In this document: positions 1 through 64,000 of the stretch, in pieces
Numbering within the stretch: position 1 is the first letter of the stretch
Layout of the letters: every line of letters begins with the position of its first letter
Source of the DNA: a virus
Taxonomy: Duplodnaviria; Caudoviricetes
Virus record (IMG/VR): IMGVR_UViG_3300037249_000541
Coordinates: 1 to 64,000 of that record
Reading direction: 5' to 3' (one strand)
Length of the DNA: 64,000 nt
Translations under genes and position numbers: made by a program
The notes under the pieces: generated by a model
Database searches by the model: none
What the model was told of the DNA's origin: nothing
Seen by the model: only the letters and a program-made list of their open reading frames with translations

Positions 1-3000
1 TTGTAGTTGCGTTTGCATTTGATAAAAAGCTTTTGTTCTTTAAATTTGATATGAACTTATTTACACTATTTTCGGTAAGTCTATTATCTCTATTTCTTAA
101 TTTTGATATTAAATTATTTATCTCCTTCTTCTCGGAATCAGATAATTCATTGCTGAAATTAACGACATATGATTGAAGCCTATCTGCAATATCGTCGTGA
201 TTGCCACTTTTGTAAAACCAATCATACTGTCTAAACTCCTCTTCAATCCATTTGTTTCGTCTTTCAATATTGTCGTCAAGAATATGCTTTATAAGATTAG
301 ATAAATATGAAGGATTTTTATATAAAGCATAATCTTTATTGTCAGCTCTTGTTGTGGCAGTTCTATCCTCTTCTTGTGTCGAATTATGAACTATTTTACA
401 TATTCTTTGTAAAGTATTCTTTGTTTTTGATGAATTTATATTATTAAAGAAATCGTCAATACCACCTTTCTTCTGGAATAATTCATATAACTCATGCATT
501 AATGAATCAATAGGAAACGCAGACTCTACATTGAACGATATACAATCATCAAATTCTTTTCTTGATACATTTATACCAAGACCACACACAGCCTGATATA
601 TTGTTTCAATATTATCTTGATTATCACCAAGCCACTTGACATAATCCTTATTGGACATTGTGCCTTGTTGATTAAAAGAACTACGAAGAGAACGCAACGA
701 TTTTATGAGTTCATTAGATTTTGCTTTTCCGTGCGCATCTCTCCATTCGTTGTTGTTAAATGGAGTTAACGACAGCTTTACTTGATTAGATATATTCTTT
801 AATGCGTCAATATAAGTTGTCTGTTGATTTAAAGAACCATCAAGCTCATTTAAAAGCAATGAATGTGTAGCCTGCATTTCTTGTCTAACAACTTCATCGC
901 CTTGTTTATTTTTATACGTAATAGTTTTTATATCACCATTTTCATCTCTTTTTTTATCTTTCTTATCATCAGTATAAAGGACTTCAAAGTTATTCTTTTG
1001 TTTATTAAACAGTTGAAAGAACTTTTGTTGCATACCATTGTTCTTGTTTTCTTCTTTATCAAAGTATGTTACAACTTTTTTAAATTCAGGGTGTGTTTTT
1101 GAATATTCAGAAACAATATCCATCATCTCTTGAAATGAAAACGCCTTTGTAAGTATATATTGAAGCGCATTGTAAGCTTTGTTTGCACTTATAAATACTG
1201 GCATATACATTTCATCAAGAACAACATTTTTATCTGGTGTAAGCATAGGGAATTTCTCTAAGAACTCTTTTAGTTCTTGGGATATACTCTTAAATGCGTG
1301 AGCATTCGCTGCATCAAATTGCCAAGACTCTTTTTCTTCCATTTCCTTATCCCTTACACTATCTGCATCTTCTCTTTCTTTTGAAGACGTTTTAGTGTTT
1401 CCAGATTCATCAGTAACAAGAACAAGATTGTTGTCTTTTGCATATTTAGTTATAGCATCAAATCCGAATGTGTCTATATTGTCAAGTATAATCTTATGAC
1501 CTTCCATACGAATTTTTGCTATTTTCTCGGCTTCCTCCCTACCGTCTTCAATGTTTTCTTTCTTATATTTTTTGTACGCAACCAAGTCTTTCATCGCGGC
1601 TTCAACATACCTTGCATAAGCATTCTCTTGATTTAATTGAGCTTCAATTGACTTTTTAAGGATATTTAAAACACCATTAAAACCACCAAGTGTATTAAGA
1701 GCATCGTGAAGTTTTTCTTTCTTCATCTTGCCTTTAATATTCGCCTTAATTACCTTACCAAGCAAATTTGATGTTGTATTTACATACGTTTGATATTTAC
1801 TCGAACCAAGCCTTGTTTTTAAATCGACAGAAAAGTTTGATTTTGAAACATCACCAATAGACATTATAGGAGCCTCACTTTTGTCAGCAATTATGCTATA
1901 ATCAGCAGGCATTGTTATAGTCGTCTTTGGATAAAATGAAATTTTCATTCCTTTATCGGTTGTTTCTATCTCTTTTACATAAGCTGTTGTAACATTGCCA
2001 TTATATACCACACGAATTAGGTCATTTGCTTGCAAATCGCTTAATGCAGACTTCATGGAATCAGTAAAGACTTCAACTTCAGAATTTGTTGTGAAACTTT
2101 CAATAAAATTCTTGTCGCTTATGTTATATTCTGTATTGTCAAATCCTTTTATGGTTGATACACTTTCATTATCTCCAAACTTCTCTTCGTATTCTTTAAA
2201 CAAGTCATCTACGTGAGTTATAGTCCATTGGTTTGCTTTTAAGCTTCCATCTTCATTATAAAGTTCAAGTGCCGTATCTGATTGATGAGCAGCAAAACAA
2301 TATAGACAATGGGACATACAAATGTCATTCCTTCTTAAAGCAGCAACCTTGCCTTTAAAACATGAACAATATGTTCTTTGTCCAAGAACTCCTCTTGGAG
2401 CAGAATAATCTTCTTGTTTTTCTGTAACTTCCATTCCAAGCATTTGCTGAACAGCATTTACAGAAAGACATCCAGTTTTTTCTATTGCATCACCTAATGG
2501 TATTGTATTACCATCTACATCAGTAGTGGTTTTGCTAATTACTTCTGCACAAGTTATAAGCTTTGCGCAATAATCGTCAGTTGCATAATAATCACGTAAT
2601 TCTATCATTTTAGCGGCGATAGAATCCTTTATAAACTGGTTCGCATCTTTTTTAATGTTACCATTGTTATCTTTGCCGTATTTGGTTTCAAAATAATCAT
2701 TTGGATTTTGTCCAGCCTTAATTAGAACTTCTTTAAGTTCAGGTATTAATTCATTGCCATTCTTACCACCAACAGTCATACCCTCTGGATAGTAATCAAG
2801 AATGGAGAATTTAATTTGCTTTATACCTTTTTGCTGAGCAAACTTAAATATGTTATGAACAGTATTTTTCTCCCCTTCTGCACCAGTACCAAAGTTAGTT
2901 ACATCTGGGACTATAGGGTCTACTCTTAATGTAACATCATTTGGGTCAAGATAACCCATATCAATATAATCACCTATTCTTTTAAGAAGTTCATCTGATT

Positions 3001-6000
3001 CCATAACACCTTTCTCAAAATTAGTATGACCAAGGGTTGTTATAGAGAAATGAATCTTCAATGGAATACCTTTCTCTTTACACATTTTAAGGAGTTCAAG
3101 AGTTGGCAATCCATCGTGTTTTGTAATAAGATACAAGCCATCTATATCCTTGGAAGTTACTACAACTTTCTTCTTATAATCATTTGTAGTACCTTCTGAT
3201 ATCATTCTCTTATCATCTGGGAGTTTATCATACTCTTCTTTTGTAACTCGCTGCCAAGTAGTATGATTTATTTTTCCTTCAAAGAAATTTTTAATCCATT
3301 CTACATGAAAAGCTGGGTCTGTTTGTTCGCTTGCAGCTAATATACGAGGGTATCTGAACCCTTCTTTAATATTGGGGTCAGAAGGATTTTGTAATTTCTT
3401 TCCTTTATTCCAATCGTTAACTTCAGATTGTGTGAGAATAGTTTTTTCACTATTAAGCACTCTTTCTGATTCTGCCGCATTACTATCAGTGAATGGATTG
3501 TCATTTGCATATCCATTTATACCGCTCTTGCCATAATTGTAACTTACAGTATCTGCTATAATGCGTTTTAAATCTTCGCTTTCAGTAGTTGTTCCAACTA
3601 ATGCAGTTCTTGGTTTAAATACTGGTTTTTCAACACCAGAGAAATTCCAGTTACCATCAATATTACTAACCCATATCTTTTTCTTTAAGTCATATACATA
3701 TACGGGCTTCCCTTCGTCTATTGCCATCTGCACAGCCCAAGGAGTACCTTTTGCTTCTATATGAGATTCACCTTGATGAGAACTTGATTTTTCAACTGCA
3801 TCAGCAATAGCTACAACCATATCACTTCTTCTTACCTGTTCATAATCACGAGCAAGAAACATATTGATATGCTCATCAGAAATATTGTGTTGCAATGTTT
3901 CATTAGCTTTATTGACAGCTTTTACAGCTTTATTATATTGCTCTTTTGAATAAAAAGCTTGCGTCAAGCCATATCTTTCCCTCTTCTCTTCATCTTTTTC
4001 AGAAGACAAATGAACTGTCTTGAAGCCATATTTCTTCATAGCTTCACCCCAAGTAACATCGGCTCCTCTTGCACCGCCAGAGAAAAATAGTGGTGATGGA
4101 GAATAGTTCTCAATCTTATCTTTATTCCTAAGTAAATAGCCAATCACTTGCGCGTGTGATTTAGTCTTTAAAACCTTGTCGTATAATATAGGAACATCTT
4201 CATTAGAATCATATATAACATCAAGCATAGCCATTCTAATTTCAGAAGCATTTTTAACTCCCATAATCTTGTTGGCTTCATCCATATACTCACCATTAAT
4301 AAGCCATTTGTAGAACTGCTCGGCAGATTTACCATCTTGTTCTTCTTTCCTTTGACCATAACTAAATGGATTACCTATTATATGCTTTTCCCTTATTGCT
4401 TGTGGATTCTTCCATAATGAACCATCTGCTTGATTAGCTATTCTATATGCAACTATACCATTAGTCTTTTTAACAAAGTCATTAAAGTTCCTTATTATCG
4501 CATTATAGCTATCAATGATTATATTGAATTTCTCATTCAACTTCTTTATTTCTTCTATTTGCTCTTCATCTGACTTTGGAGCACTTTTTGATTCATTCCA
4601 ATTGTCTGTCCAATTTTTACTGAATATTACATTAGAAGGAATGGGTCCAGCATCTTTGAACATCTTAATCATCTCAGCACCAGTGTAACCATTAAGTGTG
4701 GCTTCATTTAATCCATTAGTGTAGGCAACTTTAAATTGTTTATTAGGATTTTGCCTTGCTACTTCATACATTTTACGAATGTTTTTGGTAATCTGTGCTG
4801 GAGAAATGCTTTTATAGGATTTGGTATCTTTAATTATATCTGATAATGCTCTTGCCTGGGAAACTCTTGTACTTGCAAATTGGTCAGTTAAAGTTTTACC
4901 ATGAGATTTTTGGCTAAGTTCCTCTATTAATTTTGGATTTTGTTTAGCCCATTCTCTCCATAACGGTAAATATCCTTGTTCATAGGAAGCATCTTCGTTA
5001 TTTCCTGTGATAATGGTTTTATCTTTTGGAACACCAGTTTTTGAATTGTTGTCTGTAATCCAATCCCCTTGCTTTACACCATGCTGATATACAGACTCAA
5101 TAGTTCTACCACTCACATCATGTCCAAATAGCACCGTTCCTTGTTTAAATTTGGCATTTAATGCAGAGAATCTATTATCTCCTCTTGAAGATACTTCATA
5201 ACCATTGTCAGATGTTCTTGCCCAATCTGGAGTTCTAAGGTCTTTTGTAGGTAAAGCATACGAATTACCTTGCAATCCTTCTCCTTGCCTTAATTTAGCT
5301 CCAAATTGGTCTACTGCCACTTTTGCAGCACCAGCACCATGTCTACCTTCAGGATTAGAGCCAAATACAAAAATCGTATTATCATCTGGAGTTATCTTAC
5401 TTTCATAATATGTAGGAACTTGCTGACCATTTTGCTTTTCTGATAAGAACAATGGGAGTTCAACATCTTGTGAAGATATTACTTGATAATATGGTTTTAT
5501 ATTATAAGCCTTTGTTATATCTTCAATCATATTATCGAAATAAGGATATAACTCATTATCTTCGTCAAAATCTATTAAATCCTCATATCCGTCTATATTC
5601 TTAACAAAATCATAGAAACCGCCAATATTTTCAAGTGCAAATAGATATTCCTTAAAACAATTCATAATATCATTTGATAAATGTAATCCATTTGCATCAT
5701 TATCAATCAATCCGAACAAAGATGATACATCTATTCCAAATTTTTCAAATCTGTCAACAAGTTTTTCAAGTCCTTTATTTGATAAATGAAATGAATTGTC
5801 TCCACTTTTTGAAGTTATGCCTTTATCGTATACTGTGTTAAACATCCTACCAATCCTACTTAATATTGTAAGATAAATAGCAGCTGACTCATCTGTATCT
5901 GAATGGAATCTTGTTATTACTTGACTATTTTTTTTCTGTGATTCAGATAAGGTAGGCTTTTCTTCAAGATATTTGTTTGCATAATCATTTCTTATACTCT

Positions 6001-6373
6001 CTGGAAAAGCACGCTCAAAAAATCCATAGAAATCGCTATTTGTCAAGCATATTTGCTTTACAGAGTGTAAAAATGCATCAAATGCACCATATCCAAATCT
6101 TTTGTACGCAAGATAGTAGTTGTTTAACACAGACTTATATGTATCATTTCCAATAATCTTTTCAACTATTGGATTTAATTTTGCGTAATTATCACTACTT
6201 GCCCAAAATAACAATTTATTATTTGGCTCAGAAGGTATAGCGTATCCAAGGTTATAATCATCTCCTGTTATGTTCTTAACCTGAGCTGCTATTGCATCTG
6301 CATTAAGCTTGGTTGTCTTGTCATTGACACCAATAGATGCAGTAAGATTTATTTCACAAGATTTATTTTCCAT
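1..6373 (-). CDS. Giant cargo / virion RNA polymerase-type protein, N-terminal part (more than 2,100 aa, truncated by window edge), with polyvalent accessory domains
   Basis: Not in the ORF track because it has no stop in the window. ATG at 6373 (MENKSCEINLTASIG...). Same frame confirmed by hand at 6373-5881, about 5340, 4800, 4320, 4020, 3300, 2880, 2280 and 1-60. Its position after two other giant cargo genes matches crAss-like RNAP loci. No DxDxD catalytic motif seen in this part. Confidence 0.85.
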   Translation of the reverse strand, partial: MENKSCEINLTASIGVNDKTTKLNADAIAAQVKNITGDDYNLGYAIPSEPNNKLLFWASSDNYAKLNPIVEKIIGNDTYKSVLNNYYLAYKRFGYGAFDAFLHSVKQICLTNSDFYGFFERAFPESIRNDYANKYLEEKPTLSESQKKNSQVITRFHSDTDESAAIYLTILSRIGRMFNTVYDKGITSKSGDNSFHLSNKGLEKLVDRFEKFGIDVSSLFGLIDNDANGLHLSNDIMNCFKEYLFALENIGGFYDFVKNIDGYEDLIDFDEDNELYPYFDNMIEDITKAYNIKPYYQVISSQDVELPLFLSEKQNGQQVPTYYESKITPDDNTIFVFGSNPEGRHGAGAAKVAVDQFGAKLRQGEGLQGNSYALPTKDLRTPDWARTSDNGYEVSSRGDNRFSALNAKFKQGTVLFGHDVSGRTIESVYQHGVKQGDWITDNNSKTGVPKDKTIITGNNEDASYEQGYLPLWREWAKQNPKLIEELSQKSHGKTLTDQFASTRVSQARALSDIIKDTKSYKSISPAQITKNIRKMYEVARQNPNKQFKVAYTNGLNEATLNGYTGAEMIKMFKDAGPIPSNVIFSKNWTDNWNESKSAPKSDEEQIEEIKKLNEKFNIIIDSYNAIIRNFNDFVKKTNGIVAYRIANQADGSLWKNPQAIREKHIIGNPFSYGQRKEEQDGKSAEQFYKWLINGEYMDEANKIMGVKNASEIRMAMLDVIYDSNEDVPILYDKVLKTKSHAQVIGYLLRNKDKIENYSPSPLFFSGGARGADVTWGEAMKKYGFKTVHLSSEKDEEKRERYGLTQAFYSKEQYNKAVKAVNKANETLQHNISDEHINMFLARDYEQVRRSDMVVAIADAVEKSSSHQGESHIEAKGTPWAVQMAIDEGKPVYVYDLKKKIWVSNIDGNWNFSGVEKPVFKPRTALVGTTTESEDLKRIIADTVSYNYGKSGINGYANDNPFTDSNAAESERVLNSEKTILTQSEVNDWNKGKKLQNPSDPNIKEGFRYPRILAASEQTDPAFHVEWIKNFFEGKINHTTWQRVTKEEYDKLPDDKRMISEGTTNDYKKKVVVTSKDIDGLYLITKHDGLPTLELLKMCKEKGIPLKIHFSITTLGHTNFEKGVMESDELLKRIGDYIDMGYLDPNDVTLRVDPIVPDVTNFGTGAEGEKNTVHNIFKFAQQKGIKQIKFSILDYYPEGMTVGGKNGNELIPELKEVLIKAGQNPNDYFETKYGKDNNGNIKKDANQFIKDSIAAKMIELRDYYATDDYCAKLITCAEVISKTTTDVDGNTIPLGDAIEKTGCLSVNAVQQMLGMEVTEKQEDYSAPRGVLGQRTYCSCFKGKVAALRRNDICMSHCLYCFAAHQSDTALELYNEDGSLKANQWTITHVDDLFKEYEEKFGDNESVSTIKGFDNTEYNISDKNFIESFTTNSEVEVFTDSMKSALSDLQANDLIRVVYNGNVTTAYVKEIETTDKGMKISFYPKTTITMPADYSIIADKSEAPIMSIGDVSKSNFSVDLKTRLGSSKYQTYVNTTSNLLGKVIKANIKGKMKKEKLHDALNTLGGFNGVLNILKKSIEAQLNQENAYARYVEAAMKDLVAYKKYKKENIEDGREEAEKIAKIRMEGHKIILDNIDTFGFDAITKYAKDNNLVLVTDESGNTKTSSKEREDADSVRDKEMEEKESWQFDAANAHAFKSISQELKEFLEKFPMLTPDKNVVLDEMYMPVFISANKAYNALQYILTKAFSFQEMMDIVSEYSKTHPEFKKVVTYFDKEENKNNGMQQKFFQLFNKQKNNFEVLYTDDKKDKKRDENGDIKTITYKNKQGDEVVRQEMQATHSLLLNELDGSLNQQTTYIDALKNISNQVKLSLTPFNNNEWRDAHGKAKSNELIKSLRSLRSSFNQQGTMSNKDYVKWLGDNQDNIETIYQAVCGLGINVSRKEFDDCISFNVESAFPIDSLMHELYELFQKKGGIDDFFNNINSSKTKNTLQRICKIVHNSTQEEDRTATTRADNKDYALYKNPSYLSNLIKHILDDNIERRNKWIEEEFRQYDWFYKSGNHDDIADRLQSYVVNFSNELSDSEKKEINNLISKLRNRDNRLTENSVNKFISNLKNKSFLSNANATT

Positions 6374-6385
6374 ATTATTACAATA

Positions 6386-9300
6386 TTAACATTTCTTAAT
6401 TTCTGATTGCAAAGGTACTAATATTTTTTTGAACTCATCAACATCATACCCATTTTTTTGACAAAAATCATTTAGTTCCTCATCAGATTGCTTCTCTATC
6501 TCGGCAATATCATATTTCTTGAAATTTATTATATCCCTTATATCCTTTTCTCTGCCCATTACAAGCTTTGCACCTATTGCACTTGTAAAATCAGCCAACA
6601 CAAATCCATTTATAACCTTTTTCTTTACTTCCTTTGTGTAAAATATATCAACTGGATAACCATCAAATTCAAGAGTAACCATAAGACCTAAATCTGATTT
6701 ACCAAAATTCTTGACTCTTATATTGGCATATTCGCTTGAAAGCATTTTATATATTGGAGTCTTCTTCAACTCTTCCGTTAATGAAGCGAGATGCCCTTCT
6801 TTAAGACTTTTGTATACTCCCTTGTCTTTATATAAGTAATTTTTAGTTAATGTTTCATATGTTTTAACAAGGTCATCAACAGCATTTTTAACTTGCCAAG
6901 AGAAGTTGTTAAACTTCATAGTAAAGTCCAAATCATGGAAATCTTCTTCCCCAGACCTATATAAAGTACCTTGCATCCTTAACGCAGCACTTCCATCAAG
7001 AGCTGCACCAAGATTTACAAGAGTTCTATATATATTGTAATGCTCATTTGAATAAAGCTTGTCCATATCAAGAGTTTTTAATTCAAAACCTTCTTTGACG
7101 ACAGTATTATAATATTTTGAATTTTTGTCAATTATTTCATTTACAGCCTTATTTATTAATGACATATAATAATTGTCATTCTTAAATATTTTATCAAATA
7201 TATTTGATATATGATTGCTTAGTTTACCTTTTAAATCACCAAGCAAGTTTGATTGCTTTCCTTCTATCACTTTTAATATATCCCTCGAAAGGACGGCTGG
7301 ACTTGCGTCAAGACCATTCAATTCTGCCACTTTTCTAATTTCTTGTAATAAATCATCTGGCATAAGCACAGCACATACTTTTGAAAGAGCAACATTGAAT
7401 GACCTGTCACTTAAATCTGGAAATGTCATAACTTTGTTTACAAAGTCAACTACAACTTCTGCATTTTCAGTATTAAACACAGTTGAGAAACCAAGTCTTT
7501 TACAGAAATCTATCGCATCATCGCCAACTTCCTTAACAATTCTTGATGCAGTATCACCTTTTGTTGGATTGGCGAGTTCGTAATTAATTTCTGTATTTCT
7601 TACAATCTTCTTAAACCTATCAAACAATGAGGTAAAGTCTCTTACATTACCCTTATATCCAAATATTTTTAATATATCATTTATAATCTCTCTTATTCTA
7701 TCAAACAATGTGTAAGATGATTTGGATTTTGTTCTCGCAAGAGCATTCTGCAAAATTTCGTCAGACATAACTTCAGAAAATAATTCTTTTGCAGCAGATG
7801 CTCCTCTTTTGCTAAAAACATATTCTATATTTGTACCAGCAAATACAGATGGGTCTTCATTATAGGCGTCTGATATTTCATTTATAAGTTCGTTTATTGC
7901 AGATAATATCTCACGATTACCAATAATTTCCTGATGTTTGAATACATAATCAAGCATATGCATAGTCATAGGATGCACAAGCTCGTGAATAAGTGTTTTT
8001 GCAGATGCAGATTTTGGTATAATAACGACATCATCTGTTTTGTTGTAAAAACCAGTCGCATTTGGCTTTTTGCGCTTTGCTTTTAGTAATTCAAATTCCT
8101 CATCTGAAACAACTTTTACCTTTGTATTTAACCCTATATGCCTACGAATAAAGTTTACAATATCAGAGTCGATACCTTTTATACTTTCGACTATGCCAAT
8201 AAAATCATTTATTGTGTAATTGCCAATAGATAACGATAATGATTCTTCATCAGTACCAGTTACTTCTCTAAATAGCTCTTCACCAAATCCTCCATCACCT
8301 AAATCGACAATAGTTGCATCTTCTACAACTGGAGGCTTTTCAGTATACTTATTTAGCACTTGCTCAAAATGCTCAGATTCATCATCACTCATATCGTAAA
8401 CCTTACCAAATATATTTCTATATTCTGCTACATTTGAATCTATGCTATCTTTCCAACTATCATTACGTTTTTCACCACGTGCAGCCATACCGCTTGCAAA
8501 TTTATCAGCACTCATCGTGACAACAATATCAATATCGTTTTTACGATTGCGAATGAAGCGCATATCAGAAACAAGAAGTTTTTTACCTTCCTTTTTTGCT
8601 TTTTTAGTATATTCGTCAAGTTTTTCATCAAGAAGCCTATAGTATTTATCCTTGGTTTCTTTTGGCGCATTAAGTCCAGTACAATATATTGAAAGGTCTT
8701 TTGCGCTTGTACTTTTAGGTAGTCCAAAAGCTTCTGCGATTTCAGGTTTTGCAACAGAATCAAAATCTATTACCCTACTATCACCTTTTTCGTACAATGT
8801 AGTTTTGCCAGCAGTAGGGTGCGCCCATATAACAGTAGCTTCCTTAAATTCTTTGCTCCAATCTATTTGGTTCTTATTTATTCTTTTTTGTATTGTAAAT
8901 GTATTTGTATCAAAATAGTAATCGTCATTAATATCTATTGTAATCTTTGTTGACTTATCAAGTATATGTCCAATGAGCTTATTACGTAGTGCAGATGCTA
9001 TTGATTTGTTATCAACGATATTATTCGGGTCTGCAATAGACAATAATTCATCATTAGATATACTTTCTCCGTCTTTATTTACAATATCATTATTAGCATT
9101 ATCATTTTCATCAATTTGAACAAACACATAATTATTTGCTGTACCTATTGAAACTTTTGATGAATTTTTTTGTTCACCAGTGGTTTTCTTGTATGAGTCA
9201 AAAGGATTGACACTATGATATTCCTCAGTTCCACTGAAGCCTACATAAAAGTTACCATTTTCTCTACCAATATTATTGTTGCCATCGTTTGGATTTACAG

Positions 9301-12300
9301 AAAAGTATTTTGAATATGTATCAAAATTTCTATTACCTCTATTTGAAAGATTTATGTTTGGTTTAACATAAATTACAGTTCCTTCATTGAAACAACTTAT
9401 TGTTTCGATTACAGTTTCTCCGTTAGGCGATTTCGTAACAACATTTCTAAATCCACCTTGTTTTATTTGATTGAATATTGTTTCAACTATATAATCAACC
9501 AATTCACCTTGGCCTTTGCCACTAAGTGGTATACTAAGTGTTAACAGAGTTTTATTGTCAGTTGTAACAGCATTTGCATAACATCCAAATATTGCACCAG
9601 TTTTCTTGTTTACCTTGAATTTAGGGAACCACCCAGCACATTTTGGTATAAACAAGTTTTGCATACGTTTATAAAATAGTTCACCAAATTCCTTTTCATC
9701 ACTTGCTGATATTTGATTACCAGCACCTCTTCTGCTATTTACAAAATCAACAAGATTCTTAGCTATTACTGTTATGTTTTCAATCAAGTCCTTTAAAACC
9801 TCATCATCTCCATTTATTATATCAGAAACAGACATACCATTCATATTTATTGCACTATAATTGTATGATATTCTTCTAAACAATATATGGTCTGTATTTG
9901 GATATACACAAACAAAATTTTGAACAGAAGAACCATCAATAGTGGGGTATGCTGATTCTGGTATACTTATTTTGTTGTCATTAAATATATCAATAGCTTC
10001 TGTTGAACCATTTTTCACAAACACGATTGTAATATCGCCATTTTCAAATGCCTCTTTTATAGAAACATTTCCAACTCTTGCGTCTGTTAATGGGATAAAA
10101 GAAGTTGAATTGGTTTCAGAGCCTTTAAGAGTACCTAATATCCTAAAAGGTTCACCATTTTGATTTTCAATAGATGTAATTTTATTTCCAATTTGTCGCT
10201 CACCATTTTTCTTTCTTGGCAAAGCTATGCTTGGGTAATGATTCTTACCTTCTTCGTCAATCCAATAACCAAATTGATATTGATTTTCCTCTGTTACAAT
10301 ATTATTGGATATATAGGACTTGCCTCTTGCTAAAAAGCCTATACACCTATATTCGCCTTCATTGTCTTTTACATACAGAAATGCTACATCGTCATATTCA
10401 TCTTTCTTTTGAACATAAACCTCAGTATATTCATTATGTTCTGCATTTCCTTTTACAAGTTTATCAAGCCTACCTGAGTTTACAAAGTCAAAGGCATCTT
10501 TTATTTCTTGAAGTTCAAATATATTATCAAATCCTTCAGTTTTATGCATTTGACCATCAGAGCCAAATCTCATTGGTGTCATAGACCTCGTAAAAGCAAG
10601 CATTGGCATATGATTTTCTTCGTCAAATACTTGCTTTCCAGATACAGTATTATATATATCATCATTAGTGTTACCGTCAATCTTATTCTTATTACGTTCT
10701 TTCCACTGCCTAAACTGTTCAATATCAGACTTAGTACCTAACCAATGTACATTCTTGTCATTAGCATTTATTACAACAGCCACATCAGAACCAAATTCAT
10801 TGTCAGCTCTTCTACTTAGAATGGCATCATTACCATTTCTATCAGCTTGGCTAAACAAACCTCTTTGCTCTTCATAGTAAGTATTCTGTCCTTCTTCAAC
10901 AATAGGATTAGTTACATTGATAACTACAGGGTAAATACCTTTTGCAGTAGTTTCCATAGCCTTGAATACTTCTGCATTTCTTGCAGTCCAAGTGTTGAAT
11001 GTGTCTTTACCTAACTGCAAACCAAATACTTCCTCAAAGAACTCTTTGTCAGACTTGTTCTCATAACCATAGTCTGCTTTACGTTCTTTAAGCCATTTAC
11101 CATGTGTACCACCTTTATCTCTGTCAAACTTACCTCTCTTATTAGGAATAGCCTGTCTAATGCTGTTAACATCCTTATCAGTTATAACAATGTCTTTCCA
11201 ATCATTATTCTCCCTACGACCATTAGACATAATCTCTTTAAGTTCCCACCAGAGTTTATTCCAATGAGCAAAGCCATTCTTATCAGAACCTTGTCTATTT
11301 ACACCATTAACATACTGCAATGAAGCCCATCCCTGTCTATTCAAGTATAGGTCATTTCTCTTCTTAGTTTCTAATGCACCAGAGCCTTCACCTCTCTTAG
11401 CTGAATTAAAGCCATCCGAGAAATCTTCATTGCTACCGTGCCAATAAATGCTTCTATCTACACTGTTAGGAAATTTGTCTGCCAAATAAGCTGCGTATTC
11501 TTTTATAGAACCTATTTTACTTAACTCAGGATTTCTTTCAAACACTAAAGCTAATTGATTTTCTATCTCAGGATTAATTCTTGCAAAATCCTGCTCACTA
11601 TTTGCAAGAGCTTCTTCAAGTTTTTTATCAAGTTCTTCCTTTTGAGTACGTAACTTTTCTACAACAGATTTCATAGAGCCTTTTAACGATTCTTTTAAAT
11701 CGTCAGATTCATTAGTTATTGCTGTTATAGCAGTATCAATAGCACCTTTTAAGCTTTCTGCTGTCGTATTTTTCTCATCTCTTATTTCATCTATTGCAGA
11801 AGATATTGCATCGGCTTGTTGCTTTAAGTTATCGCTTTGAGTTTCAAGCTCGCTTATAGATTGTGCAACAGACTCTTTTGCTGAATCTTTTGTAGACTCA
11901 GCCATAGATTCAATCTCTTGTATCTTTTCTTTAAGTTTTGCCTTTGTTTCTTCCTCAAATCTTTGCTTCTCGGCTCTTATTTCTTCTATCTCAGCAAGTA
12001 TTTTTGCTCTAAGTTGTTGCTTTTGTTGTTCTACAATTTCGGATTCCTTTTGGCGTCTTAATTCCTCTCGTTTCTCCCTTGCTTTTTCTCTTTTAATTTC
12101 GTTTCTTGCTTGTTTGATAAGTTCTTCAACAGCCATATCTTCTTCTTCGGCAATAACTTGAAGCATCCTATCAATTAAGCCTTCTTTATTGGCTTTTCTT
12201 CTTCTCATCGCAGCAAGTTCTGCAACATATTTTTTCTTGTCTTCCAAAAGTACATTATCTACAATAGCTCTTGCAAAATCAAGTTTCTCTTGTTCAAGAG

Positions 12301-15300
12301 ACCTTTGCATTTCCTCTTCTGTAATGTCTTGCATTGGGTCTAATTCTGGAATCTTGACTGAACCATCGCCATTATATTCAGTATACTCAACATCTTGGAT
12401 ATCAGATACATTTAATGGAATACCAGTGGTTGATGATGTTCCTGATATACTTAAGCTTTCGTCAGGTTTTTGCCTTTCTATTGCAATTAATTTTGGACTA
12501 TAATGAGGATTTAGTTTTTTTCTGTCATTTCTATCAAAATCTAATATCTTTTTCGCTATGACAAAAGCAACTCTATCTCTTAATGGTTTTGTGTCTGTGA
12601 CATCAGAGATATTCATTCCTATTTCATGAGCAATTTTATAATATTCCATTTCATTCAATAGTAATGGAGTAAAATGATTCTTATATGCCCAAAATACAAG
12701 GTTAAACAAGAATTGCTTCGTTTTATTAAACACTTCATTCTGCTCATCCCTTTGCCATCTATCAAGTAGTTTCGCTATATATTCTTCTTTTGAAACAGAA
12801 TCATCACTTTCGTTTTGAAATTGAATTTCTTCTCTTCTTATTATTGCTGACAATGTATTCATCTCTCTAAAAGAAGCATCATTACTATTAATGGCATCTA
12901 TTGCTTCTGGAAGAAATTCTGCGATAAGCCTATTGGTTTCATCAATAGCATCAAGAAGTTCTTTGGACTCTGGATTTAAATCCTTCATTGCATTTTCAGC
13001 AGCCTTCTTAATCTTCTTTATTCTTGCAGCAAATTTGCTTCTGAAACTACGAAGAACTTTTAATCTTCTTTCATAATTAACTTTCTCCTTTTGAAGTTTA
13101 TTTAATTCAGCATAATCTTTTATTATTGCTTTTGTCTCATCAATTCTTTGCTGAATTTCGTTAAGTTTTTCTTCTACTGGTCTTATATACTTATCATATT
13201 GTTGTTTGTAATAATCCATAATTTTATCAAAATTATCTCTTATTTCACCAACAATATCTCTTTCTACTTTTGCTGGAAGATTCTTTAAGCTTTCTGCATA
13301 CGCTTTTCCATAGGCATCTATTCTTTCATTCAAAAACTCATCATTAAACGCATCAAATGTATGCTGCAATTCATCTTTATTATCCATAAGTTTGTTCATA
13401 TGGTTTGATACGTGATGAATTGCATTTGCACACTTATTCATATCCTTTAACATATTAAGAAAATCCTTCTTGTCGTTATAGGATACCTCTGATTCAGAAA
13501 TATCATCAAGTGTTTTCGCAAGCTCTTGATATACATTATGTGTCTTTGATGTATTATTTAATACGGTAGCACTTAATACAGACAACCCGTCAAGTTTGTT
13601 TCCATTCTTATCTTCTGCTTCACCATTTAAAAAGGATACAAGATTAGAGTATGCTTCTACAAATTTTTGTTGATTTTCCAATTCTTCTGTTAATTTAGAA
13701 AAATCATTTAATGCAGAAACAATTTCTTTCCTTTTTGCTTTCAATTCAGCATTATCTGGGTCCTTCCTAATTTCATCGTCTATACTCAGTATTTCTTTTT
13801 TAAGCTCGTTTTTGCCTTCTTCAAAATTATTGAGATTTACCTTATAGCTATCTAACTTACCTTTTATTGCAGTTAAAATCGTATTGTATTTATCTCCAAT
13901 TTTATCACGCATAGAATTTATTCTCTCTTCCCAATTTTTTGCTTGTGTAAGTCCCCAAGCTATTAAATTTAATTCTTTTTGTTCAAGAGAATAGCCTGTT
14001 CGAGCGTCGGCTTCATTAACAGCCTTTTGATATTCTTTTATTATATTTTTAATTCTATTGGACTCCTTCTTAATTTTTTCCTTAGCTTCTGCTCTTCTTG
14101 GGTCGTTTGAATCTGTTATATCAGATATTCTTTCTCCATTATCTGTTAATAGGAAAGAATAATCCGAGTGGTATTTGTTATCTCCATACTTCTTTTCATT
14201 CTTTTCAGTCAAACCTTCTGAAAGGGCATTAAGTTCTTCATCTGATATATTATCATTATCGCCTATAAGGTTGTTTAGTGCTGTTAATTCTCCTGCATTT
14301 GCGAAAGTTTGAACCATTCTTATAGTTTGCGCATCATTTTCATTCTCATAAGCAAACTTATCACCTCTTGCAGCAGCTTGCATTTGACGTTCTTTTGATG
14401 CAAGATTAAATACACCAAGTCTAAAATTATCTTGCAATTTCTTATTTGTCATCAGCTTGTTCATTTCATCATAAGCTTTTTGACTTCGTTCTGCAAGTTT
14501 ACCACCTTCACGCCAAGCTTCAATAATACCACCTTGCCAAAAATCAGAAGCAGTCGCTCCTCCTCTTGCAAGTTTAGATAATCCAGCAGGATTAAAAGTT
14601 CCAAATGCACCAGTCACAGCACCAGCAAGGAACTCTTTCCAAGTTTCAGCATTTGTATATGTATCACTAAAAGATTCACCAGCCTTTTCCAAAAACCTTG
14701 AAAAAGATTCTGCCGAATTAGGGTCATAATCACTCCCATAATATTGTTTGGCAAGTTCTGACGCCCATTTTTGGTTTGATTCCTCAAAGCCTTCAGATAA
14801 TGTCTCTCTTAAAGCTACTGCTCTTGCTTCAAGTTTAGAGATACCTTCGCCTAATGGTTTTTCTGGATTAGGCATAATCAATTCTTTGGCTCTTTGTACA
14901 AGACCTTTTTTAATTTGCCTTTCTGCATTGACCGATGGGGCTTTCAAATAAGATAGTGTTCCCATAGTATTTGAAAGCCCTAAGATTGCCATATTTAATC
15001 CGAATGTCATAGAACCACCAGACAAGGCTCTTTGTTCAACACCATCAAGTTCAGCAGCCCTATTTGCCTCTATTTCTGATATTATATCTAAATGATTATT
15101 TCTTGCCTGTCTTACAGCGGTAGCCATATCTATGGGAGTGCCACTATTTAAGGCTTCATTATAAATATCAATAGCTTCAAGTTCAATATCCTTATTTACG
15201 TTTATTACTTGCTCTTTATATTTGTTGTTTATATCATTTGTGTAAGCATCTTTCAAATCGTTATAATTATTTAATGCTTCCATGCTTGCTTCAGATGCGG

Positions 15301-16111
15301 AACCTACTATACCAGCCATTAATCTGTAAAACATATTTACAGTATTTGGACTTGCACCAGCTTTTCTGACAAGTGATGCTGTTAAACTTGACAATCCCAT
15401 TCCACCAGTAAGAGCAGTTGATAACAACATGCCAGCAGTAAATCCAGCAGATGCTATATTTTCCATCCAAAAATTCCAAGTCCCCATATATCTCAATGGG
15501 CTCATTTCAGCCTCTTTTTTACTCTTGTATAATGGTAACGCTTCATCAACAGTTTTCCTTAATGCATCCTGCATTTGGGTTGCACTATTATTCCACGTAC
15601 CAGAAAAGAATGTCGTATTTGGGTCATCGTCATACTCGTTAACAATTCCTTGATACACACCAACGGCTAACCCTACTATATTGCCAACAGCTGTATTAAC
15701 TGTTTCAACTCCAAATCTACCAAGCGCACTACCGAATTTTGACCAAAAACCTTGCTCTCTTGCTCTTACTTCATTTAAATCTTGATAATCTTCATATGTA
15801 TTTGCATATTTATCATAATAACTTTCATTTAAGGATGGGTCTGCATCCTGACCCATAGTAAACCTGTTTCCGCCATAATCCTCATATGCGTTTTCTTGCG
15901 CTTCTATAAGATTACTTAAACTGCCTAATGTGTTATGTCTTGGAGCAGGCATAGGATTTCCATTAGAATCAGTAACAACTGTTTCTACTGGTTTATCATC
16001 AAGTATTATTTCATCGTTATTATACAAGTATCTCGGGTCTTTCTTTTCTTCCTCTGTCGAATTAGAAAGATTTTTACTTGGACGTTGCCCTTTTGTTATA
16101 TCAAATCCCAT
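6386..16111 (-). CDS. Giant ejected cargo protein (3241 aa): N-terminal hydrophobic helices and coiled coil; C-terminal half with ART-like, P-loop, HExxH and nucleotidyltransferase-like motifs
   Basis: ORF track. Motifs IYWHGS, AHPTAGKTT, IHELVH, GSAALRMQG..HDLDF..REKDIRDI. Synteny with crAss-like cargo block. Confidence 0.85.
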   Translation of the reverse strand: MGFDITKGQRPSKNLSNSTEEEKKDPRYLYNNDEIILDDKPVETVVTDSNGNPMPAPRHNTLGSLSNLIEAQENAYEDYGGNRFTMGQDADPSLNESYYDKYANTYEDYQDLNEVRAREQGFWSKFGSALGRFGVETVNTAVGNIVGLAVGVYQGIVNEYDDDPNTTFFSGTWNNSATQMQDALRKTVDEALPLYKSKKEAEMSPLRYMGTWNFWMENIASAGFTAGMLLSTALTGGMGLSSLTASLVRKAGASPNTVNMFYRLMAGIVGSASEASMEALNNYNDLKDAYTNDINNKYKEQVINVNKDIELEAIDIYNEALNSGTPIDMATAVRQARNNHLDIISEIEANRAAELDGVEQRALSGGSMTFGLNMAILGLSNTMGTLSYLKAPSVNAERQIKKGLVQRAKELIMPNPEKPLGEGISKLEARAVALRETLSEGFEESNQKWASELAKQYYGSDYDPNSAESFSRFLEKAGESFSDTYTNAETWKEFLAGAVTGAFGTFNPAGLSKLARGGATASDFWQGGIIEAWREGGKLAERSQKAYDEMNKLMTNKKLQDNFRLGVFNLASKERQMQAAARGDKFAYENENDAQTIRMVQTFANAGELTALNNLIGDNDNISDEELNALSEGLTEKNEKKYGDNKYHSDYSFLLTDNGERISDITDSNDPRRAEAKEKIKKESNRIKNIIKEYQKAVNEADARTGYSLEQKELNLIAWGLTQAKNWEERINSMRDKIGDKYNTILTAIKGKLDSYKVNLNNFEEGKNELKKEILSIDDEIRKDPDNAELKAKRKEIVSALNDFSKLTEELENQQKFVEAYSNLVSFLNGEAEDKNGNKLDGLSVLSATVLNNTSKTHNVYQELAKTLDDISESEVSYNDKKDFLNMLKDMNKCANAIHHVSNHMNKLMDNKDELQHTFDAFNDEFLNERIDAYGKAYAESLKNLPAKVERDIVGEIRDNFDKIMDYYKQQYDKYIRPVEEKLNEIQQRIDETKAIIKDYAELNKLQKEKVNYERRLKVLRSFRSKFAARIKKIKKAAENAMKDLNPESKELLDAIDETNRLIAEFLPEAIDAINSNDASFREMNTLSAIIRREEIQFQNESDDSVSKEEYIAKLLDRWQRDEQNEVFNKTKQFLFNLVFWAYKNHFTPLLLNEMEYYKIAHEIGMNISDVTDTKPLRDRVAFVIAKKILDFDRNDRKKLNPHYSPKLIAIERQKPDESLSISGTSSTTGIPLNVSDIQDVEYTEYNGDGSVKIPELDPMQDITEEEMQRSLEQEKLDFARAIVDNVLLEDKKKYVAELAAMRRRKANKEGLIDRMLQVIAEEEDMAVEELIKQARNEIKREKAREKREELRRQKESEIVEQQKQQLRAKILAEIEEIRAEKQRFEEETKAKLKEKIQEIESMAESTKDSAKESVAQSISELETQSDNLKQQADAISSAIDEIRDEKNTTAESLKGAIDTAITAITNESDDLKESLKGSMKSVVEKLRTQKEELDKKLEEALANSEQDFARINPEIENQLALVFERNPELSKIGSIKEYAAYLADKFPNSVDRSIYWHGSNEDFSDGFNSAKRGEGSGALETKKRNDLYLNRQGWASLQYVNGVNRQGSDKNGFAHWNKLWWELKEIMSNGRRENNDWKDIVITDKDVNSIRQAIPNKRGKFDRDKGGTHGKWLKERKADYGYENKSDKEFFEEVFGLQLGKDTFNTWTARNAEVFKAMETTAKGIYPVVINVTNPIVEEGQNTYYEEQRGLFSQADRNGNDAILSRRADNEFGSDVAVVINANDKNVHWLGTKSDIEQFRQWKERNKNKIDGNTNDDIYNTVSGKQVFDEENHMPMLAFTRSMTPMRFGSDGQMHKTEGFDNIFELQEIKDAFDFVNSGRLDKLVKGNAEHNEYTEVYVQKKDEYDDVAFLYVKDNEGEYRCIGFLARGKSYISNNIVTEENQYQFGYWIDEEGKNHYPSIALPRKKNGERQIGNKITSIENQNGEPFRILGTLKGSETNSTSFIPLTDARVGNVSIKEAFENGDITIVFVKNGSTEAIDIFNDNKISIPESAYPTIDGSSVQNFVCVYPNTDHILFRRISYNYSAINMNGMSVSDIINGDDEVLKDLIENITVIAKNLVDFVNSRRGAGNQISASDEKEFGELFYKRMQNLFIPKCAGWFPKFKVNKKTGAIFGCYANAVTTDNKTLLTLSIPLSGKGQGELVDYIVETIFNQIKQGGFRNVVTKSPNGETVIETISCFNEGTVIYVKPNINLSNRGNRNFDTYSKYFSVNPNDGNNNIGRENGNFYVGFSGTEEYHSVNPFDSYKKTTGEQKNSSKVSIGTANNYVFVQIDENDNANNDIVNKDGESISNDELLSIADPNNIVDNKSIASALRNKLIGHILDKSTKITIDINDDYYFDTNTFTIQKRINKNQIDWSKEFKEATVIWAHPTAGKTTLYEKGDSRVIDFDSVAKPEIAEAFGLPKSTSAKDLSIYCTGLNAPKETKDKYYRLLDEKLDEYTKKAKKEGKKLLVSDMRFIRNRKNDIDIVVTMSADKFASGMAARGEKRNDSWKDSIDSNVAEYRNIFGKVYDMSDDESEHFEQVLNKYTEKPPVVEDATIVDLGDGGFGEELFREVTGTDEESLSLSIGNYTINDFIGIVESIKGIDSDIVNFIRRHIGLNTKVKVVSDEEFELLKAKRKKPNATGFYNKTDDVVIIPKSASAKTLIHELVHPMTMHMLDYVFKHQEIIGNREILSAINELINEISDAYNEDPSVFAGTNIEYVFSKRGASAAKELFSEVMSDEILQNALARTKSKSSYTLFDRIREIINDILKIFGYKGNVRDFTSLFDRFKKIVRNTEINYELANPTKGDTASRIVKEVGDDAIDFCKRLGFSTVFNTENAEVVVDFVNKVMTFPDLSDRSFNVALSKVCAVLMPDDLLQEIRKVAELNGLDASPAVLSRDILKVIEGKQSNLLGDLKGKLSNHISNIFDKIFKNDNYYMSLINKAVNEIIDKNSKYYNTVVKEGFELKTLDMDKLYSNEHYNIYRTLVNLGAALDGSAALRMQGTLYRSGEEDFHDLDFTMKFNNFSWQVKNAVDDLVKTYETLTKNYLYKDKGVYKSLKEGHLASLTEELKKTPIYKMLSSEYANIRVKNFGKSDLGLMVTLEFDGYPVDIFYTKEVKKKVINGFVLADFTSAIGAKLVMGREKDIRDIINFKKYDIAEIEKQSDEELNDFCQKNGYDVDEFKKILVPLQSEIKKC

Positions 16112-16114
16112 TTT

Positions 16115-18727
16115 TTAACGATATTGATAGTTAATATAATCATTTTTAACAATTGACTTATCATAATTAGTGCCAGTGGTGCTGCCAGCTTGGTCAAATC
16201 CAGAATTTACAGTAGTAAAGTAAGCAAGCATAGCATTATTAGCAAATGAGCCAGCAAGTTTTTGAGCCATATACTTATAGATAAGCTCTTCTTTTTCATC
16301 ACCAGTTAATTCTTCATACGGTCTTCTTATATAATTCAATCTTGCCAATGAATTATACAAACTTCTTGCTCCTGCCTCTGCATCTGCGCCTGCATAACTT
16401 AAAGATACTTCATTGTCAATACCATTCTCGTGTGCGTAGTATATTGTGAAATTATCTTTGATTGCATTTTTTTCTGATTGTGATAAGTTTTTGTATGCCT
16501 TATGGTCAGATGCAATCTCGTTCATCTTTAAACTTTGATTTAAATTATCTTGAATTACCTCTCTGCCATCTCTTGGTAGTTGTGAATGGAACATTTTGTC
16601 ATTGCCATCATCGTCCTTTCCAGCAAGAATTACAATTTCATTTTTCAGTTTACCATTCTTATCGGCACTTGTATATACTGATGCTGTTAGGGTATTGCTC
16701 TTTGCTGCATCTTCTATATCCTTTTTAGAATCATCATCAAGTTTGCTTCCATCCATATTCGAGAATGTAAACGCGCCAGTAACAGCATTTTGATTAAAGT
16801 TGTTTAATGCAATAGACCAGTTGTCGTTAGCAGCATTTGTAACTGCGTTAACCATATAATCCTCTGGATTTCTTAAAATAGAACTTACACCAAGCGAATA
16901 TACGAAGTCTGCTCCAAACCTTGTATCCTGTGGGTCGTAACCAACAATTTCATTTGTTTCTTCAAGCATTTTAAGAGCATCATCATCAATTTCGTATTCG
17001 TTATTCAAATACATACTTACTTCGTGCTTATTCTTGAAATTATTTCCAGTCGTTTTGTTCAAGCCTTTTATAATTCCATTATTTTCATCTGCATCATCTG
17101 GCAACATCTGATATGCATACAAAATTGCTTCCTTTTTAAACTGCTTATTAGTCTCTTCAAATACACTATCATTGCCTAATCCTGGCAAGAAGTCATTACT
17201 TGTTATGAAGTCACCAATTCCAGATAATGAACCATATCCAGTCCAATCTGTACTAAATGCTTGACCAACTGGCATATCGCCCTTTATTAAACCATGATAT
17301 ACACCATAACACATATTTGTCAAACTACCAGAAAGTCCTACTACTGGACTTAAAGCAACCTTCGTTGTAGTGCCTGCGCCTTTATACAATAACTTGCCAG
17401 TTGCACTTACAAAGTTCTTAAACCTTGCCCAAGCTGCTGTTAAGTACGAAATATCACCCTCGCCATTATCGTAAGCTTTTTTAATTTCATCAACAATATC
17501 TTTATCTTTAAGGTCAAGTTCACCATTTAAGAATTTAGTGTCGTACCCTTTTGATTTAAGAATCTTCATAACACCTTCGTTCCTTAATTCTTCTGGTAAT
17601 TGCTCCTGAATTACAGCTTTATTGGCTTCATCTCTTGTCATACCATTATTTATAAAATTGTCTCTTCTTACGGTTATGGATATTGCATTTTGACTTTTAC
17701 CTCCTCCACTACCGCCTAATTTTTTGATATTGTCTGGGTTATTTGGATTCTTTCTCCATGCATCATTAATGTCAAATTGACGTTTTCTTTCAGCAAGGTC
17801 AGCCCATTTGTAGGATTCGGTGTCTGTGTGATTGGTAAATTTGCTTTCTCCAATAGCATTAGGAGCTTCCCCTTCAATGGTAGACCTTAATATATTATGT
17901 ATATCATTTCTTCTTAGTCTATTTTGTTCTGCTGTATAATGGTCGTAATCTGTATTCCAAGTATTAAGACCATACATTCCAAGTGTTTCGTCCATAACAC
18001 TTGTAAGCAATGAATTTATAGCTGTTGAATCACCAGTCATAAATCTTTGTACTTCCTCTGGACTGACACCTCTCTTTTCCATAGCTTCATAAAGCCAAGG
18101 TGCTGTCTGTTTAACATAAGCGTGAACTTGTGTAGGTGTCATCCTCTTTATAGCATCAGGAGTCAAGCCAGATTGTGAAACCATTTCCATAATCTGACTT
18201 TGCAAAGCCTTATATCTTTCCATAGCTCTATTAGCCACAACTTCCCTGTCTATTGATTTAGCCCTATAATGAGGATTTTTCATCCATTGGTCTATACCCA
18301 TATCATAGGCATCTCTCTCGAACATAGCGTGAGGATGTTGTTCAAGATACTTAGCTTGTCTTTCAGCTTCTTTATCTCTTGCTTGATATGCTTCTTCTAT
18401 TGGATGGATTATTCTCGAATAATCTGATTTAGCCTGCAATAAGTTTCTCCATAATGCAGGATTAACACCTTGTGTAGCCAACAAATCAGTATGCTGTCTT
18501 AGAGTGTTGGCATAATTTATATAATTTTGATAGGCTTGACTATCCTTGCCTCTTACATCATTAGCAAGCTTCTCAAACATATCTGCCTTAGATTGAATCT
18601 CTCCATAAGCAGCTTCTGCTGCCCTGTGTTCAGTTTCAGCATTCGCTATGTTCTGCGCTTCAAGAGCGAGAAGTCTTGTTGGGTCAAACCTTACATTTTC
18701 TACTTGTAATGAATAATTGCTTGCCAT
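16115..18727 (-). CDS. Cargo (ejected/internal virion) protein 2
   Basis: 870 aa, helical N-terminus, Gly-rich hydrophobic middle segment; lies between cargo 1 and the giant genes. Confidence 0.7.
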   Translation of the reverse strand: MASNYSLQVENVRFDPTRLLALEAQNIANAETEHRAAEAAYGEIQSKADMFEKLANDVRGKDSQAYQNYINYANTLRQHTDLLATQGVNPALWRNLLQAKSDYSRIIHPIEEAYQARDKEAERQAKYLEQHPHAMFERDAYDMGIDQWMKNPHYRAKSIDREVVANRAMERYKALQSQIMEMVSQSGLTPDAIKRMTPTQVHAYVKQTAPWLYEAMEKRGVSPEEVQRFMTGDSTAINSLLTSVMDETLGMYGLNTWNTDYDHYTAEQNRLRRNDIHNILRSTIEGEAPNAIGESKFTNHTDTESYKWADLAERKRQFDINDAWRKNPNNPDNIKKLGGSGGGKSQNAISITVRRDNFINNGMTRDEANKAVIQEQLPEELRNEGVMKILKSKGYDTKFLNGELDLKDKDIVDEIKKAYDNGEGDISYLTAAWARFKNFVSATGKLLYKGAGTTTKVALSPVVGLSGSLTNMCYGVYHGLIKGDMPVGQAFSTDWTGYGSLSGIGDFITSNDFLPGLGNDSVFEETNKQFKKEAILYAYQMLPDDADENNGIIKGLNKTTGNNFKNKHEVSMYLNNEYEIDDDALKMLEETNEIVGYDPQDTRFGADFVYSLGVSSILRNPEDYMVNAVTNAANDNWSIALNNFNQNAVTGAFTFSNMDGSKLDDDSKKDIEDAAKSNTLTASVYTSADKNGKLKNEIVILAGKDDDGNDKMFHSQLPRDGREVIQDNLNQSLKMNEIASDHKAYKNLSQSEKNAIKDNFTIYYAHENGIDNEVSLSYAGADAEAGARSLYNSLARLNYIRRPYEELTGDEKEELIYKYMAQKLAGSFANNAMLAYFTTVNSGFDQAGSTTGTNYDKSIVKNDYINYQYR

Positions 18728-18741
18728 AATTGTGTTATTAT

Positions 18742-18788
18742 AAAAAACCGCTGCAAATATAAAGTTTTATTTTATATTATGCAACGGC
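18742..18788 (-). terminator. Intrinsic terminator hairpin with an embedded Bacteroidota -7 promoter element
   Basis: Minus strand CCGTTGCATAATATAAA..TTTATATTTGCAGCGG followed by TTTTTT; TATATTTG matches TAnnTTTG. Confidence 0.6.
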
Positions 18789-18819
18789 TGAGTTAAATAA
18801 TTTTTAGGTTAATTATCTG

Positions 18820-21800
18820 TTAGTAAGTATAGGTATAATATCCATTCTTATTATTCTTGTTCCCATTGTTTATGCGACCACCATAAGCTGATTGATTAGC
18901 TGTAACTGGAGTATTGTATCTTTGCCAATAATTTAACTTATCACCAATAATTTTGTTCCAATACTCAATATTATTAATGTCGTTAAATTCATCAGTATTT
19001 GCTTTATCATTGTAACGTTTCATTAAATCATCGTACCATTGACTATCAGTAAATTTATCTCCATACATTGAACGATAATTATCTAATTGAGCCATATTAT
19101 TATCAAAAGCATATTTTGCATTTGTCAATCTTTCAGCCTTAGCCTTATCAGCATCAGCAATTTCCTTGTTTCTTGCTGCTATCTCATCATCCATCAAACC
19201 TTGTACTGTTGACCAAAGTTCGCCTTTCTCATTAGCAACATCCTTGGCTTTGTTATTCTGTATAATTGAATTAAATGCTGCAAGTCTATCACCAGTAAAT
19301 GTACCATTGTCTATTTTGTTTTTTCTGAAATACTCTCTGATTTTGCCATTTAATCCACTATCACCAATATAGTGCATTACGCCATCTTTGTCAGACCAAT
19401 AACGTTTTGTTATATCGTTATTTTGTCTGTTTCTCTCGGCATTCTCTTGTGCCTGTGTAATGAAGTAATTGAGAGCATTATCAGTCCAAGCAGCTTGATT
19501 GGTAGCTCTATTGTCCATAGCAGTTCTATTGGTTCTATCTGCATACCAATTCTCTTTCTGCAAATAATCATTAGCAGCCTGTTTTGCACTAAGAGCCATT
19601 TGTTGACCAAGTTGCTGTGCTTTTTGATTATCTTGATATGACGTATTACGAGCATTGGCATTAAACTGGTCTATTGTAGTGTTATACGCATCAGTCTTAT
19701 ACCTTTCTTCATTATTAGCTTGTTGAGCAGTTGCGTAATTATTACCAATACCCATACCAGTATTATACATCTGTTGATTTGCTTGTGCAGCAGCAAATCC
19801 TCTGTTGCCATTTCCAACACTTAATGCAGATTGTAATGCTGCAAGACCTTGCGCTTGTGCTGCGTTATTCATTCTCTCGGCATCCATTAAGTTAGGAGCA
19901 CGATAACCACCAATAGTATCAGCTGTCCTGAGGAACGTGCTATTGTTACCCATATCAACAAGTTCATTTGCTGGTCTTTGATTTGGGTCATATTTAGTAT
20001 TGGTTTTATTCATCCAATCATATAGCATTGGTGTAAGACCTTTCCCAAACGTAGCAAATTTACCAGCTGTACTATACAGAGGTACTCCTTCTCTATCTTC
20101 TTTGAAAGCATTTGTAGCATAAGTACCAGTAGTTGTATTACCAGTGTTAGTGTTGCCAGCTGAATTTGACCTATCTATATTAGTATTGCCTTCTGCATTA
20201 CCATATGATGTTTGACCATCACCTAAATTATTTGCATCAGTGGTAGCATCACCATCTCTAACGCCTAAATTAAGACCACCACTGTAACTTGCTTGGCTAT
20301 TAGATGTAGATGGTTGGTTATTTGAACCAATAAGGTCATATTGATTCATTGTATTTGGTCTATGGTTGTATGCTCGTAGAAAATCATACCAAGCGGCTTG
20401 GGATTTATTTCCCCAAATACCATCAACTCCATCTTTGTTTGGTCCAGTATTTCCTATATCAAAACCTTCATTTACAAGCAATTGTTGCATATCTTTTGCG
20501 TCACTTGGTAATGTTGGGTATCTTTTTTGATATGCAGTAAAGTTAGCTTCTGGATTTTCACCAGTATACATTGGAGTTGTGCTGCTAAATAATCTTGGAG
20601 TACCCGCATTGTTGGCTGTCCAATTATTCATATAATCATCACCAAGAACTAAGTTTGGATTAACATTTAAAAGCTTAGGCTTTATTTGAGGAGTACCACC
20701 ATCCCAAAATAAATTACCACCAAATGCGTGTAACATATTATTACCGCTTCTATTGGTATTTGACAACACTTCATTACCACCGCCTTGTTGTCCTAAATCA
20801 GACATTCCAGCATTAACACCTTGTTGTGTTGCAGCATTACCCATACCACTATACTTCATTGCACCATACATAGGATTACCTTGTTGTGGTGTAGTTAAAG
20901 CATTTCTGTATTGGTTAATAGCGTCTTGTTTTTGCTGTTCCATAGAATCTTGGAACTTTTGGTCTTCTTGAGCATCTTGTAATCTCTTCATATATGCTTC
21001 AAGAGTATTCTTACCTATTGGGTCGTTAGCAAGTTCTTTATTCTTTTTAGCATACTTTTTAGCCATATCAGCATAAGACAACTTACCTTTGTTGGCTTTC
21101 TTACCTTGATGCTTAGTTGCTGGTGCTAAATTATATCTTGATAGTAATGTTGGGTCAACATTAATTCTATCAGAGAATACATAATCACCCCATCTAAATT
21201 CTCCTTCTTCTACAAGATTAGGATTGCCTTGTTGGTCAACACCTACTTGTATGCCACCATAAGGATTCTGTTCGTGAGTTCCACCATTACCATAATATTG
21301 AGCGTTATCAGGTAAATCTGAAGAATCCATCTGACCACCATTAGGGAACATATTTTTATAGTTAAAACTATTTCCTAACCCAAAATTCATTTGTTGCATA
21401 TTAACCTTCTGTTGGTCTATCTGTTGTTTATTATTCCAGAGACTCATCATATTTGGAGATAAATCTGTATATAAATTTCCACCCATATCTTTTATATTAT
21501 ATAAATTACCACCATAAGCCCTAATATTAGCCATATCACTTATTCTTTGCTGTGTATTACCATTAGTTAATGCTTGCATATTAGATAAAGTTTGGTCTTT
21601 AACAGCTCTATTATATGCTGCTTCCTGTGCAGAAATAAGTGTGTTTCTCTTTGCAAGAAAATCCTTATAAGCTCTGTCTGCTCTCTTACTTCTTCCAAAT
21701 AAACCACCAATAGAGCCAAATAATCCTGTTACAGCACCGCCTAAAGCACCCCAAGGACCCCCAACACTACCACTTGCTGCGCCTTGAGCTACAGATGCCC

Positions 21801-22590
21801 CCATATTTCTCCACCAGTTACCTTTAAAATCTTTTAATGAAGGTACTGCTGAATTAAATGATATTGGAGTTATGTTGGTTTTTAAATTTTGTTTAACAGC
21901 ATTAGCTCCACCCCAAGAACTTGAAGCATCTTGTATGTAATTTTTAGGGTTTAAGTCCATAGAGTTTTGCATATCTTTAATATACGCATCTCCCTTAGAA
22001 GTATCAGCCCTCCATTGATTAGCCAAAGCTGGAATACCTAAAGCTCCTGCAACTCTATCAGCAGTAGAAGCTTCAGTATCTAAAAAAGCATTAGCTATGT
22101 TAGTACCAGCAGCACTAACAATAGAACCCCAAGGTATACCTCCACCACCTCTTGTCCAAGTACCTTCACTTTTACCTGATTTAGATATATCAGCAAAGGC
22201 ATTACCATCAACAGTTTCAGCAGTTGGAGTTCCAGTCTGTGCAAAACTTTGCTCCATCATAGTAGTTCCTTGATATGGGTTAGTTATGTTGTTTTGTGAA
22301 GTTTGACCAGTGGCAAACCCACCAATACTTCCCCAATCAGTAGTTCCATTGCCAGTAGTGTTAAAATTTGTGATTTCTCCACTGCCATAACTATTTGGGT
22401 TAGATTGAACAGAAGCATTATATCTTGCTGTCTTATTAAAAGGATGTGCAACCCATCTTCCAATATTACCAAAAAAGTTTCCTAATCCACCTCCACCATA
22501 TATATTTAGCTTATTGGTAGTTAAGTGTTCTTTTGGCATATTATCTTCAGGATAACCAGTATAATTATAATATAAGTCTCTTAGTGTCAT
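18820..22590 (-). CDS. Cargo protein 1-like internal virion protein with transmembrane segment and peptidoglycan-binding-like domain
   Basis: crAss-type GGTHEQNPYGGIQVG..NLVEEGE..DYVFSDRI block; glycine-zipper GPWGALGGAVTGLFGSIGGLFG; MQQLLVNEGF..DGVDGIWGNKSQAAW resembles PG_binding_1; directly follows the muzzle gene. Confidence 0.75.
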   Translation of the reverse strand: MTLRDLYYNYTGYPEDNMPKEHLTTNKLNIYGGGGLGNFFGNIGRWVAHPFNKTARYNASVQSNPNSYGSGEITNFNTTGNGTTDWGSIGGFATGQTSQNNITNPYQGTTMMEQSFAQTGTPTAETVDGNAFADISKSGKSEGTWTRGGGGIPWGSIVSAAGTNIANAFLDTEASTADRVAGALGIPALANQWRADTSKGDAYIKDMQNSMDLNPKNYIQDASSSWGGANAVKQNLKTNITPISFNSAVPSLKDFKGNWWRNMGASVAQGAASGSVGGPWGALGGAVTGLFGSIGGLFGRSKRADRAYKDFLAKRNTLISAQEAAYNRAVKDQTLSNMQALTNGNTQQRISDMANIRAYGGNLYNIKDMGGNLYTDLSPNMMSLWNNKQQIDQQKVNMQQMNFGLGNSFNYKNMFPNGGQMDSSDLPDNAQYYGNGGTHEQNPYGGIQVGVDQQGNPNLVEEGEFRWGDYVFSDRINVDPTLLSRYNLAPATKHQGKKANKGKLSYADMAKKYAKKNKELANDPIGKNTLEAYMKRLQDAQEDQKFQDSMEQQKQDAINQYRNALTTPQQGNPMYGAMKYSGMGNAATQQGVNAGMSDLGQQGGGNEVLSNTNRSGNNMLHAFGGNLFWDGGTPQIKPKLLNVNPNLVLGDDYMNNWTANNAGTPRLFSSTTPMYTGENPEANFTAYQKRYPTLPSDAKDMQQLLVNEGFDIGNTGPNKDGVDGIWGNKSQAAWYDFLRAYNHRPNTMNQYDLIGSNNQPSTSNSQASYSGGLNLGVRDGDATTDANNLGDGQTSYGNAEGNTNIDRSNSAGNTNTGNTTTGTYATNAFKEDREGVPLYSTAGKFATFGKGLTPMLYDWMNKTNTKYDPNQRPANELVDMGNNSTFLRTADTIGGYRAPNLMDAERMNNAAQAQGLAALQSALSVGNGNRGFAAAQANQQMYNTGMGIGNNYATAQQANNEERYKTDAYNTTIDQFNANARNTSYQDNQKAQQLGQQMALSAKQAANDYLQKENWYADRTNRTAMDNRATNQAAWTDNALNYFITQAQENAERNRQNNDITKRYWSDKDGVMHYIGDSGLNGKIREYFRKNKIDNGTFTGDRLAAFNSIIQNNKAKDVANEKGELWSTVQGLMDDEIAARNKEIADADKAKAERLTNAKYAFDNNMAQLDNYRSMYGDKFTDSQWYDDLMKRYNDKANTDEFNDINNIEYWNKIIGDKLNYWQRYNTPVTANQSAYGGRINNGNKNNKNGYYTYTY

Positions 22591-22612
22591 AATACTTTAA
22601 TTTTTCGCAAAT

Positions 22613-25600
22613 TTATACAAAATAGCTTATTCCGATATGATGTATTATGTGTTTGTTATCACTTATATAAGGATATGTTATCATATCATCATCATCAATT
22701 AGTTCTTTTGATAACTTCACATATAGCCAAGTGTTTCTCATTCTATCTCTCTTATAGAACCTTGCATCTGGATGTTTTTTATCCCTCGGAATATCAACAT
22801 ACCATACTCTAAACTTCTTTTTAAGGATAGAATGTTGAGCTGGAAGATGAACCTTTGGTATATCTACATTTCTTATAAGAGTAGATTTATTCTCTTGGAA
22901 CTCATTCCATACGTGTATATGACTGAATGTTTCTTCAAGAAGCTCCTTATTCTTATTCCACATATCTGTTCTCATGTCAAGGTTTGTAAATATCTTATCA
23001 TAAGGCATATCTGGATTAACTAACAGTGTAACATAGTATGGTTCAAATCCATAATCTGTTGGAGAACCATAAACATCGTATTTGCCCTTAGATATTATGT
23101 TCATATCAGAATCATACGTACACTGGTCTTGAACGTAGAAGTAATTATAATCACCTTTATGCTGTTCCCAAACTTTATATGTATCTTTCCCATCACTATC
23201 TCTATCTGATAATGTAAATGCAGTTCCATTAAAAGCCATATAGTATGGAACATATCCGTAAGAGAAGAAGCTGTCAAAACAATTTAACTGAGCATTATAT
23301 GAAAGCATATTGTCTTTATAGAAAAACATCACGCTCTCATTAAATGGGTCATAATAGGTTACAAATGAATCAAATTCTACTGGGTTCCATACAAGAAGAT
23401 TAGATTTAGCATTAATCCAACTATGGAAACCCAATGTATCAGATAAATTAGCTAATTGTTGGTTCCAGGCCATTATAGCCTTGTTTTCATCATCAACCCA
23501 GTATAAGCCAGTTTCATTCTTACATATAGACCATTTATTGTTGCATCCAGTTCTTTCTGTCACATACCTTACGCCAGATACTTTGCCACTATTAGCAAGT
23601 TCGATAGGAACACCAGAACCTGTAACAATTTGTTCTCTCTCATTATACAGAATTTGAGACAATCCTCTTGGCTGAAAACATAGAAGATTATCTTGTAATT
23701 TTATTAATTTTGTTATCTTACCTTTAGAACCATCAACATCCATATTAGAAGCAAGAGTAATGTGTGTCCATTTATCTGTCGTATCACCAGACCACTTTGT
23801 CTTTGTCCAAGTAAATGAATTTGGGAAACTATTTAAACCATATGTACTTAAATCTAATCCGTGATATACAAAGAAGTTATCTTTTTGGTTATATATAGGA
23901 TTCATTAGATTCCAGTTAGCTGGAGAAGTAGCAAATGTGGGGTTGCCTTTCCAAGTGTCATATCTGCAATTTAAGTTCCAATAAGATTCAATATATACAT
24001 TTGCAATTTCTGTTACACAATTTTCATTTTCAAATGAACTTGGATATGTTTTTAAACACTCATATTTCTGAAGTCTGGTATCTCCAATAGACCATTTTAT
24101 ATCTGACGTGTATATAGGAATATAGCCTACTTCACTTTTTTCAGCAATATTAACAGAATCTCCACAAACAAGGAAGTTGTTAGTTTGCAATACATTATCT
24201 GTATATCCGCCAAATATAGAAGTTGTATCTACATCTCTCTCTATATTGACAATAGGCATAGTTTTATGGTCATTAAAATGGAAGTAATCTATGAAGCCAC
24301 TATCGTCTATGGAAATTGCCAAATGTGGAACAGATAAATATCTTACGTCAGCACTTCTTTGTATTCTTGAATTTTCATAATATTCATGCCAACGGAAGAA
24401 ATATTCTTCATCACTTCTTCTGTCATAAGGTAATCCAAAATTGGTACTATCCATTAAGTCAACATACATGGTTGTGTCAAAATACGGTTTTCCATCAATA
24501 TCATAAAGCCTCCAATCTTCTCTGTTGAAACTTCTATATGTAGAATCATCATGTATGATTGGTGTAGTTCTTCTTGTATAGTCCTTATGACTATCTATAA
24601 TGGCATATCGACAAGTGTCAAATAAAATTATGTTATCTGTATTCAGTGAGTATAATGTATCATTATCAATCTTTACTGTATTTCTACCTATTACAGGCAT
24701 AGTCTTTATTATATCTAATGCCTTGGAGTTCAAATTACTATTGTATTGATAAACACTTATACTATTTAATGTTTTATTTGATTTTAAGACAGATGAAGCA
24801 TCTGTGCTTGGGTCATAGCAAATACTACCTGATGCTTGCCAGAGCAAAACAGGGTAAGTATATTTAAAATACATCTGCATATAACTTGCTGCTCTGTTTG
24901 GAATATCCTTATCCAGCAGGTCGCTATGTACTGTAGATAGATTGAATAATGTATCATCCCAAATAAAGCCACCTACATAATGGTATGGAGATTTTGTTTT
25001 TGGACTAAACCCATTTGTCCTTGTTGGGTATCTTGTGATAAATTGATATTTATTGGCATCATTAGTAGTACAGGTGGCAAAGTCTCTGATATTATAATAA
25101 GGAGCTTGCGACCAGTACAAATCCATAGAATATCCACAAAATGCAGAAACATCTATTTTATCATGGTAAGTTACACCACTTTCATCTATTACGTCAAAAT
25201 CTACAGGTTTATTCCAAAAATCAAAAGCATATTCTGTTCTTGATGATACCATAGTTGTATCTTGTTTAATACCTTCTTCAAAATATATTGCTTTTGCGTC
25301 ATTTTTAAACTGTGGTCTTCCTGTTATTGATTTGCTTATAGAAGAAGTTAGTGTTTCAGCCATATTTTTTGCTGTCAGCACAGTTTGTGTTCCATAACAT
25401 TCTCTTAATTTGCTGTTATCAAATGATAACATTTTGATACTATCATCAAATTCAAAATCTGGAGAATATATACTGTATATATCTCTTTTATATTTTAAAA
25501 TATTTTCGCTATCACTTTTATAGTGTGTTACACAATATTCGTCTGTATGAATATCTCTATTTATTGTCCGAGTTCCACCAACTGTAACATAGTCATTTGG

Positions 25601-27337
25601 ATAATAACTACACAATTTTGAGTACCATGTTCTTGTATTAGCATTTATGATTTGACTTACATAAGATTTATCTGACATAAACCTAAAAAAGTAGTCAGGA
25701 TAAATTTTTTGTTCATCTTTACTGAAATAAAGACAATTGCCTAATATTCCTTGGAATATTACATTCCTTTCAACTATATTTGGATAAACAACAACAGGTC
25801 TTGCTTTGACATACCCAAGATTTACCAATGTATCTATAGAAGATTTTACCATATCTCCTAAGTGCATTGATGCAATAGCATATTTAAGTCTCATCAGTTG
25901 TCCAGCAGCTCCATATTGTGTTGCGACTATATTTTTATAATCGCCTAACCATACAACTTCAGACCATTTTCCTGTTTTATGTTGAAACTGAATACCAAGC
26001 CTATATATATTGCCATTTCTAAAATAGTTTACATCATGTAACTCTTCATCTCCAATTAATTCAGCTTGTGTAAATTTCAAATTACCAGTATTATCCAAGA
26101 TTAAAGCCCTGTTCATAAGATTATTATAAACATTTTCACTTAATCCCTTTGCATTTAATGCATATTCTTTTAGATTATCTCGTATATTAGAAGGTATATA
26201 GTTTCTTTTTAAATTATAGTTTCCCAAGAATAATGTATTATCTTTATTTTCCATAGTATAAGCTGTTATAGCTTCTCCTCCCTTATACAATAATTCTTGT
26301 GGGTCTATAGCAGAACCATACAAATTAGTATCAGTAAATTTTACAATATAACCTAAAGATACCCTTGTCCCATTAGGTCCAGGACCAAACTCTTCCCTTA
26401 TAGGTAATGTAGCAACAAGTTTAGTTATAGGAACATTATCTAATGATGTTCTTATTAATGAATAAATGTTTACAAAATCAAAATTACTGTCAAGACCAGA
26501 TATAGTTATATCAAATGATTGAGATGTTTGTTCGTCAGGAGCAGCACCTCTATCCTTAAACTTTAATTCATATAGTTTGGTAGATTCAAATATTGCTGTT
26601 TCCTGTCCAAATTTCCTTGAATATGTAAAATGCCATTGAATAACACCAGCAGGGAATTTACCACCTGTTTGATTTTCTTTTATATCTACTTTGTGATTAA
26701 GTAGATTTATTTCAGGAACAAAATCAAAACTATTGTCATTCCATTTTGCTTTCTTTTCGTCAGGTTCTACAATATTGATAAACCTTGGTTGATTTAATCC
26801 GTCAGTCCAATAAACCTTTTGTATGTTTTCGTTTTCATAATATCCAAGAGTTTCTATTGGATATTTCCAATCAAAACCAAGATTTCCTTCATATAGTAGC
26901 TCTCCGTATAGTTTGTCTTCATTCATCCATAGCCTATAAATCTTGTCATTTGAACTTTCTACAAGATTATCTATTTCAGACTCTTCGCCAGCAAGGTTAA
27001 GACCTTCTCCTTGTTCTATTACTGATTCTATTGCTGATTCAGAAAATTCAACATTTTTTGTCTTGTTTGTATAAAATATGACCCATTGATTATTAATCAT
27101 ACATTGACCAATAGGTACACCTTGCATATCTTGACCTTCAAGACCAATAATAGGAGTATATTTATTACCTTTCTCGTTGGTCAATGCCATCAAGTCGCCA
27201 GTATGTTTTGAACTATCATTTTTATCTGTAGTTATTCTTATGTTCTGATTTTCATATGAGTATTCAGGGTTAAAAGCACTTTCGCTTAAATCTCTGTGCA
27301 TACCCTTTATTATGAAATCTACGTGTTTTATAGGCAT
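22613..27337 (-). CDS. Muzzle / tail stabilization protein
   Basis: 1574 aa; ALTNEKGN, KVYWTDGLNQPRFINI, YRLGIQFQHKTGKWSEVVWLGD, KKKFRVW..IPR motifs typical of the crAss stabilization protein. Confidence 0.85.
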   Translation of the reverse strand: MPIKHVDFIIKGMHRDLSESAFNPEYSYENQNIRITTDKNDSSKHTGDLMALTNEKGNKYTPIIGLEGQDMQGVPIGQCMINNQWVIFYTNKTKNVEFSESAIESVIEQGEGLNLAGEESEIDNLVESSNDKIYRLWMNEDKLYGELLYEGNLGFDWKYPIETLGYYENENIQKVYWTDGLNQPRFINIVEPDEKKAKWNDNSFDFVPEINLLNHKVDIKENQTGGKFPAGVIQWHFTYSRKFGQETAIFESTKLYELKFKDRGAAPDEQTSQSFDITISGLDSNFDFVNIYSLIRTSLDNVPITKLVATLPIREEFGPGPNGTRVSLGYIVKFTDTNLYGSAIDPQELLYKGGEAITAYTMENKDNTLFLGNYNLKRNYIPSNIRDNLKEYALNAKGLSENVYNNLMNRALILDNTGNLKFTQAELIGDEELHDVNYFRNGNIYRLGIQFQHKTGKWSEVVWLGDYKNIVATQYGAAGQLMRLKYAIASMHLGDMVKSSIDTLVNLGYVKARPVVVYPNIVERNVIFQGILGNCLYFSKDEQKIYPDYFFRFMSDKSYVSQIINANTRTWYSKLCSYYPNDYVTVGGTRTINRDIHTDEYCVTHYKSDSENILKYKRDIYSIYSPDFEFDDSIKMLSFDNSKLRECYGTQTVLTAKNMAETLTSSISKSITGRPQFKNDAKAIYFEEGIKQDTTMVSSRTEYAFDFWNKPVDFDVIDESGVTYHDKIDVSAFCGYSMDLYWSQAPYYNIRDFATCTTNDANKYQFITRYPTRTNGFSPKTKSPYHYVGGFIWDDTLFNLSTVHSDLLDKDIPNRAASYMQMYFKYTYPVLLWQASGSICYDPSTDASSVLKSNKTLNSISVYQYNSNLNSKALDIIKTMPVIGRNTVKIDNDTLYSLNTDNIILFDTCRYAIIDSHKDYTRRTTPIIHDDSTYRSFNREDWRLYDIDGKPYFDTTMYVDLMDSTNFGLPYDRRSDEEYFFRWHEYYENSRIQRSADVRYLSVPHLAISIDDSGFIDYFHFNDHKTMPIVNIERDVDTTSIFGGYTDNVLQTNNFLVCGDSVNIAEKSEVGYIPIYTSDIKWSIGDTRLQKYECLKTYPSSFENENCVTEIANVYIESYWNLNCRYDTWKGNPTFATSPANWNLMNPIYNQKDNFFVYHGLDLSTYGLNSFPNSFTWTKTKWSGDTTDKWTHITLASNMDVDGSKGKITKLIKLQDNLLCFQPRGLSQILYNEREQIVTGSGVPIELANSGKVSGVRYVTERTGCNNKWSICKNETGLYWVDDENKAIMAWNQQLANLSDTLGFHSWINAKSNLLVWNPVEFDSFVTYYDPFNESVMFFYKDNMLSYNAQLNCFDSFFSYGYVPYYMAFNGTAFTLSDRDSDGKDTYKVWEQHKGDYNYFYVQDQCTYDSDMNIISKGKYDVYGSPTDYGFEPYYVTLLVNPDMPYDKIFTNLDMRTDMWNKNKELLEETFSHIHVWNEFQENKSTLIRNVDIPKVHLPAQHSILKKKFRVWYVDIPRDKKHPDARFYKRDRMRNTWLYVKLSKELIDDDDMITYPYISDNKHIIHHIGISYFV

Positions 27338-27348
27338 AATGTTTAATA

Positions 27349-28044
27349 TTAATGTATTCTACGATATTCTCTGTTGCCAGCATCCCTGAATCCATTGGAG
27401 AATGTGTTGTCCCTTGGAATCATAGCTGTCCATTCTCTTGCAAAAGATTCCATCTCTGACACAGACGGTGTTGTCAACTCTTTCTGTAATTGTCCTGCCC
27501 TCCAAGCATAGTCTTGCTGAACATTCTGTATTTGAGCAGCATTTACTTTTCCCATTTCAAACAGCACAAGGAATAATTCCTTCTTAATGTATAACTCCAA
27601 TGCTTTAAGGTATATTCCATTGTCTATTAGCATTGGATAACCATCTTTGTCAACTGGAACTGACTTATATGATATTCTTATCTTTGTAAACTTTCTCGAA
27701 ACAAATATTATGTTTCCTTGCGTTTTGAAGGCAAGCTCTTCTTGTTGACAACCATAGGATTTGTCATTTGGCATAAATGTATCTTGCATAGCTCTGTAAC
27801 AAATACCAGTCTTACAGTCTTTGACTTGATTTATTGCAGCACAATCACAAGGCAAAACTCCTCTGTAATCCTTTATGTCAACATCAGCTTCCTTATCTTC
27901 CATAAGTTTAGGCAATCCAAATATGTCATTGAAATCTGCGACATATTGAATAGCTTGTTCAAGCCCAAAATCCTTTAACATAGGATGCCTTAGAACTCTT
28001 GAAACTATCTCCTTTATACTTACGTATTTAATTTCTTTTACCAT
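27349..28044 (-). CDS. Tail ring (tubular) protein
   Basis: Likely start MVKEIKYVS at 28044; DYRGVLPCD, PVDKDGYPML, QQDYAWRAGQ; synteny. Confidence 0.75.
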   Translation of the reverse strand: MVKEIKYVSIKEIVSRVLRHPMLKDFGLEQAIQYVADFNDIFGLPKLMEDKEADVDIKDYRGVLPCDCAAINQVKDCKTGICYRAMQDTFMPNDKSYGCQQEELAFKTQGNIIFVSRKFTKIRISYKSVPVDKDGYPMLIDNGIYLKALELYIKKELFLVLFEMGKVNAAQIQNVQQDYAWRAGQLQKELTTPSVSEMESFAREWTAMIPRDNTFSNGFRDAGNREYRRIH

Positions 28045-28543
28045 ATTTCGTATCTTCAAATAGTTTTATTGAATTATTCGTTACATAATGTATTAGTCTT
28101 GTAGCCAAATCTTGACACACTCTGAACTTGAATATTGCAGACCTTGGATGTCTTTTGTGAAAGAACTTAATTCTTACAAATTTTAAGGCGTTTATATCAT
28201 AAAGATATTTTCCTTTACCTAATTCATTATTACGCTTCATTTGCCTTGTTTTACCCCATAGAATAGGAAGATTTGTTCTCTTTGTCTTTGGATTGTAATA
28301 TCTTTCCCTTTCAAAAGCCATTAACTTACCTATATATGGTAAATCTATTTCTTGTTTTTCTATGAACTCATTGGCAATTTCCTTGTTTATATCATCAACA
28401 AGTTTATGAAGCTGTATTGTTGTCATATCCCTTGTAATAACAGGATTCTCTTCTTTGAGTAAGAGTTTTCTTAACTCAGAGAAGAGATGCCTATTGTCGT
28501 AGCAATATCCTTTGTTCTTTTTATATCTTAGGGGCTTTATCAT
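28028..28543 (-). CDS. IHF/HU-like DNA-binding protein
   Basis: Likely start MIKPLRY at 28543; basic; INKEIANEFIEKQEIDLPYIGKL resembles the HU/IHF core; conserved position in the crAss tail block. Confidence 0.6.
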   Translation of the reverse strand: MIKPLRYKKNKGYCYDNRHLFSELRKLLLKEENPVITRDMTTIQLHKLVDDINKEIANEFIEKQEIDLPYIGKLMAFERERYYNPKTKRTNLPILWGKTRQMKRNNELGKGKYLYDINALKFVRIKFFHKRHPRSAIFKFRVCQDLATRLIHYVTNNSIKLFEDTKYGKRN

Positions 28544-29186
28544 CTTGTGCGTTATTATCTTTGTCTTCTGGTTCTGCAACTGGTGCTTGAAGCTCTTTGT
28601 ACACAAACTCTAATAATTGAGGTATTTTATCCTCGCTTATAGGGAATGGTGAATCCCAAGAATCACAGGTAGATTCACAAGCAAGTTTTGCTGCGTCTGA
28701 TGGATTTTCAAATATTGCAGTCATTCTTACCTTTTGTAGATATATAAATTGTGGATTCTCTGATTTAAGCCACAAGTATCTGTCATACATTGTAACATAT
28801 ATGATGTTCTTCATATACTTATTCTCACCAGTATATCTGAACCTATTTGAATCTACAAATGTTATATGTATCGAACCAAAATAATCCTCTGGATGTATAG
28901 TTGTTATACCCTTACCAAGAAGAGCTGGCAACTTGTCTTTACTTCTTAGATACAAACCGCTCTCGCAAGGTTCACCAACAATTGCTGGTACTTCTACAAG
29001 TGGTATACATAATGTCTGATAATTTGATTCAGAAATCTCACTATCAGAGCTTCTGTCCTGTTTTAGCAAGAAGTTTCTATATTTATCCAAAAGAAATACA
29101 ATATGGTCTTCGTTGAAGTATGTATCATCTGTATTCAACTTCAACTTATCCATAACCATATATATAAGTTCTCTGTATGTACTCAT
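28521..29186 (-). CDS. Tail ring protein
   Basis: MSTYRELIYMVMDKLK..NYQTLC..AIFENP; synteny. Confidence 0.75.
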   Translation of the reverse strand: MSTYRELIYMVMDKLKLNTDDTYFNEDHIVFLLDKYRNFLLKQDRSSDSEISESNYQTLCIPLVEVPAIVGEPCESGLYLRSKDKLPALLGKGITTIHPEDYFGSIHITFVDSNRFRYTGENKYMKNIIYVTMYDRYLWLKSENPQFIYLQKVRMTAIFENPSDAAKLACESTCDSWDSPFPISEDKIPQLLEFVYKELQAPVAEPEDKDNNAQDDKAPKI

Positions 29187-29398
29187 TTCTTTGCTATCTC
29201 TTTAAGTTTGTCAATAAATACTCTTGCTTGCAATGTCTGCTCTGCGAAACGTATCAGTTTGTCTATCGCCTCTCCAAATTCTTTTGGATTATATGGCATA
29301 GTCTGGTGCGTTTCTGGGTCTTCTCCATCATAAGGATATTCACCTCTCCTCCATTTCTGCATCTCCTTGCAGACCTTTATAGCTTCGTTAATTAACAT
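29183..29398 (-). CDS. Small hypothetical protein inserted in the tail operon
   Basis: 71 aa, overlaps both neighbours. Confidence 0.6.
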   Translation of the reverse strand: MLINEAIKVCKEMQKWRRGEYPYDGEDPETHQTMPYNPKEFGEAIDKLIRFAEQTLQARVFIDKLKEIAKK

Positions 29399-29723
29399 AA
29401 TCCTTTCTGTTCCTGTTTACTTCCGTGTTTACATCATACGTAGGAGAAGGTATTGCACATATTGAACAATACAGACATTCAAGCAATCTTTGTATTGTAG
29501 CCTCATCCTTCTTAGTCCAATAAGCCTGAAACTCTTCCCTAAAATTAGCCAGCATAACCAAAGCAAGTAGTCTGTAAACAGAAGTGTAATCATAATAACC
29601 ATATTGAGATAGCGTAACGAAGTATCTTCTTAATGCTTCGTTAGCTATCACTTCTGTATTAGATTCAAGCTGGTCAATCAGCTTGTCTTTTTCTTCCTTA
29701 TTTATATTACTGCACCTTTTCAT
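29388..29723 (-). CDS. Tail hub protein B-like
   Basis: EALRRYFVTLSQYGY..LECLYCSICAIP; synteny. Confidence 0.6.
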   Translation of the reverse strand: MKRCSNINKEEKDKLIDQLESNTEVIANEALRRYFVTLSQYGYYDYTSVYRLLALVMLANFREEFQAYWTKKDEATIQRLLECLYCSICAIPSPTYDVNTEVNRNRKDYVN

Positions 29724-30790
29724 CTTCTACAAGTTCTACAATGACCACCTTGTTGATTAAAGAAACTACCACCCCAGCCATATACAGGATGTTCATAGTT
29801 TGTAAATGGCAAGAATCCATCTTTAAGCCAGTCAGCCCAGAATCTGTCATATTGAGGTGATTCCCATAAAGGTCTTTGATGATGGAACAAGAAGAATCTC
29901 TTCCATAGTAATATTGCCTGTGCGTAATTGCCAGTGGAGATAGCCATCTTCACAGCCTGCCATCTTAAGTATAAGTCTATAAAATACTTTGGTATATCAC
30001 AGTCTTTTAGCAACTCTTCCATTATACAGATAAATCTTCTGTATATTGTGAATTGATTGATACAAACACCAAGTGTATAAGGCTTATTCAAAGAACAAGG
30101 AGTTTCTGGGTCTACGCCCTCACATTTAATCCATACAAAGAACATTGTATCTGTAAATGGCTGGCATATATCTTCTTGTTTTATTTCAATTCTTGCGTGT
30201 CTTACATGTTCAGGTTTCTCATAACTAAACTCCCTAAATTCATTAAATTTATATTGATAGATTGTTTCACCAATCTTATAATACAATGAATCTACAAGCG
30301 GAATCTGTTTTTGAGTACCATCAAAGTCTTTTATAGCAGTCTTTGTTTCCAAATCATAACTTACTATTGTTATCGGATTACAATATCTGCCAGTTTCACC
30401 AGTCTTATGACAATATGGATGTATTTCTATTGGCTCTATATTATTAGTACCTTTACAAACACATTCATCGTGATGATGATGGTGATGATGACCGCAACCA
30501 CAATGATGACGTCTGAATACTTCTTGACAAGAAGCACATATTATATCGTGATATTCATCAACTTTCCCAGCTTCCCAAGCTATCTTTGCTACATAATCTC
30601 CATCATCAATAGCTCTTTTAGCTACCCATTCAGAAGATGGTTGACCTATTTCTGGAATAAACGTATCTTGTGTATCAAGAACAATTTCTGTGAGATAAGC
30701 ATCTTTATGATACTCATCATCCCTGACAGATATGTCTATTATCATCTTCTTATTATCAGGAGTTATGTATAGTTCGTTTATTTCTACCAT
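29720..30790 (-). CDS. Tail hub protein A-like with Cys/His-rich insertion
   Basis: MVEINELYITPDNKKMIIDISV..CDIPKYFIDLYL; contains HHCGCGHHHHHHH. Confidence 0.65.
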   Translation of the reverse strand: MVEINELYITPDNKKMIIDISVRDDEYHKDAYLTEIVLDTQDTFIPEIGQPSSEWVAKRAIDDGDYVAKIAWEAGKVDEYHDIICASCQEVFRRHHCGCGHHHHHHHDECVCKGTNNIEPIEIHPYCHKTGETGRYCNPITIVSYDLETKTAIKDFDGTQKQIPLVDSLYYKIGETIYQYKFNEFREFSYEKPEHVRHARIEIKQEDICQPFTDTMFFVWIKCEGVDPETPCSLNKPYTLGVCINQFTIYRRFICIMEELLKDCDIPKYFIDLYLRWQAVKMAISTGNYAQAILLWKRFFLFHHQRPLWESPQYDRFWADWLKDGFLPFTNYEHPVYGWGGSFFNQQGGHCRTCRR

Positions 30791-30802
30791 AATTATAAAG
30801 TT

Positions 30803-30813
30803 TTTGCAAATAT
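30803..30813 (-). promoter_or_regulatory. Bacteroidota sigmaA-type -7 element TATATTTG upstream of the tail hub operon
   Basis: Matches TAnnTTTG; the same element lies shortly upstream of several other gene starts. Confidence 0.55.
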
Positions 30814-30830
30814 AATGTAATAATATAAAA

Positions 30831-30859
30831 ATAGGGAGAATGTGTTAGATTCCCCCTAT
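30831..30859 (-). terminator. Intrinsic terminator after the auxiliary capsid gene
   Basis: Imperfect inverted repeat ataggga-gaat/attc-cccctat followed by a T run on the minus strand. Confidence 0.55.
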
Positions 30860-30884
30860 AATTTCAATTAGACTGATGTTCCAA

Positions 30885-31937
30885 TTAGTGTAGATAAGGT
30901 TTTATATCAGTCATTACTGCGTCCAATGGAGTTGCAGCCGAATTTGCCTTCTCCTTGAAAATATACAGTTGCTTTGGAGAATATTGGACATCCTCCGCAT
31001 CGCCTCTGTAAGTAATATCAAAGATTGCAATGTCATATTCCTTCGTCGGGTCAACAAGACCATCTGCGTGGAATGTATAAGGCCAACCACCCTTCAGCCA
31101 CTTATCACCTCTTTGAGCTTGACAGAAGTATTCTATCTCAGCTACTGCCCTGCCGTTAGGAACACCATTTCTGTCATAATAGGTATAGTCTGTTACATCC
31201 TCAGACCAAGCCATTTCTACTGGCATTGCAACACCTATCTCTACAAGATTTGTTGTTACATCGAAAGAAGGTCTTTCGTGGTAGAACCTGCCAAGTTCCC
31301 ATTGTAGCGGGTCTTCTTGGATTGCGATGCAGTCTGCATTAGTCATATCGACGTCAGTTACGCTATTAGCTGCTTTTATCTGAGCCATTGATACAACTGA
31401 TGTTGCACCTGTTGACGTAGATGTGCCGATGAATACATTAATGCCAAGGTTGTTGTCTCTCGACATATTCCTTACAAGCGACTTTGCAAGCTGGAATAAA
31501 AGCTCATCCTGAGTCATCTGTGTATTTAGTTGTGCATAACCATCTTTCATATAGGTGTTGTACTCACCAAGAACGAGAAAGTTCTTTATTGTAAGATGAA
31601 TTGCAGCAACATCATTTGATTGAACCTTGCCATTGCCGTCAAAAATGTTAGACTTAGGCTTAACAACAACAGTCTTTCTCTGGTACTTTGTATCAATAGC
31701 CCTTACTCTTGTATTCTTCTGATACTGAGAGAATATGTCAGTGTTAAAAAGAACACTTGATTTAATTGTGTCATTATCCTTGTAAATGAATCTACCTTCG
31801 CCTTTAGAATTAGCAAAGAAAATTGCATCGCCAGGATTAACCACATAAGTAGCTATGTCTGCCTTGTCCGTTTTTGCGCCGTTCCAGTTCTTAATGACTA
31901 TGCAGTCATAGTGTTGATTTACGTTTGGTACTGCCAT
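30885..31937 (-). CDS. Auxiliary (decoration) capsid protein
   Basis: 350 aa; NGRAVAEIEYFCQAQRGD..LVDPTKEYD; synteny with the crAss001 block; codon style like the capsid gene. Confidence 0.7.
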   Translation of the reverse strand: MAVPNVNQHYDCIVIKNWNGAKTDKADIATYVVNPGDAIFFANSKGEGRFIYKDNDTIKSSVLFNTDIFSQYQKNTRVRAIDTKYQRKTVVVKPKSNIFDGNGKVQSNDVAAIHLTIKNFLVLGEYNTYMKDGYAQLNTQMTQDELLFQLAKSLVRNMSRDNNLGINVFIGTSTSTGATSVVSMAQIKAANSVTDVDMTNADCIAIQEDPLQWELGRFYHERPSFDVTTNLVEIGVAMPVEMAWSEDVTDYTYYDRNGVPNGRAVAEIEYFCQAQRGDKWLKGGWPYTFHADGLVDPTKEYDIAIFDITYRGDAEDVQYSPKQLYIFKEKANSAATPLDAVMTDIKPYLH

Positions 31938-32093
31938 TTTTAATTGGTATTTAGTTAAACTTATTGTTAATTGAATCTTCTATTTCTTTATCTTTTTTAC
32001 TTCCTTTTATTATCTTTGGCAAAAATACAAATGATAATATTATGGTAACAACTATAATTAGAATTAGTATTATATTAGTTATATCTATGTCAT

Positions 32094-33101
32094 TCATTTT
32101 ACTCTGTTTTTTATTGCCATTTCTACTGCGTTTTGTGCTATAATTTTATGTAATATAGGATTAACCTCAGATTCCATCCTATGACTAAATCCATATACTG
32201 TCAATTGGTCTGGGAGTTCGTCAACAATTATTGGATTTGGTCTTTTGATATATCTACAAAGGTATTTCCCAATCTTATACTTTGATATTAATTCTATCAA
32301 TTGTGGTCTATCATCATCTCTTAATGCATAAGGATTTATATCTCCAAGAAGAGTACCATCTTTCATCGTTGATTCATTCTTCATATAGTATGGAGTAGAA
32401 TGATTATCATTCTCGTTGTATAGATGCCATAACCTAAGTATTCTACTATGAGCTTCCATTACATTTCTTGGGTGAGCTACATCCAATCTAAACACTCTTC
32501 TTTCATTTGGTCTTCTAAAAGGATTCTGCATAGCTCTATAATACTCATCGTGTGTTATTGGCACCACAACAGCAGTGTTTCCATCCATACACTCTAAATC
32601 TAAATCATCAAATGTTACTTGTTCGTATATGATATACATAAGCTTCTCTGGCAGAGTAACAGTAACACTGTCAGTCTTTATTTTATGAAAAGCATTAAGA
32701 CTTTTTGTTATTGGTTGCTCTACAAGAGCTTCTTCCTCAGCATGATTCTTGTCAAATGAGTATGACTGCACAACTTTGTCATTTACACCAGTAGCAGTTT
32801 TATAGTTTATAACGCCCCATATAGTATGACCTTCTTGGTCTTCACCTTGTCTATACCAATATTCTCTTTCTGGTCTTTCTTCTGGATTCTTAAAAGCCTC
32901 AAATGTATAGACAAGATTACCAAGCATTCTTCTTCTCCTTTCTGTTTCCTCAAATGTTGATGAAGATGTGTTGCTATATAAGTCATCTATTATTTGCTCT
33001 TGAGCAAGTGTAAGCAGTAAGGACTTCTCGTAATTATCTATCACGAATCCTTTTAACCTTGTAGCTTGGTCTATATAGTCTATAAATTCTAATGTCGTCA
33101 T
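32094..33101 (-). CDS. Tail ring protein (paralogue of adjacent gene)
   Basis: YEKSLLLTLAQ..PITHDEY..YIKRPNPII..LHKIIAQNAVEMA. Confidence 0.75.
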   Translation of the reverse strand: MTTLEFIDYIDQATRLKGFVIDNYEKSLLLTLAQEQIIDDLYSNTSSSTFEETERRRRMLGNLVYTFEAFKNPEERPEREYWYRQGEDQEGHTIWGVINYKTATGVNDKVVQSYSFDKNHAEEEALVEQPITKSLNAFHKIKTDSVTVTLPEKLMYIIYEQVTFDDLDLECMDGNTAVVVPITHDEYYRAMQNPFRRPNERRVFRLDVAHPRNVMEAHSRILRLWHLYNENDNHSTPYYMKNESTMKDGTLLGDINPYALRDDDRPQLIELISKYKIGKYLCRYIKRPNPIIVDELPDQLTVYGFSHRMESEVNPILHKIIAQNAVEMAIKNRVK

Positions 33102-33103
33102 AA

Positions 33104-33934
33104 TTATTCGCTTCTTTGTCCTAAGTTAACCAATGTTTCTGTTTCGCCAGTTCTATAAATGCCCTTTGCTATTTCTACTGCCCTTTGAACTATCTCCTCA
33201 TGTATAGCTTCTGGAAGTTCACATTCTGTTATTTCTCCATATCCATCTATTGTTGTTCCATATTCTTCTTGGATATTTGTAAGAATTATAGGCTTTGGTT
33301 TTCTTACATATCTCATTGTATATCCAACAATCTTATAATTATAAGGAGCTATTATCTCAACCTCTCTGTTTTGCTCCAAGTCACCATTAGTTATGAGTCT
33401 CCAACATTCATGCCTTGCAGCTGGATATTTATAAACACCACCTCTATTTACTGTATATTCCTCATAATTTATTGGAGTTACGATAGCAGCATTTCTTAAT
33501 GTCATATTCGGTAATCCCACAACCTTTTCTATATAAGCTTCTTCATTTAGGAAAAACAGGAAATCTTCTGGTGTTTTAAATGTATATCTATTAAACCTGT
33601 CATCCATAAAGTTATCATTGAAAACATCATTTTTATCGTGGATTATGACAGATTCTTTATTAGTCCATACTTTTGTAAAGTTTATGTCATTCCTTGTGTC
33701 TTCAATGTATTTCTTTAAGGTATTAAGTACCGAGAAGTCATACTGCCTCTTTGCGGAGTCGTCATATCCTTCTTGGTACTTATTGCCTTTCGGATTGTAA
33801 TAGTTTTTGACAAGTTCGAGTTCAGACCTGCTAAGAAGCACTGACTTTTCATACTCGTCAATACCAGGACTCTGGTTGGACATTATGTTGTTATAGTACA
33901 CCTCAAAGGCATTGCTCATCTCTAAACTTGTCAT
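33104..33934 (-). CDS. Tail ring protein
   Basis: DEYEKSVLLS..RYVRKPKPIIL..CELPEAIHEEIVQRAVEIA. Confidence 0.8.
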   Translation of the reverse strand: MTSLEMSNAFEVYYNNIMSNQSPGIDEYEKSVLLSRSELELVKNYYNPKGNKYQEGYDDSAKRQYDFSVLNTLKKYIEDTRNDINFTKVWTNKESVIIHDKNDVFNDNFMDDRFNRYTFKTPEDFLFFLNEEAYIEKVVGLPNMTLRNAAIVTPINYEEYTVNRGGVYKYPAARHECWRLITNGDLEQNREVEIIAPYNYKIVGYTMRYVRKPKPIILTNIQEEYGTTIDGYGEITECELPEAIHEEIVQRAVEIAKGIYRTGETETLVNLGQRSE

Positions 33935-33944
33935 AATAATCTAT

Positions 33945-34955
33945 TTATTGTTGTTTAACCTTGTCTTTAATTTCAGCTTCTATCGTCAGTCTTAACTCCT
34001 GATTCTTTGGGTCATCAAGGAATCTTGCTGCAATCTGTTTAGTAGCTCTCTCTCCATCATTACATAGCGGAGTGTCAGTAGACTTATGGAACAGAAGGTC
34101 GTTTCTCATTACAAGTACGCCAGTTTCTAAGCCTTTCTTTATAACAACCTGAGCTTGTAGATGAGCGTCAGTTATTATGCTTAGGAATAGCTTAGGATTA
34201 CCTTGTAGATACTCATTAACCTTTGTTTGCAGTGTAACAATATTAACACCGTTTGTAGAATAAGGTCTACCAGACATCTGTTCGATGATAAGAGCAAGCT
34301 TATCTTTATCTTGGTTAATCTTGCCAAACTCCATATAACATTGCATTGTAGTTGACATATTGCTTTCTGCAAATGCAAGATTAGACTGCTCTGAAATTAT
34401 AACAAATTGGTAAGACTCCTTCGGCCTGTCTTGCAGTTCTTGCTGAGACTTACAAATAAACTCTGTATTTGCCAATAGAATCTTATATTTGATATAATCC
34501 TCTGGATTAGCAAGATTCAAATAATTATCACCTTTTTCAAGAGTTACAGTATTGATGCCATTAGGGTTACTATCGTCCCAGAAGTTGTCAGTCTTCTTAT
34601 AAATCGACATAGCATTAGGTTCAAGACCCATAGCATCTTCAAGATATTCTTTCTCTTCGTTTGTGAGAACATTAACAAAAAGACCATCGCTCCTCTTTGG
34701 TACTACAAATGTACGTTTTGCACCTTCTATCATACCGCCATAGATTAGATGTCTTTTGTCTGTGATTCCGTTCTTGTATGAAGGAACGAACCTTACTATA
34801 ATTCTTTCATTTCTAAGAGGGTTAACCAAATCAATAGTGTTCTTTACTATCGGTTCTGTTCTCTTGCCAAAGTTTGGGTTACCTCTTTTTGTTTTAGGAA
34901 TTTCTACTTTTACTTCCTTTTCTGCTTGTTCTAAATCAATGTCAAAATTCTCCAT
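33945..34955 (-). CDS. Conserved crAss protein immediately downstream of the major capsid gene
   Basis: NVLTNEEKEYLE..LNLANPEDYIKYKIL; synteny. Confidence 0.7.
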   Translation of the reverse strand: MENFDIDLEQAEKEVKVEIPKTKRGNPNFGKRTEPIVKNTIDLVNPLRNERIIVRFVPSYKNGITDKRHLIYGGMIEGAKRTFVVPKRSDGLFVNVLTNEEKEYLEDAMGLEPNAMSIYKKTDNFWDDSNPNGINTVTLEKGDNYLNLANPEDYIKYKILLANTEFICKSQQELQDRPKESYQFVIISEQSNLAFAESNMSTTMQCYMEFGKINQDKDKLALIIEQMSGRPYSTNGVNIVTLQTKVNEYLQGNPKLFLSIITDAHLQAQVVIKKGLETGVLVMRNDLLFHKSTDTPLCNDGERATKQIAARFLDDPKNQELRLTIEAEIKDKVKQQ

Positions 34956-34974
34956 TTTTAATTCTCCTATTTTT

Positions 34975-35014
34975 AAAAAGTTGTCAGAAGGATTGTTTTA
35001 ATCCTCCTGACAAC
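34975..35014 (-). terminator. Intrinsic terminator after the major capsid gene
   Basis: gttgtcagaaggatt / aatcctcctgacaac stem with one mismatch, followed by TTTTT on the minus strand. Confidence 0.75.
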
Positions 35015-35027
35015 GTAAAGTTAATAA

Positions 35028-36527
35028 TTAGTATTCAAGTATAGCAGGAACTATTGAATAGGTTCTTGTCGGGTCTAATACGCAGATTCCGAGAGTTGCC
35101 TTCTTGTGGATAACTGCCGAATCTTCGTCGTAAGATGCGTGGGTAATGTCGGTTTCGCCAGTGAATGGGTTAGCGAATGGACCACATTGATAACCACGGA
35201 ACTCAGGACGATTCTTTACAGCACACTTGAAGATGTTTTGTTGCTCAGGTGTACCAATATCAAAGATGTCGTATCTATAAGAGAATGCTGGCCCACCATT
35301 GGGGTGCATTATCTTATTTCTTACGGTATCATCGTAAGTTGGGTCTACATTAATCTTGATTCTTACACCATTAGGAGCAAGATACTCTACAAACTGGAAG
35401 CCTGCGCTTAGAGCATTTGAATGTAGTGGCGATGTGGTGTTCTGAATACCAAATGCCTTACCGTCAACTGTGAATGCCTGCCAGCCAGATACTGTGTTAA
35501 GGATTGCCTTGTGGAACTGAGTAGCACCTCTTTCACCAGTTTGAAGGATAAATGTTCTCTCGCCAAAGCCAAGCTTAGCAGCAGATAGTTCATAAAGGAT
35601 TTCCTCGATAAGTCTTAGCGAGAATGTATTGTAGTACCTTATATTTGCAGATGACATCTGTGCGTACAGACCATCACCAGTCTTAATAGGTCTACCAGAC
35701 TTACCGATGTTAAGCCTTTGCTCGTGAGGAGTCTTGTTTGACTTACCAAATGCAAGAGCGTTGTTCTTATATTCTGCAAACTTCTGCTCTATCTCCCAGT
35801 CAACCCTTTGCATCCAAGCAGAGATTACTTTCTTGTTGCCGTTGTCGTCTACGATAGGAATTGGAACAGCAAGCTTGTCGTCGATAAGCGCACCACCAAC
35901 CTTGTGCTGGATTCTGATTGTAGAGAACTCATTCTTCATAGCAGTATGCGTAGCATGGTTGATGTCGCCAACCTTTCTTGATAGGTCGTCCTCTACGAAA
36001 GCTGCTTCGTAGCTGAATTTCTCACCAGGAAGAAGTCTGTTAGCTGGAACACCAGCTGTGTTGCCGCCTGCAAGTTCTACTCTATACTTAACATAGGTAC
36101 CTTCCTTAATTGGGTCGCCAAGAATTCTGAACTGATAAAGTTCGTTCATATTACCTACGATGTATTCACCGTCGTAGAAATACTCTTCCTCAAAGTATAG
36201 GTAGAATGGAGCTGTACCAACACCTACATTACCAGAAGTCTTGTCTACTTCTTGACCGTTCTCATCCACTGCAAACGCAAGAGGAATGTTACGCCTTGAA
36301 GAACCTATAATTTCCCAATAGAACTCATCGTCCCTGTCAAATGTCTTTGTAGGGAACTGTGATAAGAAAGATTCAAGAGTCTTCGCTCTATTGGCAGCAA
36401 AGACACGAATCATCATCTCCGAAGCCTTTTGTGGCATCTTCATAGCGAGCATCGCCATAGCTGGATGGTCTTTAACGTCCATGCCGCCCCACGTAGTAAG
36501 CTTCCATAGTTGTTGATTATTAGCCAT
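35028..36527 (-). CDS. Major capsid protein (HK97 fold, crAss-like)
   Basis: 499 aa; FLSQFPTKTF..YWEIIGSSRRNIPL..LSRKVGD..SAGFQFVEY..NKIMHPNGGPAFSYRYDI are recognisable crAss capsid motifs. Confidence 0.95.
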   Translation of the reverse strand: MANNQQLWKLTTWGGMDVKDHPAMAMLAMKMPQKASEMMIRVFAANRAKTLESFLSQFPTKTFDRDDEFYWEIIGSSRRNIPLAFAVDENGQEVDKTSGNVGVGTAPFYLYFEEEYFYDGEYIVGNMNELYQFRILGDPIKEGTYVKYRVELAGGNTAGVPANRLLPGEKFSYEAAFVEDDLSRKVGDINHATHTAMKNEFSTIRIQHKVGGALIDDKLAVPIPIVDDNGNKKVISAWMQRVDWEIEQKFAEYKNNALAFGKSNKTPHEQRLNIGKSGRPIKTGDGLYAQMSSANIRYYNTFSLRLIEEILYELSAAKLGFGERTFILQTGERGATQFHKAILNTVSGWQAFTVDGKAFGIQNTTSPLHSNALSAGFQFVEYLAPNGVRIKINVDPTYDDTVRNKIMHPNGGPAFSYRYDIFDIGTPEQQNIFKCAVKNRPEFRGYQCGPFANPFTGETDITHASYDEDSAVIHKKATLGICVLDPTRTYSIVPAILEY

Positions 36528-36548
36528 ATTAATTAAATTAAATTGTTA

Positions 36549-37655
36549 TTATTCTGTTAAATCTATTTTCCAACCTCCCTTGAAGTCGCTGTTTGTATTA
36601 TCGCCAAACAGCTTCATACTTCCTTCTGTATTTACACTTCCTTTGAGTACATCTTCCAGTTGTGAAAATCCGTTTTTAACAGCTTTTTGAGCCACTGGAT
36701 TAAACAATTTCCCAAAGTTAGTAAATCCATCAGTCAGTGCATAAAAGGCTCCAAAATACCTCAAAAAGTCCATATGATTTTCCATTTCGTACTTCTGCAA
36801 GTCTGTTGCATACGCACCATTTGGAAGCTTATGCTTAGGTTTTAAGACTGTATCAATAATCTTTTCTTTCATCTTGTCATCAAGTGCAAGTGAACCAAAA
36901 GCCTTATCCTTACTTTTTACAGTCTTTTTGAACTCTTCGTCCTCCTCCGCTCTCTTCTTCTTGAAGTCTTCTAATTCAGCCTTCTTCTTGTTTACTTCAT
37001 TGTCATAAGCATTTTTATATATCTCTTTAAGTTCGTTAAGGGCATCCAGTGCGTCTTCGATGTCTGTTCCAGCTGTCATAGATTTCTCTACTTCTTTCTT
37101 GGCTTTTTCATCAGGAAAGCCTATCATACTTCTAAATTGGTATATCAAAGCTTTTCTTAGATTTTCGCCATCCTTAGACTCGTCCTTGACATTCTCTTCT
37201 TTAAGACTAAAAAGATTATGGAGTGTATTCTCGTACTCCTGAATCTTCTCAGGTTGAACACCATAATTCAAAGCGTCACTTATTCTCTTTTGCTGTGCCG
37301 TAAGCCTTGAATCAACTTGTGTTTCAAACATCTTCTTAAAAGAAACCGCATCAGTTATACCTTCTATATCAAGGTCTGGAAATACCCCTTCGTCCTTCAA
37401 TGCCTTGGCAATGGAAGAGAATACGTTAGGAGAAACCTCGGCATTACGCTCTGGGGTATTTTCCTTACCTCTCTCACCACCTCCGCTCTCCTGACTTTGG
37501 TTTGTCCCATTGTCATCAGTGGTTTTATTTTCTTCTTTTTCCTCTTTCTTTTCTTCTTCTTGTGTCGGTTTTATGTCTTCTGCATTATTAGCGACACTTT
37601 TATTAAAAATAGCAGCAATTTCATCTGCTGTAAATACTTCTGTTTCTTCTCCCAT
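36549..37655 (-). CDS. Putative capsid scaffolding protein
   Basis: Acidic, helical, directly upstream of the capsid gene. Confidence 0.65.
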   Translation of the reverse strand: MGEETEVFTADEIAAIFNKSVANNAEDIKPTQEEEKKEEKEENKTTDDNGTNQSQESGGGERGKENTPERNAEVSPNVFSSIAKALKDEGVFPDLDIEGITDAVSFKKMFETQVDSRLTAQQKRISDALNYGVQPEKIQEYENTLHNLFSLKEENVKDESKDGENLRKALIYQFRSMIGFPDEKAKKEVEKSMTAGTDIEDALDALNELKEIYKNAYDNEVNKKKAELEDFKKKRAEEDEEFKKTVKSKDKAFGSLALDDKMKEKIIDTVLKPKHKLPNGAYATDLQKYEMENHMDFLRYFGAFYALTDGFTNFGKLFNPVAQKAVKNGFSQLEDVLKGSVNTEGSMKLFGDNTNSDFKGGWKIDLTE

Positions 37656-37685
37656 TTTTAATTCTCCTATATTTATATTGTTTTT

Positions 37686-39464
37686 TTAATCTCCAAATAT
37701 ATTTCGTGCTATTACTTTATTATCATCTTTAGTAAGACTGGATGAACTATCATAAATAAATTCACCGCTTACAGATGCTGCTGATGACACATCAAAATAA
37801 GAGCAAGAATGGCTACCTATAGCACCAGTACCTAAATTACTTAATATTTTAAGATTTGGTGAACCTATAGGAGACCCAAAGTTTATAGTTATTTTTCCTC
37901 CGCTTACTAAGGCAGAATTATCTCCTGTACCACTATTTGTAACCCAAGTGCAGAAATAAAAGTATATTGTACAACTCGTACTGGAACTTGTACTCCATAC
38001 TTTTATAAAGTTATTACTTCTTCCAGAGGATTGTTTAACTGAACCATTAAATTGGCATTTATCAAACGTGTACTTATTATGCACGCCAGAATCACCATAG
38101 AATGTTATAAGATAATCACTTTTATTCGGTTCTTCCCCAACAACCTCAAACCTGGTGTTGTTGAATTTACAGCTTCTTCCTCTAAATTTAAGTGGGTCTG
38201 TATATTTTAAGCTATAGTCATTACCATTTACAGTAATAGTAGACAAATTATAATCAAGGCAATTGGTAAGAGTTATATCTGAAGCAAAATGCACTCTCAC
38301 TTGAACAGGAGTTATAACCCCATCTATTGCGTAACCAGTTGTTACGTAAGACTTATTGCTATCTGTTATAGCAGTAATTTCATTTGTTCTATTTATAGGA
38401 TAACCCCTTGATATTGCTACTGCCTTAAAGAAGTCAAGCTCGGTCTTTGCGGTAATATCATAGAACTCAATATCTATACCTTCATATTCAGGCTTCTCAG
38501 GAAGCGTAACTCTTATTGGGATATTATTTATACTTGCTACATTAGACGTCTGCCCATAAGCTAATGTTGTATTATTATCTACAACCTGTATATTTGCTAT
38601 TTTATTGGTTACTACAGAAGTGCTGTTTACTCTTACATCAGTTACTGGGGTATCTCCAGAATCACCAGCATCACCTTTGTCTCCCTTATCACCTTTCTCT
38701 CCTTTAAGGGAAGCAAGCCACTCAGATTCTGTCCCTACAAAGCCATTATCTACAGCTATTTGGTAAGCAGACTTACCATTTTGTCCATCTTGACCATCTT
38801 GCCCATTGGCACCATCAGAGCCATTAATACCATCAGCACCATCTTGTCCTTTTAAAGATACAAGCCATTGCTGTTCAGTACCAACAAAACCATTATCTAA
38901 AGCTATTTGATATGCCGATTTGCCATCCTGACCATCAGTTCCAGTATCACCAGTATCTCCTTTATCACCTTTGTCTCCCTTGTCGCCTTTATCTCCTTTT
39001 TCACCAGATACTGTATCAACCGCTATTTTAAATGTTACAGATTTTGGAGTAAATTCATCATTGTCTTCTCTTGTTATATGCACATTTTCTGAATCTGCAA
39101 TAACATTATATTCTTTGCCTTCCTCGATATTAAATATCTGAGTATTGCCGTTGGTACTTGTTATTGTCATAATATTTGTATCTCCATCTTTTTGAACTGA
39201 TATTGCCTTGACTGTTTCTGGCAAATCAACATCTGTTATTTCACCATCAGTATATACAAACCTCAATGTACGACCAGAATTAACAATAGTAGTTTCTCTA
39301 ATTGAACGTACATCATTTTGTTTACTAATTGCATTTATAAGCTCTTCAACTGTCTTATTAGTTCCTGGTTGTAACACAGCAGTAGTAGAAGTAATAGGAT
39401 ATACATCTTCTGTTCCACTTCCACCAGCTAAATCGCTTTTGATTAATCTTGTTATTTGTCCCAT
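37686..39464 (-). CDS. Collagen-repeat fibre protein (probable head fibre)
   Basis: (GDK)n and GxD repeats; two GKSAYQIA.DNGFVGTE..WL.SLKG units; N-terminal VYPITSTTAV anchor motif. Confidence 0.75.
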   Translation of the reverse strand: MGQITRLIKSDLAGGSGTEDVYPITSTTAVLQPGTNKTVEELINAISKQNDVRSIRETTIVNSGRTLRFVYTDGEITDVDLPETVKAISVQKDGDTNIMTITSTNGNTQIFNIEEGKEYNVIADSENVHITREDNDEFTPKSVTFKIAVDTVSGEKGDKGDKGDKGDKGDTGDTGTDGQDGKSAYQIALDNGFVGTEQQWLVSLKGQDGADGINGSDGANGQDGQDGQNGKSAYQIAVDNGFVGTESEWLASLKGEKGDKGDKGDAGDSGDTPVTDVRVNSTSVVTNKIANIQVVDNNTTLAYGQTSNVASINNIPIRVTLPEKPEYEGIDIEFYDITAKTELDFFKAVAISRGYPINRTNEITAITDSNKSYVTTGYAIDGVITPVQVRVHFASDITLTNCLDYNLSTITVNGNDYSLKYTDPLKFRGRSCKFNNTRFEVVGEEPNKSDYLITFYGDSGVHNKYTFDKCQFNGSVKQSSGRSNNFIKVWSTSSSTSCTIYFYFCTWVTNSGTGDNSALVSGGKITINFGSPIGSPNLKILSNLGTGAIGSHSCSYFDVSSAASVSGEFIYDSSSSLTKDDNKVIARNIFGD

Positions 39465-39554
39465 ATTTTTAAAATTTTTGCAAATTTAATATGGTTTGAC
39501 ATAAAAGATTTTCGATATAAAGAAACTGTTAATATAAATATAAATAAAAGAATA

Positions 39555-39639
39555 TTAAAATAAGATGTTTTTAAAGACCTTGTACATTTTCTGAACGATA
39601 TAACCAATCAAATATGCAGCATCTTCACTGCTTTTTCAT
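39555..39639 (-). pseudogene. Gene remnant: C-terminal fragment SEDAAYLIGYIVQKMYKVFKNILF* behind an out-of-frame ATG
   Basis: Hand translation of intergenic DNA. Confidence 0.4.
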
Positions 39640-39666
39640 TTTATTACTTGTTTAACTGATTAAAAA

Positions 39667-39713
39667 CTTGATAATTCTTGCTAATTCTGCAAGAACTTGC
39701 AAGAATTATCAAG
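39667..39713. repeat. Perfect 15-bp inverted repeat with 17-nt spacer
   Basis: CTTGATAATTCTTGC ... GCAAGAATTATCAAG. Confidence 0.85.
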
Positions 39714-39767
39714 CGCAAATATAGATACTAATAAGTAATACTTAAAGTTAATTATTGTTAATGTTTA

Positions 39768-41687
39768 TTAATTATCATCTGATACAGTAAAACTCCCACT
39801 ACTTGCCACATTTCCATAGAATACGTCATTCACCGTATCATACATACCGCACTCTCCTGCCTGGCGTGCTATTCCATTAGCATCGTATTTTGAGGGGATG
39901 GAGCGGAGGAGTTTGACTGGGATGTAACGTTCTACACCATCAACGGTGATTGCAGAGATAGATATTTTAAAACTATTACTACTGTGTATATCAATGCTGT
40001 TAGGTGGGAACCCATATTTGGTTACATTTGAGCCGTTACACTTAAATGTAGTTCCATCAGAAATGAATGTGCTTGGATTGTCCAAGTGGTACTTCCCTAC
40101 AACATCAGTATTTCGTGTCAAGTCCCAACACGTCAATGCTGATGAAGTATTATCCTCATTACTTTTATAATGATAGGTATATCTACTTGACGCTTGTAAT
40201 ATAACTACATTGTTATTGTTAGATAAGTTTTCTATAGTACATTCAAACACCTCAGAGTTAAGAGGGAGGATACATTTTCCATCCTCAACAATTAGTTTAT
40301 CGTGCACCTCATAATCCACTCCTTCCGCTAAATTCACTGCCTTGAACGTTCCACTTGATGCAACATTGCCGTAGAACTTATCACTAACCAAATCCCACAT
40401 ACCTGATGTACCTTTTGTACGGGCTATGTTATTAGCGTCCATAGATGCAGGCAAGTCCATAGTGAGGGTGCAGGGGATATAACGTTCAATGCCATCAACG
40501 GTGATTGAGGAAGTATCAAAGATTGCACCATCACTGATACTCACAACTTTCCACTTGATACTTCCAATAGGAAAATCGTATTGTTGGACTTGTTCTTCGT
40601 TAAATGTTAAAGAAGATGCTGAAGAATTAATAGCAACAATTCCATTTACTGATGCTAATGAAGAGTTAGATTTATATATGACTGTATTATTTTCAAAATC
40701 ATAAATATTTATTATATTATAATTACACGAATACGAAAAAGCAGCACTCCCAGTCCATAGATATGAATTATTGTCGTATTTAATAAACTTTCTCGTAAAG
40801 TTAAAGACTGAGGAATTAATTGGCAAACTTATAAATTCGGCATTAGCCGACCCATTGCTATCAAAATGCAGCCACTCCTTCCTCTCATAGTAGTTCTCCA
40901 CAGTAAATGTACCTACGCTATTCACATTACCGTAGAACTTCCCACTAATCAAGTCTATCATTCCACATTCTCCCACTTGTCTCCTGATGCCATTAGCGTC
41001 AAGCCATTTAGGTACAGGTTTGAGGAGTTGACAAGGAATCATATTGACTTTATCAACATTGAATGTAGAGTCAGTGATACGGAAGTAGGCGATGTCGCCG
41101 TGGAAATATCTTTTTTTATTAACATTGTAACTAAAAATCCATAGACTTTTACTGAAAACCATTGTAGTTCCGTCTAAATTGGTAGGGTAACTAAATTGTA
41201 CTCCATTTACACGAAAATAAAAATTTTCTCCTTCAATATGTAAATCGGTTATATCGGCATCAGTAATATGCTCCCCAGTTTCGTAAAAACCATCAGTAAT
41301 TAAACAAAACTGTACAGCCAAGCGATTGAAGCTATTAATATATGCTCGACATCTATATATGGTATCATCCGAAACTTTCTCATATAAGCCAAAAATCTCT
41401 TGCTCTTCATCGTCAGGATTTTTCGTTACTCCATCATACCTATAATGGCAACTAATGCTGTCGCTATGTAGGGGGATGTAGTCCGTATCAATATACGCCC
41501 CGTTCCTGCCGCACAGCCAATGGAATTTCTCATAATCCTCACCTTCAATCAGTGCATCTTTCCTTCTATACACCAACTTCACTGAGTTATTAGTATCAGC
41601 GTACCATATCTCTTTAACTCCTATTGTAGAGTTATTTGAATCTGCAAGTGCTACGTATGTAATATTCTTATTATTTAACTTTATCAT
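39768..41687 (-). CDS. Probable receptor-binding fibre tip protein with three tandem beta-rich domains
   Basis: Three copies of IP..L......DAN.I.R..G..GM.D.....FYGNV.S.G.F. Confidence 0.7.
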   Translation of the reverse strand: MIKLNNKNITYVALADSNNSTIGVKEIWYADTNNSVKLVYRRKDALIEGEDYEKFHWLCGRNGAYIDTDYIPLHSDSISCHYRYDGVTKNPDDEEQEIFGLYEKVSDDTIYRCRAYINSFNRLAVQFCLITDGFYETGEHITDADITDLHIEGENFYFRVNGVQFSYPTNLDGTTMVFSKSLWIFSYNVNKKRYFHGDIAYFRITDSTFNVDKVNMIPCQLLKPVPKWLDANGIRRQVGECGMIDLISGKFYGNVNSVGTFTVENYYERKEWLHFDSNGSANAEFISLPINSSVFNFTRKFIKYDNNSYLWTGSAAFSYSCNYNIINIYDFENNTVIYKSNSSLASVNGIVAINSSASSLTFNEEQVQQYDFPIGSIKWKVVSISDGAIFDTSSITVDGIERYIPCTLTMDLPASMDANNIARTKGTSGMWDLVSDKFYGNVASSGTFKAVNLAEGVDYEVHDKLIVEDGKCILPLNSEVFECTIENLSNNNNVVILQASSRYTYHYKSNEDNTSSALTCWDLTRNTDVVGKYHLDNPSTFISDGTTFKCNGSNVTKYGFPPNSIDIHSSNSFKISISAITVDGVERYIPVKLLRSIPSKYDANGIARQAGECGMYDTVNDVFYGNVASSGSFTVSDDN

Positions 41688-41705
41688 AGTTAACTCTTAA
41701 ATTTA

Positions 41706-41740
41706 AAAGCCACTGAGAATAACTAAATCCACAGTGGCTT
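41706..41740 (-). terminator. Intrinsic terminator
   Basis: AAGCCACTG / CAGTGGCTT 9-bp stem running into a short T tract on the minus strand. Confidence 0.6.
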
Positions 41741-41792
41741 AATGTTTCTCGCCACAAAGGTAATAATTTTGAAAGCAAATCACAACAATTAA

Positions 41793-42152
41793 TTACTCAG
41801 TGGGTTCTTCTGCAGGAGTAATCTCCTTTACTACTGGACGGTCATAAGTGAAGTTAATCTTCACAATCTCTTCTACGGGAATCAAATCTTCAACTTGGTG
41901 ATAAGTCTCAGTGATTTGTGTGTCAGTAGTTACGATTGAAGGATTAGTGTCCTTTGGAGAAGGCATTGTAAGAACTCCATCAGTTACAGAGGGAATCCTA
42001 CTTCCCCAATAGCCGTTTTTGAGGTCATAGGCAATCTTTTCACCGTTCCTCAATACAATCGTCATCTTAGGATTGATGCCCTTGTAAGTTGTCTTAATTT
42101 TGTCCAATTCACTGCCATTGACAATGATGGACGTTACTTGATTTTCTGTCAT
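41793..42152 (-). CDS. Hypothetical protein in the fibre block
   Basis: 119 aa ORF. Confidence 0.7.
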   Translation of the reverse strand: MTENQVTSIIVNGSELDKIKTTYKGINPKMTIVLRNGEKIAYDLKNGYWGSRIPSVTDGVLTMPSPKDTNPSIVTTDTQITETYHQVEDLIPVEEIVKINFTYDRPVVKEITPAEEPTE

Positions 42153-42164
42153 AGTTAGTTATAT

Positions 42165-43193
42165 TTAAGAGTTATTATCAAATACGAAATAAAGTTTACC
42201 TTGTTCATAGGTACTTAATGCTTCAAAGTCAGTTTCAGAGATATTGATACCTGAAACTTTCTCTTGGAGTTCCTTACCCCATCTATCAATAGCAATAAGC
42301 ATATAGTTACCATTGTAGATGAATAAACATTTATCCCCTGCCTTGATTACACCTGCTGCAATACGTGAACCTTGGAAGTGGATTTCTTTTGCACCTTGGC
42401 TATTGATATTTAACGTAGCTTGAGCAGGAACGTCATACTGGAAGTAAACAACTACTAAACCTCCATTTACTAAGTTGTAATTGCTTAATGATACAGTCTT
42501 TGCAGCAGTTGTAGCGGCAGTGGTACAAGATGCATAGCCAAATCCAAGGATTTGTGGATTGTACATACTGTCAATGTCAACTCCGTGGCTTACCCAAACC
42601 CAATGAGTTCCATTAAAGATATAATAAACATATTTATTGGCTGCACCATAACAATTACCAGATATTGGACGGTTATTTTCTCCAGTATTATACCATACGG
42701 GATATGCAGAAGTGTTGTTCACCTTTATCTTTCCAGGTTCATCATTTATATGATTGGAATCGTCATTTGCAAACTTCACTGCAATACAACTCCCCACAAT
42801 CGGAGTTTCAACACCATTGACTAATTGAGTAGGGAAGTTAGGGATGTCCACTTGCTTGATGGCTACGTTACCTGCTGTGGAGCAAGTGCCTAAGTAAAAT
42901 CTTGGGGCAATATCAATAGCCTTCTTAATGTTACCACTGTTTACAAGATTGCTACTATTTGCCGTTGGTTCACTATCATATTCCAATACAGGACAAGGGT
43001 ATATTTTTGCGTGTGTGTAAATACAAGACAATGGCTTAATGTAAGCAATGTCTGTATATAGAATATCAGGAGTACCTTCTACAATAGTGTCAGTACCTCC
43101 TGTAAAATAGTGAGTATTTGTTGAATCATAAGAGAATTTCAACGAATTAAACTCACTAAGTGTCTCTATGTGATGTGCCTTTGGTAAAGCCAT
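42165..43193 (-). CDS. Tail fibre segment protein
   Basis: Two copies of a fibre module (CSTAGNVAIKQV / CTTAATTAAKTV..TLNINSQGAKEI); C-terminal ETDFEAL....KLYFV adaptor motif. Confidence 0.7.
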   Translation of the reverse strand: MALPKAHHIETLSEFNSLKFSYDSTNTHYFTGGTDTIVEGTPDILYTDIAYIKPLSCIYTHAKIYPCPVLEYDSEPTANSSNLVNSGNIKKAIDIAPRFYLGTCSTAGNVAIKQVDIPNFPTQLVNGVETPIVGSCIAVKFANDDSNHINDEPGKIKVNNTSAYPVWYNTGENNRPISGNCYGAANKYVYYIFNGTHWVWVSHGVDIDSMYNPQILGFGYASCTTAATTAAKTVSLSNYNLVNGGLVVVYFQYDVPAQATLNINSQGAKEIHFQGSRIAAGVIKAGDKCLFIYNGNYMLIAIDRWGKELQEKVSGINISETDFEALSTYEQGKLYFVFDNNS

Positions 43194-43212
43194 TTCCTTT
43201 ATGTTTTAATTA

Positions 43213-44442
43213 TTAATGTTCTACCCAACCCAAATCAGCAATGTTAGCCTTTGCATTAAGTTGAGTTTGAATACTTGATGTAACTCCAGATACGTATCCT
43301 AACTCTGTTGATGTAACATTTGATACTGCAACCTTACCATTAGCATCTGAAATAAGTGCTTTGGATGCTGTAAGGTCATTTGTTGTGATAGTTGTTGCTG
43401 CACCTGTTATAGTTGCTTGCTTTGTTGCAATGGCAGCAGCATTATCTGCAATACCTTTTGCAAGTTTACCTACTGCAATGTCAACTTTATCACCAGCAGC
43501 GGGTTCAGTATATACTTGTGCCTTGGCATAATTGCTTGAAAGCAATACATTATCACCGTTGTACACGATAAACAGTTCTGCAATAGACATCCTGATAACA
43601 GTGTGTGTAGGTTCGCCTTGTACAGTGTTAAATGTAAACTTCAAATACGGAAGTGTCGGATAGTTACTATTAGATGTAGAACCTGTAGCCTCTGTAGCAC
43701 TGGTAAGTTCAGTAATTGTAGAACTGCCACCATCTTCATATGAAGTACCATAGTAAGATATTGTTGTATCATTATCATAGCCTCCCCAATCAGTTACATT
43801 GAATTGGTAAGTAGCAGGAATAGACAACCACTTATTAAATTCAGTTCCTTCGGTTTGGTAAGAATTGTAAGCATCTGGTTTATTATGACCAATGGTAATA
43901 GAAGTCCACTCAGATAAACTACCAGTTGATTGGAACTTCACTATGAATGTTCCTTGATTAGAGAAACTATAGTTATTTTTAGAATCATCAAAGTTGGCAT
44001 TTTTAATTATATATGCTTTATTTGAATCAAGTGTTGGAATTACTTTAAACGTAAAATCTGTATCACCTGCCCCAGTATAAACAATTGAATCAAAATCAGT
44101 AGCATCAAGTTCTACAATAGGATAGTTAGTGCCGTTTACTGAAAGTACAGCACTTGAACCTTCAGGCGTTGTAATAAGTTCAACACTTTCCAACATACCG
44201 TCCTTAATGAACGGAGAAGCATCAAGTTCTGAAATTATAGTACTGCCATTTTTCAGTTGGAGTTTCTGTGTTGCACTGTTGTAGTATTGAGACAGATTAT
44301 TTAATGTCCAAAAATGTCCGTGAGTAAACAATTCCATAGTGTCCTCAATAAACACTACCGAGTTGTTAAATACTGTTGTTGCTCCCCTTGCAGTGTCAAA
44401 TGCTGCCCTTGTAGGGAAATATTCAAATTTAGGTACTGCCAT
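43213..44442 (-). CDS. Tail fibre segment protein
   Basis: VVFIEDTMELFTHG N-domain; FIKDGMLESV; KALISDANGKVAVS.VTSTELGYVSGVTSSIQTQLN fibre motif. Confidence 0.7.
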   Translation of the reverse strand: MAVPKFEYFPTRAAFDTARGATTVFNNSVVFIEDTMELFTHGHFWTLNNLSQYYNSATQKLQLKNGSTIISELDASPFIKDGMLESVELITTPEGSSAVLSVNGTNYPIVELDATDFDSIVYTGAGDTDFTFKVIPTLDSNKAYIIKNANFDDSKNNYSFSNQGTFIVKFQSTGSLSEWTSITIGHNKPDAYNSYQTEGTEFNKWLSIPATYQFNVTDWGGYDNDTTISYYGTSYEDGGSSTITELTSATEATGSTSNSNYPTLPYLKFTFNTVQGEPTHTVIRMSIAELFIVYNGDNVLLSSNYAKAQVYTEPAAGDKVDIAVGKLAKGIADNAAAIATKQATITGAATTITTNDLTASKALISDANGKVAVSNVTSTELGYVSGVTSSIQTQLNAKANIADLGWVEH

Positions 44443-44473
44443 TTTAATTTCTTTTATATTGTTAATAATATTG

Positions 44474-46030
44474 TTAATGTTCTATCCAACCAATTTCAGA
44501 ATCTGTTACATAATGTGAAGTATCTTCTTCTGGTGGAACACATTGTTGCCATTCTTCTGTATCAATATCAATAGTTTCTTGAGATACTCCTTGTACATAT
44601 TCACTACTCAAATAAAGGAAATCACACACTTGTTTGTAATGTTCTCCATTATAATCAAGTGCTAACAATAGATATTGATTATTAGCCACATCATTGTAAC
44701 AATATATTTTCCTACCATCAGTGCTTTTGAATATAACTATATCTGACTCTTGGAAAAACTCTTGAACAATTGGAGTGGATATTTTCGCATAAAGTTCTGG
44801 ACCAGACCTGTCAGTATATATAATTCTACGTGGGTATTTAATGCCTTGATATGTAGAATAATATACAGTTTCTACTTTAAGAAAATGGTATGTGTTCTCA
44901 CTTCCGCCTATCCAATATAAACCGATTGCATTTTCTTTTATTTCATAATTATTTCCATCCTGATATACATTTATACAGCCACCCCCACTTGTATAACTCC
45001 AAGTTGATGCTTTAAGTATATTTCCAGAAACTTCATCTGTTTCGTTTGTTTTATAATATATACCCCTCGTAATGCCACATACCGATAGACCAGTATCGGA
45101 ATCCACCCACTGACCATTAACATTAATATAATCAGTACCAGATGGTATTACAATCTGTGTTCCTACTTTTTTATAATTGAAGCCATTAGTGTACTTAGAG
45201 TTTGTTTCTCCTATATACTGTACTATCTTGCCCTCAGATGCTTGAAAGTTATCCAAGTCATCTACTTGTTCAAGATATTTACCTGTATATACAGTACCAT
45301 CATTCCTTAAAAGACCCTCAATATCACTTTTACGTACAAGGTCAGTAGGCTTGTTTAATATTTGTGATTTACCTGATTCAGAGTTCCAATCTGCATTTAC
45401 TTGTGCTTCGGGGATTGTAGGCTTATTTTGTATAAACGCTTTGGAAGATTCATTACTCTCATTCCAATCAGCCTGTACCTGAGCATCAGGTATCTCAGGC
45501 TTATTCAAGATATAAGCCTTAGAAGTTTCATCTGTTTCATTCCAATTTGATTGCACCTGTTGGATTGGATTATGTTCAATATAATCTTCTACTGCTTCTA
45601 TTACATTATCAGATATATTTTGTATATTATTTTCGTAATCACTCTTTAAAAGGAAAGGGTAGGATTTTAAATTACGGCGGTCAATAATGGCTGCACTATC
45701 TTCCAGTAGAAGAACAGGTTCTGGGTTTGGATATAACTCTTCTATACAAAGGATGTGTATATACTCTCTAAAGCCATTAAACTTGCTGTTTTGGATAAAT
45801 ACATATTGTGCATTACACAAATCTTTTGCTTGAACAACAGCTACACCTGAGAACTTAGTAACACCTGAAACTTCGTATTTAATAGCCCACAAGCGTAGTG
45901 GATGATGACATTCACATTTATCATTATCACAGCAATGAACTGGTGTAGATGGGTTGTGAACATAATCAGCATTTTGAGGAATCTCATTAGGCTTGTAATT
46001 ACTATCTATATATGTATTTTCATTAGGCAT
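44474..46030 (-). CDS. Tail fibre (proximal) protein
   Basis: Three QV..[DN]WN......[YFQ]I.NKP repeats. Confidence 0.65.
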   Translation of the reverse strand: MPNENTYIDSNYKPNEIPQNADYVHNPSTPVHCCDNDKCECHHPLRLWAIKYEVSGVTKFSGVAVVQAKDLCNAQYVFIQNSKFNGFREYIHILCIEELYPNPEPVLLLEDSAAIIDRRNLKSYPFLLKSDYENNIQNISDNVIEAVEDYIEHNPIQQVQSNWNETDETSKAYILNKPEIPDAQVQADWNESNESSKAFIQNKPTIPEAQVNADWNSESGKSQILNKPTDLVRKSDIEGLLRNDGTVYTGKYLEQVDDLDNFQASEGKIVQYIGETNSKYTNGFNYKKVGTQIVIPSGTDYINVNGQWVDSDTGLSVCGITRGIYYKTNETDEVSGNILKASTWSYTSGGGCINVYQDGNNYEIKENAIGLYWIGGSENTYHFLKVETVYYSTYQGIKYPRRIIYTDRSGPELYAKISTPIVQEFFQESDIVIFKSTDGRKIYCYNDVANNQYLLLALDYNGEHYKQVCDFLYLSSEYVQGVSQETIDIDTEEWQQCVPPEEDTSHYVTDSEIGWIEH

Positions 46031-46379
46031 TTTCTTTATCGTCTATTGTTTTTATAATAACATCGTCAGAATTAGTTATTCTCTTAGGGCAGTTTGCTCT
46101 CATACAATTATATCTTAGCATAAGTTCTACCTGCGCTTTGAGAATAGTAAGCTCGCTTTTAAGTTGTAAATTTTCATCCAATACTTCTTTTAGTTTTGCT
46201 TGATTTTCTTTTATTCTGTCTTTGTTATCATCCGAAATTTGTTTGTAAATATCAAGAGCTTCTTTTAATCCTGATATAACAGAATTATCTACCTCTGCAT
46301 TATATTTACGTCTGGCTAAAAACCAAGCTAATACAGAAGAACACGCTGCTACAATTCCATTTAATATTATATCATTCAT
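46023..46379 (-). CDS. Holin-like single-transmembrane, coiled-coil protein
   Basis: IILNGIVAACSSVLAWFLARRKY then coiled coil ending C....C..R. Confidence 0.5.
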   Translation of the reverse strand: MNDIILNGIVAACSSVLAWFLARRKYNAEVDNSVISGLKEALDIYKQISDDNKDRIKENQAKLKEVLDENLQLKSELTILKAQVELMLRYNCMRANCPKRITNSDDVIIKTIDDKENA

Positions 46380-46381
46380 AA

Positions 46382-46594
46382 TTACTCTTTACTTGTTTTA
46401 CTTGATTTCTTTTTAAGAGTTTCTAACTCTTTTTTAGTTGTATTTAACTCGTCTATTAATTTGTTTATTTTAGATGTTAATGTAGTACCGTCAGACATAA
46501 ATACACTGTCTGAAATAGTTGTTGGTGCTACTGGTACATCTGCTTTTATTCTTGCATTGGCAATATTTTTGCCATAAAGTTGTATTGCTATCAT
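46382..46594 (-). CDS. Short head-fibre-like protein
   Basis: VAPTTISDSVFMSDGTTL motif resembling the N-terminus of 37686..39464, then coiled coil; directly after portal. Confidence 0.5.
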   Translation of the reverse strand: MIAIQLYGKNIANARIKADVPVAPTTISDSVFMSDGTTLTSKINKLIDELNTTKKELETLKKKSSKTSKE

Positions 46595-46604
46595 AATAGT
46601 TTAA

Positions 46605-49193
46605 TTATTTAGAATTATTATTACGTTTTTGCATCCTTTGGACGTTTATTTGTTTTTCTTTAAGCATTTTATCTTGACTTAACTTTTTCTCGTTAAATCG
46701 AAGATTTTGTTCGTTATTTATTCTTGTGTCTTTTAATTTATCATCAGTTTGTTTTGCTTTTATATCAAATTGTCTTTTTTGTTCTTCGAGTTGAGCTATT
46801 CTTACAGCTAAATCACCGCCACCATCATCTGCACCTTCTATTTGCATAGCAGTAGTCTGAACTTTATTGTTGGCTTGAATATTTGCAACTTCAATCTTTG
46901 TTTCATTATCCCTCTGGTTCATTAATTCTTGTAGCTGCAATTGTTGCTGTTGTAATTGCATTTGCATCTGAACAGCCTCTTGCTGTTGCTGTAATTGTTC
47001 TTGCTGTGATTGTTGTGCTTGCTGAATCTTCTCTTGTTCATCCTTTTCAACCATACGTTGTTTCTCTGCAAGAGATGCAGTACCATATAGTTTCATTATA
47101 GTAGAAAATGATAATACTTGGTTTTGTAATGCAGCCTGAGCAAGCATTTCCATATTTTGTTTTAGTGTCTGAGAAGCGTCGGAATTATCAACAACAAGAC
47201 CGTAATCACATTCAGCAAATTCATCTCCATCAATATCTATCAACTTATTGGCAAAATCATCTGATATATATTGGAATTTCTTTGATTTGCCCTTCATTGC
47301 AATCTTTGCTGTTTCAAGAAAAGCTTCAAGAACTCTCTTGATTGTATCTTCGTGCTTTAAAAACAACCATTCAGTAATATAAGAAGATTGTAACGTTGCT
47401 CTTTCTACGCCACCAACAGTTTCTCTGTTACTTACTTGACCTTCTCTTTGCCTTGAAATACCAACTATTTCAGACATTACATTACGTACATATTCAAGTA
47501 TTTCAGTATAAGCTCTTATAACTTCCATCTGAGAAGCCTGTATGCCACCAACAGAGTTGTTATTCAAAGCTCCTGCGAGTTTGCCAGTAGCAGAACCTAT
47601 ATTACCTTCATTAAATGAATCTTGAATTAATATACCAAGAGTTTTAGCATAATGCATATATTTTTCAAAAGACCATCCTCTTGGCATTTTAGCAAGGTCA
47701 ACATTTACCAGAAAACCATAATCCCTTGCGATAAATCTTTCCATCTTCGCATGAATAACATCATACAAATATGCGTATGGCTTCATCATATCTACGAGAG
47801 AGAATGGTTTGTTTTCGTTAAGTGAGTAAATTGTACCAACTATACCAAAACTACATTTTGATGGATTAGATATGGAATTATATTGAACTGGGCAAGGTCT
47901 AATGTTAACATATATATCTTTACCTATCTTTGTACCTTCCCAAGCTTGGTTAATCCAATATATTTTCTCCGTTTCACCTTTTGCTTTATCAATGATATAG
48001 TCTTCATCATAGAACTTTTGTATCTCCTCGCCAGTTTGTGGGTCGTAAGAAGTAACCTTCTTTATCTTTCTTCTTGACTTCCAGTACATCCTTAATACCC
48101 TTATATTGCCTTCACCGTCAAATGGAGATAACTGTGATATTGCTGCATCACCGTAAGCTGCTGCTGGATTGAAATATATGTCATCTTCTGGGTTAACAAT
48201 AACATCTGTAATCATTGGTCTTCTGACGAATCCTTGTCTTTCATCAATACTATTCATATTATCTGGACTTGCAGGTTCGCCAGTAGCACCCATTTGTTCA
48301 AGCTTTTTAACATCGCTTGGTGTTAAAGCATCGTAGAAAGTATCATATATAGCACCAAGTCCCCAATAGTCTTCTATGATTATAACATCAGCATCTTCTA
48401 TTTTATTTGAATAACCACAACCAAATGCTGATACCTTAAGGTTATTAAGTCTTTTTACTCTTGGTTCCCCACCAACTATCTCACATTGATACAATTCCTC
48501 ACCAACTGTCATAGCATCCATAAGACCATCATTGAACATAACATTAAAGTTTTGCTCCTTTGAATAGTGATGAAGAAGCGTATTACCTCTCATCTCTCTT
48601 ATGTCCTGATATTGGTAAGTATAGTAATCTGTTATTCTTTTTAACTTTTCTTCAAAAGCTTGTTGAGCCTGTCCTTGTTGATAAGCAGACTGCTGTGGTT
48701 GCTGACCTTGTTCTTGCGCTTGCTGTTGCTCCATCTGCTGTTGCTGCTGCTCCATTTGCGCTTGTTGATACAATTCAGCATTCTGCTCTTTTATTAATTC
48801 TAAAACGGCATTATATACTTCATCCTTTTTCTTTGTTTCAATTTCAGATATAGATGTAGGGTTAGTAATAATAACCCTGTAATCAAACACTCTTTTGCTT
48901 GCTTCACCTCTTAGTACATTTAATTTTGAATTAATTATAGGATAATGTTGTATCTTATTCGGAATGAAGCTTCCTTTGATTCCATCAGGATTTATAGTAT
49001 TTGCTATATCTTTCATATGTATAATGCCATTCACCAAGTCGTAATTGATTTTCTTATGGATTGCAGTGTTCCTGATTAATCCATAATTCCAATATGACTT
49101 GGTGTCCGCCCAATCAAGATGCTTTTGTCGCCACTCCTTACCTTTACTTCTGAAAGATAATTGTTGTGGCGGGAATGAACTATTTGCAAACAT
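46605..49193 (-). CDS. Portal protein
   Basis: Likely start MFANSSFPPQQ at 49193; IQHYPIINSKLNVLRGE, GISRQREGQVSNRETVGGVER; follows the terminase. Confidence 0.9.
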   Translation of the reverse strand: MFANSSFPPQQLSFRSKGKEWRQKHLDWADTKSYWNYGLIRNTAIHKKINYDLVNGIIHMKDIANTINPDGIKGSFIPNKIQHYPIINSKLNVLRGEASKRVFDYRVIITNPTSISEIETKKKDEVYNAVLELIKEQNAELYQQAQMEQQQQQMEQQQAQEQGQQPQQSAYQQGQAQQAFEEKLKRITDYYTYQYQDIREMRGNTLLHHYSKEQNFNVMFNDGLMDAMTVGEELYQCEIVGGEPRVKRLNNLKVSAFGCGYSNKIEDADVIIIEDYWGLGAIYDTFYDALTPSDVKKLEQMGATGEPASPDNMNSIDERQGFVRRPMITDVIVNPEDDIYFNPAAAYGDAAISQLSPFDGEGNIRVLRMYWKSRRKIKKVTSYDPQTGEEIQKFYDEDYIIDKAKGETEKIYWINQAWEGTKIGKDIYVNIRPCPVQYNSISNPSKCSFGIVGTIYSLNENKPFSLVDMMKPYAYLYDVIHAKMERFIARDYGFLVNVDLAKMPRGWSFEKYMHYAKTLGILIQDSFNEGNIGSATGKLAGALNNNSVGGIQASQMEVIRAYTEILEYVRNVMSEIVGISRQREGQVSNRETVGGVERATLQSSYITEWLFLKHEDTIKRVLEAFLETAKIAMKGKSKKFQYISDDFANKLIDIDGDEFAECDYGLVVDNSDASQTLKQNMEMLAQAALQNQVLSFSTIMKLYGTASLAEKQRMVEKDEQEKIQQAQQSQQEQLQQQQEAVQMQMQLQQQQLQLQELMNQRDNETKIEVANIQANNKVQTTAMQIEGADDGGGDLAVRIAQLEEQKRQFDIKAKQTDDKLKDTRINNEQNLRFNEKKLSQDKMLKEKQINVQRMQKRNNNSK

Positions 49194-49222
49194 ATTATTA
49201 TAATTTTTATGCAAAAATAAAA

Positions 49223-49250
49223 ACAAGAGTTGTAGTGTTGCAACTCTTGT
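49223..49250 (-). terminator. Hairpin/terminator between terminase and portal, adjacent to a TATTTTTG -7 element
   Basis: ACAAGAGTTG / CAACTCTTGT 10-bp stem followed by a T run on the minus strand. Confidence 0.65.
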
Positions 49251-49269
49251 AATTATTAAACTATGTTAT

Positions 49270-51540
49270 CTAATAACTTTCAACTTCATTATCGTAAGGA
49301 TTATTGTAATTTTCACTGAAAAAAGGGTCATTGCCTATATAGTCGTCAGGTATATAATTCTTACCAATATCAAGTTGTCCTTGATATAAAACGACCTTCT
49401 CCTCCCTGTAAAGCATAACAAGACCTAATGCTCTAATCCTATCATAGTTGCCTTGCAATGGAGTATATTGTATGCACTCTCTTAACAAAGCTCTATTCTT
49501 TATATTGAATAGATTAGGAACTTGAACTTCTATTTCTTGTCCATTGCTATCTCTTGACATCTTAACAATTGGTTTTAGCATCCATTGTTGAATCAATTTA
49601 TTAGCATAATTGTTTATCGGTAATGTAGCCCTGACACCTTTGGACGTATTACCGTAGCCAACTGATTTGATTAGTTGTTTGTCAACGAGATATTCAGGAG
49701 TGTCAGCAAGTAAATGCAGACAGTTCTTCTGTGAGAAATAAGCAAAGCAACCCTTAATGTTTTGTTCATATAGACATTTGGCATTATAGAAAAGACATAA
49801 CCTTCTTAATACTTCAAAGTTGTCGTCAGCCATTTTCTTCCTGCCAGTATATTCAGCTACTATTCTATCAGTCCATAAATCAAGTACAAATGTTGAAGAA
49901 AGAGAACCTTGTTTATCTTCATCATTATCAACTGGGTCGTGTCCAATAATATATCTGTCTGGTGGAATTTTTCCGTTAACTCCAGTAGCTGGCATCTCGA
50001 ATATTTCTAATGCACCTTCAACAATATTATTGTCATTAACTTTAAATTCCCTTATCGGAGTATCAGTTGTAGGTTTAAATTCAACTTCTCCATTTGGTTT
50101 TACAACAAGTTCTCCTACGTATGTATCATTGTAAAACGATGGATTATTATCTATTTCAAGTAACCTTTCCTGCAATTCTGTTATAGGAAATAGATTGTTA
50201 GCTGTTTGTAATACAGCTTCTTTTGGTGTTATAGGTAATTCTGCCATACGTTTTGTAATCATTCGTATGTCAGTAGAGTTATATTTAACTATGTACCTAT
50301 CTTTAAGTATCTCAAGAAGAGCTTTTATTACGTCGCTATTTCCATTCTCGTCATAACATTCAGCCATATTAAGATATGAAGGAAAGAAATATGTAAAATC
50401 CTTTCTGCCTTGACCTTCCAAATCGTACACATTAGGAAGTTCTTGCATATTGTAGCCTTTTGGATTATACATTATTTCTTGCATAGACGAAAAGTCAGAT
50501 TCATTATCACCAGCGGTACCATACATATATACTTGACCAAACACATTAGTACCATCTTCCACTGATGGCCTAAGCACTGCATATAGTTGTAATAGCCTTG
50601 GAAATGAACCAGCCTCCTCAATTACATACAATTGACCACGAGAACCACGAAGTTTGGATTCATCATCTTTAGAAGTAATGCCTGTAACAGAATTAAGGGT
50701 CCCTTTCTTTGTATTGTTTTCAGCATCAATATATCCCATTGTCCATTGCATATCGTGCAATGAATTTACAAGACGCTTAGCAGGAAATTGCGTGTTATTT
50801 GCAAGAAAGTCTATATAATAAACAAACATATCAAGGACCTGATTGGCACCTTGAATATATTTTCTTTCCGATGCAGTAACAACACATTGAACTTTTTTAT
50901 TTACTTCCTTACTTTCGCCAAGTATAAACCTCTTTGCAATACGTGCTGCCGAGGTATAACTCTTGCCCTTACCTCTGGCTGCCAACATACAGGCATGATG
51001 ACCATTCTCTCTTGCTTGTTCAAGATAATGAAATAAATAATAGTGTCCATCCCATATATTTGGAAAGTCTATAACTCTTTGAGAGCTTTTACTCTTCTTA
51101 CCTTTTGATTTCTTTGATACTTGTATAGGGCAATAGTTTAAAAAGAAATAATAATCACCTGTTATCCATTCTCCATCAGATTTTCTCATATAACCTTCAT
51201 AGCATCTTCTGATTTCTTCTCTTATCCATTTGCCATATTCAGAATTAGGATTACTATTGGGAGCAAGATTTGTATAACATCCATATTTCTTATAATGTAA
51301 TGCTGCTGGCCTGAAATAATCCATGTCTTCAAGTATATGAGGCTTCGTAACATCAACAATAATTCTTCCTTTGTCATCTGTTGGAAGTTCACAAGCTCTT
51401 GGTCTATCTTTTGCTATTAGAGATTTTACAAATGGTATTCCGTTGATTATTTGTAAGAACTGTTCTTGTATTTCTTGTGGATACTTTTCAAGAATCTCGT
51501 CTGTTATTTTACTTTGGTATTTATTAAAATCAAAGTCCAT
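49270..51540 (-). CDS. terL: Terminase large subunit
   Basis: Walker A ARGKGKS, Walker B YVIEEAG, motif III YGTAG, nuclease YIIGHDP. Confidence 0.93.
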   Translation of the reverse strand: MDFDFNKYQSKITDEILEKYPQEIQEQFLQIINGIPFVKSLIAKDRPRACELPTDDKGRIIVDVTKPHILEDMDYFRPAALHYKKYGCYTNLAPNSNPNSEYGKWIREEIRRCYEGYMRKSDGEWITGDYYFFLNYCPIQVSKKSKGKKSKSSQRVIDFPNIWDGHYYLFHYLEQARENGHHACMLAARGKGKSYTSAARIAKRFILGESKEVNKKVQCVVTASERKYIQGANQVLDMFVYYIDFLANNTQFPAKRLVNSLHDMQWTMGYIDAENNTKKGTLNSVTGITSKDDESKLRGSRGQLYVIEEAGSFPRLLQLYAVLRPSVEDGTNVFGQVYMYGTAGDNESDFSSMQEIMYNPKGYNMQELPNVYDLEGQGRKDFTYFFPSYLNMAECYDENGNSDVIKALLEILKDRYIVKYNSTDIRMITKRMAELPITPKEAVLQTANNLFPITELQERLLEIDNNPSFYNDTYVGELVVKPNGEVEFKPTTDTPIREFKVNDNNIVEGALEIFEMPATGVNGKIPPDRYIIGHDPVDNDEDKQGSLSSTFVLDLWTDRIVAEYTGRKKMADDNFEVLRRLCLFYNAKCLYEQNIKGCFAYFSQKNCLHLLADTPEYLVDKQLIKSVGYGNTSKGVRATLPINNYANKLIQQWMLKPIVKMSRDSNGQEIEVQVPNLFNIKNRALLRECIQYTPLQGNYDRIRALGLVMLYREEKVVLYQGQLDIGKNYIPDDYIGNDPFFSENYNNPYDNEVESY

Positions 51541-52000
51541 GACATTTATTTATATTTGTATTTAATTCTTGCTTTAATAAATTCTGACTTCTTGTAAGGT
51601 CCTCAATAGTTTTATTTCTTTCAAGGTGCATCTTTTCTATTATTGACAATAGATTGTTTTCAAATGCTATTATATCTTTAGGTTTCAATAGAACCATCAA
51701 ATCTTCCTTTGACATTGGCTCGTTATTGTAATACCATACTATTGAATCGTTTTCTTTTTTAAGAGTGATGATATTATAGTCTATATGACTTTCATTTCTT
51801 TTCAAGGGAATTTCCAATTCGTCTATATGAGTATTACGTAATAGTGCTTCTTCAAGGTAATATGTAAGACCTAATATTTTTCCACTAAATTTAGTTATGC
51901 CCCAAAAATATTCTGTTAGAGAATCAATATGATTGTCTTTCTTTTCAAGAAACCATAATACTTGTTCCCATACGTTCTCATTTTTTATAACTTGTGCCAT
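51530..52000 (-). CDS. Hypothetical protein
   Basis: 156 aa ORF coupled to both neighbours. Confidence 0.7.
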   Translation of the reverse strand: MAQVIKNENVWEQVLWFLEKKDNHIDSLTEYFWGITKFSGKILGLTYYLEEALLRNTHIDELEIPLKRNESHIDYNIITLKKENDSIVWYYNNEPMSKEDLMVLLKPKDIIAFENNLLSIIEKMHLERNKTIEDLTRSQNLLKQELNTNINKCHGL

Positions 52001-52905
52001 TACTTATTCATTAAATTGTTAATTTTTTCTGCTATTATCTTAATATCTCCGTGAGGTTTGCCAGTAGTGCCTTTCAGCCTTAAATCAATAATATGATTCC
52101 ATTCATCAGTGGTTGCTGTATAGATAGCTTTTGTATGAGTATCTAATGGAAGTATACCACGGACTTCATCAGTACTAAGCCCCATCCCAAACTCATTATC
52201 AGAACAATTCTTTAAATCGTTTGGCATATCTCTAAGTGATGTCATGTAAAATCTTTCTACTATTTCCATGATACCTTCCCACCATTTTTTATAAGCATAA
52301 CTTTTCGTATCATACCAATAAGGTTTGTTGAAAGCGACTGCATTTCCAAACTTATCCTTAGAGAAGTTGCAATAACGAGTTGATTGTTCACAGATATAGA
52401 AGTTATCGTGATGTCTATTCATTTCACGAGTACAACCAATGGAAGTATCTACAATAAATGATTTGAAAATACTATTTGTGCTGCTTATCTCTCTTAAATA
52501 GTCTAACATTAAATCAATTAGTTCTGTAATAGAATTAATTATCTTTTGTTCTTCTTTAATTTGAATGATACTTTCTACAAGTACCCTACCGTTAATATAT
52601 ACTGATGATTCAGTTTCTACTCTATATTTTGAGTTACCACATCGTGCTATTACAATTTCTTGTATTCTATTTGAATCACCTTTTCCAGTATATATTTTAT
52701 ATAGTTTTTCAAAATCAAAACTTATTATTGCGTGTTCAAATGGACTAAAATGCTTTGACTTAATAAGACTTTCAACAAGTTTCTTATCATCAGTTGTTTT
52801 GTCGCTTGCATAACAGATTCTTGCAGCACGTGCTACTGCTTTATAGAAGTTATCTACTCCTTCAAAGTCTGTTATTTCCTGTACATTTGGTTCAATTATC
52901 TTCAT
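52000..52905 (-). CDS. thyX: FAD-dependent thymidylate synthase
   Basis: AARICYAS, HFSPFEH, REMNRHH...EQSTRYC, RGILP, LRL...PH. Confidence 0.92.
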   Translation of the reverse strand: MKIIEPNVQEITDFEGVDNFYKAVARAARICYASDKTTDDKKLVESLIKSKHFSPFEHAIISFDFEKLYKIYTGKGDSNRIQEIVIARCGNSKYRVETESSVYINGRVLVESIIQIKEEQKIINSITELIDLMLDYLREISSTNSIFKSFIVDTSIGCTREMNRHHDNFYICEQSTRYCNFSKDKFGNAVAFNKPYWYDTKSYAYKKWWEGIMEIVERFYMTSLRDMPNDLKNCSDNEFGMGLSTDEVRGILPLDTHTKAIYTATTDEWNHIIDLRLKGTTGKPHGDIKIIAEKINNLMNK

Positions 52906-52926
52906 AATATTTATTTTTTTAATTAA

Positions 52927-53322
52927 TTACCATCCTATTCTAAGCTCTAATGAAACTTCGTTATCTCCATGTGAATTTTCTATAATAGAAATCATTGGAA
53001 ACTTTTTATCTTCTGCTAAACGATTATAACCTTTAATTAAATGTTTTATTATATCTAAAGCATTAGCATTATCATTTATTTCTCTATGACCTACTACAAT
53101 CAAATCTTCTGATTTTCTGCCATATCCACTACTGGTAATACCACCATAATAATAGCCTGTATTAGTATTAGTAAATTCAGGAGCATCTATTGTTTGTGAT
53201 ATTTGTATATATTCCTTAAATGATATAATTTTGTTTTGTAAAGCTAATTGTGCTAATGTTAAAAGGTCGTAATCCTTTATTTTAGCATTTAATAATAATT
53301 GAAGTTCTTCTTTAGTTTTCAT
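52927..53322 (-). CDS. Hypothetical protein
   Basis: 131 aa ORF. Confidence 0.7.
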   Translation of the reverse strand: MKTKEELQLLLNAKIKDYDLLTLAQLALQNKIISFKEYIQISQTIDAPEFTNTNTGYYYGGITSSGYGRKSEDLIVVGHREINDNANALDIIKHLIKGYNRLAEDKKFPMISIIENSHGDNEVSLELRIGW

Positions 53323-53334
53323 AGTTTAATGGTT

Positions 53335-53667
53335 TTATATAAATAGTTTTTTACAAAATTCTTCTGTTGTTGGGTTACACCCACACTCTGCAATTTCTTC
53401 AATAAGCCATTGCCAATCTTCCAGTTTAACTGCATCAAACGTAGTAGATATATACCATACACAAACTTTATCTCCATACTTATCTGTTTCACAAAACTCC
53501 TTACCTTCCACTATGTGAGTTTTACTTTCATCAAACCATTGTAAATCTTCTGAATATTCAGTAGTAATAGGAATTTTTAGATATACTTTTAAATTAGACA
53601 ATAACTCAAAAAAGTGTTTATTTGATATTTCTTTTTCTTCTGTAGTCATTTCACAAATCTGTTTCAA
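53335..53667 (-). CDS. Hypothetical acidic protein
   Basis: 110 aa ORF. Confidence 0.7.
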   Translation of the reverse strand: MKQICEMTTEEKEISNKHFFELLSNLKVYLKIPITTEYSEDLQWFDESKTHIVEGKEFCETDKYGDKVCVWYISTTFDAVKLEDWQWLIEEIAECGCNPTTEEFCKKLFI

Positions 53668-54259
53668 CTATACATTTTTCTATTTTAAAGCCTGAACCTG
53701 GTGTAAGGTCGTAGTAAAATACTGGATAGTCATTTTTTGAAGTACGTTCTACTTTGTACGTATAACGACCATCTTTTAAAAGTGGATTACTCATAACTCT
53801 AAAAAGACAACTACTACCATATCCAGCAGATATGTATTCACCTTCATAGAAATATGGACTGTCAAATGTTAAATAGAATTCATTATCATCTTTTGTTAGT
53901 TTTGATTTTTCTGTAATTTCATTACCATATTTATCTGTTGCTTTTATTAAACCATATTCTACAAAATCATCAGCCTGTGGTTTTCTTACGAACATACCAA
54001 CATTTACTATCTTTCCAGTGATGGTAGAAATATCAAACAAGATTCTCGGAAATGATGAATTGTTATTTACAAAATTAGCGTAATTTTCCAGTTGATTAAT
54101 CAAACATTTAGTTATAGGATTATTGCACCATTTTGTAAATTCATCTTTTGATTTAGAATTATTGAATTCAATTTTATCATTAGACCTATATACATTGACA
54201 TCTATTTTCGATGTACTACCTTTACTTGCTGTTATCTCAGCTTCTTTAATCTCTTCCAT
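53651..54259 (-). CDS. Protein whose C-terminal ~100 aa is a paralogue of an internal major-capsid domain
   Basis: FYLTFDSPYFYEGEYI versus capsid FYLYFEEEYFYDGEYI; colinear through LTPGSGF/LLPGEKF and VETDL/VEDDL. Confidence 0.85.
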   Translation of the reverse strand: MEEIKEAEITASKGSTSKIDVNVYRSNDKIEFNNSKSKDEFTKWCNNPITKCLINQLENYANFVNNNSSFPRILFDISTITGKIVNVGMFVRKPQADDFVEYGLIKATDKYGNEITEKSKLTKDDNEFYLTFDSPYFYEGEYISAGYGSSCLFRVMSNPLLKDGRYTYKVERTSKNDYPVFYYDLTPGSGFKIEKCIVETDL

Positions 54260-54263
54260 ATTG

Positions 54264-54812
54264 TTATAAGTTTATTCCATCATCAAACAAAGTTTTTTCT
54301 GAGCCACCTCTTGCTTTTGCTGCGCTCTTGATTTCTGAATTAACAGCTTCTTCTGCATCTTTAAGGTCTTTTACCAATGTAGGTATAACCTTGATTGTCT
54401 GCGCAAGAGTATTAAGAGGATATACTGGTCTGCCTTTGTCATCAACTTCATTGAAGTTAATCTCTTCAAGAGCTTTCCTTAGTTTGTCAATAGCATTTTT
54501 TGTACTATCAAGAAGCATAGCAGATTCAGTTTTAAATGAACTATAAAAGTCTATTGCTGCTTTTGTAATATCATCAGGTTCCCATTTTTCATCAATGCCA
54601 AGACTCATCTTAATTTTACTTGACCTTTCTTCTACATCTCTAAATATCTGGAAATCACTTCTTGAATCGGCAAAGAAATATATATATGCAAATACACTTT
54701 TCAAAAACTCCTTATCCTTTTTAAAATTATTAGCAAGGTTTTCAAAGGGTTTTAGAAGAAGTGCTTCTGGGTCTATTTTTACCTCATAATTTTCGTATCT
54801 AAACAGTTTCAT
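54264..54812 (-). CDS. Conserved crAss-like protein (possible packaging accessory)
   Basis: YIYFFADSRSDF..W.PD..AIDFY..ARGG; position upstream of terL. Confidence 0.6.
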   Translation of the reverse strand: MKLFRYENYEVKIDPEALLLKPFENLANNFKKDKEFLKSVFAYIYFFADSRSDFQIFRDVEERSSKIKMSLGIDEKWEPDDITKAAIDFYSSFKTESAMLLDSTKNAIDKLRKALEEINFNEVDDKGRPVYPLNTLAQTIKVIPTLVKDLKDAEEAVNSEIKSAAKARGGSEKTLFDDGINL

Positions 54813-54843
54813 ATTAAAGTCGATAATTTATATTACCTAAAAA

Positions 54844-54877
54844 TAAAAACCCCTCTAATTGCCCGAAAAAGAGGGGG
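54844..54877 (-). terminator. Intrinsic terminator
   Basis: CCCCTC / GAGGGG stem followed by TTTTTATTTT on the minus strand. Confidence 0.55.
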
Positions 54878-54900
54878 AAAATGTAAACAAAATGAAAAAA

Positions 54901-55260
54901 CTAAACTTCATATTCGTTGACTATGTAATCAATTGCATTATCTCGCAAAAATAGATACTGTTCGTTGTTTAATCTTATTGTTGGAACATCATATTCTACG
55001 ATAGGATTCATTGACTGCATACTTTCTTTTATGGAACCTTCCTCGTATTTTGTCTTGCCATATTGAGTGAGGTTTATTTTTACAATATCACCAACTTTAA
55101 TATCCTTTACAAAAGAACCTACTGCTATAACTCTTTGCAATGGATGTAGACCGCTATGGTCTTCACCGAGTGTTATAATTTTACCAGATGTTCCTCTGTC
55201 TGCTGTTGTTATTACGTAGTTGAATCTTGGTGTGATTGTTTTGATATTTTTAATTTCCAT
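54901..55260 (-). CDS. GroES/Cpn10-like co-chaperonin
   Basis: ITPRFNYVI..RVIAVGSFVKDIKVGDIV..YLFLRDNAIDYIV. Confidence 0.75.
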   Translation of the reverse strand: MEIKNIKTITPRFNYVITTADRGTSGKIITLGEDHSGLHPLQRVIAVGSFVKDIKVGDIVKINLTQYGKTKYEEGSIKESMQSMNPIVEYDVPTIRLNNEQYLFLRDNAIDYIVNEYEV

Positions 55261-55490
55261 TTTAAATAAGCTTTATGGTTTATGTAATACTTCCCTAAAT
55301 ATCTAAGATAAAAACAATAGTTGCCTCTGTCATAATACATTTCATCTTCTGTCATCGTATCTTTCTCTTTCAGTTTCTTGTATGTTTCGTATGCTTTCTG
55401 TTTTATAAGATTAAGATACGCTTCATATATTCTTTTGACATTAGATTTATTTAAGTTATACTTTGTTGCTATTGTTTGGTACGCTTTCAT
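55212..55490 (-). CDS. HU/IHF-like basic protein
   Basis: IATKYNLNKSNVKRIY..FYLRYLGKYY. Confidence 0.45.
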   Translation of the reverse strand: MKAYQTIATKYNLNKSNVKRIYEAYLNLIKQKAYETYKKLKEKDTMTEDEMYYDRGNYCFYLRYLGKYYINHKAYLKWKLKISKQSHQDSTT

Positions 55491-55884
55491 TTTTCAATAC
55501 GTACAATAATAAAATGTTGCCGTCTTTATTGAAGTTTGGTATGCACACTGGATTTATTTTATTATCTTTATAGAAGTTTTTACTTCTTAGCCCCTTTAAG
55601 ATAATTTGAAAATAAGTTGGCGTCATACCAAGTTCTTGTCTAATCTTCCTCTTACTTTCAGCCGAGAATGTAACTGAGTTTAATACATCGTCATTAATTA
55701 TATTAGCTTTGTTCTGATGATAGTATTTCAAAAATAATGCAGCTACTTCTATTTCCTTGTCTGTAAGTTTGTGAAGATTATAAGTTAAGGTAAGCCACTT
55801 TACAAATATGTTATCATTGTTACATCTTATTTTAGCCATATTTGTTGGCATAAAAGCTGGCTTACCTTCACTTTGATTACTCAT
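55456..55884 (-). CDS. Putative helix-turn-helix protein
   Basis: LTDKEIEVAA..KIRQELGMTPTYFQIILKGLRSK. Confidence 0.5.
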   Translation of the reverse strand: MSNQSEGKPAFMPTNMAKIRCNNDNIFVKWLTLTYNLHKLTDKEIEVAALFLKYYHQNKANIINDDVLNSVTFSAESKRKIRQELGMTPTYFQIILKGLRSKNFYKDNKINPVCIPNFNKDGNILLLYVLKNESVPNNSNKV

Positions 55885-56191
55885 TGGGTTCCTTGGTGTC
55901 CTCAGAGGACTTCTGTTGGGGCGTTGTCATTTCACGTACTTTCTTCTGAATTTCATCCTTGACAAACTCCCTGAAATCGCTATCGAACTCCTCAATATTC
56001 CTACAATTCATAATGTTTAACATAAGATTAAGGACATCGAAAACGTATCCATAATTTGCCATCTGGAGCTTTGCTCTTAGCTCGTCGTTTTGCATACTTA
56101 GTTGCTGTGCAAGTCTTCTTAGGTCATTGACGTTAAGCTCTTGCTTTGGTGCCTCAGTCTGAGGATTCATTTTAATTGTATCTCCTTCCAT
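55877..56191 (-). CDS. Hypothetical coiled-coil protein
   Basis: 104 aa ORF. Confidence 0.7.
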   Translation of the reverse strand: MEGDTIKMNPQTEAPKQELNVNDLRRLAQQLSMQNDELRAKLQMANYGYVFDVLNLMLNIMNCRNIEEFDSDFREFVKDEIQKKVREMTTPQQKSSEDTKEPNE

Positions 56192-56192
56192 T

Positions 56193-56429
56193 TTAACTAT
56201 AATATTTATTTGGTTTATATTTATTTATATCGAATATTCCTCTTGGATGTAACACTCTTCCTCTTGGATATTTTTCTTTGTAAAGCCTTTCCCAGTCTTC
56301 TATATCGGCTTCTATGATTGAAGTGCATCCACATTTTGAACACACGTCGCATTTTGAGTCATCATCTATAATTATGGATAATGACAAACAGTTTTCACAA
56401 TATGCTATTTTATCATCCAAGTTATCCAT
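56193..56429 (-). CDS. Zn-ribbon protein
   Basis: CENC..CSKC. Confidence 0.65.
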   Translation of the reverse strand: MDNLDDKIAYCENCLSLSIIIDDDSKCDVCSKCGCTSIIEADIEDWERLYKEKYPRGRVLHPRGIFDINKYKPNKYYS

Positions 56430-56431
56430 AT

Positions 56432-56656
56432 TTATTTTGAGTTACATCTTGTTGTATATATTTCATATGCAGCATCTATGAACTCATTAATTTTTTCATT
56501 GTCATAAAAACAATCAATATTTCTATTGAATTGAACTTCTCTTGCCACTCCATAGACACTATCAATTACATTGAATACAGCTTGACCTTTTCGCCAGCTC
56601 ATAGGAACTTTCTTAACCTGTTCCATAATATTACATTTAAACTCTTCCTTAGTCAT
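56432..56656 (-). CDS. Hypothetical protein (WRKGQAVFN..IDCFY motif)
   Basis: 74 aa ORF. Confidence 0.65.
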   Translation of the reverse strand: MTKEEFKCNIMEQVKKVPMSWRKGQAVFNVIDSVYGVAREVQFNRNIDCFYDNEKINEFIDAAYEIYTTRCNSK

Positions 56657-57125
56657 TTTCCTTGTTTAATTTCGTTAATATATAATCTACTATCTTTTTC
56701 ATTTCACCTTTCCTTTGAATAAGGAATACTTCATAATGATTTCTTTTGTCTTTTGATAGACGATAAAGAAACATCTTCCATTTATGTTCAAAGTCTGGTG
56801 TTATCTGACCCTTGCATTCTATTATATATGTGGTGTCATTTTCAGTATCACACATAACAAAGTCTGGTGTATAGCTCCAAGCTCTTATCTTCTTATTCGT
56901 TGCTCCAAAACCCTTCTTATGACCTTTTGAATCAAATTCAGGTTGAGTAAGAGTTATATTGTCAAGCTCAAACTCTGGTACAAGATTGTATTTGAAAGGC
57001 TCGTATTCAAAATGCAATCCCACTGATTCAAGGTATTGATATACCTCAGCTTCATATTCAGACCTGAATTTGATACCATTAAACTCAACTCTTTTTGCAT
57101 TGTTATTTAGAATTGCTTTCTTCAT
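56649..57125 (-). CDS. PD-(D/E)xK nuclease (DUF1064 / resolvase-like)
   Basis: GIKFRSEYE..YTPDF..IIECKG. Confidence 0.75.
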   Translation of the reverse strand: MKKAILNNNAKRVEFNGIKFRSEYEAEVYQYLESVGLHFEYEPFKYNLVPEFELDNITLTQPEFDSKGHKKGFGATNKKIRAWSYTPDFVMCDTENDTTYIIECKGQITPDFEHKWKMFLYRLSKDKRNHYEVFLIQRKGEMKKIVDYILTKLNKEND

Positions 57126-57429
57126 AATGTTTGTTTTCTATTATTATGTCTTCTTCATCGTCAACAGAAATATCTTTCTGTGTTATCGGATAACAGTGTT
57201 CTCCATTCTTTATATATACTGTAAATGCAGATACTATTGCTTTGAGCTGTAAAGCTACATGGTATTTAGATTGTAGAAACAACATTATGTTTTTACAAGT
57301 TTTTTCATCAGTATATTTAGTTGCTATTGTTTTTGCTTGTGTTGAAACTATAACGCCGTAGCTATATCCTGCGAACCCACTTATAATCACAACAACAATG
57401 GAAGCTACTATTTTTACTATTATGTCCAT
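57103..57429 (-). CDS. Membrane-anchored hypothetical protein
   Basis: N-terminal transmembrane segment IVASIVVVIISGFAGY. Confidence 0.6.
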   Translation of the reverse strand: MDIIVKIVASIVVVIISGFAGYSYGVIVSTQAKTIATKYTDEKTCKNIMLFLQSKYHVALQLKAIVSAFTVYIKNGEHCYPITQKDISVDDEEDIIIENKHYEESNSK

Positions 57430-57450
57430 TTTTATTATGTTTTTAGTTTG

Positions 57451-57523
57451 TACTGAGATTAGGACTTGAACCTAAATAAACAAGAGCCACAATCTTGTGC
57501 TTTGCCAATTAAGCTATCTCAGC
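57451..57523 (-). tRNA. tRNA-His(GTG)
   Basis: Cloverleaf; CAAGA-TT GTG GC-TCTTG; T-loop TTCAAGT. Confidence 0.88.
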
Positions 57524-57528
57524 CTTTG

Positions 57529-57601
57529 TCTGGGTGGCAAGGCTCGAACTTGCGACCACTTGCTCCCAAAGCAAGCATACTACCTACTGTACTACACCCA
57601 G
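57529..57601 (-). tRNA. tRNA-Pro(TGG)
   Basis: CTTGC-TT TGG GA-GCAAG. Confidence 0.92.
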
Positions 57602-57607
57602 ATTATA

Positions 57608-57820
57608 TTATTGCTCACCGTTTTCTGCATTGCTTATAAATTGTTCTAAAGCTTTATCAGCCTTATCTAATTCCATTAATAAAGCATGAACTTTAATTAG
57701 GTGTTTAATAGATTTTATTTCCTCCTCAAGTGATTCTATTTTACACCATACTTCACATATTGCTATTAGCATTGTTATGAGCAATACTACTGTTAATGTT
57801 ATTCCAATTTCTAACCACAT
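57608..57820 (-). CDS. Small transmembrane plus coiled-coil protein
   Basis: 70 aa ORF. Confidence 0.6.
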   Translation of the reverse strand: MWLEIGITLTVVLLITMLIAICEVWCKIESLEEEIKSIKHLIKVHALLMELDKADKALEQFISNAENGEQ

Positions 57821-57821
57821 T

Positions 57822-58097
57822 TTATTTTAGTTTTATAGCGTCTTTACAAAAAGTACTTGCCTTTTCAATATCAGTATTTTCTATTTTACTTATATCTACT
57901 TGTACAACATTGCCGATAGGAGCATACCATTTCTTATACCATGCTCTAAAGAATTTTAATTCTTCAAGCCAAAATCTTAGCTGTTGATGTTCTTTCGCAC
58001 ATTGAGTGCAACCTTCACTCTTTTCTATACAATGTTGTATAGCCTCATCTAAGGTCATTAGAGTATTAGGTGCTGTATTACATAATGTTTCTTCCAT
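57822..58097 (-). CDS. Hypothetical protein (MTLDEAIQHC..C..CAKEH.QL..WL)
   Basis: Likely start MEETLC at 58097; the longer ORF-track start runs into tRNA-Ser. Confidence 0.65.
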   Translation of the reverse strand: MEETLCNTAPNTLMTLDEAIQHCIEKSEGCTQCAKEHQQLRFWLEELKFFRAWYKKWYAPIGNVVQVDISKIENTDIEKASTFCKDAIKLK

Positions 58098-58115
58098 AGT
58101 ATTTTTTATTGTTAG

Positions 58116-58202
58116 CGGAGAGTGTAGGACTCGAACCCACAGACCACTCATCGCAGTCAACGGTTTTCAAAACCGTCGCATTTACCATTCTGCCAACTCT
58201 CC
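58116..58202 (-). tRNA. tRNA-Ser(TGA)
   Basis: ACGGT-TT TGA AA-ACCGT, long variable arm, G73. Confidence 0.92.
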
Positions 58203-58205
58203 AAG

Positions 58206-58278
58206 TGGAGAAGGTAGGTACTGCCCCTACTCCTATGGATTTTCAGTCCACCGCAATGACTTCATCTGCCACTTCTCC
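58206..58278 (-). tRNA. tRNA-Phe(GAA) with non-canonical T-loop
   Basis: GTGGA-CT GAA AA-TCCAT; T-arm GTAGG-GGCAGTA-CCTAC. Confidence 0.8.
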
Positions 58279-58624
58279 CATCAATAATTCCACTTTGAAG
58301 CAAATCAAAATATGTACCTCTTTCTAATCTTATACCATGAAACTCTCCATAATCTTCTGTATCTGGTCTTTTAATCTTTGTCTTTAGTATCAGATACTTC
58401 CCATAAGTTTCTTCATCTTTTAACTCAGCATCAAATTCTATTGTAGGATATTTGTTCCTAATGTGCATTGGTTGAGTTTTCAAATAATCATTATATGAAT
58501 CAAACATTGCGGCAACATCTCTTAATATAGCTATTGTAGAGTCAGCTCCTCTCTCATAAACAAAGCAAGGAACTTTTCTTTGCATTGTTATATCGTCTCC
58601 ACTATATCTACTTTCTTTGTCCAT
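58262..58624 (-). CDS. Hypothetical protein
   Basis: 120 aa; 3' end overlaps tRNA-Phe. Confidence 0.65.
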   Translation of the reverse strand: MDKESRYSGDDITMQRKVPCFVYERGADSTIAILRDVAAMFDSYNDYLKTQPMHIRNKYPTIEFDAELKDEETYGKYLILKTKIKRPDTEDYGEFHGIRLERGTYFDLLQSGIIDGRSGR

Positions 58625-58646
58625 ATTTCATTTTGTTTTTGATTAG

Positions 58647-58718
58647 AGCCTTCTGTTGGAATCGAACCAACGTTTGATGATTACAAGTCAACGGTAATGA
58701 CCATTATACTAAGAAGGC
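58647..58718 (-). tRNA. tRNA-Thr(TGT)
   Basis: GTTGA-CT TGT AA-TCATC. Confidence 0.88.
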
Positions 58719-59227
58719 AACATATCTAAGTAATCTTCATATTCTTCATATAATTCTTCTTCAAGTTTCTTTCTTATCTCATCTTCCGACATATACTTAG
58801 ATTCTTCTGGCTTATATTGTATGCTTCTTATTTTCTGCCATTCAATATCTATTTTTTCTTTTTCTTTTCTTATATTTTCCTTTTCTTTCTCTATATAGTC
58901 TTTATATACTTCTAAGTCAGAAGTTAGATTTATTATTTTATGTTTATGCTCTTCAAGCAATTCTTTGTATGTTGTCAAGTTGTTGTTAATTTTAATCCAA
59001 TTGTCAACAGAAACATCTGTATGCTTGCCGTTAAACAAGATTATTAACTTGTTATTTATGAATTTAAATTCCAAATGTATCTTTGGAAATGGAATGTCAT
59101 TTTCTTTTTGAGCATCAACGAATCTGTTATAATTTTGGATGATTGTCATTATATTCATCATAACCAACATTATAACAGGTTTGTCTTGCTCTCTGATGTC
59201 GCTTCTATTTATTAGATTGAACTCCAT
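58709..59227 (-). CDS. Hypothetical protein
   Basis: 172 aa; stop overlaps the tRNA-Thr 5' end. Confidence 0.65.
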   Translation of the reverse strand: MEFNLINRSDIREQDKPVIMLVMMNIMTIIQNYNRFVDAQKENDIPFPKIHLEFKFINNKLIILFNGKHTDVSVDNWIKINNNLTTYKELLEEHKHKIINLTSDLEVYKDYIEKEKENIRKEKEKIDIEWQKIRSIQYKPEESKYMSEDEIRKKLEEELYEEYEDYLDMLPS

Positions 59228-59246
59228 ATTGTTTGTTTTTTTTTAG

Positions 59247-59331
59247 TGGGAGAAGTAGGACTCGAACCTACTGTGTTTCTTTGTAACGGTTTTACAGACC
59301 GCCGCCACTCCACCATCGTAGCCGCTCTCCC
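59247..59331 (-). tRNA. tRNA-Tyr(GTA)
   Basis: GCGGT-CT GTA AA-ACCGT, variable arm. Confidence 0.9.
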
Positions 59332-59336
59332 AATCC

Positions 59337-59657
59337 TTATAGCTTTATCCCTTCCTCTTTAATTCTTTTGTAAAGTATTGATTTGTAGTCTCTCATTATT
59401 TGACGTTGCTTATAAAGATTTCCAAACTTTGATTTACCTACATATTCAAGTTCTTTTTTATTTACTGCTTCTATAAAAGCTTCAAGCGAAGATAATTTTG
59501 ATGACAGTTCGTTATATTCTCTTACAAGTCTGTCTTGCCAAGTAGTAGCAGGTGAAGATGGAATTGGTTTTACTTTTTTAATTAAATCGTCCAATATAGT
59601 TTCTAAGTTTGAAACTCTTTTATGTAACGCTTCAATACACATTAATTCTGTAAGCAT
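59337..59657 (-). CDS. crAss001_48-related helical protein
   Basis: WQDRLVREYNEL..L..L..FI..LYKQRQIMRDYKSIL.RI pattern. Confidence 0.6.
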   Translation of the reverse strand: MLTELMCIEALHKRVSNLETILDDLIKKVKPIPSSPATTWQDRLVREYNELSSKLSSLEAFIEAVNKKELEYVGKSKFGNLYKQRQIMRDYKSILYKRIKEEGIKL

Positions 59658-59687
59658 AATATTAAGTTTTATAAGTTTTAATAGTCG

Positions 59688-59759
59688 TAGCCTCTATTGG
59701 AATCGAACCAATATCAAAAGATTAGAAGTCTTCTATTCTATCCGTTGAACTAAGGGGCC
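59688..59759 (-). tRNA. tRNA-Arg(TCT)
   Basis: GAAGA-CT TCT AA-TCTTT. Confidence 0.9.
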
Positions 59760-59764
59760 ATTAG

Positions 59765-59838
59765 TAGGAGCAGTAGGGCTTGAACCTACGACCGCCAAGG
59801 TATAAGCTTGGAACTCTAACCAACTGAGTTATGCTCCT
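59765..59838 (-). tRNA. tRNA-Ile(TAT)
   Basis: CCAAG-CT TAT AC-CTTGG; 7-bp acceptor stem, A73. Confidence 0.85.
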
Positions 59839-59922
59839 ATTGGGATGCCTTTTTTAACCAGAGGCATCAGAACTGACGATACATTTAAAATTTGCAATTA
59901 TGTATAAATAATCAAAAAAAAG

Positions 59923-59993
59923 TAGCGGATAGCGGACTCGAACCGCTGTGCCTTGGTTATGAGCCAAGTGAGTAACCTCTACTCTAATCCGCA
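59923..59993 (-). tRNA. tRNA-Met(CAT), initiator-like (1:72 mismatch)
   Basis: CTTGG-CT CAT AA-CCAAG; T1:T72. Confidence 0.85.
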
Positions 59994-59996
59994 GTG

Positions 59997-60085
59997 AGAG
60001 AAATAGAGGAATCGAACCTCTCGAAACTCTAAGAACACCAGCAAGCTGGTCTGTCCCTCATTGAGTAACGCCATCTTTATTTCTC
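59997..60085 (-). ncRNA. tRNA-like RNA with acceptor stem and T-arm but no D-arm or anticodon loop
   Basis: GAGAAAT/ATTTCTC acceptor; AGAGG-TTCGATT-CCTCT T-arm; centre is a long hairpin capped by ACCAG-CTTG-CTGGT. Confidence 0.6.
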
Positions 60086-60090
60086 ATTTG

Positions 60091-60161
60091 CGGAGAAGCA
60101 AGGAATCGAACCTCGATTAACTGGTTAACAGCCAGCCGCTCTGCCGTTGAGCTACATCTCC
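60091..60161 (-). tRNA. tRNA-Asn(GTT)
   Basis: GCTGG-CT GTT AA-CCAGT, G73. Confidence 0.9.
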
Positions 60162-60329
60162 ATAAAAGCTCCTGCTATAAATGAACAAAAAAAATTAAAT
60201 ATTACATTTAAGGTTCTACATTAATATATATAAAAGTAACAAACACACCACCCAAACTAACTTATTAAGCAGGAGCCATAATATAAAAACTTACAAAAAA
60301 CAAAAAAAACAAAAAAAAACTTCAAAAAG

Positions 60330-60411
60330 TACCCTAAGTAGGACTCGAACCTACACACCTCTCGGCACTTGCTCCTAAGGCAAGCGTGGCTGCCAGTTAC
60401 ACCATTAGGGC
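60330..60411 (-). tRNA. tRNA-Leu(TAG)
   Basis: CTTGC-CT TAG GA-GCAAG, variable arm. Confidence 0.92.
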
Positions 60412-60414
60412 ATT

Positions 60415-60482
60415 TGTTAGATGCTTATAACGTGCTACCGTTACACTAAGGAGTCGAACCTATCTTTTACATTCATCTAACA
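60415..60482 (-). ncRNA. Permuted tRNA-elbow mimic (terminal stem, T-arm, D-arm; no acceptor stem, no anticodon)
   Basis: TGTTAGATG/CATCTAACA closing stem enclosing AGG-TTCGACT-CCT then TA-GTGT-AACGGTA-GCAC. Confidence 0.6.
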
Positions 60483-60485
60483 TTG

Positions 60486-60571
60486 TACTACTGACAAGAA
60501 TCGAACTTGCAAGAACATTTCTGTTCGGTGGATTTTAAGTCCACTGCGTTTACCAGTTTCGCCACAGTAGC
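60486..60571 (-). tRNA. tRNA-Leu(TAA)
   Basis: GTGGA-CT TAA AA-TCCAC, variable arm. Confidence 0.92.
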
Positions 60572-60582
60572 ATCTGCATTTA

Positions 60583-60599
60583 CAATATGTCAAAGAACT
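60583..60599 (-). promoter_or_regulatory. boxA-like (Nus antitermination) site
   Basis: AGTTCTTTGACATATTG resembles rRNA-operon boxA (GYTCTTT-ACA). Confidence 0.55.
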
Positions 60600-60607
60600 A
60601 TTGTTTG

Positions 60608-60679
60608 TTGCCCAACAAGGATTTGAACCCTGACCACAAGAACCAAAATCTTGGGTGCTAACCGTTACACCATTAGGCA
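60608..60679 (-). tRNA. tRNA-Gln(TTG)
   Basis: CAAGA-TT TTG GT-TCTTG. Confidence 0.9.
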
Positions 60680-60737
60680 GTCTTAGATTCTTTTTCGAGT
60701 GTAGAATCTAAAAGAACACTGAACACATAGAAATAGT

Positions 60738-60920
60738 CTATTTCTTATTAGCTGCAATTGAAATTGCCCTAAATTTCCTTAGCATCTTGCCAAGCTCAAC
60801 ACTCTTGACTCTTGCTCGTCTGCCAGCAGCTTTGTTGCCATTAATGTTAGCAACATTGTTCTCCTTGATTGTGTCCATAATGTCGGCAAGCTGCTCGACG
60901 ATTTGTTTCAACTCTTCCAT
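60738..60920 (-). CDS. Hc1 / 'histone H1'-like small nucleoid protein of the Bacteroidota type
   Basis: GNKAAGRRARVKSVEL.K..R.FR..S motif. Confidence 0.75.
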   Translation of the reverse strand: MEELKQIVEQLADIMDTIKENNVANINGNKAAGRRARVKSVELGKMLRKFRAISIAANKK

Positions 60921-60953
60921 TTTTATTTATTATTATAATTAAACATTAATTTA

Positions 60954-61531
60954 TTATCTTATTCTTTCTTCACCTTTATAACGAAAATCTCTTAATGCAT
61001 CAGCAAGCTCATTTCCGTTAGGACAAAAATGCCTTAACATTGCCATTACCAATGAGGCTGAACAACCACTATGACTTTGGTCGTCAAAAGCCCAGTAAGC
61101 AATTCGTAGCTTCTTCTCTTTACGGACAAAACGTTTGCGCATTATCTTGCAAAGTTCAAGAACATTATCAAGCTCCAATCCGTGATAAGGTCACCAAGCC
61201 TTATTGGAACTATCTTGTCCCATTCATCGTAAGTTTCTTTTAGAATCAAACCACGTGCAGCCTTGCGATACCTATCTGTCAGTTCAGGAATTTTAGCCTT
61301 AAATTCCTCTTCACGTTTTCTATATTCTTCTCTCCACTTTCTTTCATCTTCATCAAACTGAGCTTTTGTTTTACCTGTAATTCTTAGGTAAGCATCATCG
61401 AGTGTGTCTGTTGATTTGATATAACTATCATTAAAGTCGATTATCAAATCTTCGCCACATTTATCTGCTGTTTCAACAAGTTCTTTCCAGCAACTTTCGA
61501 TGTTTCCTCCGAATATTTCAATCTTTCTCAT
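60954..61531 (-). pseudogene. Single hypothetical gene split by a 1-nt frameshift near 61186-61188
   Basis: GAC CTT ATC ACG; adding one T gives ...IRLGDL-YHGLELDNVLEL..., joining ORFs 61142..61531 and 60954..61178. Confidence 0.65.
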
Positions 61532-61571
61532 TCGTGCTTTATTTTAGTTTCATTTTGTTTTGTTTTGACGT

Positions 61572-61581
61572 TGCAAATATA
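61572..61581 (-). promoter_or_regulatory. -7 element TATATTTG, likely driving the tRNA-array transcript
   Basis: TAnnTTTG about 40 nt upstream of the 61531 start and just downstream of a terminator. Confidence 0.55.
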
Positions 61582-61645
61582 AGAACTTTTATTATATATA
61601 TGCAATAGTAATTTAGTTAAATAAAGTTAAAAAAATAAGCAAGTA

Positions 61646-61697
61646 AAAAAAATAGCAAGTAACACAATATTTCTATTGCATTACTTGCTATTTTTTT
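61646..61697. terminator. Bidirectional terminator-like hairpin
   Basis: AAAAAAATAGCAAGTAA / TTACTTGCTATTTTTTT. Confidence 0.7.
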
Positions 61698-61890
61698 AAT
61701 TCAGCTTTACTATTGTTAATGATGTATTCCTTGAGTCATTAAGACCTTCTACTTCGACAATTGCAATCGCTTTGTTAAGGAATGATTTGATTTTACCAAC
61801 TTGCAATGTTGGCGTTGTTGTTCCTCTTTTCTTGTGAAGAATTACAACCTTATCGTTGAGATGCAACTCCTTCCCTGCCTTGTCTTTCAT
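61696..61890 (-). CDS. Small KOW/SH3-like protein
   Basis: KDKAGKELHLNDKVV motif. Confidence 0.55.
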   Translation of the reverse strand: MKDKAGKELHLNDKVVILHKKRGTTTPTLQVGKIKSFLNKAIAIVEVEGLNDSRNTSLTIVKLN

Positions 61891-62164
61891 TTTGTTGTTC
61901 TTTTATTTTCTCAATGAACTCATTGACATCTTTACAATAGTAGATGTCTTTTGTTTCTGCCACAAATCTATCTAACTCTTCTTGTTGGGTCGAAGGAAAC
62001 AAGTCGTCTGTGTACCCCTTTCCATGAACAATGTGAGTTATGTCATCTTTGTAGTTTAGCCATACTGCGCCATTGAAGTTGCAACAGGTGCAACATTCAA
62101 TATTGTAAAGAGCCAATGTTGCTCTTATTTTCGGCGAATTTTCTTTTAGAACTAACGTTTCCAT
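61850..62164 (-). CDS. Hypothetical Cys-rich protein
   Basis: ECCTCCNF..WL..VHG.G. Confidence 0.65.
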   Translation of the reverse strand: METLVLKENSPKIRATLALYNIECCTCCNFNGAVWLNYKDDITHIVHGKGYTDDLFPSTQQEELDRFVAETKDIYYCKDVNEFIEKIKEQQNERQGREGVASQR

Positions 62165-62228
62165 TTTCTTTGCATTTACAGGTTGTTCAATACATCTGCC
62201 TTGAAAAGATGAGAGTAATACTTTTTGA

Positions 62229-62564
62229 TTAGTGCTTTCTCTGCATCTTCTTTTGATTTGTACATTCCATCTGGCAATCCGTTACCCCTATTATGTGGAA
62301 GGTGTATTGCGTGTAGTAATACTTGATACCAACGCTATCAGGAATTAGCTGATACAACATACCAGAATCTTGTGTTGTTGGATAATACATTTTTCTTATT
62401 TGCTGCATCTCCCAATTGTTGTTTAGAAGATAGTCTATTGTCATCTGTTCGATGGCAATAGTGTCCTTTACTTCCAACTTAGGTTTCTGCATTTTCTTCG
62501 GTTCATTTGTGCAACTTGCTACGAGTAGCAACATTGCTAATAGATTGGTTATCTTTTTCATCAT
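62229..62564 (-). CDS. Lipoprotein
   Basis: Signal peptide MMKKITNLLAMLLLVAS-C (lipobox). Confidence 0.75.
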   Translation of the reverse strand: MMKKITNLLAMLLLVASCTNEPKKMQKPKLEVKDTIAIEQMTIDYLLNNNWEMQQIRKMYYPTTQDSGMLYQLIPDSVGIKYYYTQYTFHIIGVTDCQMECTNQKKMQRKH

Positions 62565-62577
62565 TAATTATTTTTTT

Positions 62578-62621
62578 TTAAAAAGAAAGGGTACAAATGT
62601 TTTGACACAAGTACCCTTTCT
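62578..62621 (-). terminator. Intrinsic terminator
   Basis: AGAAAGGGTAC / GTACCCTTTCT 11-bp stem plus T run. Confidence 0.7.
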
Positions 62622-62642
62622 CTGTTGATTACTATTGTGTTC

Positions 62643-62786
62643 TTACTTATTGTCTTTCTTTTTAAACGCGTGTCCTACTAAAGACACTACGTATCCGCCT
62701 GCGCCAATTGACATCAGTTTGCCAACACCAAATGGCAATGCCCATACAAAGGCAACGGCTTCACCTATAGTTTCAAAAAACGCCAT
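62643..62786 (-). CDS. 47-aa hydrophobic Gly-rich peptide (not in ORF track)
   Basis: MAFFETIGEAVAFVWALPFGVGKLMSIGAGGYVVSLVGHAFKKKDNK*, A-rich leader, followed by a terminator. Confidence 0.6.
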   Translation of the reverse strand: MAFFETIGEAVAFVWALPFGVGKLMSIGAGGYVVSLVGHAFKKKDNK

Positions 62787-63063
62787 TTTATTAATGTTTT
62801 ATTTGTTTTATCTGCATTTCTTTATGAATTATACCAGCAACATTGTGAATATCACAATGTACTTTGCCAGTAATATTGTAGTGAGAGGGTAACGTAGGCA
62901 AAATTATTAGTAACGCTTACGTTGTATGAGTGATTTTTACAATAATAGTTTCACTGTCTCTTGTTAGATATGTAACACATTATTGCAGTCTTTGTCATAA
63001 TCCCAAAGAAATTATTAATTTCAATAAGATTTGTGACAGACGTTATTGATGGAACAATAATTT

Positions 63064-63741
63064 TTATGTTTCGTCTTCGTAAAGATAATAGTTTTCTGCC
63101 GGGAACACAGCCCATCCTCGTCTTCTCAATTGATTGATAACAGCTATCTTTTGATTAAACGTATTATCTTTAGAGTATTTTTTCGCTTTTGGTTCACTTG
63201 CAGTATCTAATTCACATAATGGAAAATACGAATGACTACAAGCAACATCTTGCAACTTGTGCTTTTCACAAAAATCTTGCAATTCATGTGCATATTGTAT
63301 TTCCTTTGAGTATGATACTACAATATTAGCAAATTTAGCACCAATTTGATAATAGTCAACAGGATTGTTATAGTCCATTTTTGCTATTGTAACATACACT
63401 CTGTCGTCAACGCTTTCAACAACAAGTACAGAATTATTATATCGTGAAGGTGCTGTCCGTACATAAGAACCAACAGTATGAAATCCTGGCAACATAAGTG
63501 AAGAAAATCTTCCGTTATATTTAAATAATCCAGTAAACACCTTTACAGGCTTGATGCTTCTTGCGAATTTTTTAGGCCAAACAGTAACGTCTGATTTTGC
63601 CGATGTACGTTTAAACCATTCGAGGCTTTCAATTCTATTGTCTATTATATATGCGTCATCAGTGATGTCAACAATTCTCGTTATGAACTGATATTTTGGA
63701 TGTGCGATTATTGTTCCAATTTTCAAGTCCTTCTCTTTCAT
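63064..63741 (-). CDS. Hypothetical protein
   Basis: Likely start MKEKDLKIG at 63741 (TAATG coupling with the upstream small gene). Confidence 0.65.
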   Translation of the reverse strand: MKEKDLKIGTIIAHPKYQFITRIVDITDDAYIIDNRIESLEWFKRTSAKSDVTVWPKKFARSIKPVKVFTGLFKYNGRFSSLMLPGFHTVGSYVRTAPSRYNNSVLVVESVDDRVYVTIAKMDYNNPVDYYQIGAKFANIVVSYSKEIQYAHELQDFCEKHKLQDVACSHSYFPLCELDTASEPKAKKYSKDNTFNQKIAVINQLRRRGWAVFPAENYYLYEDET

Positions 63742-63872
63742 TACATATAGTAAAGTGAGAAGTCCAAGTCTGTTGAATCTTCGATTGCGCATTCAGAATT
63801 GTCTGCGTAATCAAGTCCGTCGAGATACTCGATATCATTCAAGTATGCATCGTCAATTTCCATCTGTTCCAT
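63741..63872 (-). CDS. 43-aa highly acidic peptide (not in ORF track)
   Basis: MEQMEIDDAYLNDIEYLDGLDYADNSECAIEDSTDLDFSLYYM*; A-rich leader; stop overlaps the next ATG. Confidence 0.65.
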   Translation of the reverse strand: MEQMEIDDAYLNDIEYLDGLDYADNSECAIEDSTDLDFSLYYM

Positions 63873-64000
63873 TTTTTTTATTATTTTAATATATTGTTTT
63901 TATTGTGTCGCAAAATGATATATATCTATCGCAGAATTTGATTTCATCGTTATGCGCTGCAACGAATTTTAAATCCTGTGATACAATCAAATCTTTAAGA

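Follow-up and report, generated by a model that had tools for sequence, protein, structure and literature searches.

Polyvalent proteins, which in the accessible part of Iyer 2017 (PMC5512222) include fusions to the N4 virion RNA polymerase (vRNAP), and the viral fusions of Macro, NADAR, SLOG and DUF4326 domains, proposed to process ADP-ribose (ADPr) derivatives (Iyer 2022, PMC9503650), are among the closest described systems. AdfN, an orphan NADAR of T4-like phages, neutralises DarTG1 (PMC11825919), and DarT1-associated NADAR antitoxins have also been described (PMC11543638; PDB 8bat, 8bau). On the side of the virion, gp47, gp49 and gp50 were detected by mass spectrometry in crAss001 particles (PMC10172136), and the DFDxD protein of phi14:2 enters with the DNA and transcribes the early genes (bioRxiv 10.1101/2020.03.07.982082). 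Here, we analysed a 64,000-nucleotide stretch (the window; positions 1 to 64,000 of IMG/VR record IMGVR_UViG_3300037249_000541), whose left end holds part of a giant gene. Its product, a virion RNA polymerase with an N-terminal modular enzyme array, is probably an injected polyvalent protein carrying NAD/ADP-ribose-type counter-defence enzymes.

The gene lies on the minus strand and the window contains the first 2,124 of its 3,791 codons (2..6373), the reading frame being still open at the window edge. It crosses the record origin, where there is a 127-bp terminal repeat, and the remainder is found at record positions 101252..106254, giving a product of 3,791 aa. The earlier note had described an unlisted frame running from 6373 to the left edge with a series of motifs in a given order. 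All of them were found in that order, but at slightly shifted coordinates: IFVFGSNPEG starts at 5374 and not at about 5410, and the others lie at 5200 (YEVSSRGDN), 4378 (IGNPF), about 4087 (FSGGARGAD), 3334 (ASEQTDPAF) and 2320-2291 (CMSHCLYCFA).

The C-terminal ~2,200 residues are orthologous to crAss001 gp50, a virion protein with a DFDxD RNA-polymerase motif (tblastn E 1e-73; blastp 3e-78 and 5e-42). The homology begins at aa 1590, corresponding to gp50 aa 186, and its start occupies 2..1606 (minus strand) in the window. Furthermore, GSDYDVDKLY at aa 3027-3036 aligns to GSDFDVDKLY of gp50, the catalytic DYDVD motif at aa 3029 being located outside the window. The proposal of an RNAP-type cargo gene thus holds and, judged by its sequence, the giant gene is the virion RNA-polymerase gene of a Steigviridae-like gut crassvirus, the orthologue of crAss001 gp50 and phi14:2 gp66. 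PHROGs and Pfam gave no match for the polymerase part. When the region was compared with 50,697 phage records by megablast, nothing matched, nor did phmmer of both giant-protein halves and of the gp49-like ORF find anything in the PDB, and PADLOC reported no match.

Ahead of the polymerase, residues ~310-1375 contain five conserved modules, that is ~1,050 residues of nucleotide/ADP-ribose-type enzyme domains. From N to C, these are an A1S_2505 domain with a nested NADAR-fold domain, a GNPF-motif domain, a SLOG-type domain and a DUF1848 domain. The profile matches of the segments are far above chance (NCBIfam A1S_2505 9e-27, phrog_2072 7e-27, phrog_9995 1e-25, phrog_768 3.6e-6, Pfam DUF1848 7e-9). 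Of the previous interpretation, the RNAP-type gene and four domain calls stand, while DUF4326 membership and the "macro-like" label do not. Nor is the array a simple tandem train of five domains, since the NADAR-fold domain is inserted inside the A1S_2505 domain, and it is not at the extreme N-terminus, because ~310 residues without family assignment come first. This N-terminal stretch of ~309 residues (5447..6373, minus strand) is shared with the closest relatives, P0013-P0015, but is not conserved beyond them.

The A1S_2505 family HMM (NF049995) matches in two stretches, with 93.5 bits against a cut-off of 45, and the match is split because of the NADAR-fold insert. The N-terminal half covers aa ~321-383 (FGSNPEGRHGAGAA ... 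YALPTKDL; 5225..5413, minus strand), where the NCBIfam and phrog_2072 profiles and the family invariants agree. The C-terminal half, at aa 518-600 (4574..4822, minus strand), is the second matched stretch in the PHROG and NCBIfam searches and in alignments. Every invariant column of a 44-sequence alignment (FGSNP.G.HG..A..A...FGA ... NGY ... F ... N) is present in the window protein. The A1S_2505 call, above the curated cut-off, holds. The description of the domain as macro-like found no such backing: the Pfam Macro HMM returned nothing from the whole phage genome, the Pfam scan of the 44 relatives gave no significant Macro match, and the family profile had no credible match in the PDB or Pfam. 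When this profile was compared by hhalign with a single phage macro protein, the N..G....G.A motif was aligned, with a non-significant probability of 0.7%.

The inserted domain, aa 384-517 (4823..5224, minus strand), is the one matched by phrog_9995 and lies within a loop of the A1S_2505 domain. Structure prediction was run on the two segments without a profile match to a named family, this one and the GNPF domain. The AF2 model of the NADAR-like segment (pLDDT 88.4) resembles three NADARs in the PDB, 8bat (Z 8.3), 8bau (Z 7.3) and 2b3w (Z 6.5), with 110-112 residues aligned to each in a YbiA-like alpha+beta fold, the next structure reaching only Z 3.8. Foldseek also placed 8bat first (probability 0.84), and viral NADAR models gave TM-scores of 0.46-0.59. 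The NADAR-like call thus stands for the fold, but not at the level of sequence families: the Pfam NADAR HMMs PF08719 and PF22397 did not match the segment, PF08719 found nothing in the whole genome, family profiles from two alignments had no credible sequence match in the PDB, and the NADAR-DarT1 HMM was matched by one of 54 relatives (E 0.038). A feature search of the ESM Atlas with the NADAR-like and GNPF segments returned no usable match. E43, K51 and D114 of the domain are invariant in the 54 relatives; the E-to-K spacing is 8 where the canonical motif has 7, the reference residues E88/K95 being on the core helix of the E. coli C7 NADAR.

The 125-aa segment that follows (aa 636-760; 4094..4468, minus strand) carries GIVAYR, IGNPF, F..WL and SHA.VIGYL. 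Its conservation in 44 relatives (E<1e-3) among 1.84 billion representatives, mostly within giant phage proteins, indicates that it is a real domain. It resembles DUF4326 in the order of its motifs only, and the proposed assignment to that family was not upheld. The Pfam HMM (PF14216), which recovers genuine members in 5/5 jumbo-phage records, matched neither the giant protein, nor ten short relatives, nor anything in the whole genome. Alignment of the GNPF family with genuine DUF4326 by hhalign was limited to 12 columns around GNPF (probability 1.8%, not significant), and the C-x-C and CHG of genuine members are replaced in the GNPF family by YY/YD and SHA. In BFVD, the highest TM-scores of the GNPF model include those to three DUF4326 models (0.36-0.43), but with E-values of 1.9-3.9. 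In the PDB, the model reached a best Z of 3.4 and the family profile had no credible match.

The SLOG-type Rossmannoid domain extends over aa 761-945 (SGGARGAD ... GTPWAVQMAIDEGKPV; 3539..4093, minus strand) and is matched by phrog_768, annotated 'DprA-like'. By tblastn, it hits the 'DprA-like' genes of cr113_1 and cr109_1 at 2e-14. Pfam matches are weak: Nuc_deoxyrib_tr reaches 9.6e-4 on the segment itself (19.7 bits against a cut-off of 28.8) and, among its relatives, 6/43 (best 3.6e-5), with cpYpsA in 3/43 and DprA in 1/43. The family profile had no credible sequence match in the PDB. We therefore keep the SLOG-type part of the SLOG/YspA call, for which the matches are weak but consistent, although all those within the Pfam SLOG clade stay below threshold.

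The last module, at aa 1011-1375 (2249..3343, minus strand), is a DUF1848 domain, as previously proposed (Pfam PF08902, 7.3e-9, 36.3 bits against a cut-off of 30.5). Its family profile has no match in the PDB. A CxC pair upstream and a Cx3Cx2C cluster are invariant in the family alignment; seven cysteines are kept in the giant protein, with an intact Cx3Cx2C at aa 1352-1359 (2297..2320, minus strand), and the module is predicted to be an iron-sulfur, radical-SAM-like domain. In radical SAM enzymes, such a cluster binds a [4Fe-4S] centre and SAM is cleaved. More generally, family-invariant residues are all kept across the modules and the frame is unbroken for 3,791 codons. Both observations, together with the retention of all seven cysteines, argue against the view that these domains were inserted as mere passengers, have no function and are now decaying. 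The patchy presence of the modules among relatives speaks for such a view, but it does not readily account for an A1S_2505/NADAR cassette that is 85% identical between phages whose polymerases share only 26% identity, and we regard it as very improbable.

Comparison of orthologous genes for domain presence or absence, as the earlier note had suggested, showed domains present, absent and reordered among crassvirus relatives. Indeed, a phage with 93% nt-identical flanks lacks exactly the 877 nt of the A1S_2505/NADAR cassette (4571..5447, minus strand) and has 43 nt instead; neither microhomology nor repeat was seen at the junctions. At eight other phage loci, the nesting of the A1S_2505 and NADAR domains is reversed. 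Among 120 related giants, domain sets and orders vary and ART-PolyVal, Kinase-PolyVal and cpYpsA are also present; in unrelated viral contigs, we observed the pairs A1S-SLOG, NADAR-SLOG, DUF1848-SLOG and GNPF-DUF1848. The modules are thus gained, lost and transferred as cassettes among crassviruses, a variation that we read as the signature of an arms race.

The modules might instead serve the products of the polymerase, processing or repairing the virion-RNAP RNA, or host tRNA and mRNA cut by defence RNases, with no direct attack on defence. They might, for example, take off NAD-type caps or clear ADP-ribose-1''-phosphate-type by-products that RNA repair leaves behind. Their physical fusion to an RNA polymerase, and the ties of the NADAR, Macro and SLOG families to viral RNA-repair contexts (PMC9503650), are in line with this. 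However, crAss001 gp50, a protein with proteomic support, has none of the five N-terminal domains; it and most relatives transcribe without a DUF1848, SLOG or GNPF domain, and the near-identical sister phage does without the A1S/NADAR cassette. The modules are therefore accessory and not part of transcription itself, and a role in RNA processing seems unlikely to us.

The gene neighbourhood is the same as in crAss001, with the muzzle protein and cargo protein 1 upstream and gp47- and gp49-like ORFs nearby. Polyvalent proteins can be accompanied by a metallopeptidase for their processing; here, the adjoining 3,241-aa ORF, for which no profile match was found, has an HExxH motif. This motif, and the polyprotein cleavage proposed for crAss transcription-block proteins (bioRxiv 10.1101/2020.03.07.982082), would also suit an array that is not delivered, being cleaved off before packaging or acting late in the producing cell (on progeny DNA or the NAD pool), with the fusion serving only late co-expression. 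But a late-only action would not explain why the array is fused to a cargo protein, and similar effector fusions to N4-type virion RNAPs arise repeatedly and independently (PMC5512222), as in Klebsiella phage Pylas, whose annotated virion RNAP contains a SLOG-like segment. Non-delivery is thus, in our opinion, improbable.

We favour injection for counter-defence, and infer the packaging of the N-terminal part, its ejection, the counter-defence role and every enzyme activity. Like its orthologues, the whole giant protein would be carried in the virion and would leave it together with the DNA or before it. The modules would refold in the cytoplasm next to the incoming genome, possibly once the neighbouring cargo protein, with its putative zincin-type protease motif, has released them. 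They would then undo host attacks based on NAD-derived chemistry, before the expression of any phage gene. The NADAR module may take ADP-ribose off nucleic-acid bases, as does phage AdfN against DarTG1; the SLOG, A1S_2505 and GNPF modules may bind ADP-ribose-type nucleotides or signals, or degrade them; and DUF1848 may reverse a different nucleic-acid lesion through radical chemistry. We know of no enzymatic activity for A1S_2505, DUF1848, the GNPF domain or the SLOG clade of this gene. DarT-type toxins ADP-ribosylate single-stranded DNA, and single-stranded DNA is believed to be an acceptable template for the crAss virion RNAP. Quite speculatively, the array might be tethered to the polymerase for cleaning of the template in cis, NADAR (and DUF1848 for another base lesion) stripping adducts from the entering genome at first exposure. 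In that case, crassviruses would have in the cassette slot of the polymerase a hot-swappable 'adaptor bay', which they exchange to match Bacteroidales host defences.

Crassviruses are the most abundant human-gut phages and, to our knowledge, almost nothing is known of how they evade host immunity. Injected anti-defence tools are a known phage strategy, but we found no published description of a crAss-type polymerase as their carrier; also new are the exact absence of the cassette in the sister phage, its presence on highly divergent polymerases, the reverse nesting and the domain-free crAss001 gp50. If the polymerase cargo does bring ready-made anti-defence enzymes, this would partly explain why these genes are so extremely large and variable, and would place A1S_2505, DUF1848 and the GNPF domain, all three uncharacterised, in a functional context for the first time. 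The sister phages that naturally have or lack the cassette would then allow direct experiments. That either of two domains can be nested in the other is, moreover, a neat case of domain-insertion evolution.

In conclusion, this locus shares with crAss001 gp50 and phi14:2 gp66 the ~2,200 orthologous residues, the catalytic motif and the gene neighbourhood, but has ~1,400 extra N-terminal residues with the enzyme array where gp50 has only ~185 residues ahead of the shared region. It is an RNAP extended by a modular enzyme array, and therefore a 'polyvalent' cargo protein: a very large protein with several unrelated enzyme domains, encoded with virion genes. As in the accessible part of PMC5512222, a giant multidomain protein encoded among virion genes joins variable effector enzyme domains to an RNA polymerase, which in our case is predicted to be injected, and its relatives bear the Pfam ART-PolyVal and Kinase-PolyVal domains. 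However, the carrier here is a two-barrel crAss-type RNAP (DFDxD), whereas the N4 enzyme is T7-like and unrelated to it. The term 'crAss' is absent from that paper, and its accessible part gives ART, lysozyme, PBECR and metallopeptidase as effectors of N4-type fusions, not A1S_2505, NADAR-fold, SLOG or DUF1848. The latter domain has been seen elsewhere next to host defence-type genes (PMC9226505), and might thus act either for or against host defence. With the systems of PMC9503650, the array has in common the fusion or adjacency of NADAR-type, SLOG-type and further small domains and a predicted early deployment against NAD-derived host signals or adducts. It differs from them in forming part of a virion polymerase of 3,791 aa, in having DUF1848 as an extra partner, and in its divergent NADAR, missed by the Pfam HMM, with Macro and DUF4326 membership not demonstrated. 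Finally, the inserted domain is like AdfN and the NADAR antitoxins 8bat and 8bau in its fold, and within its own family an Asp as well as a Glu and a Lys, the latter two probably located on the core helix, are invariant; but it has no sequence-level match and is nested in another domain of a cargo protein, whereas AdfN is a free early protein.

The giant gene lies on the minus strand (2..6373), running from 6373 to the left edge of the window with 2,124 codons and an open 3′ end, and it comprises 3,791 codons in total when the record, a viral genome of 106,381 bp with the same 127 bp at both ends, is read as a circle. Because it falls inside the giant ORF, this direct terminal repeat (window 1-127 = record 106255-106381) probably reflects how a circular or permuted assembly overlaps itself, rather than a physical genome terminus. 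The last 1,709 residues of the giant protein are homologous to the protein annotated "putative RNA polymerase" in crAss001 and some 80 further crassviruses, with about 28% identity across about 1,600 residues (E 1e-73), and blastp aligns residues 1590-3674 with residues 186-2205 of crAss001 gp50. The proposal of an RNAP-type cargo gene is borne out by this homology and by the motif GSDYDVDKLY (aa 3027-3036), aligned with GSDFDVDKLY of gp50; judged by its sequence, the giant gene is the crassvirus polymerase gene.

The neighbourhood is that of a crassvirus. Upstream on the same strand are the muzzle protein (Pfam crAss_MUZ, 1.6e-226), cargo protein 1 (Pfam crAss_CARG1, 8.9e-35), an 870-aa ORF and, at 6386-16111 (minus strand), a 3,241-aa orthologue of crAss001 gp47; a 1,406-aa orthologue of gp49 lies downstream. 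The major capsid protein shares 60% identity with its counterpart in Kahnovirus oralis (Steigviridae). In the gp47 orthologue, LIHELVH forms an HExxH motif and a lengthy stretch resembles coiled coil; neither Pfam nor PHROG gave an enzyme match. It was flagged separately, from sequence alone, as a second polyvalent cargo protein.

Ahead of the region that the two proteins share, crAss001 gp50 has only about 185 residues, whereas the giant protein has about 1,590. In phi14:2, the DFDxD protein is an RNAP packaged in the virion; it is carried into the host along with the DNA, where it transcribes the early genes (bioRxiv 10.1101/2020.03.07.982082). Mass spectrometry of crAss001 virions found gp47, gp49 and gp50 (PMC10172136). 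This virion evidence all comes from orthologues devoid of the N-terminal extension, which is the chief weak point of the reading that the added modules are injected. They could instead be cleaved off before packaging and work at a late stage in the cell that makes the phage, but we consider this less likely than their injection.

The first module is an A1S_2505 domain made of two stretches (residues ~321-383 and 518-600). The earlier note had called it A1S_2505-type and macro-like. The former holds, with 93.5 bits against NCBIfam NF049995 (cut-off 45, E 9e-27) and 7e-27 against phrog_2072. The latter is not confirmed: neither PDB nor Pfam gave a match to the family profile, the Macro HMM of Pfam found nothing in the phage genome, and hhalign against one phage macro protein aligned the anticipated glycine-rich motif with a probability of only 0.7%. 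In the loop separating the two halves, apparently a favoured place for insertions, lies a NADAR-fold domain (residues 384-517; phrog_9995, 1e-25, and predicted structure). None of the sequence methods linked it to a named family. Its AlphaFold model, built with 54 relatives (pLDDT 88.4), was compared exhaustively with 48,161 PDB representatives, of which the three best are all NADAR: 8bat (Z 8.3), 8bau with ADP-ribose (Z 7.3) and YbiA 2b3w (Z 6.5), the next chain scoring Z 3.8. Foldseek also returned 8bat, and the BFVD ranking placed members of its own family first, then viral NADAR models. The proposed NADAR-like domain is thus upheld at the level of the predicted fold. Its invariant E43, K51 and D114, numbered from the start of the domain, are plausibly counterparts of the catalytic Glu/Lys/Asp described in NADARs (PMC11543638), with the Glu-Lys spacing one residue off.

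The reverse topology was found in 8 of 80 A1S_2505 loci, where A1S_2505 interrupts the NADAR-like domain in the loop that is modelled with low confidence. In crass-like contigs, examples include L005:3022-3846 and L174; the order, in a single frame, is NADAR-like N-half, A1S_2505, C-half, a mirror image of the arrangement in the window. At L009:3013-4014, another insert of ~190 residues occupies the A1S_2505 loop which here carries the NADAR-like domain. In the contigs L176 and L223, A1S_2505 lies between two polymerase-homologous segments in one and after the polymerase segment in the other, and therefore this module is not confined to the N-terminal side.

Residues 636-760, named GNPF for their IGNPF motif (other motifs GIVAYR, F..WL and SHA.VIGYL), are a real domain whose family membership is not confirmed. 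An exhaustive phmmer search gave 44 relatives at E<1e-3, mostly within proteins of 1,500-5,800 residues, some adjoining Kinase-PolyVal or DUF1848. The DUF4326 identity proposed earlier was not confirmed: the DUF4326 HMM, which recovered true members in 5 of 5 jumbo-phage records, did not match the domain, hhalign with true members aligned 12 columns at GNPF only (probability 1.8%), the model (pLDDT 83) had no PDB neighbour above Z 3.4, and the DUF4326 cysteines are replaced. The best BFVD TM-scores include three DUF4326 proteins (0.36-0.43, non-significant), and the succession of motifs and secondary-structure elements would suit a DUF4326 relative without the cysteines, a reading to which we give about an even chance.

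The SLOG/YspA suggestion for residues 761-945 stands as a tentative SLOG-type assignment, through phrog_768 "DprA-like" (3.6e-6) and mutually consistent, sub-threshold Pfam matches to Nuc_deoxyrib_tr, cpYpsA and DprA, all SLOG/TIR-clade Rossmannoid families. This family is common across viral contigs (74 loci). Residues 763-939 share 34% identity (E 1e-13) with a segment of Klebsiella phage Pylas (MH899585.1 / NC_049444.1) that lies where this N4-like phage has its annotated virion RNA polymerase, so that here the module is joined to a virion RNAP of an unrelated type. The DUF1848 domain proposed in the earlier note (residues 1011-1375) scored above the Pfam gathering score and its cysteine set, CxC plus Cx3Cx2C, is invariant among relatives, as expected from sequence for an iron-sulfur, radical-SAM-like enzyme. 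Residues 1-309 (5447-6373, minus strand) and 1376-1590 (1607-2248, minus strand) have no detectable family and may represent additional segments with an effector role or a role in packaging/ejection; the former are conserved solely in the three closest relatives among the best 120 mapped.

A search with residues 318-1375 returned more than 500 giant proteins from ~100-kb contigs, whose precomputed Pfam domains include DUF1848, cpYpsA, ART-PolyVal, Kinase-PolyVal and helicases. When twelve segments of the giant protein were mapped onto the best 120 of these, 85 had A1S_2505, NADAR-like domain and polymerase with no other mapped module; GNPF, SLOG and DUF1848 were sporadic and varied in order. 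Among these 120, the closest relative (P0013, 96% identity over 3,200 residues) is without the A1S_2505/NADAR unit, and the next (P0014, 68%) has A1S_2505 without the NADAR insert. At the DNA level, 877 nt here (4571-5447) correspond to 43 nt in the P0013 contig, between flanks 93% identical. Since the unit shows 83-85% identity in two giants whose polymerase parts share just 26% with ours, the comparison indicates a recent move between distant crassviruses. That the modules are decaying passengers is a less likely explanation than an injected kit; every invariant residue of the 44-member A1S_2505 alignment is kept in the window protein. Homologous giant genes of seven loci (L013, L106, L247, L252, L253, L255 and L256) have in-frame TAG where relatives have glutamine, consistent with TAG-to-Gln recoding, which has been reported in some crAss-like phages (PMC7886860).

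Unrelated viral contigs, jumbo phages included, carry the pairs A1S-SLOG, NADAR-SLOG, DUF1848-SLOG and GNPF-DUF1848, and this pairing argues for a functional theme shared by the modules. They could support the transcription carried out by the polymerase through RNA processing or repair, a less likely reading. Most likely they form an injected counter-defence kit, for which we infer both packaging and substrates: the array would be packaged in the virion, then injected, and might be released by the HExxH-bearing neighbour.

Polyvalent virion proteins and ADPr-processing fusions are known already. Our literature search found no relevant paper joining crassviruses with NADAR or polyvalent proteins; the few papers in which both came up were reviews or matched on unrelated words such as Crassostrea. 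The crAss literature consulted on the transcription block describes only large multidomain proteins with zincin protease and RNAP motif. The fusion of these enzyme modules to the two-barrel crAss polymerase, the polymorphism of the A1S_2505/NADAR cassette between sister phages, its transfer across lineages and the reciprocal nesting of its two domains appear to be undescribed so far. The architecture fits the polyvalent-protein concept, which covers giant proteins that phages and conjugative elements deliver together with their DNA and that combine enzymes needed in the first minutes after entry; fusions of N4-type virion RNAPs with ART, lysozyme or RNase domains are examples (PMC5512222). AdfN, a free phage NADAR, strips ADP-ribose off phage DNA and defeats DarTG1 (PMC11825919). 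The modules are also in keeping with the viral NAD/ADP-ribose-processing network, whose NADAR, SLOG, Macro and DUF4326 domains frequently occur as fusions and have been suggested to counteract signals, toxins or adducts that the host derives from NAD (PMC9503650).

Follow-up and report, generated by a model that had tools for sequence, protein, structure and literature searches.

The major capsid protein (MCP) of the crassvirus PhiCrAss001, gp32, carries a beta-barrel of residues 79-180, the I-domain, inserted in the E-loop of its HK97 fold, and this domain joins the auxiliary protein gp36 in three-fold assemblies, which make up much of the exposed capsid surface (PMC10172136). The stability of capsids comes either from I-domains or from separate decoration proteins (PMC7602432). 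MCPs are also triggers of bacterial immunity, and Thoeris, CapRel and CBASS are all set off by them (PMC13728456). In staphylococcal Thoeris, ThsB1 binds monomeric MCP via the E-loop, and the P-loop is needed to recruit ThsB2 (PMC12578639). On the phage side, experiments have shown that the Sequestin family acts as a sponge for the Thoeris signal 3'cADPR (bioRxiv 10.1101/2025.07.12.664507), and DSAD1 counteracts DSR2, a sensor of phage tail tube protein (PMC11087589). Our literature search turned up no account, for crassviruses or for any other phages, of an I-domain that is encoded as a gene of its own.

We analysed a stretch of 64,000 nucleotides of a Caudoviricetes genome, that of a gut crAss-like phage (IMG/VR record IMGVR_UViG_3300037249_000541, positions 1 to 64,000; hereafter the window), in which every gene lies on the minus strand. 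The original prediction placed in it an open reading frame encoding a second, free-standing copy of an internal MCP domain, and this frame exists as claimed. We conclude that the gene, referred to here as FS, is almost certainly an optional, lineage-specific accessory gene, which joins a duplicated E-loop insertion domain of an MCP of its lineage to an orphan N-terminal domain of about 100 aa, and which passed through a burst of divergence and then came under purifying selection. The features on which the analysis rests are the following.

53651..54259, minus strand: FS, the free-standing gene, 202 aa plus stop, ATG start
53654..53953, minus strand: FS barrel, residues 103-202, the MCP-derived I-domain beta-barrel
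53954..54259, minus strand: FS N-terminal half, residues 1-102, orphan, with an invariant MEEI.E start
35028..36527, minus strand: MCP, 499 aa (Pfam Crass_capsid E 2e-168; PhiCrAss001 gp32, 7qof_A, E 1.4e-184)
35982..36284, minus strand: I-domain of the phage's own MCP, residues 82-182, the source-type domain (domain definition from PMC10172136)
54264..54812, minus strand: gp16-like gene, 182 aa, 38% identity to PhiCrAss001 gp16, directly upstream of FS
54901..55260, minus strand: GroES-like gene, 119 aa, homologue of PhiCrAss001 gp15
49270..51540, minus strand: large terminase (TerL), 756 aa, 54% identity to PhiCrAss001 gp19, 2.1 kb downstream of FS and co-oriented
54839..54876, minus strand: terminator-like hairpin between the GroES-like and gp16-like genes (7-bp G+C-rich stem, 13-nt loop, T-run; pattern only)
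49223..49250, minus strand: terminator-like hairpin just past the large terminase

FS residues 104-202 aligned colinearly with residues 83-182 of the phage's own MCP (35982..36287), with 37% identity over 101 columns and three small gaps (54.3 bits, E 3e-13), and the top score among 500 composition-preserving shuffles of the MCP was 26.2 bits. All the motif pairs quoted in the original prediction were found, including the FYL..GEYI block with 11 of 16 residues identical, and a 23-nt in-register DNA match between the two genes persists at the YFY.GEYI motif. FS residues 105-199 matched Pfam Crass_capsid (PF23898; E 1.6e-4, 20.6 bits) over model positions 87-182 only; the score lies below the gathering threshold of 27 bits, so that FS does not rank as a full-length MCP, and this is to be expected of one domain set against a model of about 496 positions. 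When a profile of the FS family was compared with all PDB sequences, the sole match was PhiCrAss001 gp32 residues 84-181 (E 5.8e-5), and profile-profile comparison of 10 FS-family members with 22 MCPs gave a probability of 98% (E 1.5e-13). The predicted fold of FS matched the crAss capsid structure, a check that had been named beforehand, with the structural match in the model beginning at about residue 96-97, and the Atlas shape search with FS returned crass MCP clusters only. FS thus carries an E-loop insertion (I) domain beta-barrel. The homologous stretch is about coextensive with the gp32 I-domain and FS ends 2-3 residues beyond it; the domain boundary suspected earlier is therefore real, and the protein stops there, lacking the N-arm, the P-domain and the A-domain of the HK97 core. 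In the complete genome of 106,381 bp, which has terminal repeats, there are exactly two copies of the I-domain, the MCP's own and FS.

Homologues of FS were recovered from relatives of the phage. The family comprises ten 90%-identity clusters, which in an exhaustive search of 1.8 billion representative proteins reduce to three 50%-identity representatives; the proteins are 193-202 aa long at 44-87% identity, the frame is intact in all lineages, and the family alignment has 59 invariant columns, the fold core among them. Pattern scans of IMG/VR and of JGI metagenomes found no further FS genes, and INPHARED/GenBank phages searched with the FS family gave MCP matches only. One further match, P0012, a 2216-aa HYR/Ig-repeat protein (E 3.4e-4), was rejected as spurious, the likeness being only an ATDxxGN strand motif which is repeated seven times in it.

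In a tree of I-domains rooted with distant crassvirus MCPs as outgroup, all FS copies were monophyletic (100/100), and their stem measured 1.9-2.3 substitutions per site. This clade fell within the crown formed by the near MCP I-domains (97/97), with PhiCrAss001 and more distant MCPs outside. The nested position is conservative, because long-branch attraction would draw the clade outwards. Since FS nests within the MCP crown, the transfer ran from the MCP to the free-standing gene, which bears out the proposal of an exapted capsid domain. Grouping of FS with its cognate capsid, looked for as a check of that proposal, was not observed. FS is about 30% identical to every MCP I-domain, compared with an average of about 62% between MCP clades, and at the ten columns by which the MCP clade of this phage differs from the remaining crown MCPs FS shares the own-clade state twice and the other state never. 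That FS makes up its own clade on a long stem points to one old event without ongoing gene conversion, and nothing in the data suggests that exchange with the cognate capsid gene goes on. Judged from sequence, FS is the product of a single event in this crassvirus lineage, followed by sharp divergence.

What the barrel has kept and lost was read from 45 I-domain columns that are conserved in at least 90% of MCPs. FS retains the same residue in 17 of the 45, almost all of them aromatic, aliphatic or glycine positions of the fold core. Another residue has become fixed in nine (e.g. P82->G, E142->K and E169->S) and 19 are variable, so that 28 of the 45 conserved MCP positions are not kept in total. 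The lost MCP-specific constraints were probably lattice contacts, and these columns describe the barrel as one whose fold is retained, from which most MCP-specific constraints have been released and which then gained constraints of its own. Neither the net charge nor the pI of the barrel pointed to a function.

Such a pattern raises the possibility that the barrel was re-purposed: having lost its capsid contacts, it would now, together with the orphan N-terminal domain, bind some unrelated target, be it nucleic acid, a metabolic or regulatory protein of the host, or the product of the neighbouring gp16-like gene, and its capsid ancestry would say nothing about its mechanism. The very long stem, together with an identity to every MCP I-domain of only about half that seen between MCP clades, agrees with this, as do the nine MCP-invariant positions fixed to new residues, the charge reversal at E142 among them, the conserved and novel N-terminal half and the strict adjacency to the gp16-like gene. 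On the other hand, this reading names no mechanism and nothing positive indicates a particular target, and we consider it rather unlikely, though only slightly less likely than the reading ranked first below.

The N-terminal half of FS, described in the original prediction as unrelated to the capsid protein, is so as far as sequence comparison reaches. When it was aligned with the MCP N-arm by hhalign, locally and globally, the probability was about 1% or less, which also rules out that the whole of FS is a truncated MCP of residues 1-182 (N-arm plus I-domain). No paralogue of it was found among the ORFs of its own genome or of PhiCrAss001, and no relative outside the FS family among the 1.8 billion representative proteins; Pfam, PHROGs, NCBIfam and PADLOC held nothing similar to it, and PHROGs, NCBIfam and PADLOC gave no match to FS as a whole. 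The best score in the Atlas feature search with this half, 0.80, was at chance level. Across the FS family, residues 1-102 are conserved as strongly as the barrel. They are predicted with moderate confidence to form a strand at 23-31, helices at 35-46 and 48-67 and strands at 72-77 and 84-92; a second FS model had pLDDT of 54-78 over residues 30-70.

We also asked whether FS could be a functionless, neutral remnant of a partial duplication of the capsid gene. Its narrow and patchy distribution would suit such an origin, and so would the variant P0008, known from one 2.3-kb contig, in which about 39 residues of the barrel core are lost in frame with a lysine run at the junction; this variant may reflect either decay of the allele or an artefact of assembly. 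Neutral decay is contradicted by dN/dS of 0.12-0.16 (three unsaturated pairs), which was similar in both halves of the gene. The full-length frame kept in all lineages down to 44% identity, the invariant columns that include the fold core, and the fixed synteny and spacing likewise speak against a remnant, and this explanation is in our view highly improbable.

Into FS the gene order runs from the tRNA array and small genes through a gp13-like regulator, the GroES-like gene, the first hairpin and the gp16-like gene; past FS there follow three small or metabolic genes, ThyX included, then a 156-aa gene, the large terminase, the second hairpin and the portal gene. The FS ATG lies 4 nt past the stop of the gp16-like gene and the ATG of the next gene lies 1 nt past the FS stop. 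The gp16-like gene is the direct upstream neighbour of FS in every carrier locus, and the slot past FS varies among carriers, being occupied by ThyX, DUF3310, DUF1599 or genes of no known family. In one relative a Sequestin (PF21825) gene stands immediately after FS. The window has a Sequestin gene as well, at 59337..59657 on the minus strand inside the tRNA array (106 aa; PF21825, crAss001_48 / Sequestin, E 9.7e-15); the gene just downstream of FS in the window (53335..53649) was also considered as a Sequestin and showed no similarity.

The original prediction held that FS lies outside the structural operon, among non-structural genes. In so far as FS is 17.1 kb from the MCP gene, which has the same orientation, this is correct, but it is overstated, because FS is co-oriented and tightly packed with its neighbours, 2.1 kb upstream of the large terminase, and the corresponding gp13-gp19 block of PhiCrAss001, which includes terminase and chaperone, belongs to its late module (PMC8375218). 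The hairpin at 54839..54876 may mark the start of a unit gp16-like / FS / ... / TerL. Together the two hairpins flank a possible transcription unit that opens with the gp16-like gene, takes in FS and ThyX and closes with the large terminase; the first hairpin, with its 13-nt loop, was missed by a consensus scan. Promoter patterns of sigma-70 type and of Bacteroides type occurred no more often than expected by chance.

Some observations on the neighbouring genes may be recorded here. At 54901..55260 the GroES-like call is based on 30% identity to PhiCrAss001 gp15, annotated as a putative 10-kDa chaperonin, and the GroES model itself gave E 0.02. The gp16-like protein, whose gene immediately precedes the terminase block, is conserved in PhiCrAss001 as well as across many viral clusters. 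It is possibly a crassvirus small terminase, the nearest named Atlas clusters being small-terminase families, but only at a chance-level score of 0.77. ThyX (window 52000..52905, minus strand) shifts among close relatives (L001, L002, L009 and L089), where it stands either after FS or several kb upstream; in PhiCrAss001 it is on the opposite strand in the middle module, and here the whole examined genome runs in one direction. In a sibling phage the large terminase has 1093 aa (L009:11945-15226 and L010:6296-9577) and carries an intein insertion of 338 aa with a Hom_end_hint domain, which falls between residues 311 and 312 of the intein-free 756-aa terminase of the window, with flanks 91-98% identical.

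FS is absent from PhiCrAss001, where an unrelated 106-aa gene occupies the slot; this gene, gp17, was rejected as a homologue at a probability of 0.2%. In 8 complete or near-complete IMG/VR relatives the FS-family profile found only the MCP or nothing. A sister phage as close as one of the carriers (MCP 76%, gp16-like protein 59% identical) has, at the FS-syntenic slot at which absence was judged, an unrelated 72-aa ORF in place of FS, which was considered as a remnant of FS and rejected at a probability of 0.06%. The same phage has the genes for the auxiliary capsid protein (Aux), ring and muzzle, and the same fusion protein with a domain like that of the portal-vertex auxiliary (PVA) protein. 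FS is not needed for this type of capsid, since it is lacking both in a sister that has the same set of capsid parts and in every other complete relative examined. A more basal relative (MCP P0022), whose contig ends 5 kb upstream of its MCP gene, stands outside this survey.

In most comparisons FS diverges faster than its neighbour, with identities of 97% for the neighbour vs 81% for FS, 95 vs 87% and 65 vs 42%, and both dN and dS of FS are 2-4 times above those of the neighbour gene. The codon composition of FS is also that of an accessory gene, as GC3, which is a proxy for expression only, was 0.17 for FS and 0.19 for the accessory Sequestin gene vs 0.41 for the MCP, 0.37 for Aux and 0.34 for the scaffold-like gene. 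FS is thus accessory, patchy and fast-evolving, and lies in a variable region with anti-defence genes. Over the coding genes of the window GC3 splits those of abundant shell proteins (0.34-0.41; 0.40 for 41793..42152) from low-copy virion and accessory genes (0.11-0.31), and it may be a usable proxy for expression in this AT-rich phage. It was unexpectedly high, at 0.46, in two small genes, 55877..56191 and 62229..62564.

Distribution and codon composition bear directly on the idea that FS is an optional, low-copy protein associated with the capsid or its assembly. Its barrel would then dock on the surface lattice of I-domains and Aux, for example at special sites such as the portal vertex, with its missing penton I-domain, or FS would hold MCP or Aux during assembly with the N-terminal half as an anchor. 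The source domain does belong to the part of the MCP that meets the auxiliary protein in three-fold assemblies at the capsid surface (PMC10172136), FS reads in the same direction as the GroES-like and gp16-like genes and the large terminase and is closely packed among them, in a block that is late in PhiCrAss001 (PMC8375218), and a precedent exists in PhiCrAss001 gp57, a portal-vertex protein encoded beside ThyX. A free I-domain would moreover bridge built-in I-domains and separate decoration proteins, and the low GC3 would fit 5-10 copies per virion. However, FS is missing at the slot of the sister with a 76%-identical MCP, Aux and the PVA-like fusion, and from all other complete relatives examined; the MCP-specific conserved positions, which are the likely lattice contacts, are mostly lost; the codon composition is unlike that of abundant shell proteins; and there is no detectable kinship of FS with PVA. 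A predicted complex of FS with the auxiliary capsid protein scored 0.00 in a run without controls, which is evidence neither way. We regard a low-copy capsid accessory as a rather unlikely explanation, and it is very unlikely that FS is a stoichiometric component of the shell or a decaying remnant.

The reading we tentatively rank first, by a small margin and at less than even odds, is that FS is a soluble mimic of the capsid domain, directed against capsid sensing by the host. FS would be a soluble protein of low abundance which is not part of the shell, and its barrel would imitate the exposed part of the unassembled MCP. It could then bind a host factor that recognises incoming capsid protein, in competition with the real MCP, and would so inhibit capsid-triggered immunity, either as a decoy or by competition; the N-terminal half might add affinity, oligomerisation or an inhibitory contact. 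Having no P- and A-domains, FS could neither assemble into a capsid nor offer the second contact to a two-step sensor. Given how ThsB1 and ThsB2 engage the MCP in staphylococcal Thoeris, an E-loop insert on its own would naturally behave as a dominant negative. The analysis itself establishes homology and fold, origin, selection, synteny and patchy occurrence; low expression of FS, its absence from the shell and a host target are what we infer. The mimic is favoured by the optional and patchy occurrence of the gene, whose variable slot is occupied in one relative by an anti-Thoeris sponge gene, by its faster evolution than that of its neighbours and by its accessory-like codon composition. The published findings that MCPs trigger Thoeris, CapRel and CBASS (PMC13728456), in one case by way of the E-loop (PMC12578639), also speak for it. 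Against it stands the poor retention of MCP-conserved positions, as with only 17 of 45 columns kept FS would mimic the conserved MCP surface poorly, though a decoy would also need to lose the lattice contacts. Furthermore, the N-terminal half, conserved as well as the barrel, has no role in a simple decoy, and FS sits right after the gp16-like gene in a terminase-proximal block that is late and morphogenetic in PhiCrAss001 (PMC8375218). The prior for a mimic is also low, because our reading of the literature gave no description of an MCP-derived decoy.

A more specific form of the capsid-domain mimic, which we hold to be improbable as it stands, is a dominant-negative decoy that binds the first, MCP-recognising component of a two-step capsid sensor, e.g. 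a TIR protein like Thoeris ThsB1, and, having no P-domain, cannot recruit or activate the second. Capsid-triggered immunity would on this reading be blunted upstream of the signal, beside the phage's Sequestin sponge.

Compared with the I-domain of PhiCrAss001 gp32 (79-180; PDB 7QOF/7QOH/7QOI; PF23898), which is inserted in the E-loop, FS is a separate gene whose product is about 30% identical to any MCP I-domain, has lost most MCP-specific positions and has an extra orphan N-terminal half. PhiCrAss001 gp57, the portal-vertex auxiliary (PF25709), is small, encoded away from the structural block near ThyX, low-copy and capsid-related, and FS resembles it as a small crassvirus protein encoded outside the structural block near ThyX. 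FS was considered as a homologue of gp57 and rejected, there being no Pfam hit at E <= 0.01 and an hhalign probability of 11% over 35 columns. In this phage the PVA-like domain is found instead at the N-terminus of the protein encoded by 44474..46030 (minus strand, 518 aa), of which residues 39-110 resemble gp57 (PF25709 E 1.2e-3, below cut-off; BLASTP 28% over 72 aa, E 1e-7). Its Cys39 aligns with the gp57 disulfide Cys25, and the domain is fused to a variable extension of about 400 aa. In relatives with and without FS the PVA-like domain heads fibre-like proteins, and this domain arrangement suggests that fibres may be anchored on the capsid at the portal vertex via the PVA-like domain.

In phage T4 the vertex protein gp24 is a paralogue of the MCP gp23, a whole-length HK97-fold copy which builds the pentons. 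FS is like gp24 in being a duplicate of a capsid protein kept as a separate gene, but gp24 is whole-length and FS copies the insertion domain only and cannot form a capsomer. With regard to P22-like coat I-domains and decoration (cement) proteins, the codon composition and dispensability of FS argue against a stoichiometric decoration protein. To our knowledge DSAD1, the counterpart of the sensor DSR2, is not derived from its trigger protein. The likeness of FS to DSAD1 would lie in the countering of a virion-protein sensor, which is the mechanism proposed for FS.

Capsid proteins trigger several bacterial immune systems, and a phage counter-measure derived from the capsid is so far undescribed. 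FS is a clean and datable case in which an exposed insertion domain alone was copied, freed from the constraints of the lattice and selected as an optional gene. If FS is a decoy, it would represent a new class of anti-defence protein and give a handle on the sensing of crassviruses in Bacteroidota; if it is instead a capsid accessory, it would show the interconversion of built-in I-domains and separate decoration proteins.

Follow-up and report, generated by a model that had tools for sequence, protein, structure and literature searches.

Between the genes for tRNA-Asn and tRNA-Met in the tRNA array of a gut phage lie 89 nucleotides that carry the acceptor stem and T-arm of a tRNA but no anticodon, which raises the question of what kind of gene this is and what its product might do for the phage. 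The window, by which is meant the whole stretch of DNA that was analyzed, makes up the opening 64,000 nucleotides of a virus record that is complete, measures 106,381 bp and has direct terminal repeats; the element occupies positions 59997–60085 of the window on the minus strand.

Source Phage and tRNA Array

The large terminase of this virus is 62% identical to that of the crAss-like phage cr116_1 and 54% identical to that of crAss001 (Steigviridae), and the sequencing runs that hold the stretch are mainly bovine gut metagenomes; the source is a rumen crAss-like, Steigviridae-like phage of Bacteroidota. In an IMG/VR relative with a terminase identity of 84%, a protein of 756 aa is matched over 3,368 nt (L002:1325–4692), and the gene there therefore appears to contain an interruption of about 1.1 kb (an intron, an intein or a homing element).

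The element lies within a minus-strand tRNA array, and the window holds 12 tRNAs called by ARAGORN together with one more that is recovered by Rfam only (58206–58278, minus strand, 46.9 bits) and overlaps the start of an open reading frame at 58262–58624. Both neighbors of the element, tRNA-Asn(GUU) upstream (60091–60161, minus strand) and tRNA-Met(CAU) downstream (59923–59993, minus strand), are called by ARAGORN and Rfam alike, and no CCA is encoded in either of them or in the element. Within these bounds the tRNA-Met carries a U1-U72 mismatch atop its acceptor stem that is conserved in sibling phages. The spacer between tRNA-Met and tRNA-Ile contains a hairpin, GAUGCC-(13-nt loop)-GGCAUC (59849–59875, minus strand), which is kept in all close siblings while the remainder of the spacer is scrambled, and which could serve in termination or processing. 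The array also encodes a 106-aa protein, ORF106 (59337–59657, minus strand), that matches the Pfam family PF21825 (crAss001_48-related), labeled “Sequestin” in precomputed tables.

Architecture of the Element

The short form of the element, as found in the window, is a tRNA-like RNA gene of 89 nt whose RNA 5′ end is at 60085 and whose 3′ end is at 59997, such that RNA position p equals 60086 minus the coordinate. Its 5′ acceptor strand GAGAAAU (RNA 1–7; 60079–60085) pairs 7/7 with positions 59998–60004 and is invariant in 5/5 full-length variants; the 3′ acceptor strand AUUUCUC is followed by the discriminator U73 (59997–60004 together), and the stem consists of seven Watson-Crick pairs beginning with G1-C72. 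The T-arm AGAGG-UUCGAUU-CCUCU (RNA 65–81; 60005–60021), whose 5-bp stem closes a loop that fits UUCRANY, is evident from both sequence and fold. The perfect 7-bp acceptor stem and canonical T-arm described in a sequence-only reading of this locus can thus be read directly from the minus strand. In place of the D-arm there is a single-stranded linker, AAAGAUGG (RNA 8–15; 60071–60078), which contains GG in every variant and otherwise varies by G11A and by one extra U.

The region of the anticodon arm is occupied by an interrupted rod, ACUC/GAGU, AGGGAC/GUUCUU and ACCAG-CUUG-CUGGU, which had been proposed from the sequence and on which the minimum free energy (MFE) fold and RNAalifold concur. The 5′ strand of the rod base (60063–60070) comprises C16 and G17, the unpaired U18 and U19, and A20, C21, U22 and C23, and it pairs with 60022–60029. 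It is followed by the internal loop AAUG (RNA 24–27; 60059–60062), which is replaced by GUUUG or GUUAG in the long forms described below and in which G27 is invariant. Next comes AGGGAC (RNA 28–33; 60053–60058), the 5′ half of the middle helix, paired with 60031–60036. In the MFE fold a bulge, A34 G35, leads into a variable tip hairpin, ACCAG-CUUG-CUGGU (RNA 36–49; bulge and hairpin together 60037–60052). The returning 3′ strands, GUUCUU, A56, GAGU, U61 U62 and C63 G64 (60022–60036), are found in both folds, as is a weak 2-bp helix at the rod base (C16-G64 and G17-C63) that is added here to the rod as first drawn. The T-arm adjoins the rod without any spacer. The RNAalifold consensus of five natural variants contains the same 24 pairs as the MFE fold.

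Packing is tRNA-like, as had been pointed out: the element begins 5 nt after tRNA-Asn (spacer CAAAU, 60086–60090, minus strand; CAAAC in several variants) and ends 3 nt before tRNA-Met (spacer CAC, 59994–59996, minus strand). Compared with shuffled sequences, the stability of the short form is unremarkable when taken alone (z = −1.59), while the long form (z about 0) is no more stable than a shuffled sequence, and “rod” therefore describes a property of the short form. A scan for sigma-70 promoters, uninformative for a phage of Bacteroidota, reported as the sole “terminator” in the element the T-arm itself.

A K-turn consists of a C-G pair and a 3-nt bulge followed by tandem sheared G-A and A-G pairs. 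A similar pattern is present at the internal loop, where C23-G57 is followed by a variable bulge (AAU, GUUU or GUUA) and then by the invariant G27-A56 and A28-U55. It departs from the consensus in having U rather than G at position 2n and, in the long form, a bulge of 4 nt. It is possible that the internal loop forms a K-turn-like kink.

RNase P and the CCA-adding enzyme recognize the minihelix formed by an acceptor stem and T-arm, and for this reason the element is predicted to be a substrate of both. The sequence features that such a substrate would present are there, namely a modeled coaxial acceptor/T-arm minihelix, G1-C72 and a single-stranded 3′ end.

Relation to Decoding tRNAs and Other RNA Classes

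The element was not called by ARAGORN, whether run without introns, with introns or with the tmRNA search. Searches of the short form with the Rfam tRNA, tRNA-Sec, tmRNA and Y-RNA models at E ≤ 10 returned a single trace, a 12-bit match of the T-arm to cyano_tmRNA; RF00005 and RF01852 gave zero matches at that threshold. The long form reaches 14 bits against tRNA-Sec, whose gathering score is 47, and on both forms the tmRNA models match the T-arm only, at 9–12 bits. Apart from the T-arm, the hairpin loops measure 4 nt in the short form, where the tip is a closed G(CUUG)C tetraloop, and 19 nt in the long form, and neither is an anticodon loop of 7 nt. All variants have G3-C70 as their third acceptor pair, such that the G3-U70 identity pair of alanine tRNA and tmRNA is missing, as are a tag reading frame and pseudoknots in an element of only 89–107 nt. 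The earlier view that the locus has no anticodon and is no standard tRNA is borne out by these searches, and, judged by its sequence, the element cannot decode.

Several specific identities were considered and rejected. A standard or intron-bearing tRNA, a tRNA-Sec and a tmRNA are all rejected by ARAGORN and Rfam. A hand search for an alternative cloverleaf found only a 3-bp AAA/UUU D stem that is feasible in the long form alone and is not conserved. A hairpin inserted into an otherwise normal tRNA does not account for the sequence, as removal of the tip or of the entire rod leaves no cloverleaf, and a partial duplicate of tRNA-Asn is rejected given that only a generic 14-nt T-arm is shared.

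Odd tRNAs are found elsewhere in the family. In crAss001 (NC_049977.1), a 170-nt gap between tRNA-Lys and tRNA-Phe holds an unannotated tRNA-Tyr(GUA)-like gene (L004:4141–4235) with a 7-bp acceptor stem and a canonical T-arm, on which ARAGORN makes no call; an 8-nt linker takes the place of its D-arm, its anticodon arm is normal and its variable arm is long. The same genome carries an annotated tRNA-Met of 87 nt (L004:5721–5807) that is unusual for a methionine tRNA in having a long variable arm and an initiator-like C1-A72 mismatch.

Chance, Assembly and Homolog Searches

Both strands of the 106-kb genome were scanned for a strict chassis, defined by a 7/7 acceptor stem, a 5/5 T stem and a T-loop consensus. 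The scan returned the called tRNAs, one G-U-rich match in a coding region (54628–54760, plus strand) and six uncalled chassis, the top-half element among them; all six lie inside the two tRNA arrays. The element is not a chance occurrence. The other five uncalled chassis are located outside the window on the minus strand, at 82417–82474, 84955–85067, 85783–85905, 86386–86495 and 86610–86725. Plain ARAGORN does not call them, and in four of the five (110–123 nt) there is a hairpin with (U/C)ACAA after it. The region from 82.4 to 89.1 kb contains about 15 copies of a GNYRCUY+ACAA motif and is adjacent to an RNA ligase (PF09414; 89685–90467, minus strand); a 639-aa protein near these copies has no sequence match in Pfam or PDB.

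Words of 31 nt from the element are present in about 20 runs from 15 studies. The element is not an artifact of assembly: contigs from three runs that are independent of one another bridge the order Asn-element-Met, and the element recurs on five more contigs from other samples. No RNA run is listed among those that contain the stretch, and the single run labeled metatranscriptomic covers part of tRNA-Asn only.

Homologs beyond this clade were not found in IMG/VR, GenBank phages, GTDB genomes or Rfam. An exact 25-mer and a degenerate 22-mer covering T-arm and acceptor are absent from IMG/VR, a 21-mer is absent from GTDB genomes, and an 18-mer of the tip gave only two chance matches in unrelated GC-rich or coding contexts. 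Searches of GenBank phages with blastn returned the flanking tRNAs only, and the model R1, run on crAss001, cr116_1 and T4, returned only ordinary tRNAs below 24 bits. The tip of the long form has no match of at least 12 nt in the genome. No description of such an element was found in the literature on crAss-like phages.

Presence, Absence and Two Forms

Sibling contigs were retrieved through the neighboring proteins ORF172 and ORF106, so that sampling was blind to the element. Among the 14 contigs that span the Asn-Met junction, the window included, eight lack the element (L005, L006, L007, L008, L011, L018, L019 and L028) and six carry it, two as the 89-nt short form (the window and L015) and four as a long form of 106–107 nt (L021, L024, L025 and L030). 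The short form also occurs in the read contigs X3, X7 and X17, which were found by the element's own words and hence are not a blind sample. In the long form, the 13-nt tip is swapped for about 30 unrelated nucleotides, which form a stem of 4 bp and a loop of 19 nt that includes GCGCGC. Where the element is absent, CAC is the sole spacer between tRNA-Asn and tRNA-Met and no replacement is visible at the junction. The indel measures exactly 94 nt, the 5-nt spacer plus the element, and its junction is ambiguous by 2 nt (CA). The element is thus an optional presence/absence cassette.

Both states also occur in a distant lineage whose ORF172 is 56% identical: L009 lacks the element, and L014, a GenBank metagenome contig, begins inside it and runs on into an L009-type tRNA-Met. 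A tree of the left flank resolves two clades with a 100/100 split, and the absent, short and long states are all found in each clade, which indicates old polymorphisms reshuffled by recombination and not a single recent insertion. The flanking tRNA-Asn and tRNA-Met are 99–100% identical among these phages and therefore offer ready homology arms, through which the cassette would move between co-circulating phages by homologous recombination.

The tRNA array as a whole is a mosaic of optional cassettes, which in siblings include an HNH gene (L028) and a PD-(D/E)XK gene (L019). Between tRNA-Leu(UAA) and tRNA-Leu(UAG), the window and L030 alone have a second insertion (60415–60482, minus strand), in which a terminal stem encloses a T-arm-like AGG-UUCGACU-CCU and, after it, a D-arm-like GUG-UAACGGUAG-CAC. 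The window and L030 carry this permuted element together with the top-half element, and L015, L021 and L024 carry the top-half element only; the permuted element is rejected as an obligate partner since the two assort independently. In phages that are otherwise close, the adjacent tRNA-Leu(UAA) (60485–60571, minus strand) comes in two alleles that differ greatly, one in the window, L008, L021 and L030 and the other in L005, L006, L011, L015, L018, L019, L024 and L009, and from this split it is evident that whole tRNA genes are exchanged by recombination.

Sequence Constraint

Variable alignment columns were counted among five carriers, with the chassis taken as the element without its tip. The chassis varies in 10/78 columns (12.8%) and the two adjacent spacers in 94/255 (36.9%), a difference that is significant by Fisher's test (p = 4e-5), while the tip varies in 25/29. 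Conservation of the chassis is comparable to that of tRNA-Leu(UAG) plus tRNA-Gln (19/157) and of ORF106 (38/321), but the chassis is far more variable than tRNA-Asn plus tRNA-Met (1/142; p = 2e-4). In the read contigs that bridge the locus, the Met-Ile spacer has accumulated ~17 substitutions and 8 indels, against 1–3 changes in the element.

The distribution of the changes follows the fold in most cases. The acceptor stem shows zero variation among variants. The pair G31:U52 is seen as G-U, G-C and A-U; A32>G produces a G-U pair and C23>U, in L030, a U-G pair, with pairing kept in each; and the distant lineage L014 shows a compensatory change in the T stem, from A65-U81 to G-C. Pairs are broken by two singletons, C80>A in the T stem (L015) and G64>A (L021), and all other changes are confined to linker, internal loop and tip. 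Set against column shuffles, covariation is not significant with so few sequences (193/500), and the covariation read from the helices is suggestive only. What is conserved is the acceptor stem, the linker, the two proximal helices and the T-arm. The rod proposed from the sequence alone is accordingly retained in part: its two proximal helices are kept with pairing-preserving changes, whereas the distal ACCAG-CUUG-CUGGU is replaced in the long form.

Comparison With Known RNAs

The closest known RNA in kind, albeit without detectable homology, is the species 1 RNA of phage T4 (rnaC), a stable, expressed RNA of unknown role (PMC3014915, PMC9697503). Like the element, rnaC lies inside a phage tRNA cluster only a few nucleotides from its neighbors. 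When folded here it forms an acceptor-like terminal stem, a T-arm (CCGGG-UUCGAAU-CCCGG) and helices at the places of the D- and anticodon arms, such that a terminal stem, a canonical T-arm and the lack of an anticodon are common to both, a likeness of kind and not of family. A search of T4 positions 69500–73500, which encode rnaC and rnaD (species 1 and 2 RNA), with the model R1 at E ≤ 10 gave no match. Unlike the element, rnaC is 139 nt long, has two internal helices and an irregular terminal stem, belongs to another phage family with another host, and is not known as an optional cassette with swappable tips.

The tRNA-like domain of tmRNA (SsrA) shares with the element its order of parts, a 7-bp acceptor stem, a GG-containing substitute for the D-loop, a long helix, a T-arm and the 3′ acceptor strand. 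It differs in its G3-U70 pair, its pseudoknots, its tag ORF and its length of about 350 nt, where the element has G3-C70 and 89 nt. D-armless tRNAs of the mitochondrial tRNA-Ser(AGY) type resemble the element in combining an unpaired linker of ~8–12 nt with a normal acceptor and T-arm, but they keep a 7-nt anticodon loop and decode.

Non-decoding tRNA mimics are also represented by YrlA-type Y RNAs and by the handle-bearing RNAs encoded at 82–89 kb of this same phage. The rod base of the element, GUUACUC, fits the 5′ strand GNYRCUY of the handle, but AAUG, GUUU or GUUA stands in place of the invariant ACAA and the closing GAGUUUC leaves two U-U mismatches. The GNYRCUY-like helix is, moreover, internal in the element, the ends of which form an acceptor stem rather than a handle. 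With ACAA missing and the closing strand mismatched twice, classification of the element as a variant of the genome's GNYRCUY-ACAA handle is unsupported.

Outside bacteria, the tRNA-like RNAs of gammaherpesvirus 68 and mascRNA are non-decoding RNAs whose tRNA-like folds are recognized by RNase P, RNase Z or the CCA-adding enzyme. The t-elements of plant mitochondria are likewise tRNA-like folds that are processed without decoding (PMC1920247). In contrast to the element these RNAs are eukaryotic or organellar, and they bear no sequence relation to it; mascRNA in addition keeps a cloverleaf, and the Rfam mascRNA model does not match the element.

Interpretation

With about even confidence, we read the locus from its sequence as an accessory gene of rumen crAss-like phages, the product of which would be a non-decoding small RNA that is processed like a tRNA and acts through the tRNA top half. 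The element would be transcribed as part of the minus-strand tRNA polycistron, and its top half, a 7-bp acceptor stem stacked on a T-arm and headed by G1-C72, would let RNase P cut at G1. The 3′ trailer would then be trimmed after U73 and CCA added, as for the neighboring tRNAs and in keeping with what these enzymes are known to recognize, to give a product of about 92 nt in which an 8-nt linker stands for the D-arm and an interrupted helix with a swappable tip for the anticodon arm. This product is probably uncharged, because the anticodon and the core elements used by most synthetases are missing. It would act in trans by offering its acceptor/T-arm surface to a tRNA-binding protein, either as a decoy or as an adaptor. 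The element has persisted at the same site in two lineages whose neighboring ORF172 is only 56% identical, and a genome that holds five more uncalled chassis and an RNA ligase belongs to a phage that evidently invests in tRNA-shaped RNAs.

An alternative that is possible but doubtful is that the element is a neutral passenger, the relic of a tRNA (perhaps one of class II or without a D-arm, from which the anticodon arm was lost) lodged in a recombination-prone array, whose RNA serves no purpose and whose acceptor stem and T-arm are intact only since a misfolded insert 3–5 nt away would spoil the processing of tRNA-Asn and tRNA-Met. Such a passenger fits an element that is optional in the population, with a freely swapped tip, a poorly structured long form, broken pairs in two variants and a chassis less conserved than the flanking tRNAs, in an array where HNH and PD-(D/E)XK genes, the permuted element and whole tRNA-Leu alleles likewise come and go. 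It fits less well with the persistence of the element at one site across two diverged lineages, and in both its short and its long form, with the chassis intact in each. The proximal helices of the rod are irrelevant to the processing of the neighbors and yet are conserved with pairing-preserving changes, and since the element is evidently easy to delete cleanly, one without use would be expected to disappear. We regard as improbable a role in cis, in which a mimic comparable to a t-element would add RNase P and 3′-end sites and thereby space or stabilize the polycistronic transcript, the excised piece being discarded. The tRNA-like spacing and intact top half agree with this, and plant mitochondrial t-elements work in such a manner (PMC1920247), but siblings with only CAC between tRNA-Asn and tRNA-Met have no need of an extra site, and a minimal minihelix would suffice where a rod of 40–60 nt is retained with changes that preserve pairing.

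That the element is an unconventional decoding or chargeable tRNA, for instance one whose tip is removed as an intron, or a tmRNA-like rescue RNA, is very improbable and largely refuted. Its layout of acceptor, single-stranded linker, long helix and T-arm is that of the tmRNA tRNA-like domain, and the D-armless tRNA-Tyr-like gene of crAss001 shows that odd tRNAs exist in the family; against this, neither form offers a 7-nt anticodon loop, the short one being capped by CUUG, ARAGORN finds nothing even with introns and the tmRNA search, G3-C70 replaces G3-U70, no tag reading frame is present, and the tmRNA models of Rfam see only the T-arm.

As to what a non-decoding, tRNA-processed RNA acting through its top half might bind, the proposal of the sequence-only reading that it serves as a decoy for acceptor-end toxins, EF-Tu or RelA is purely conjectural. 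A more elaborate version, which we consider unlikely, is a modular RNA cassette for counter-defense or adaptation, in which a stable, uncharged, CCA-tailed top half would soak up or redirect a host protein that binds the acceptor/T-arm, such as a tRNA-targeting immune effector, while the kinked rod and its swappable tip (the CUUG cap, or the 19-nt loop with its GCGCGC palindrome) would represent specificity alleles held under balancing selection and exchanged by recombination via the flanking tRNA genes.

Implications

The structure described here is real, conserved and optional, and what is new is an optional, recombining, two-form top-half cassette of an RNA kind that was already known but unexplained. 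Genes for tRNAs in phages counter tRNA-cleaving defenses (PMC10264068, PMC11464382, PMC11555353), while the non-decoding tRNA look-alikes found in phage tRNA clusters have lacked a known function ever since the discovery of T4 RNAs C and D. The present element is unusually tractable in this regard, being only 89 nt long and occurring in two tip alleles among natural, isogenic-like phages with and without it, and the phage group that hosts it is the most abundant phage family of the gut. If it is a working RNA, its presence and absence across rumen viromes, compared with the defense repertoires of the hosts, could point to its target; if it is neutral, it shows how tRNA arrays gather processed junk.
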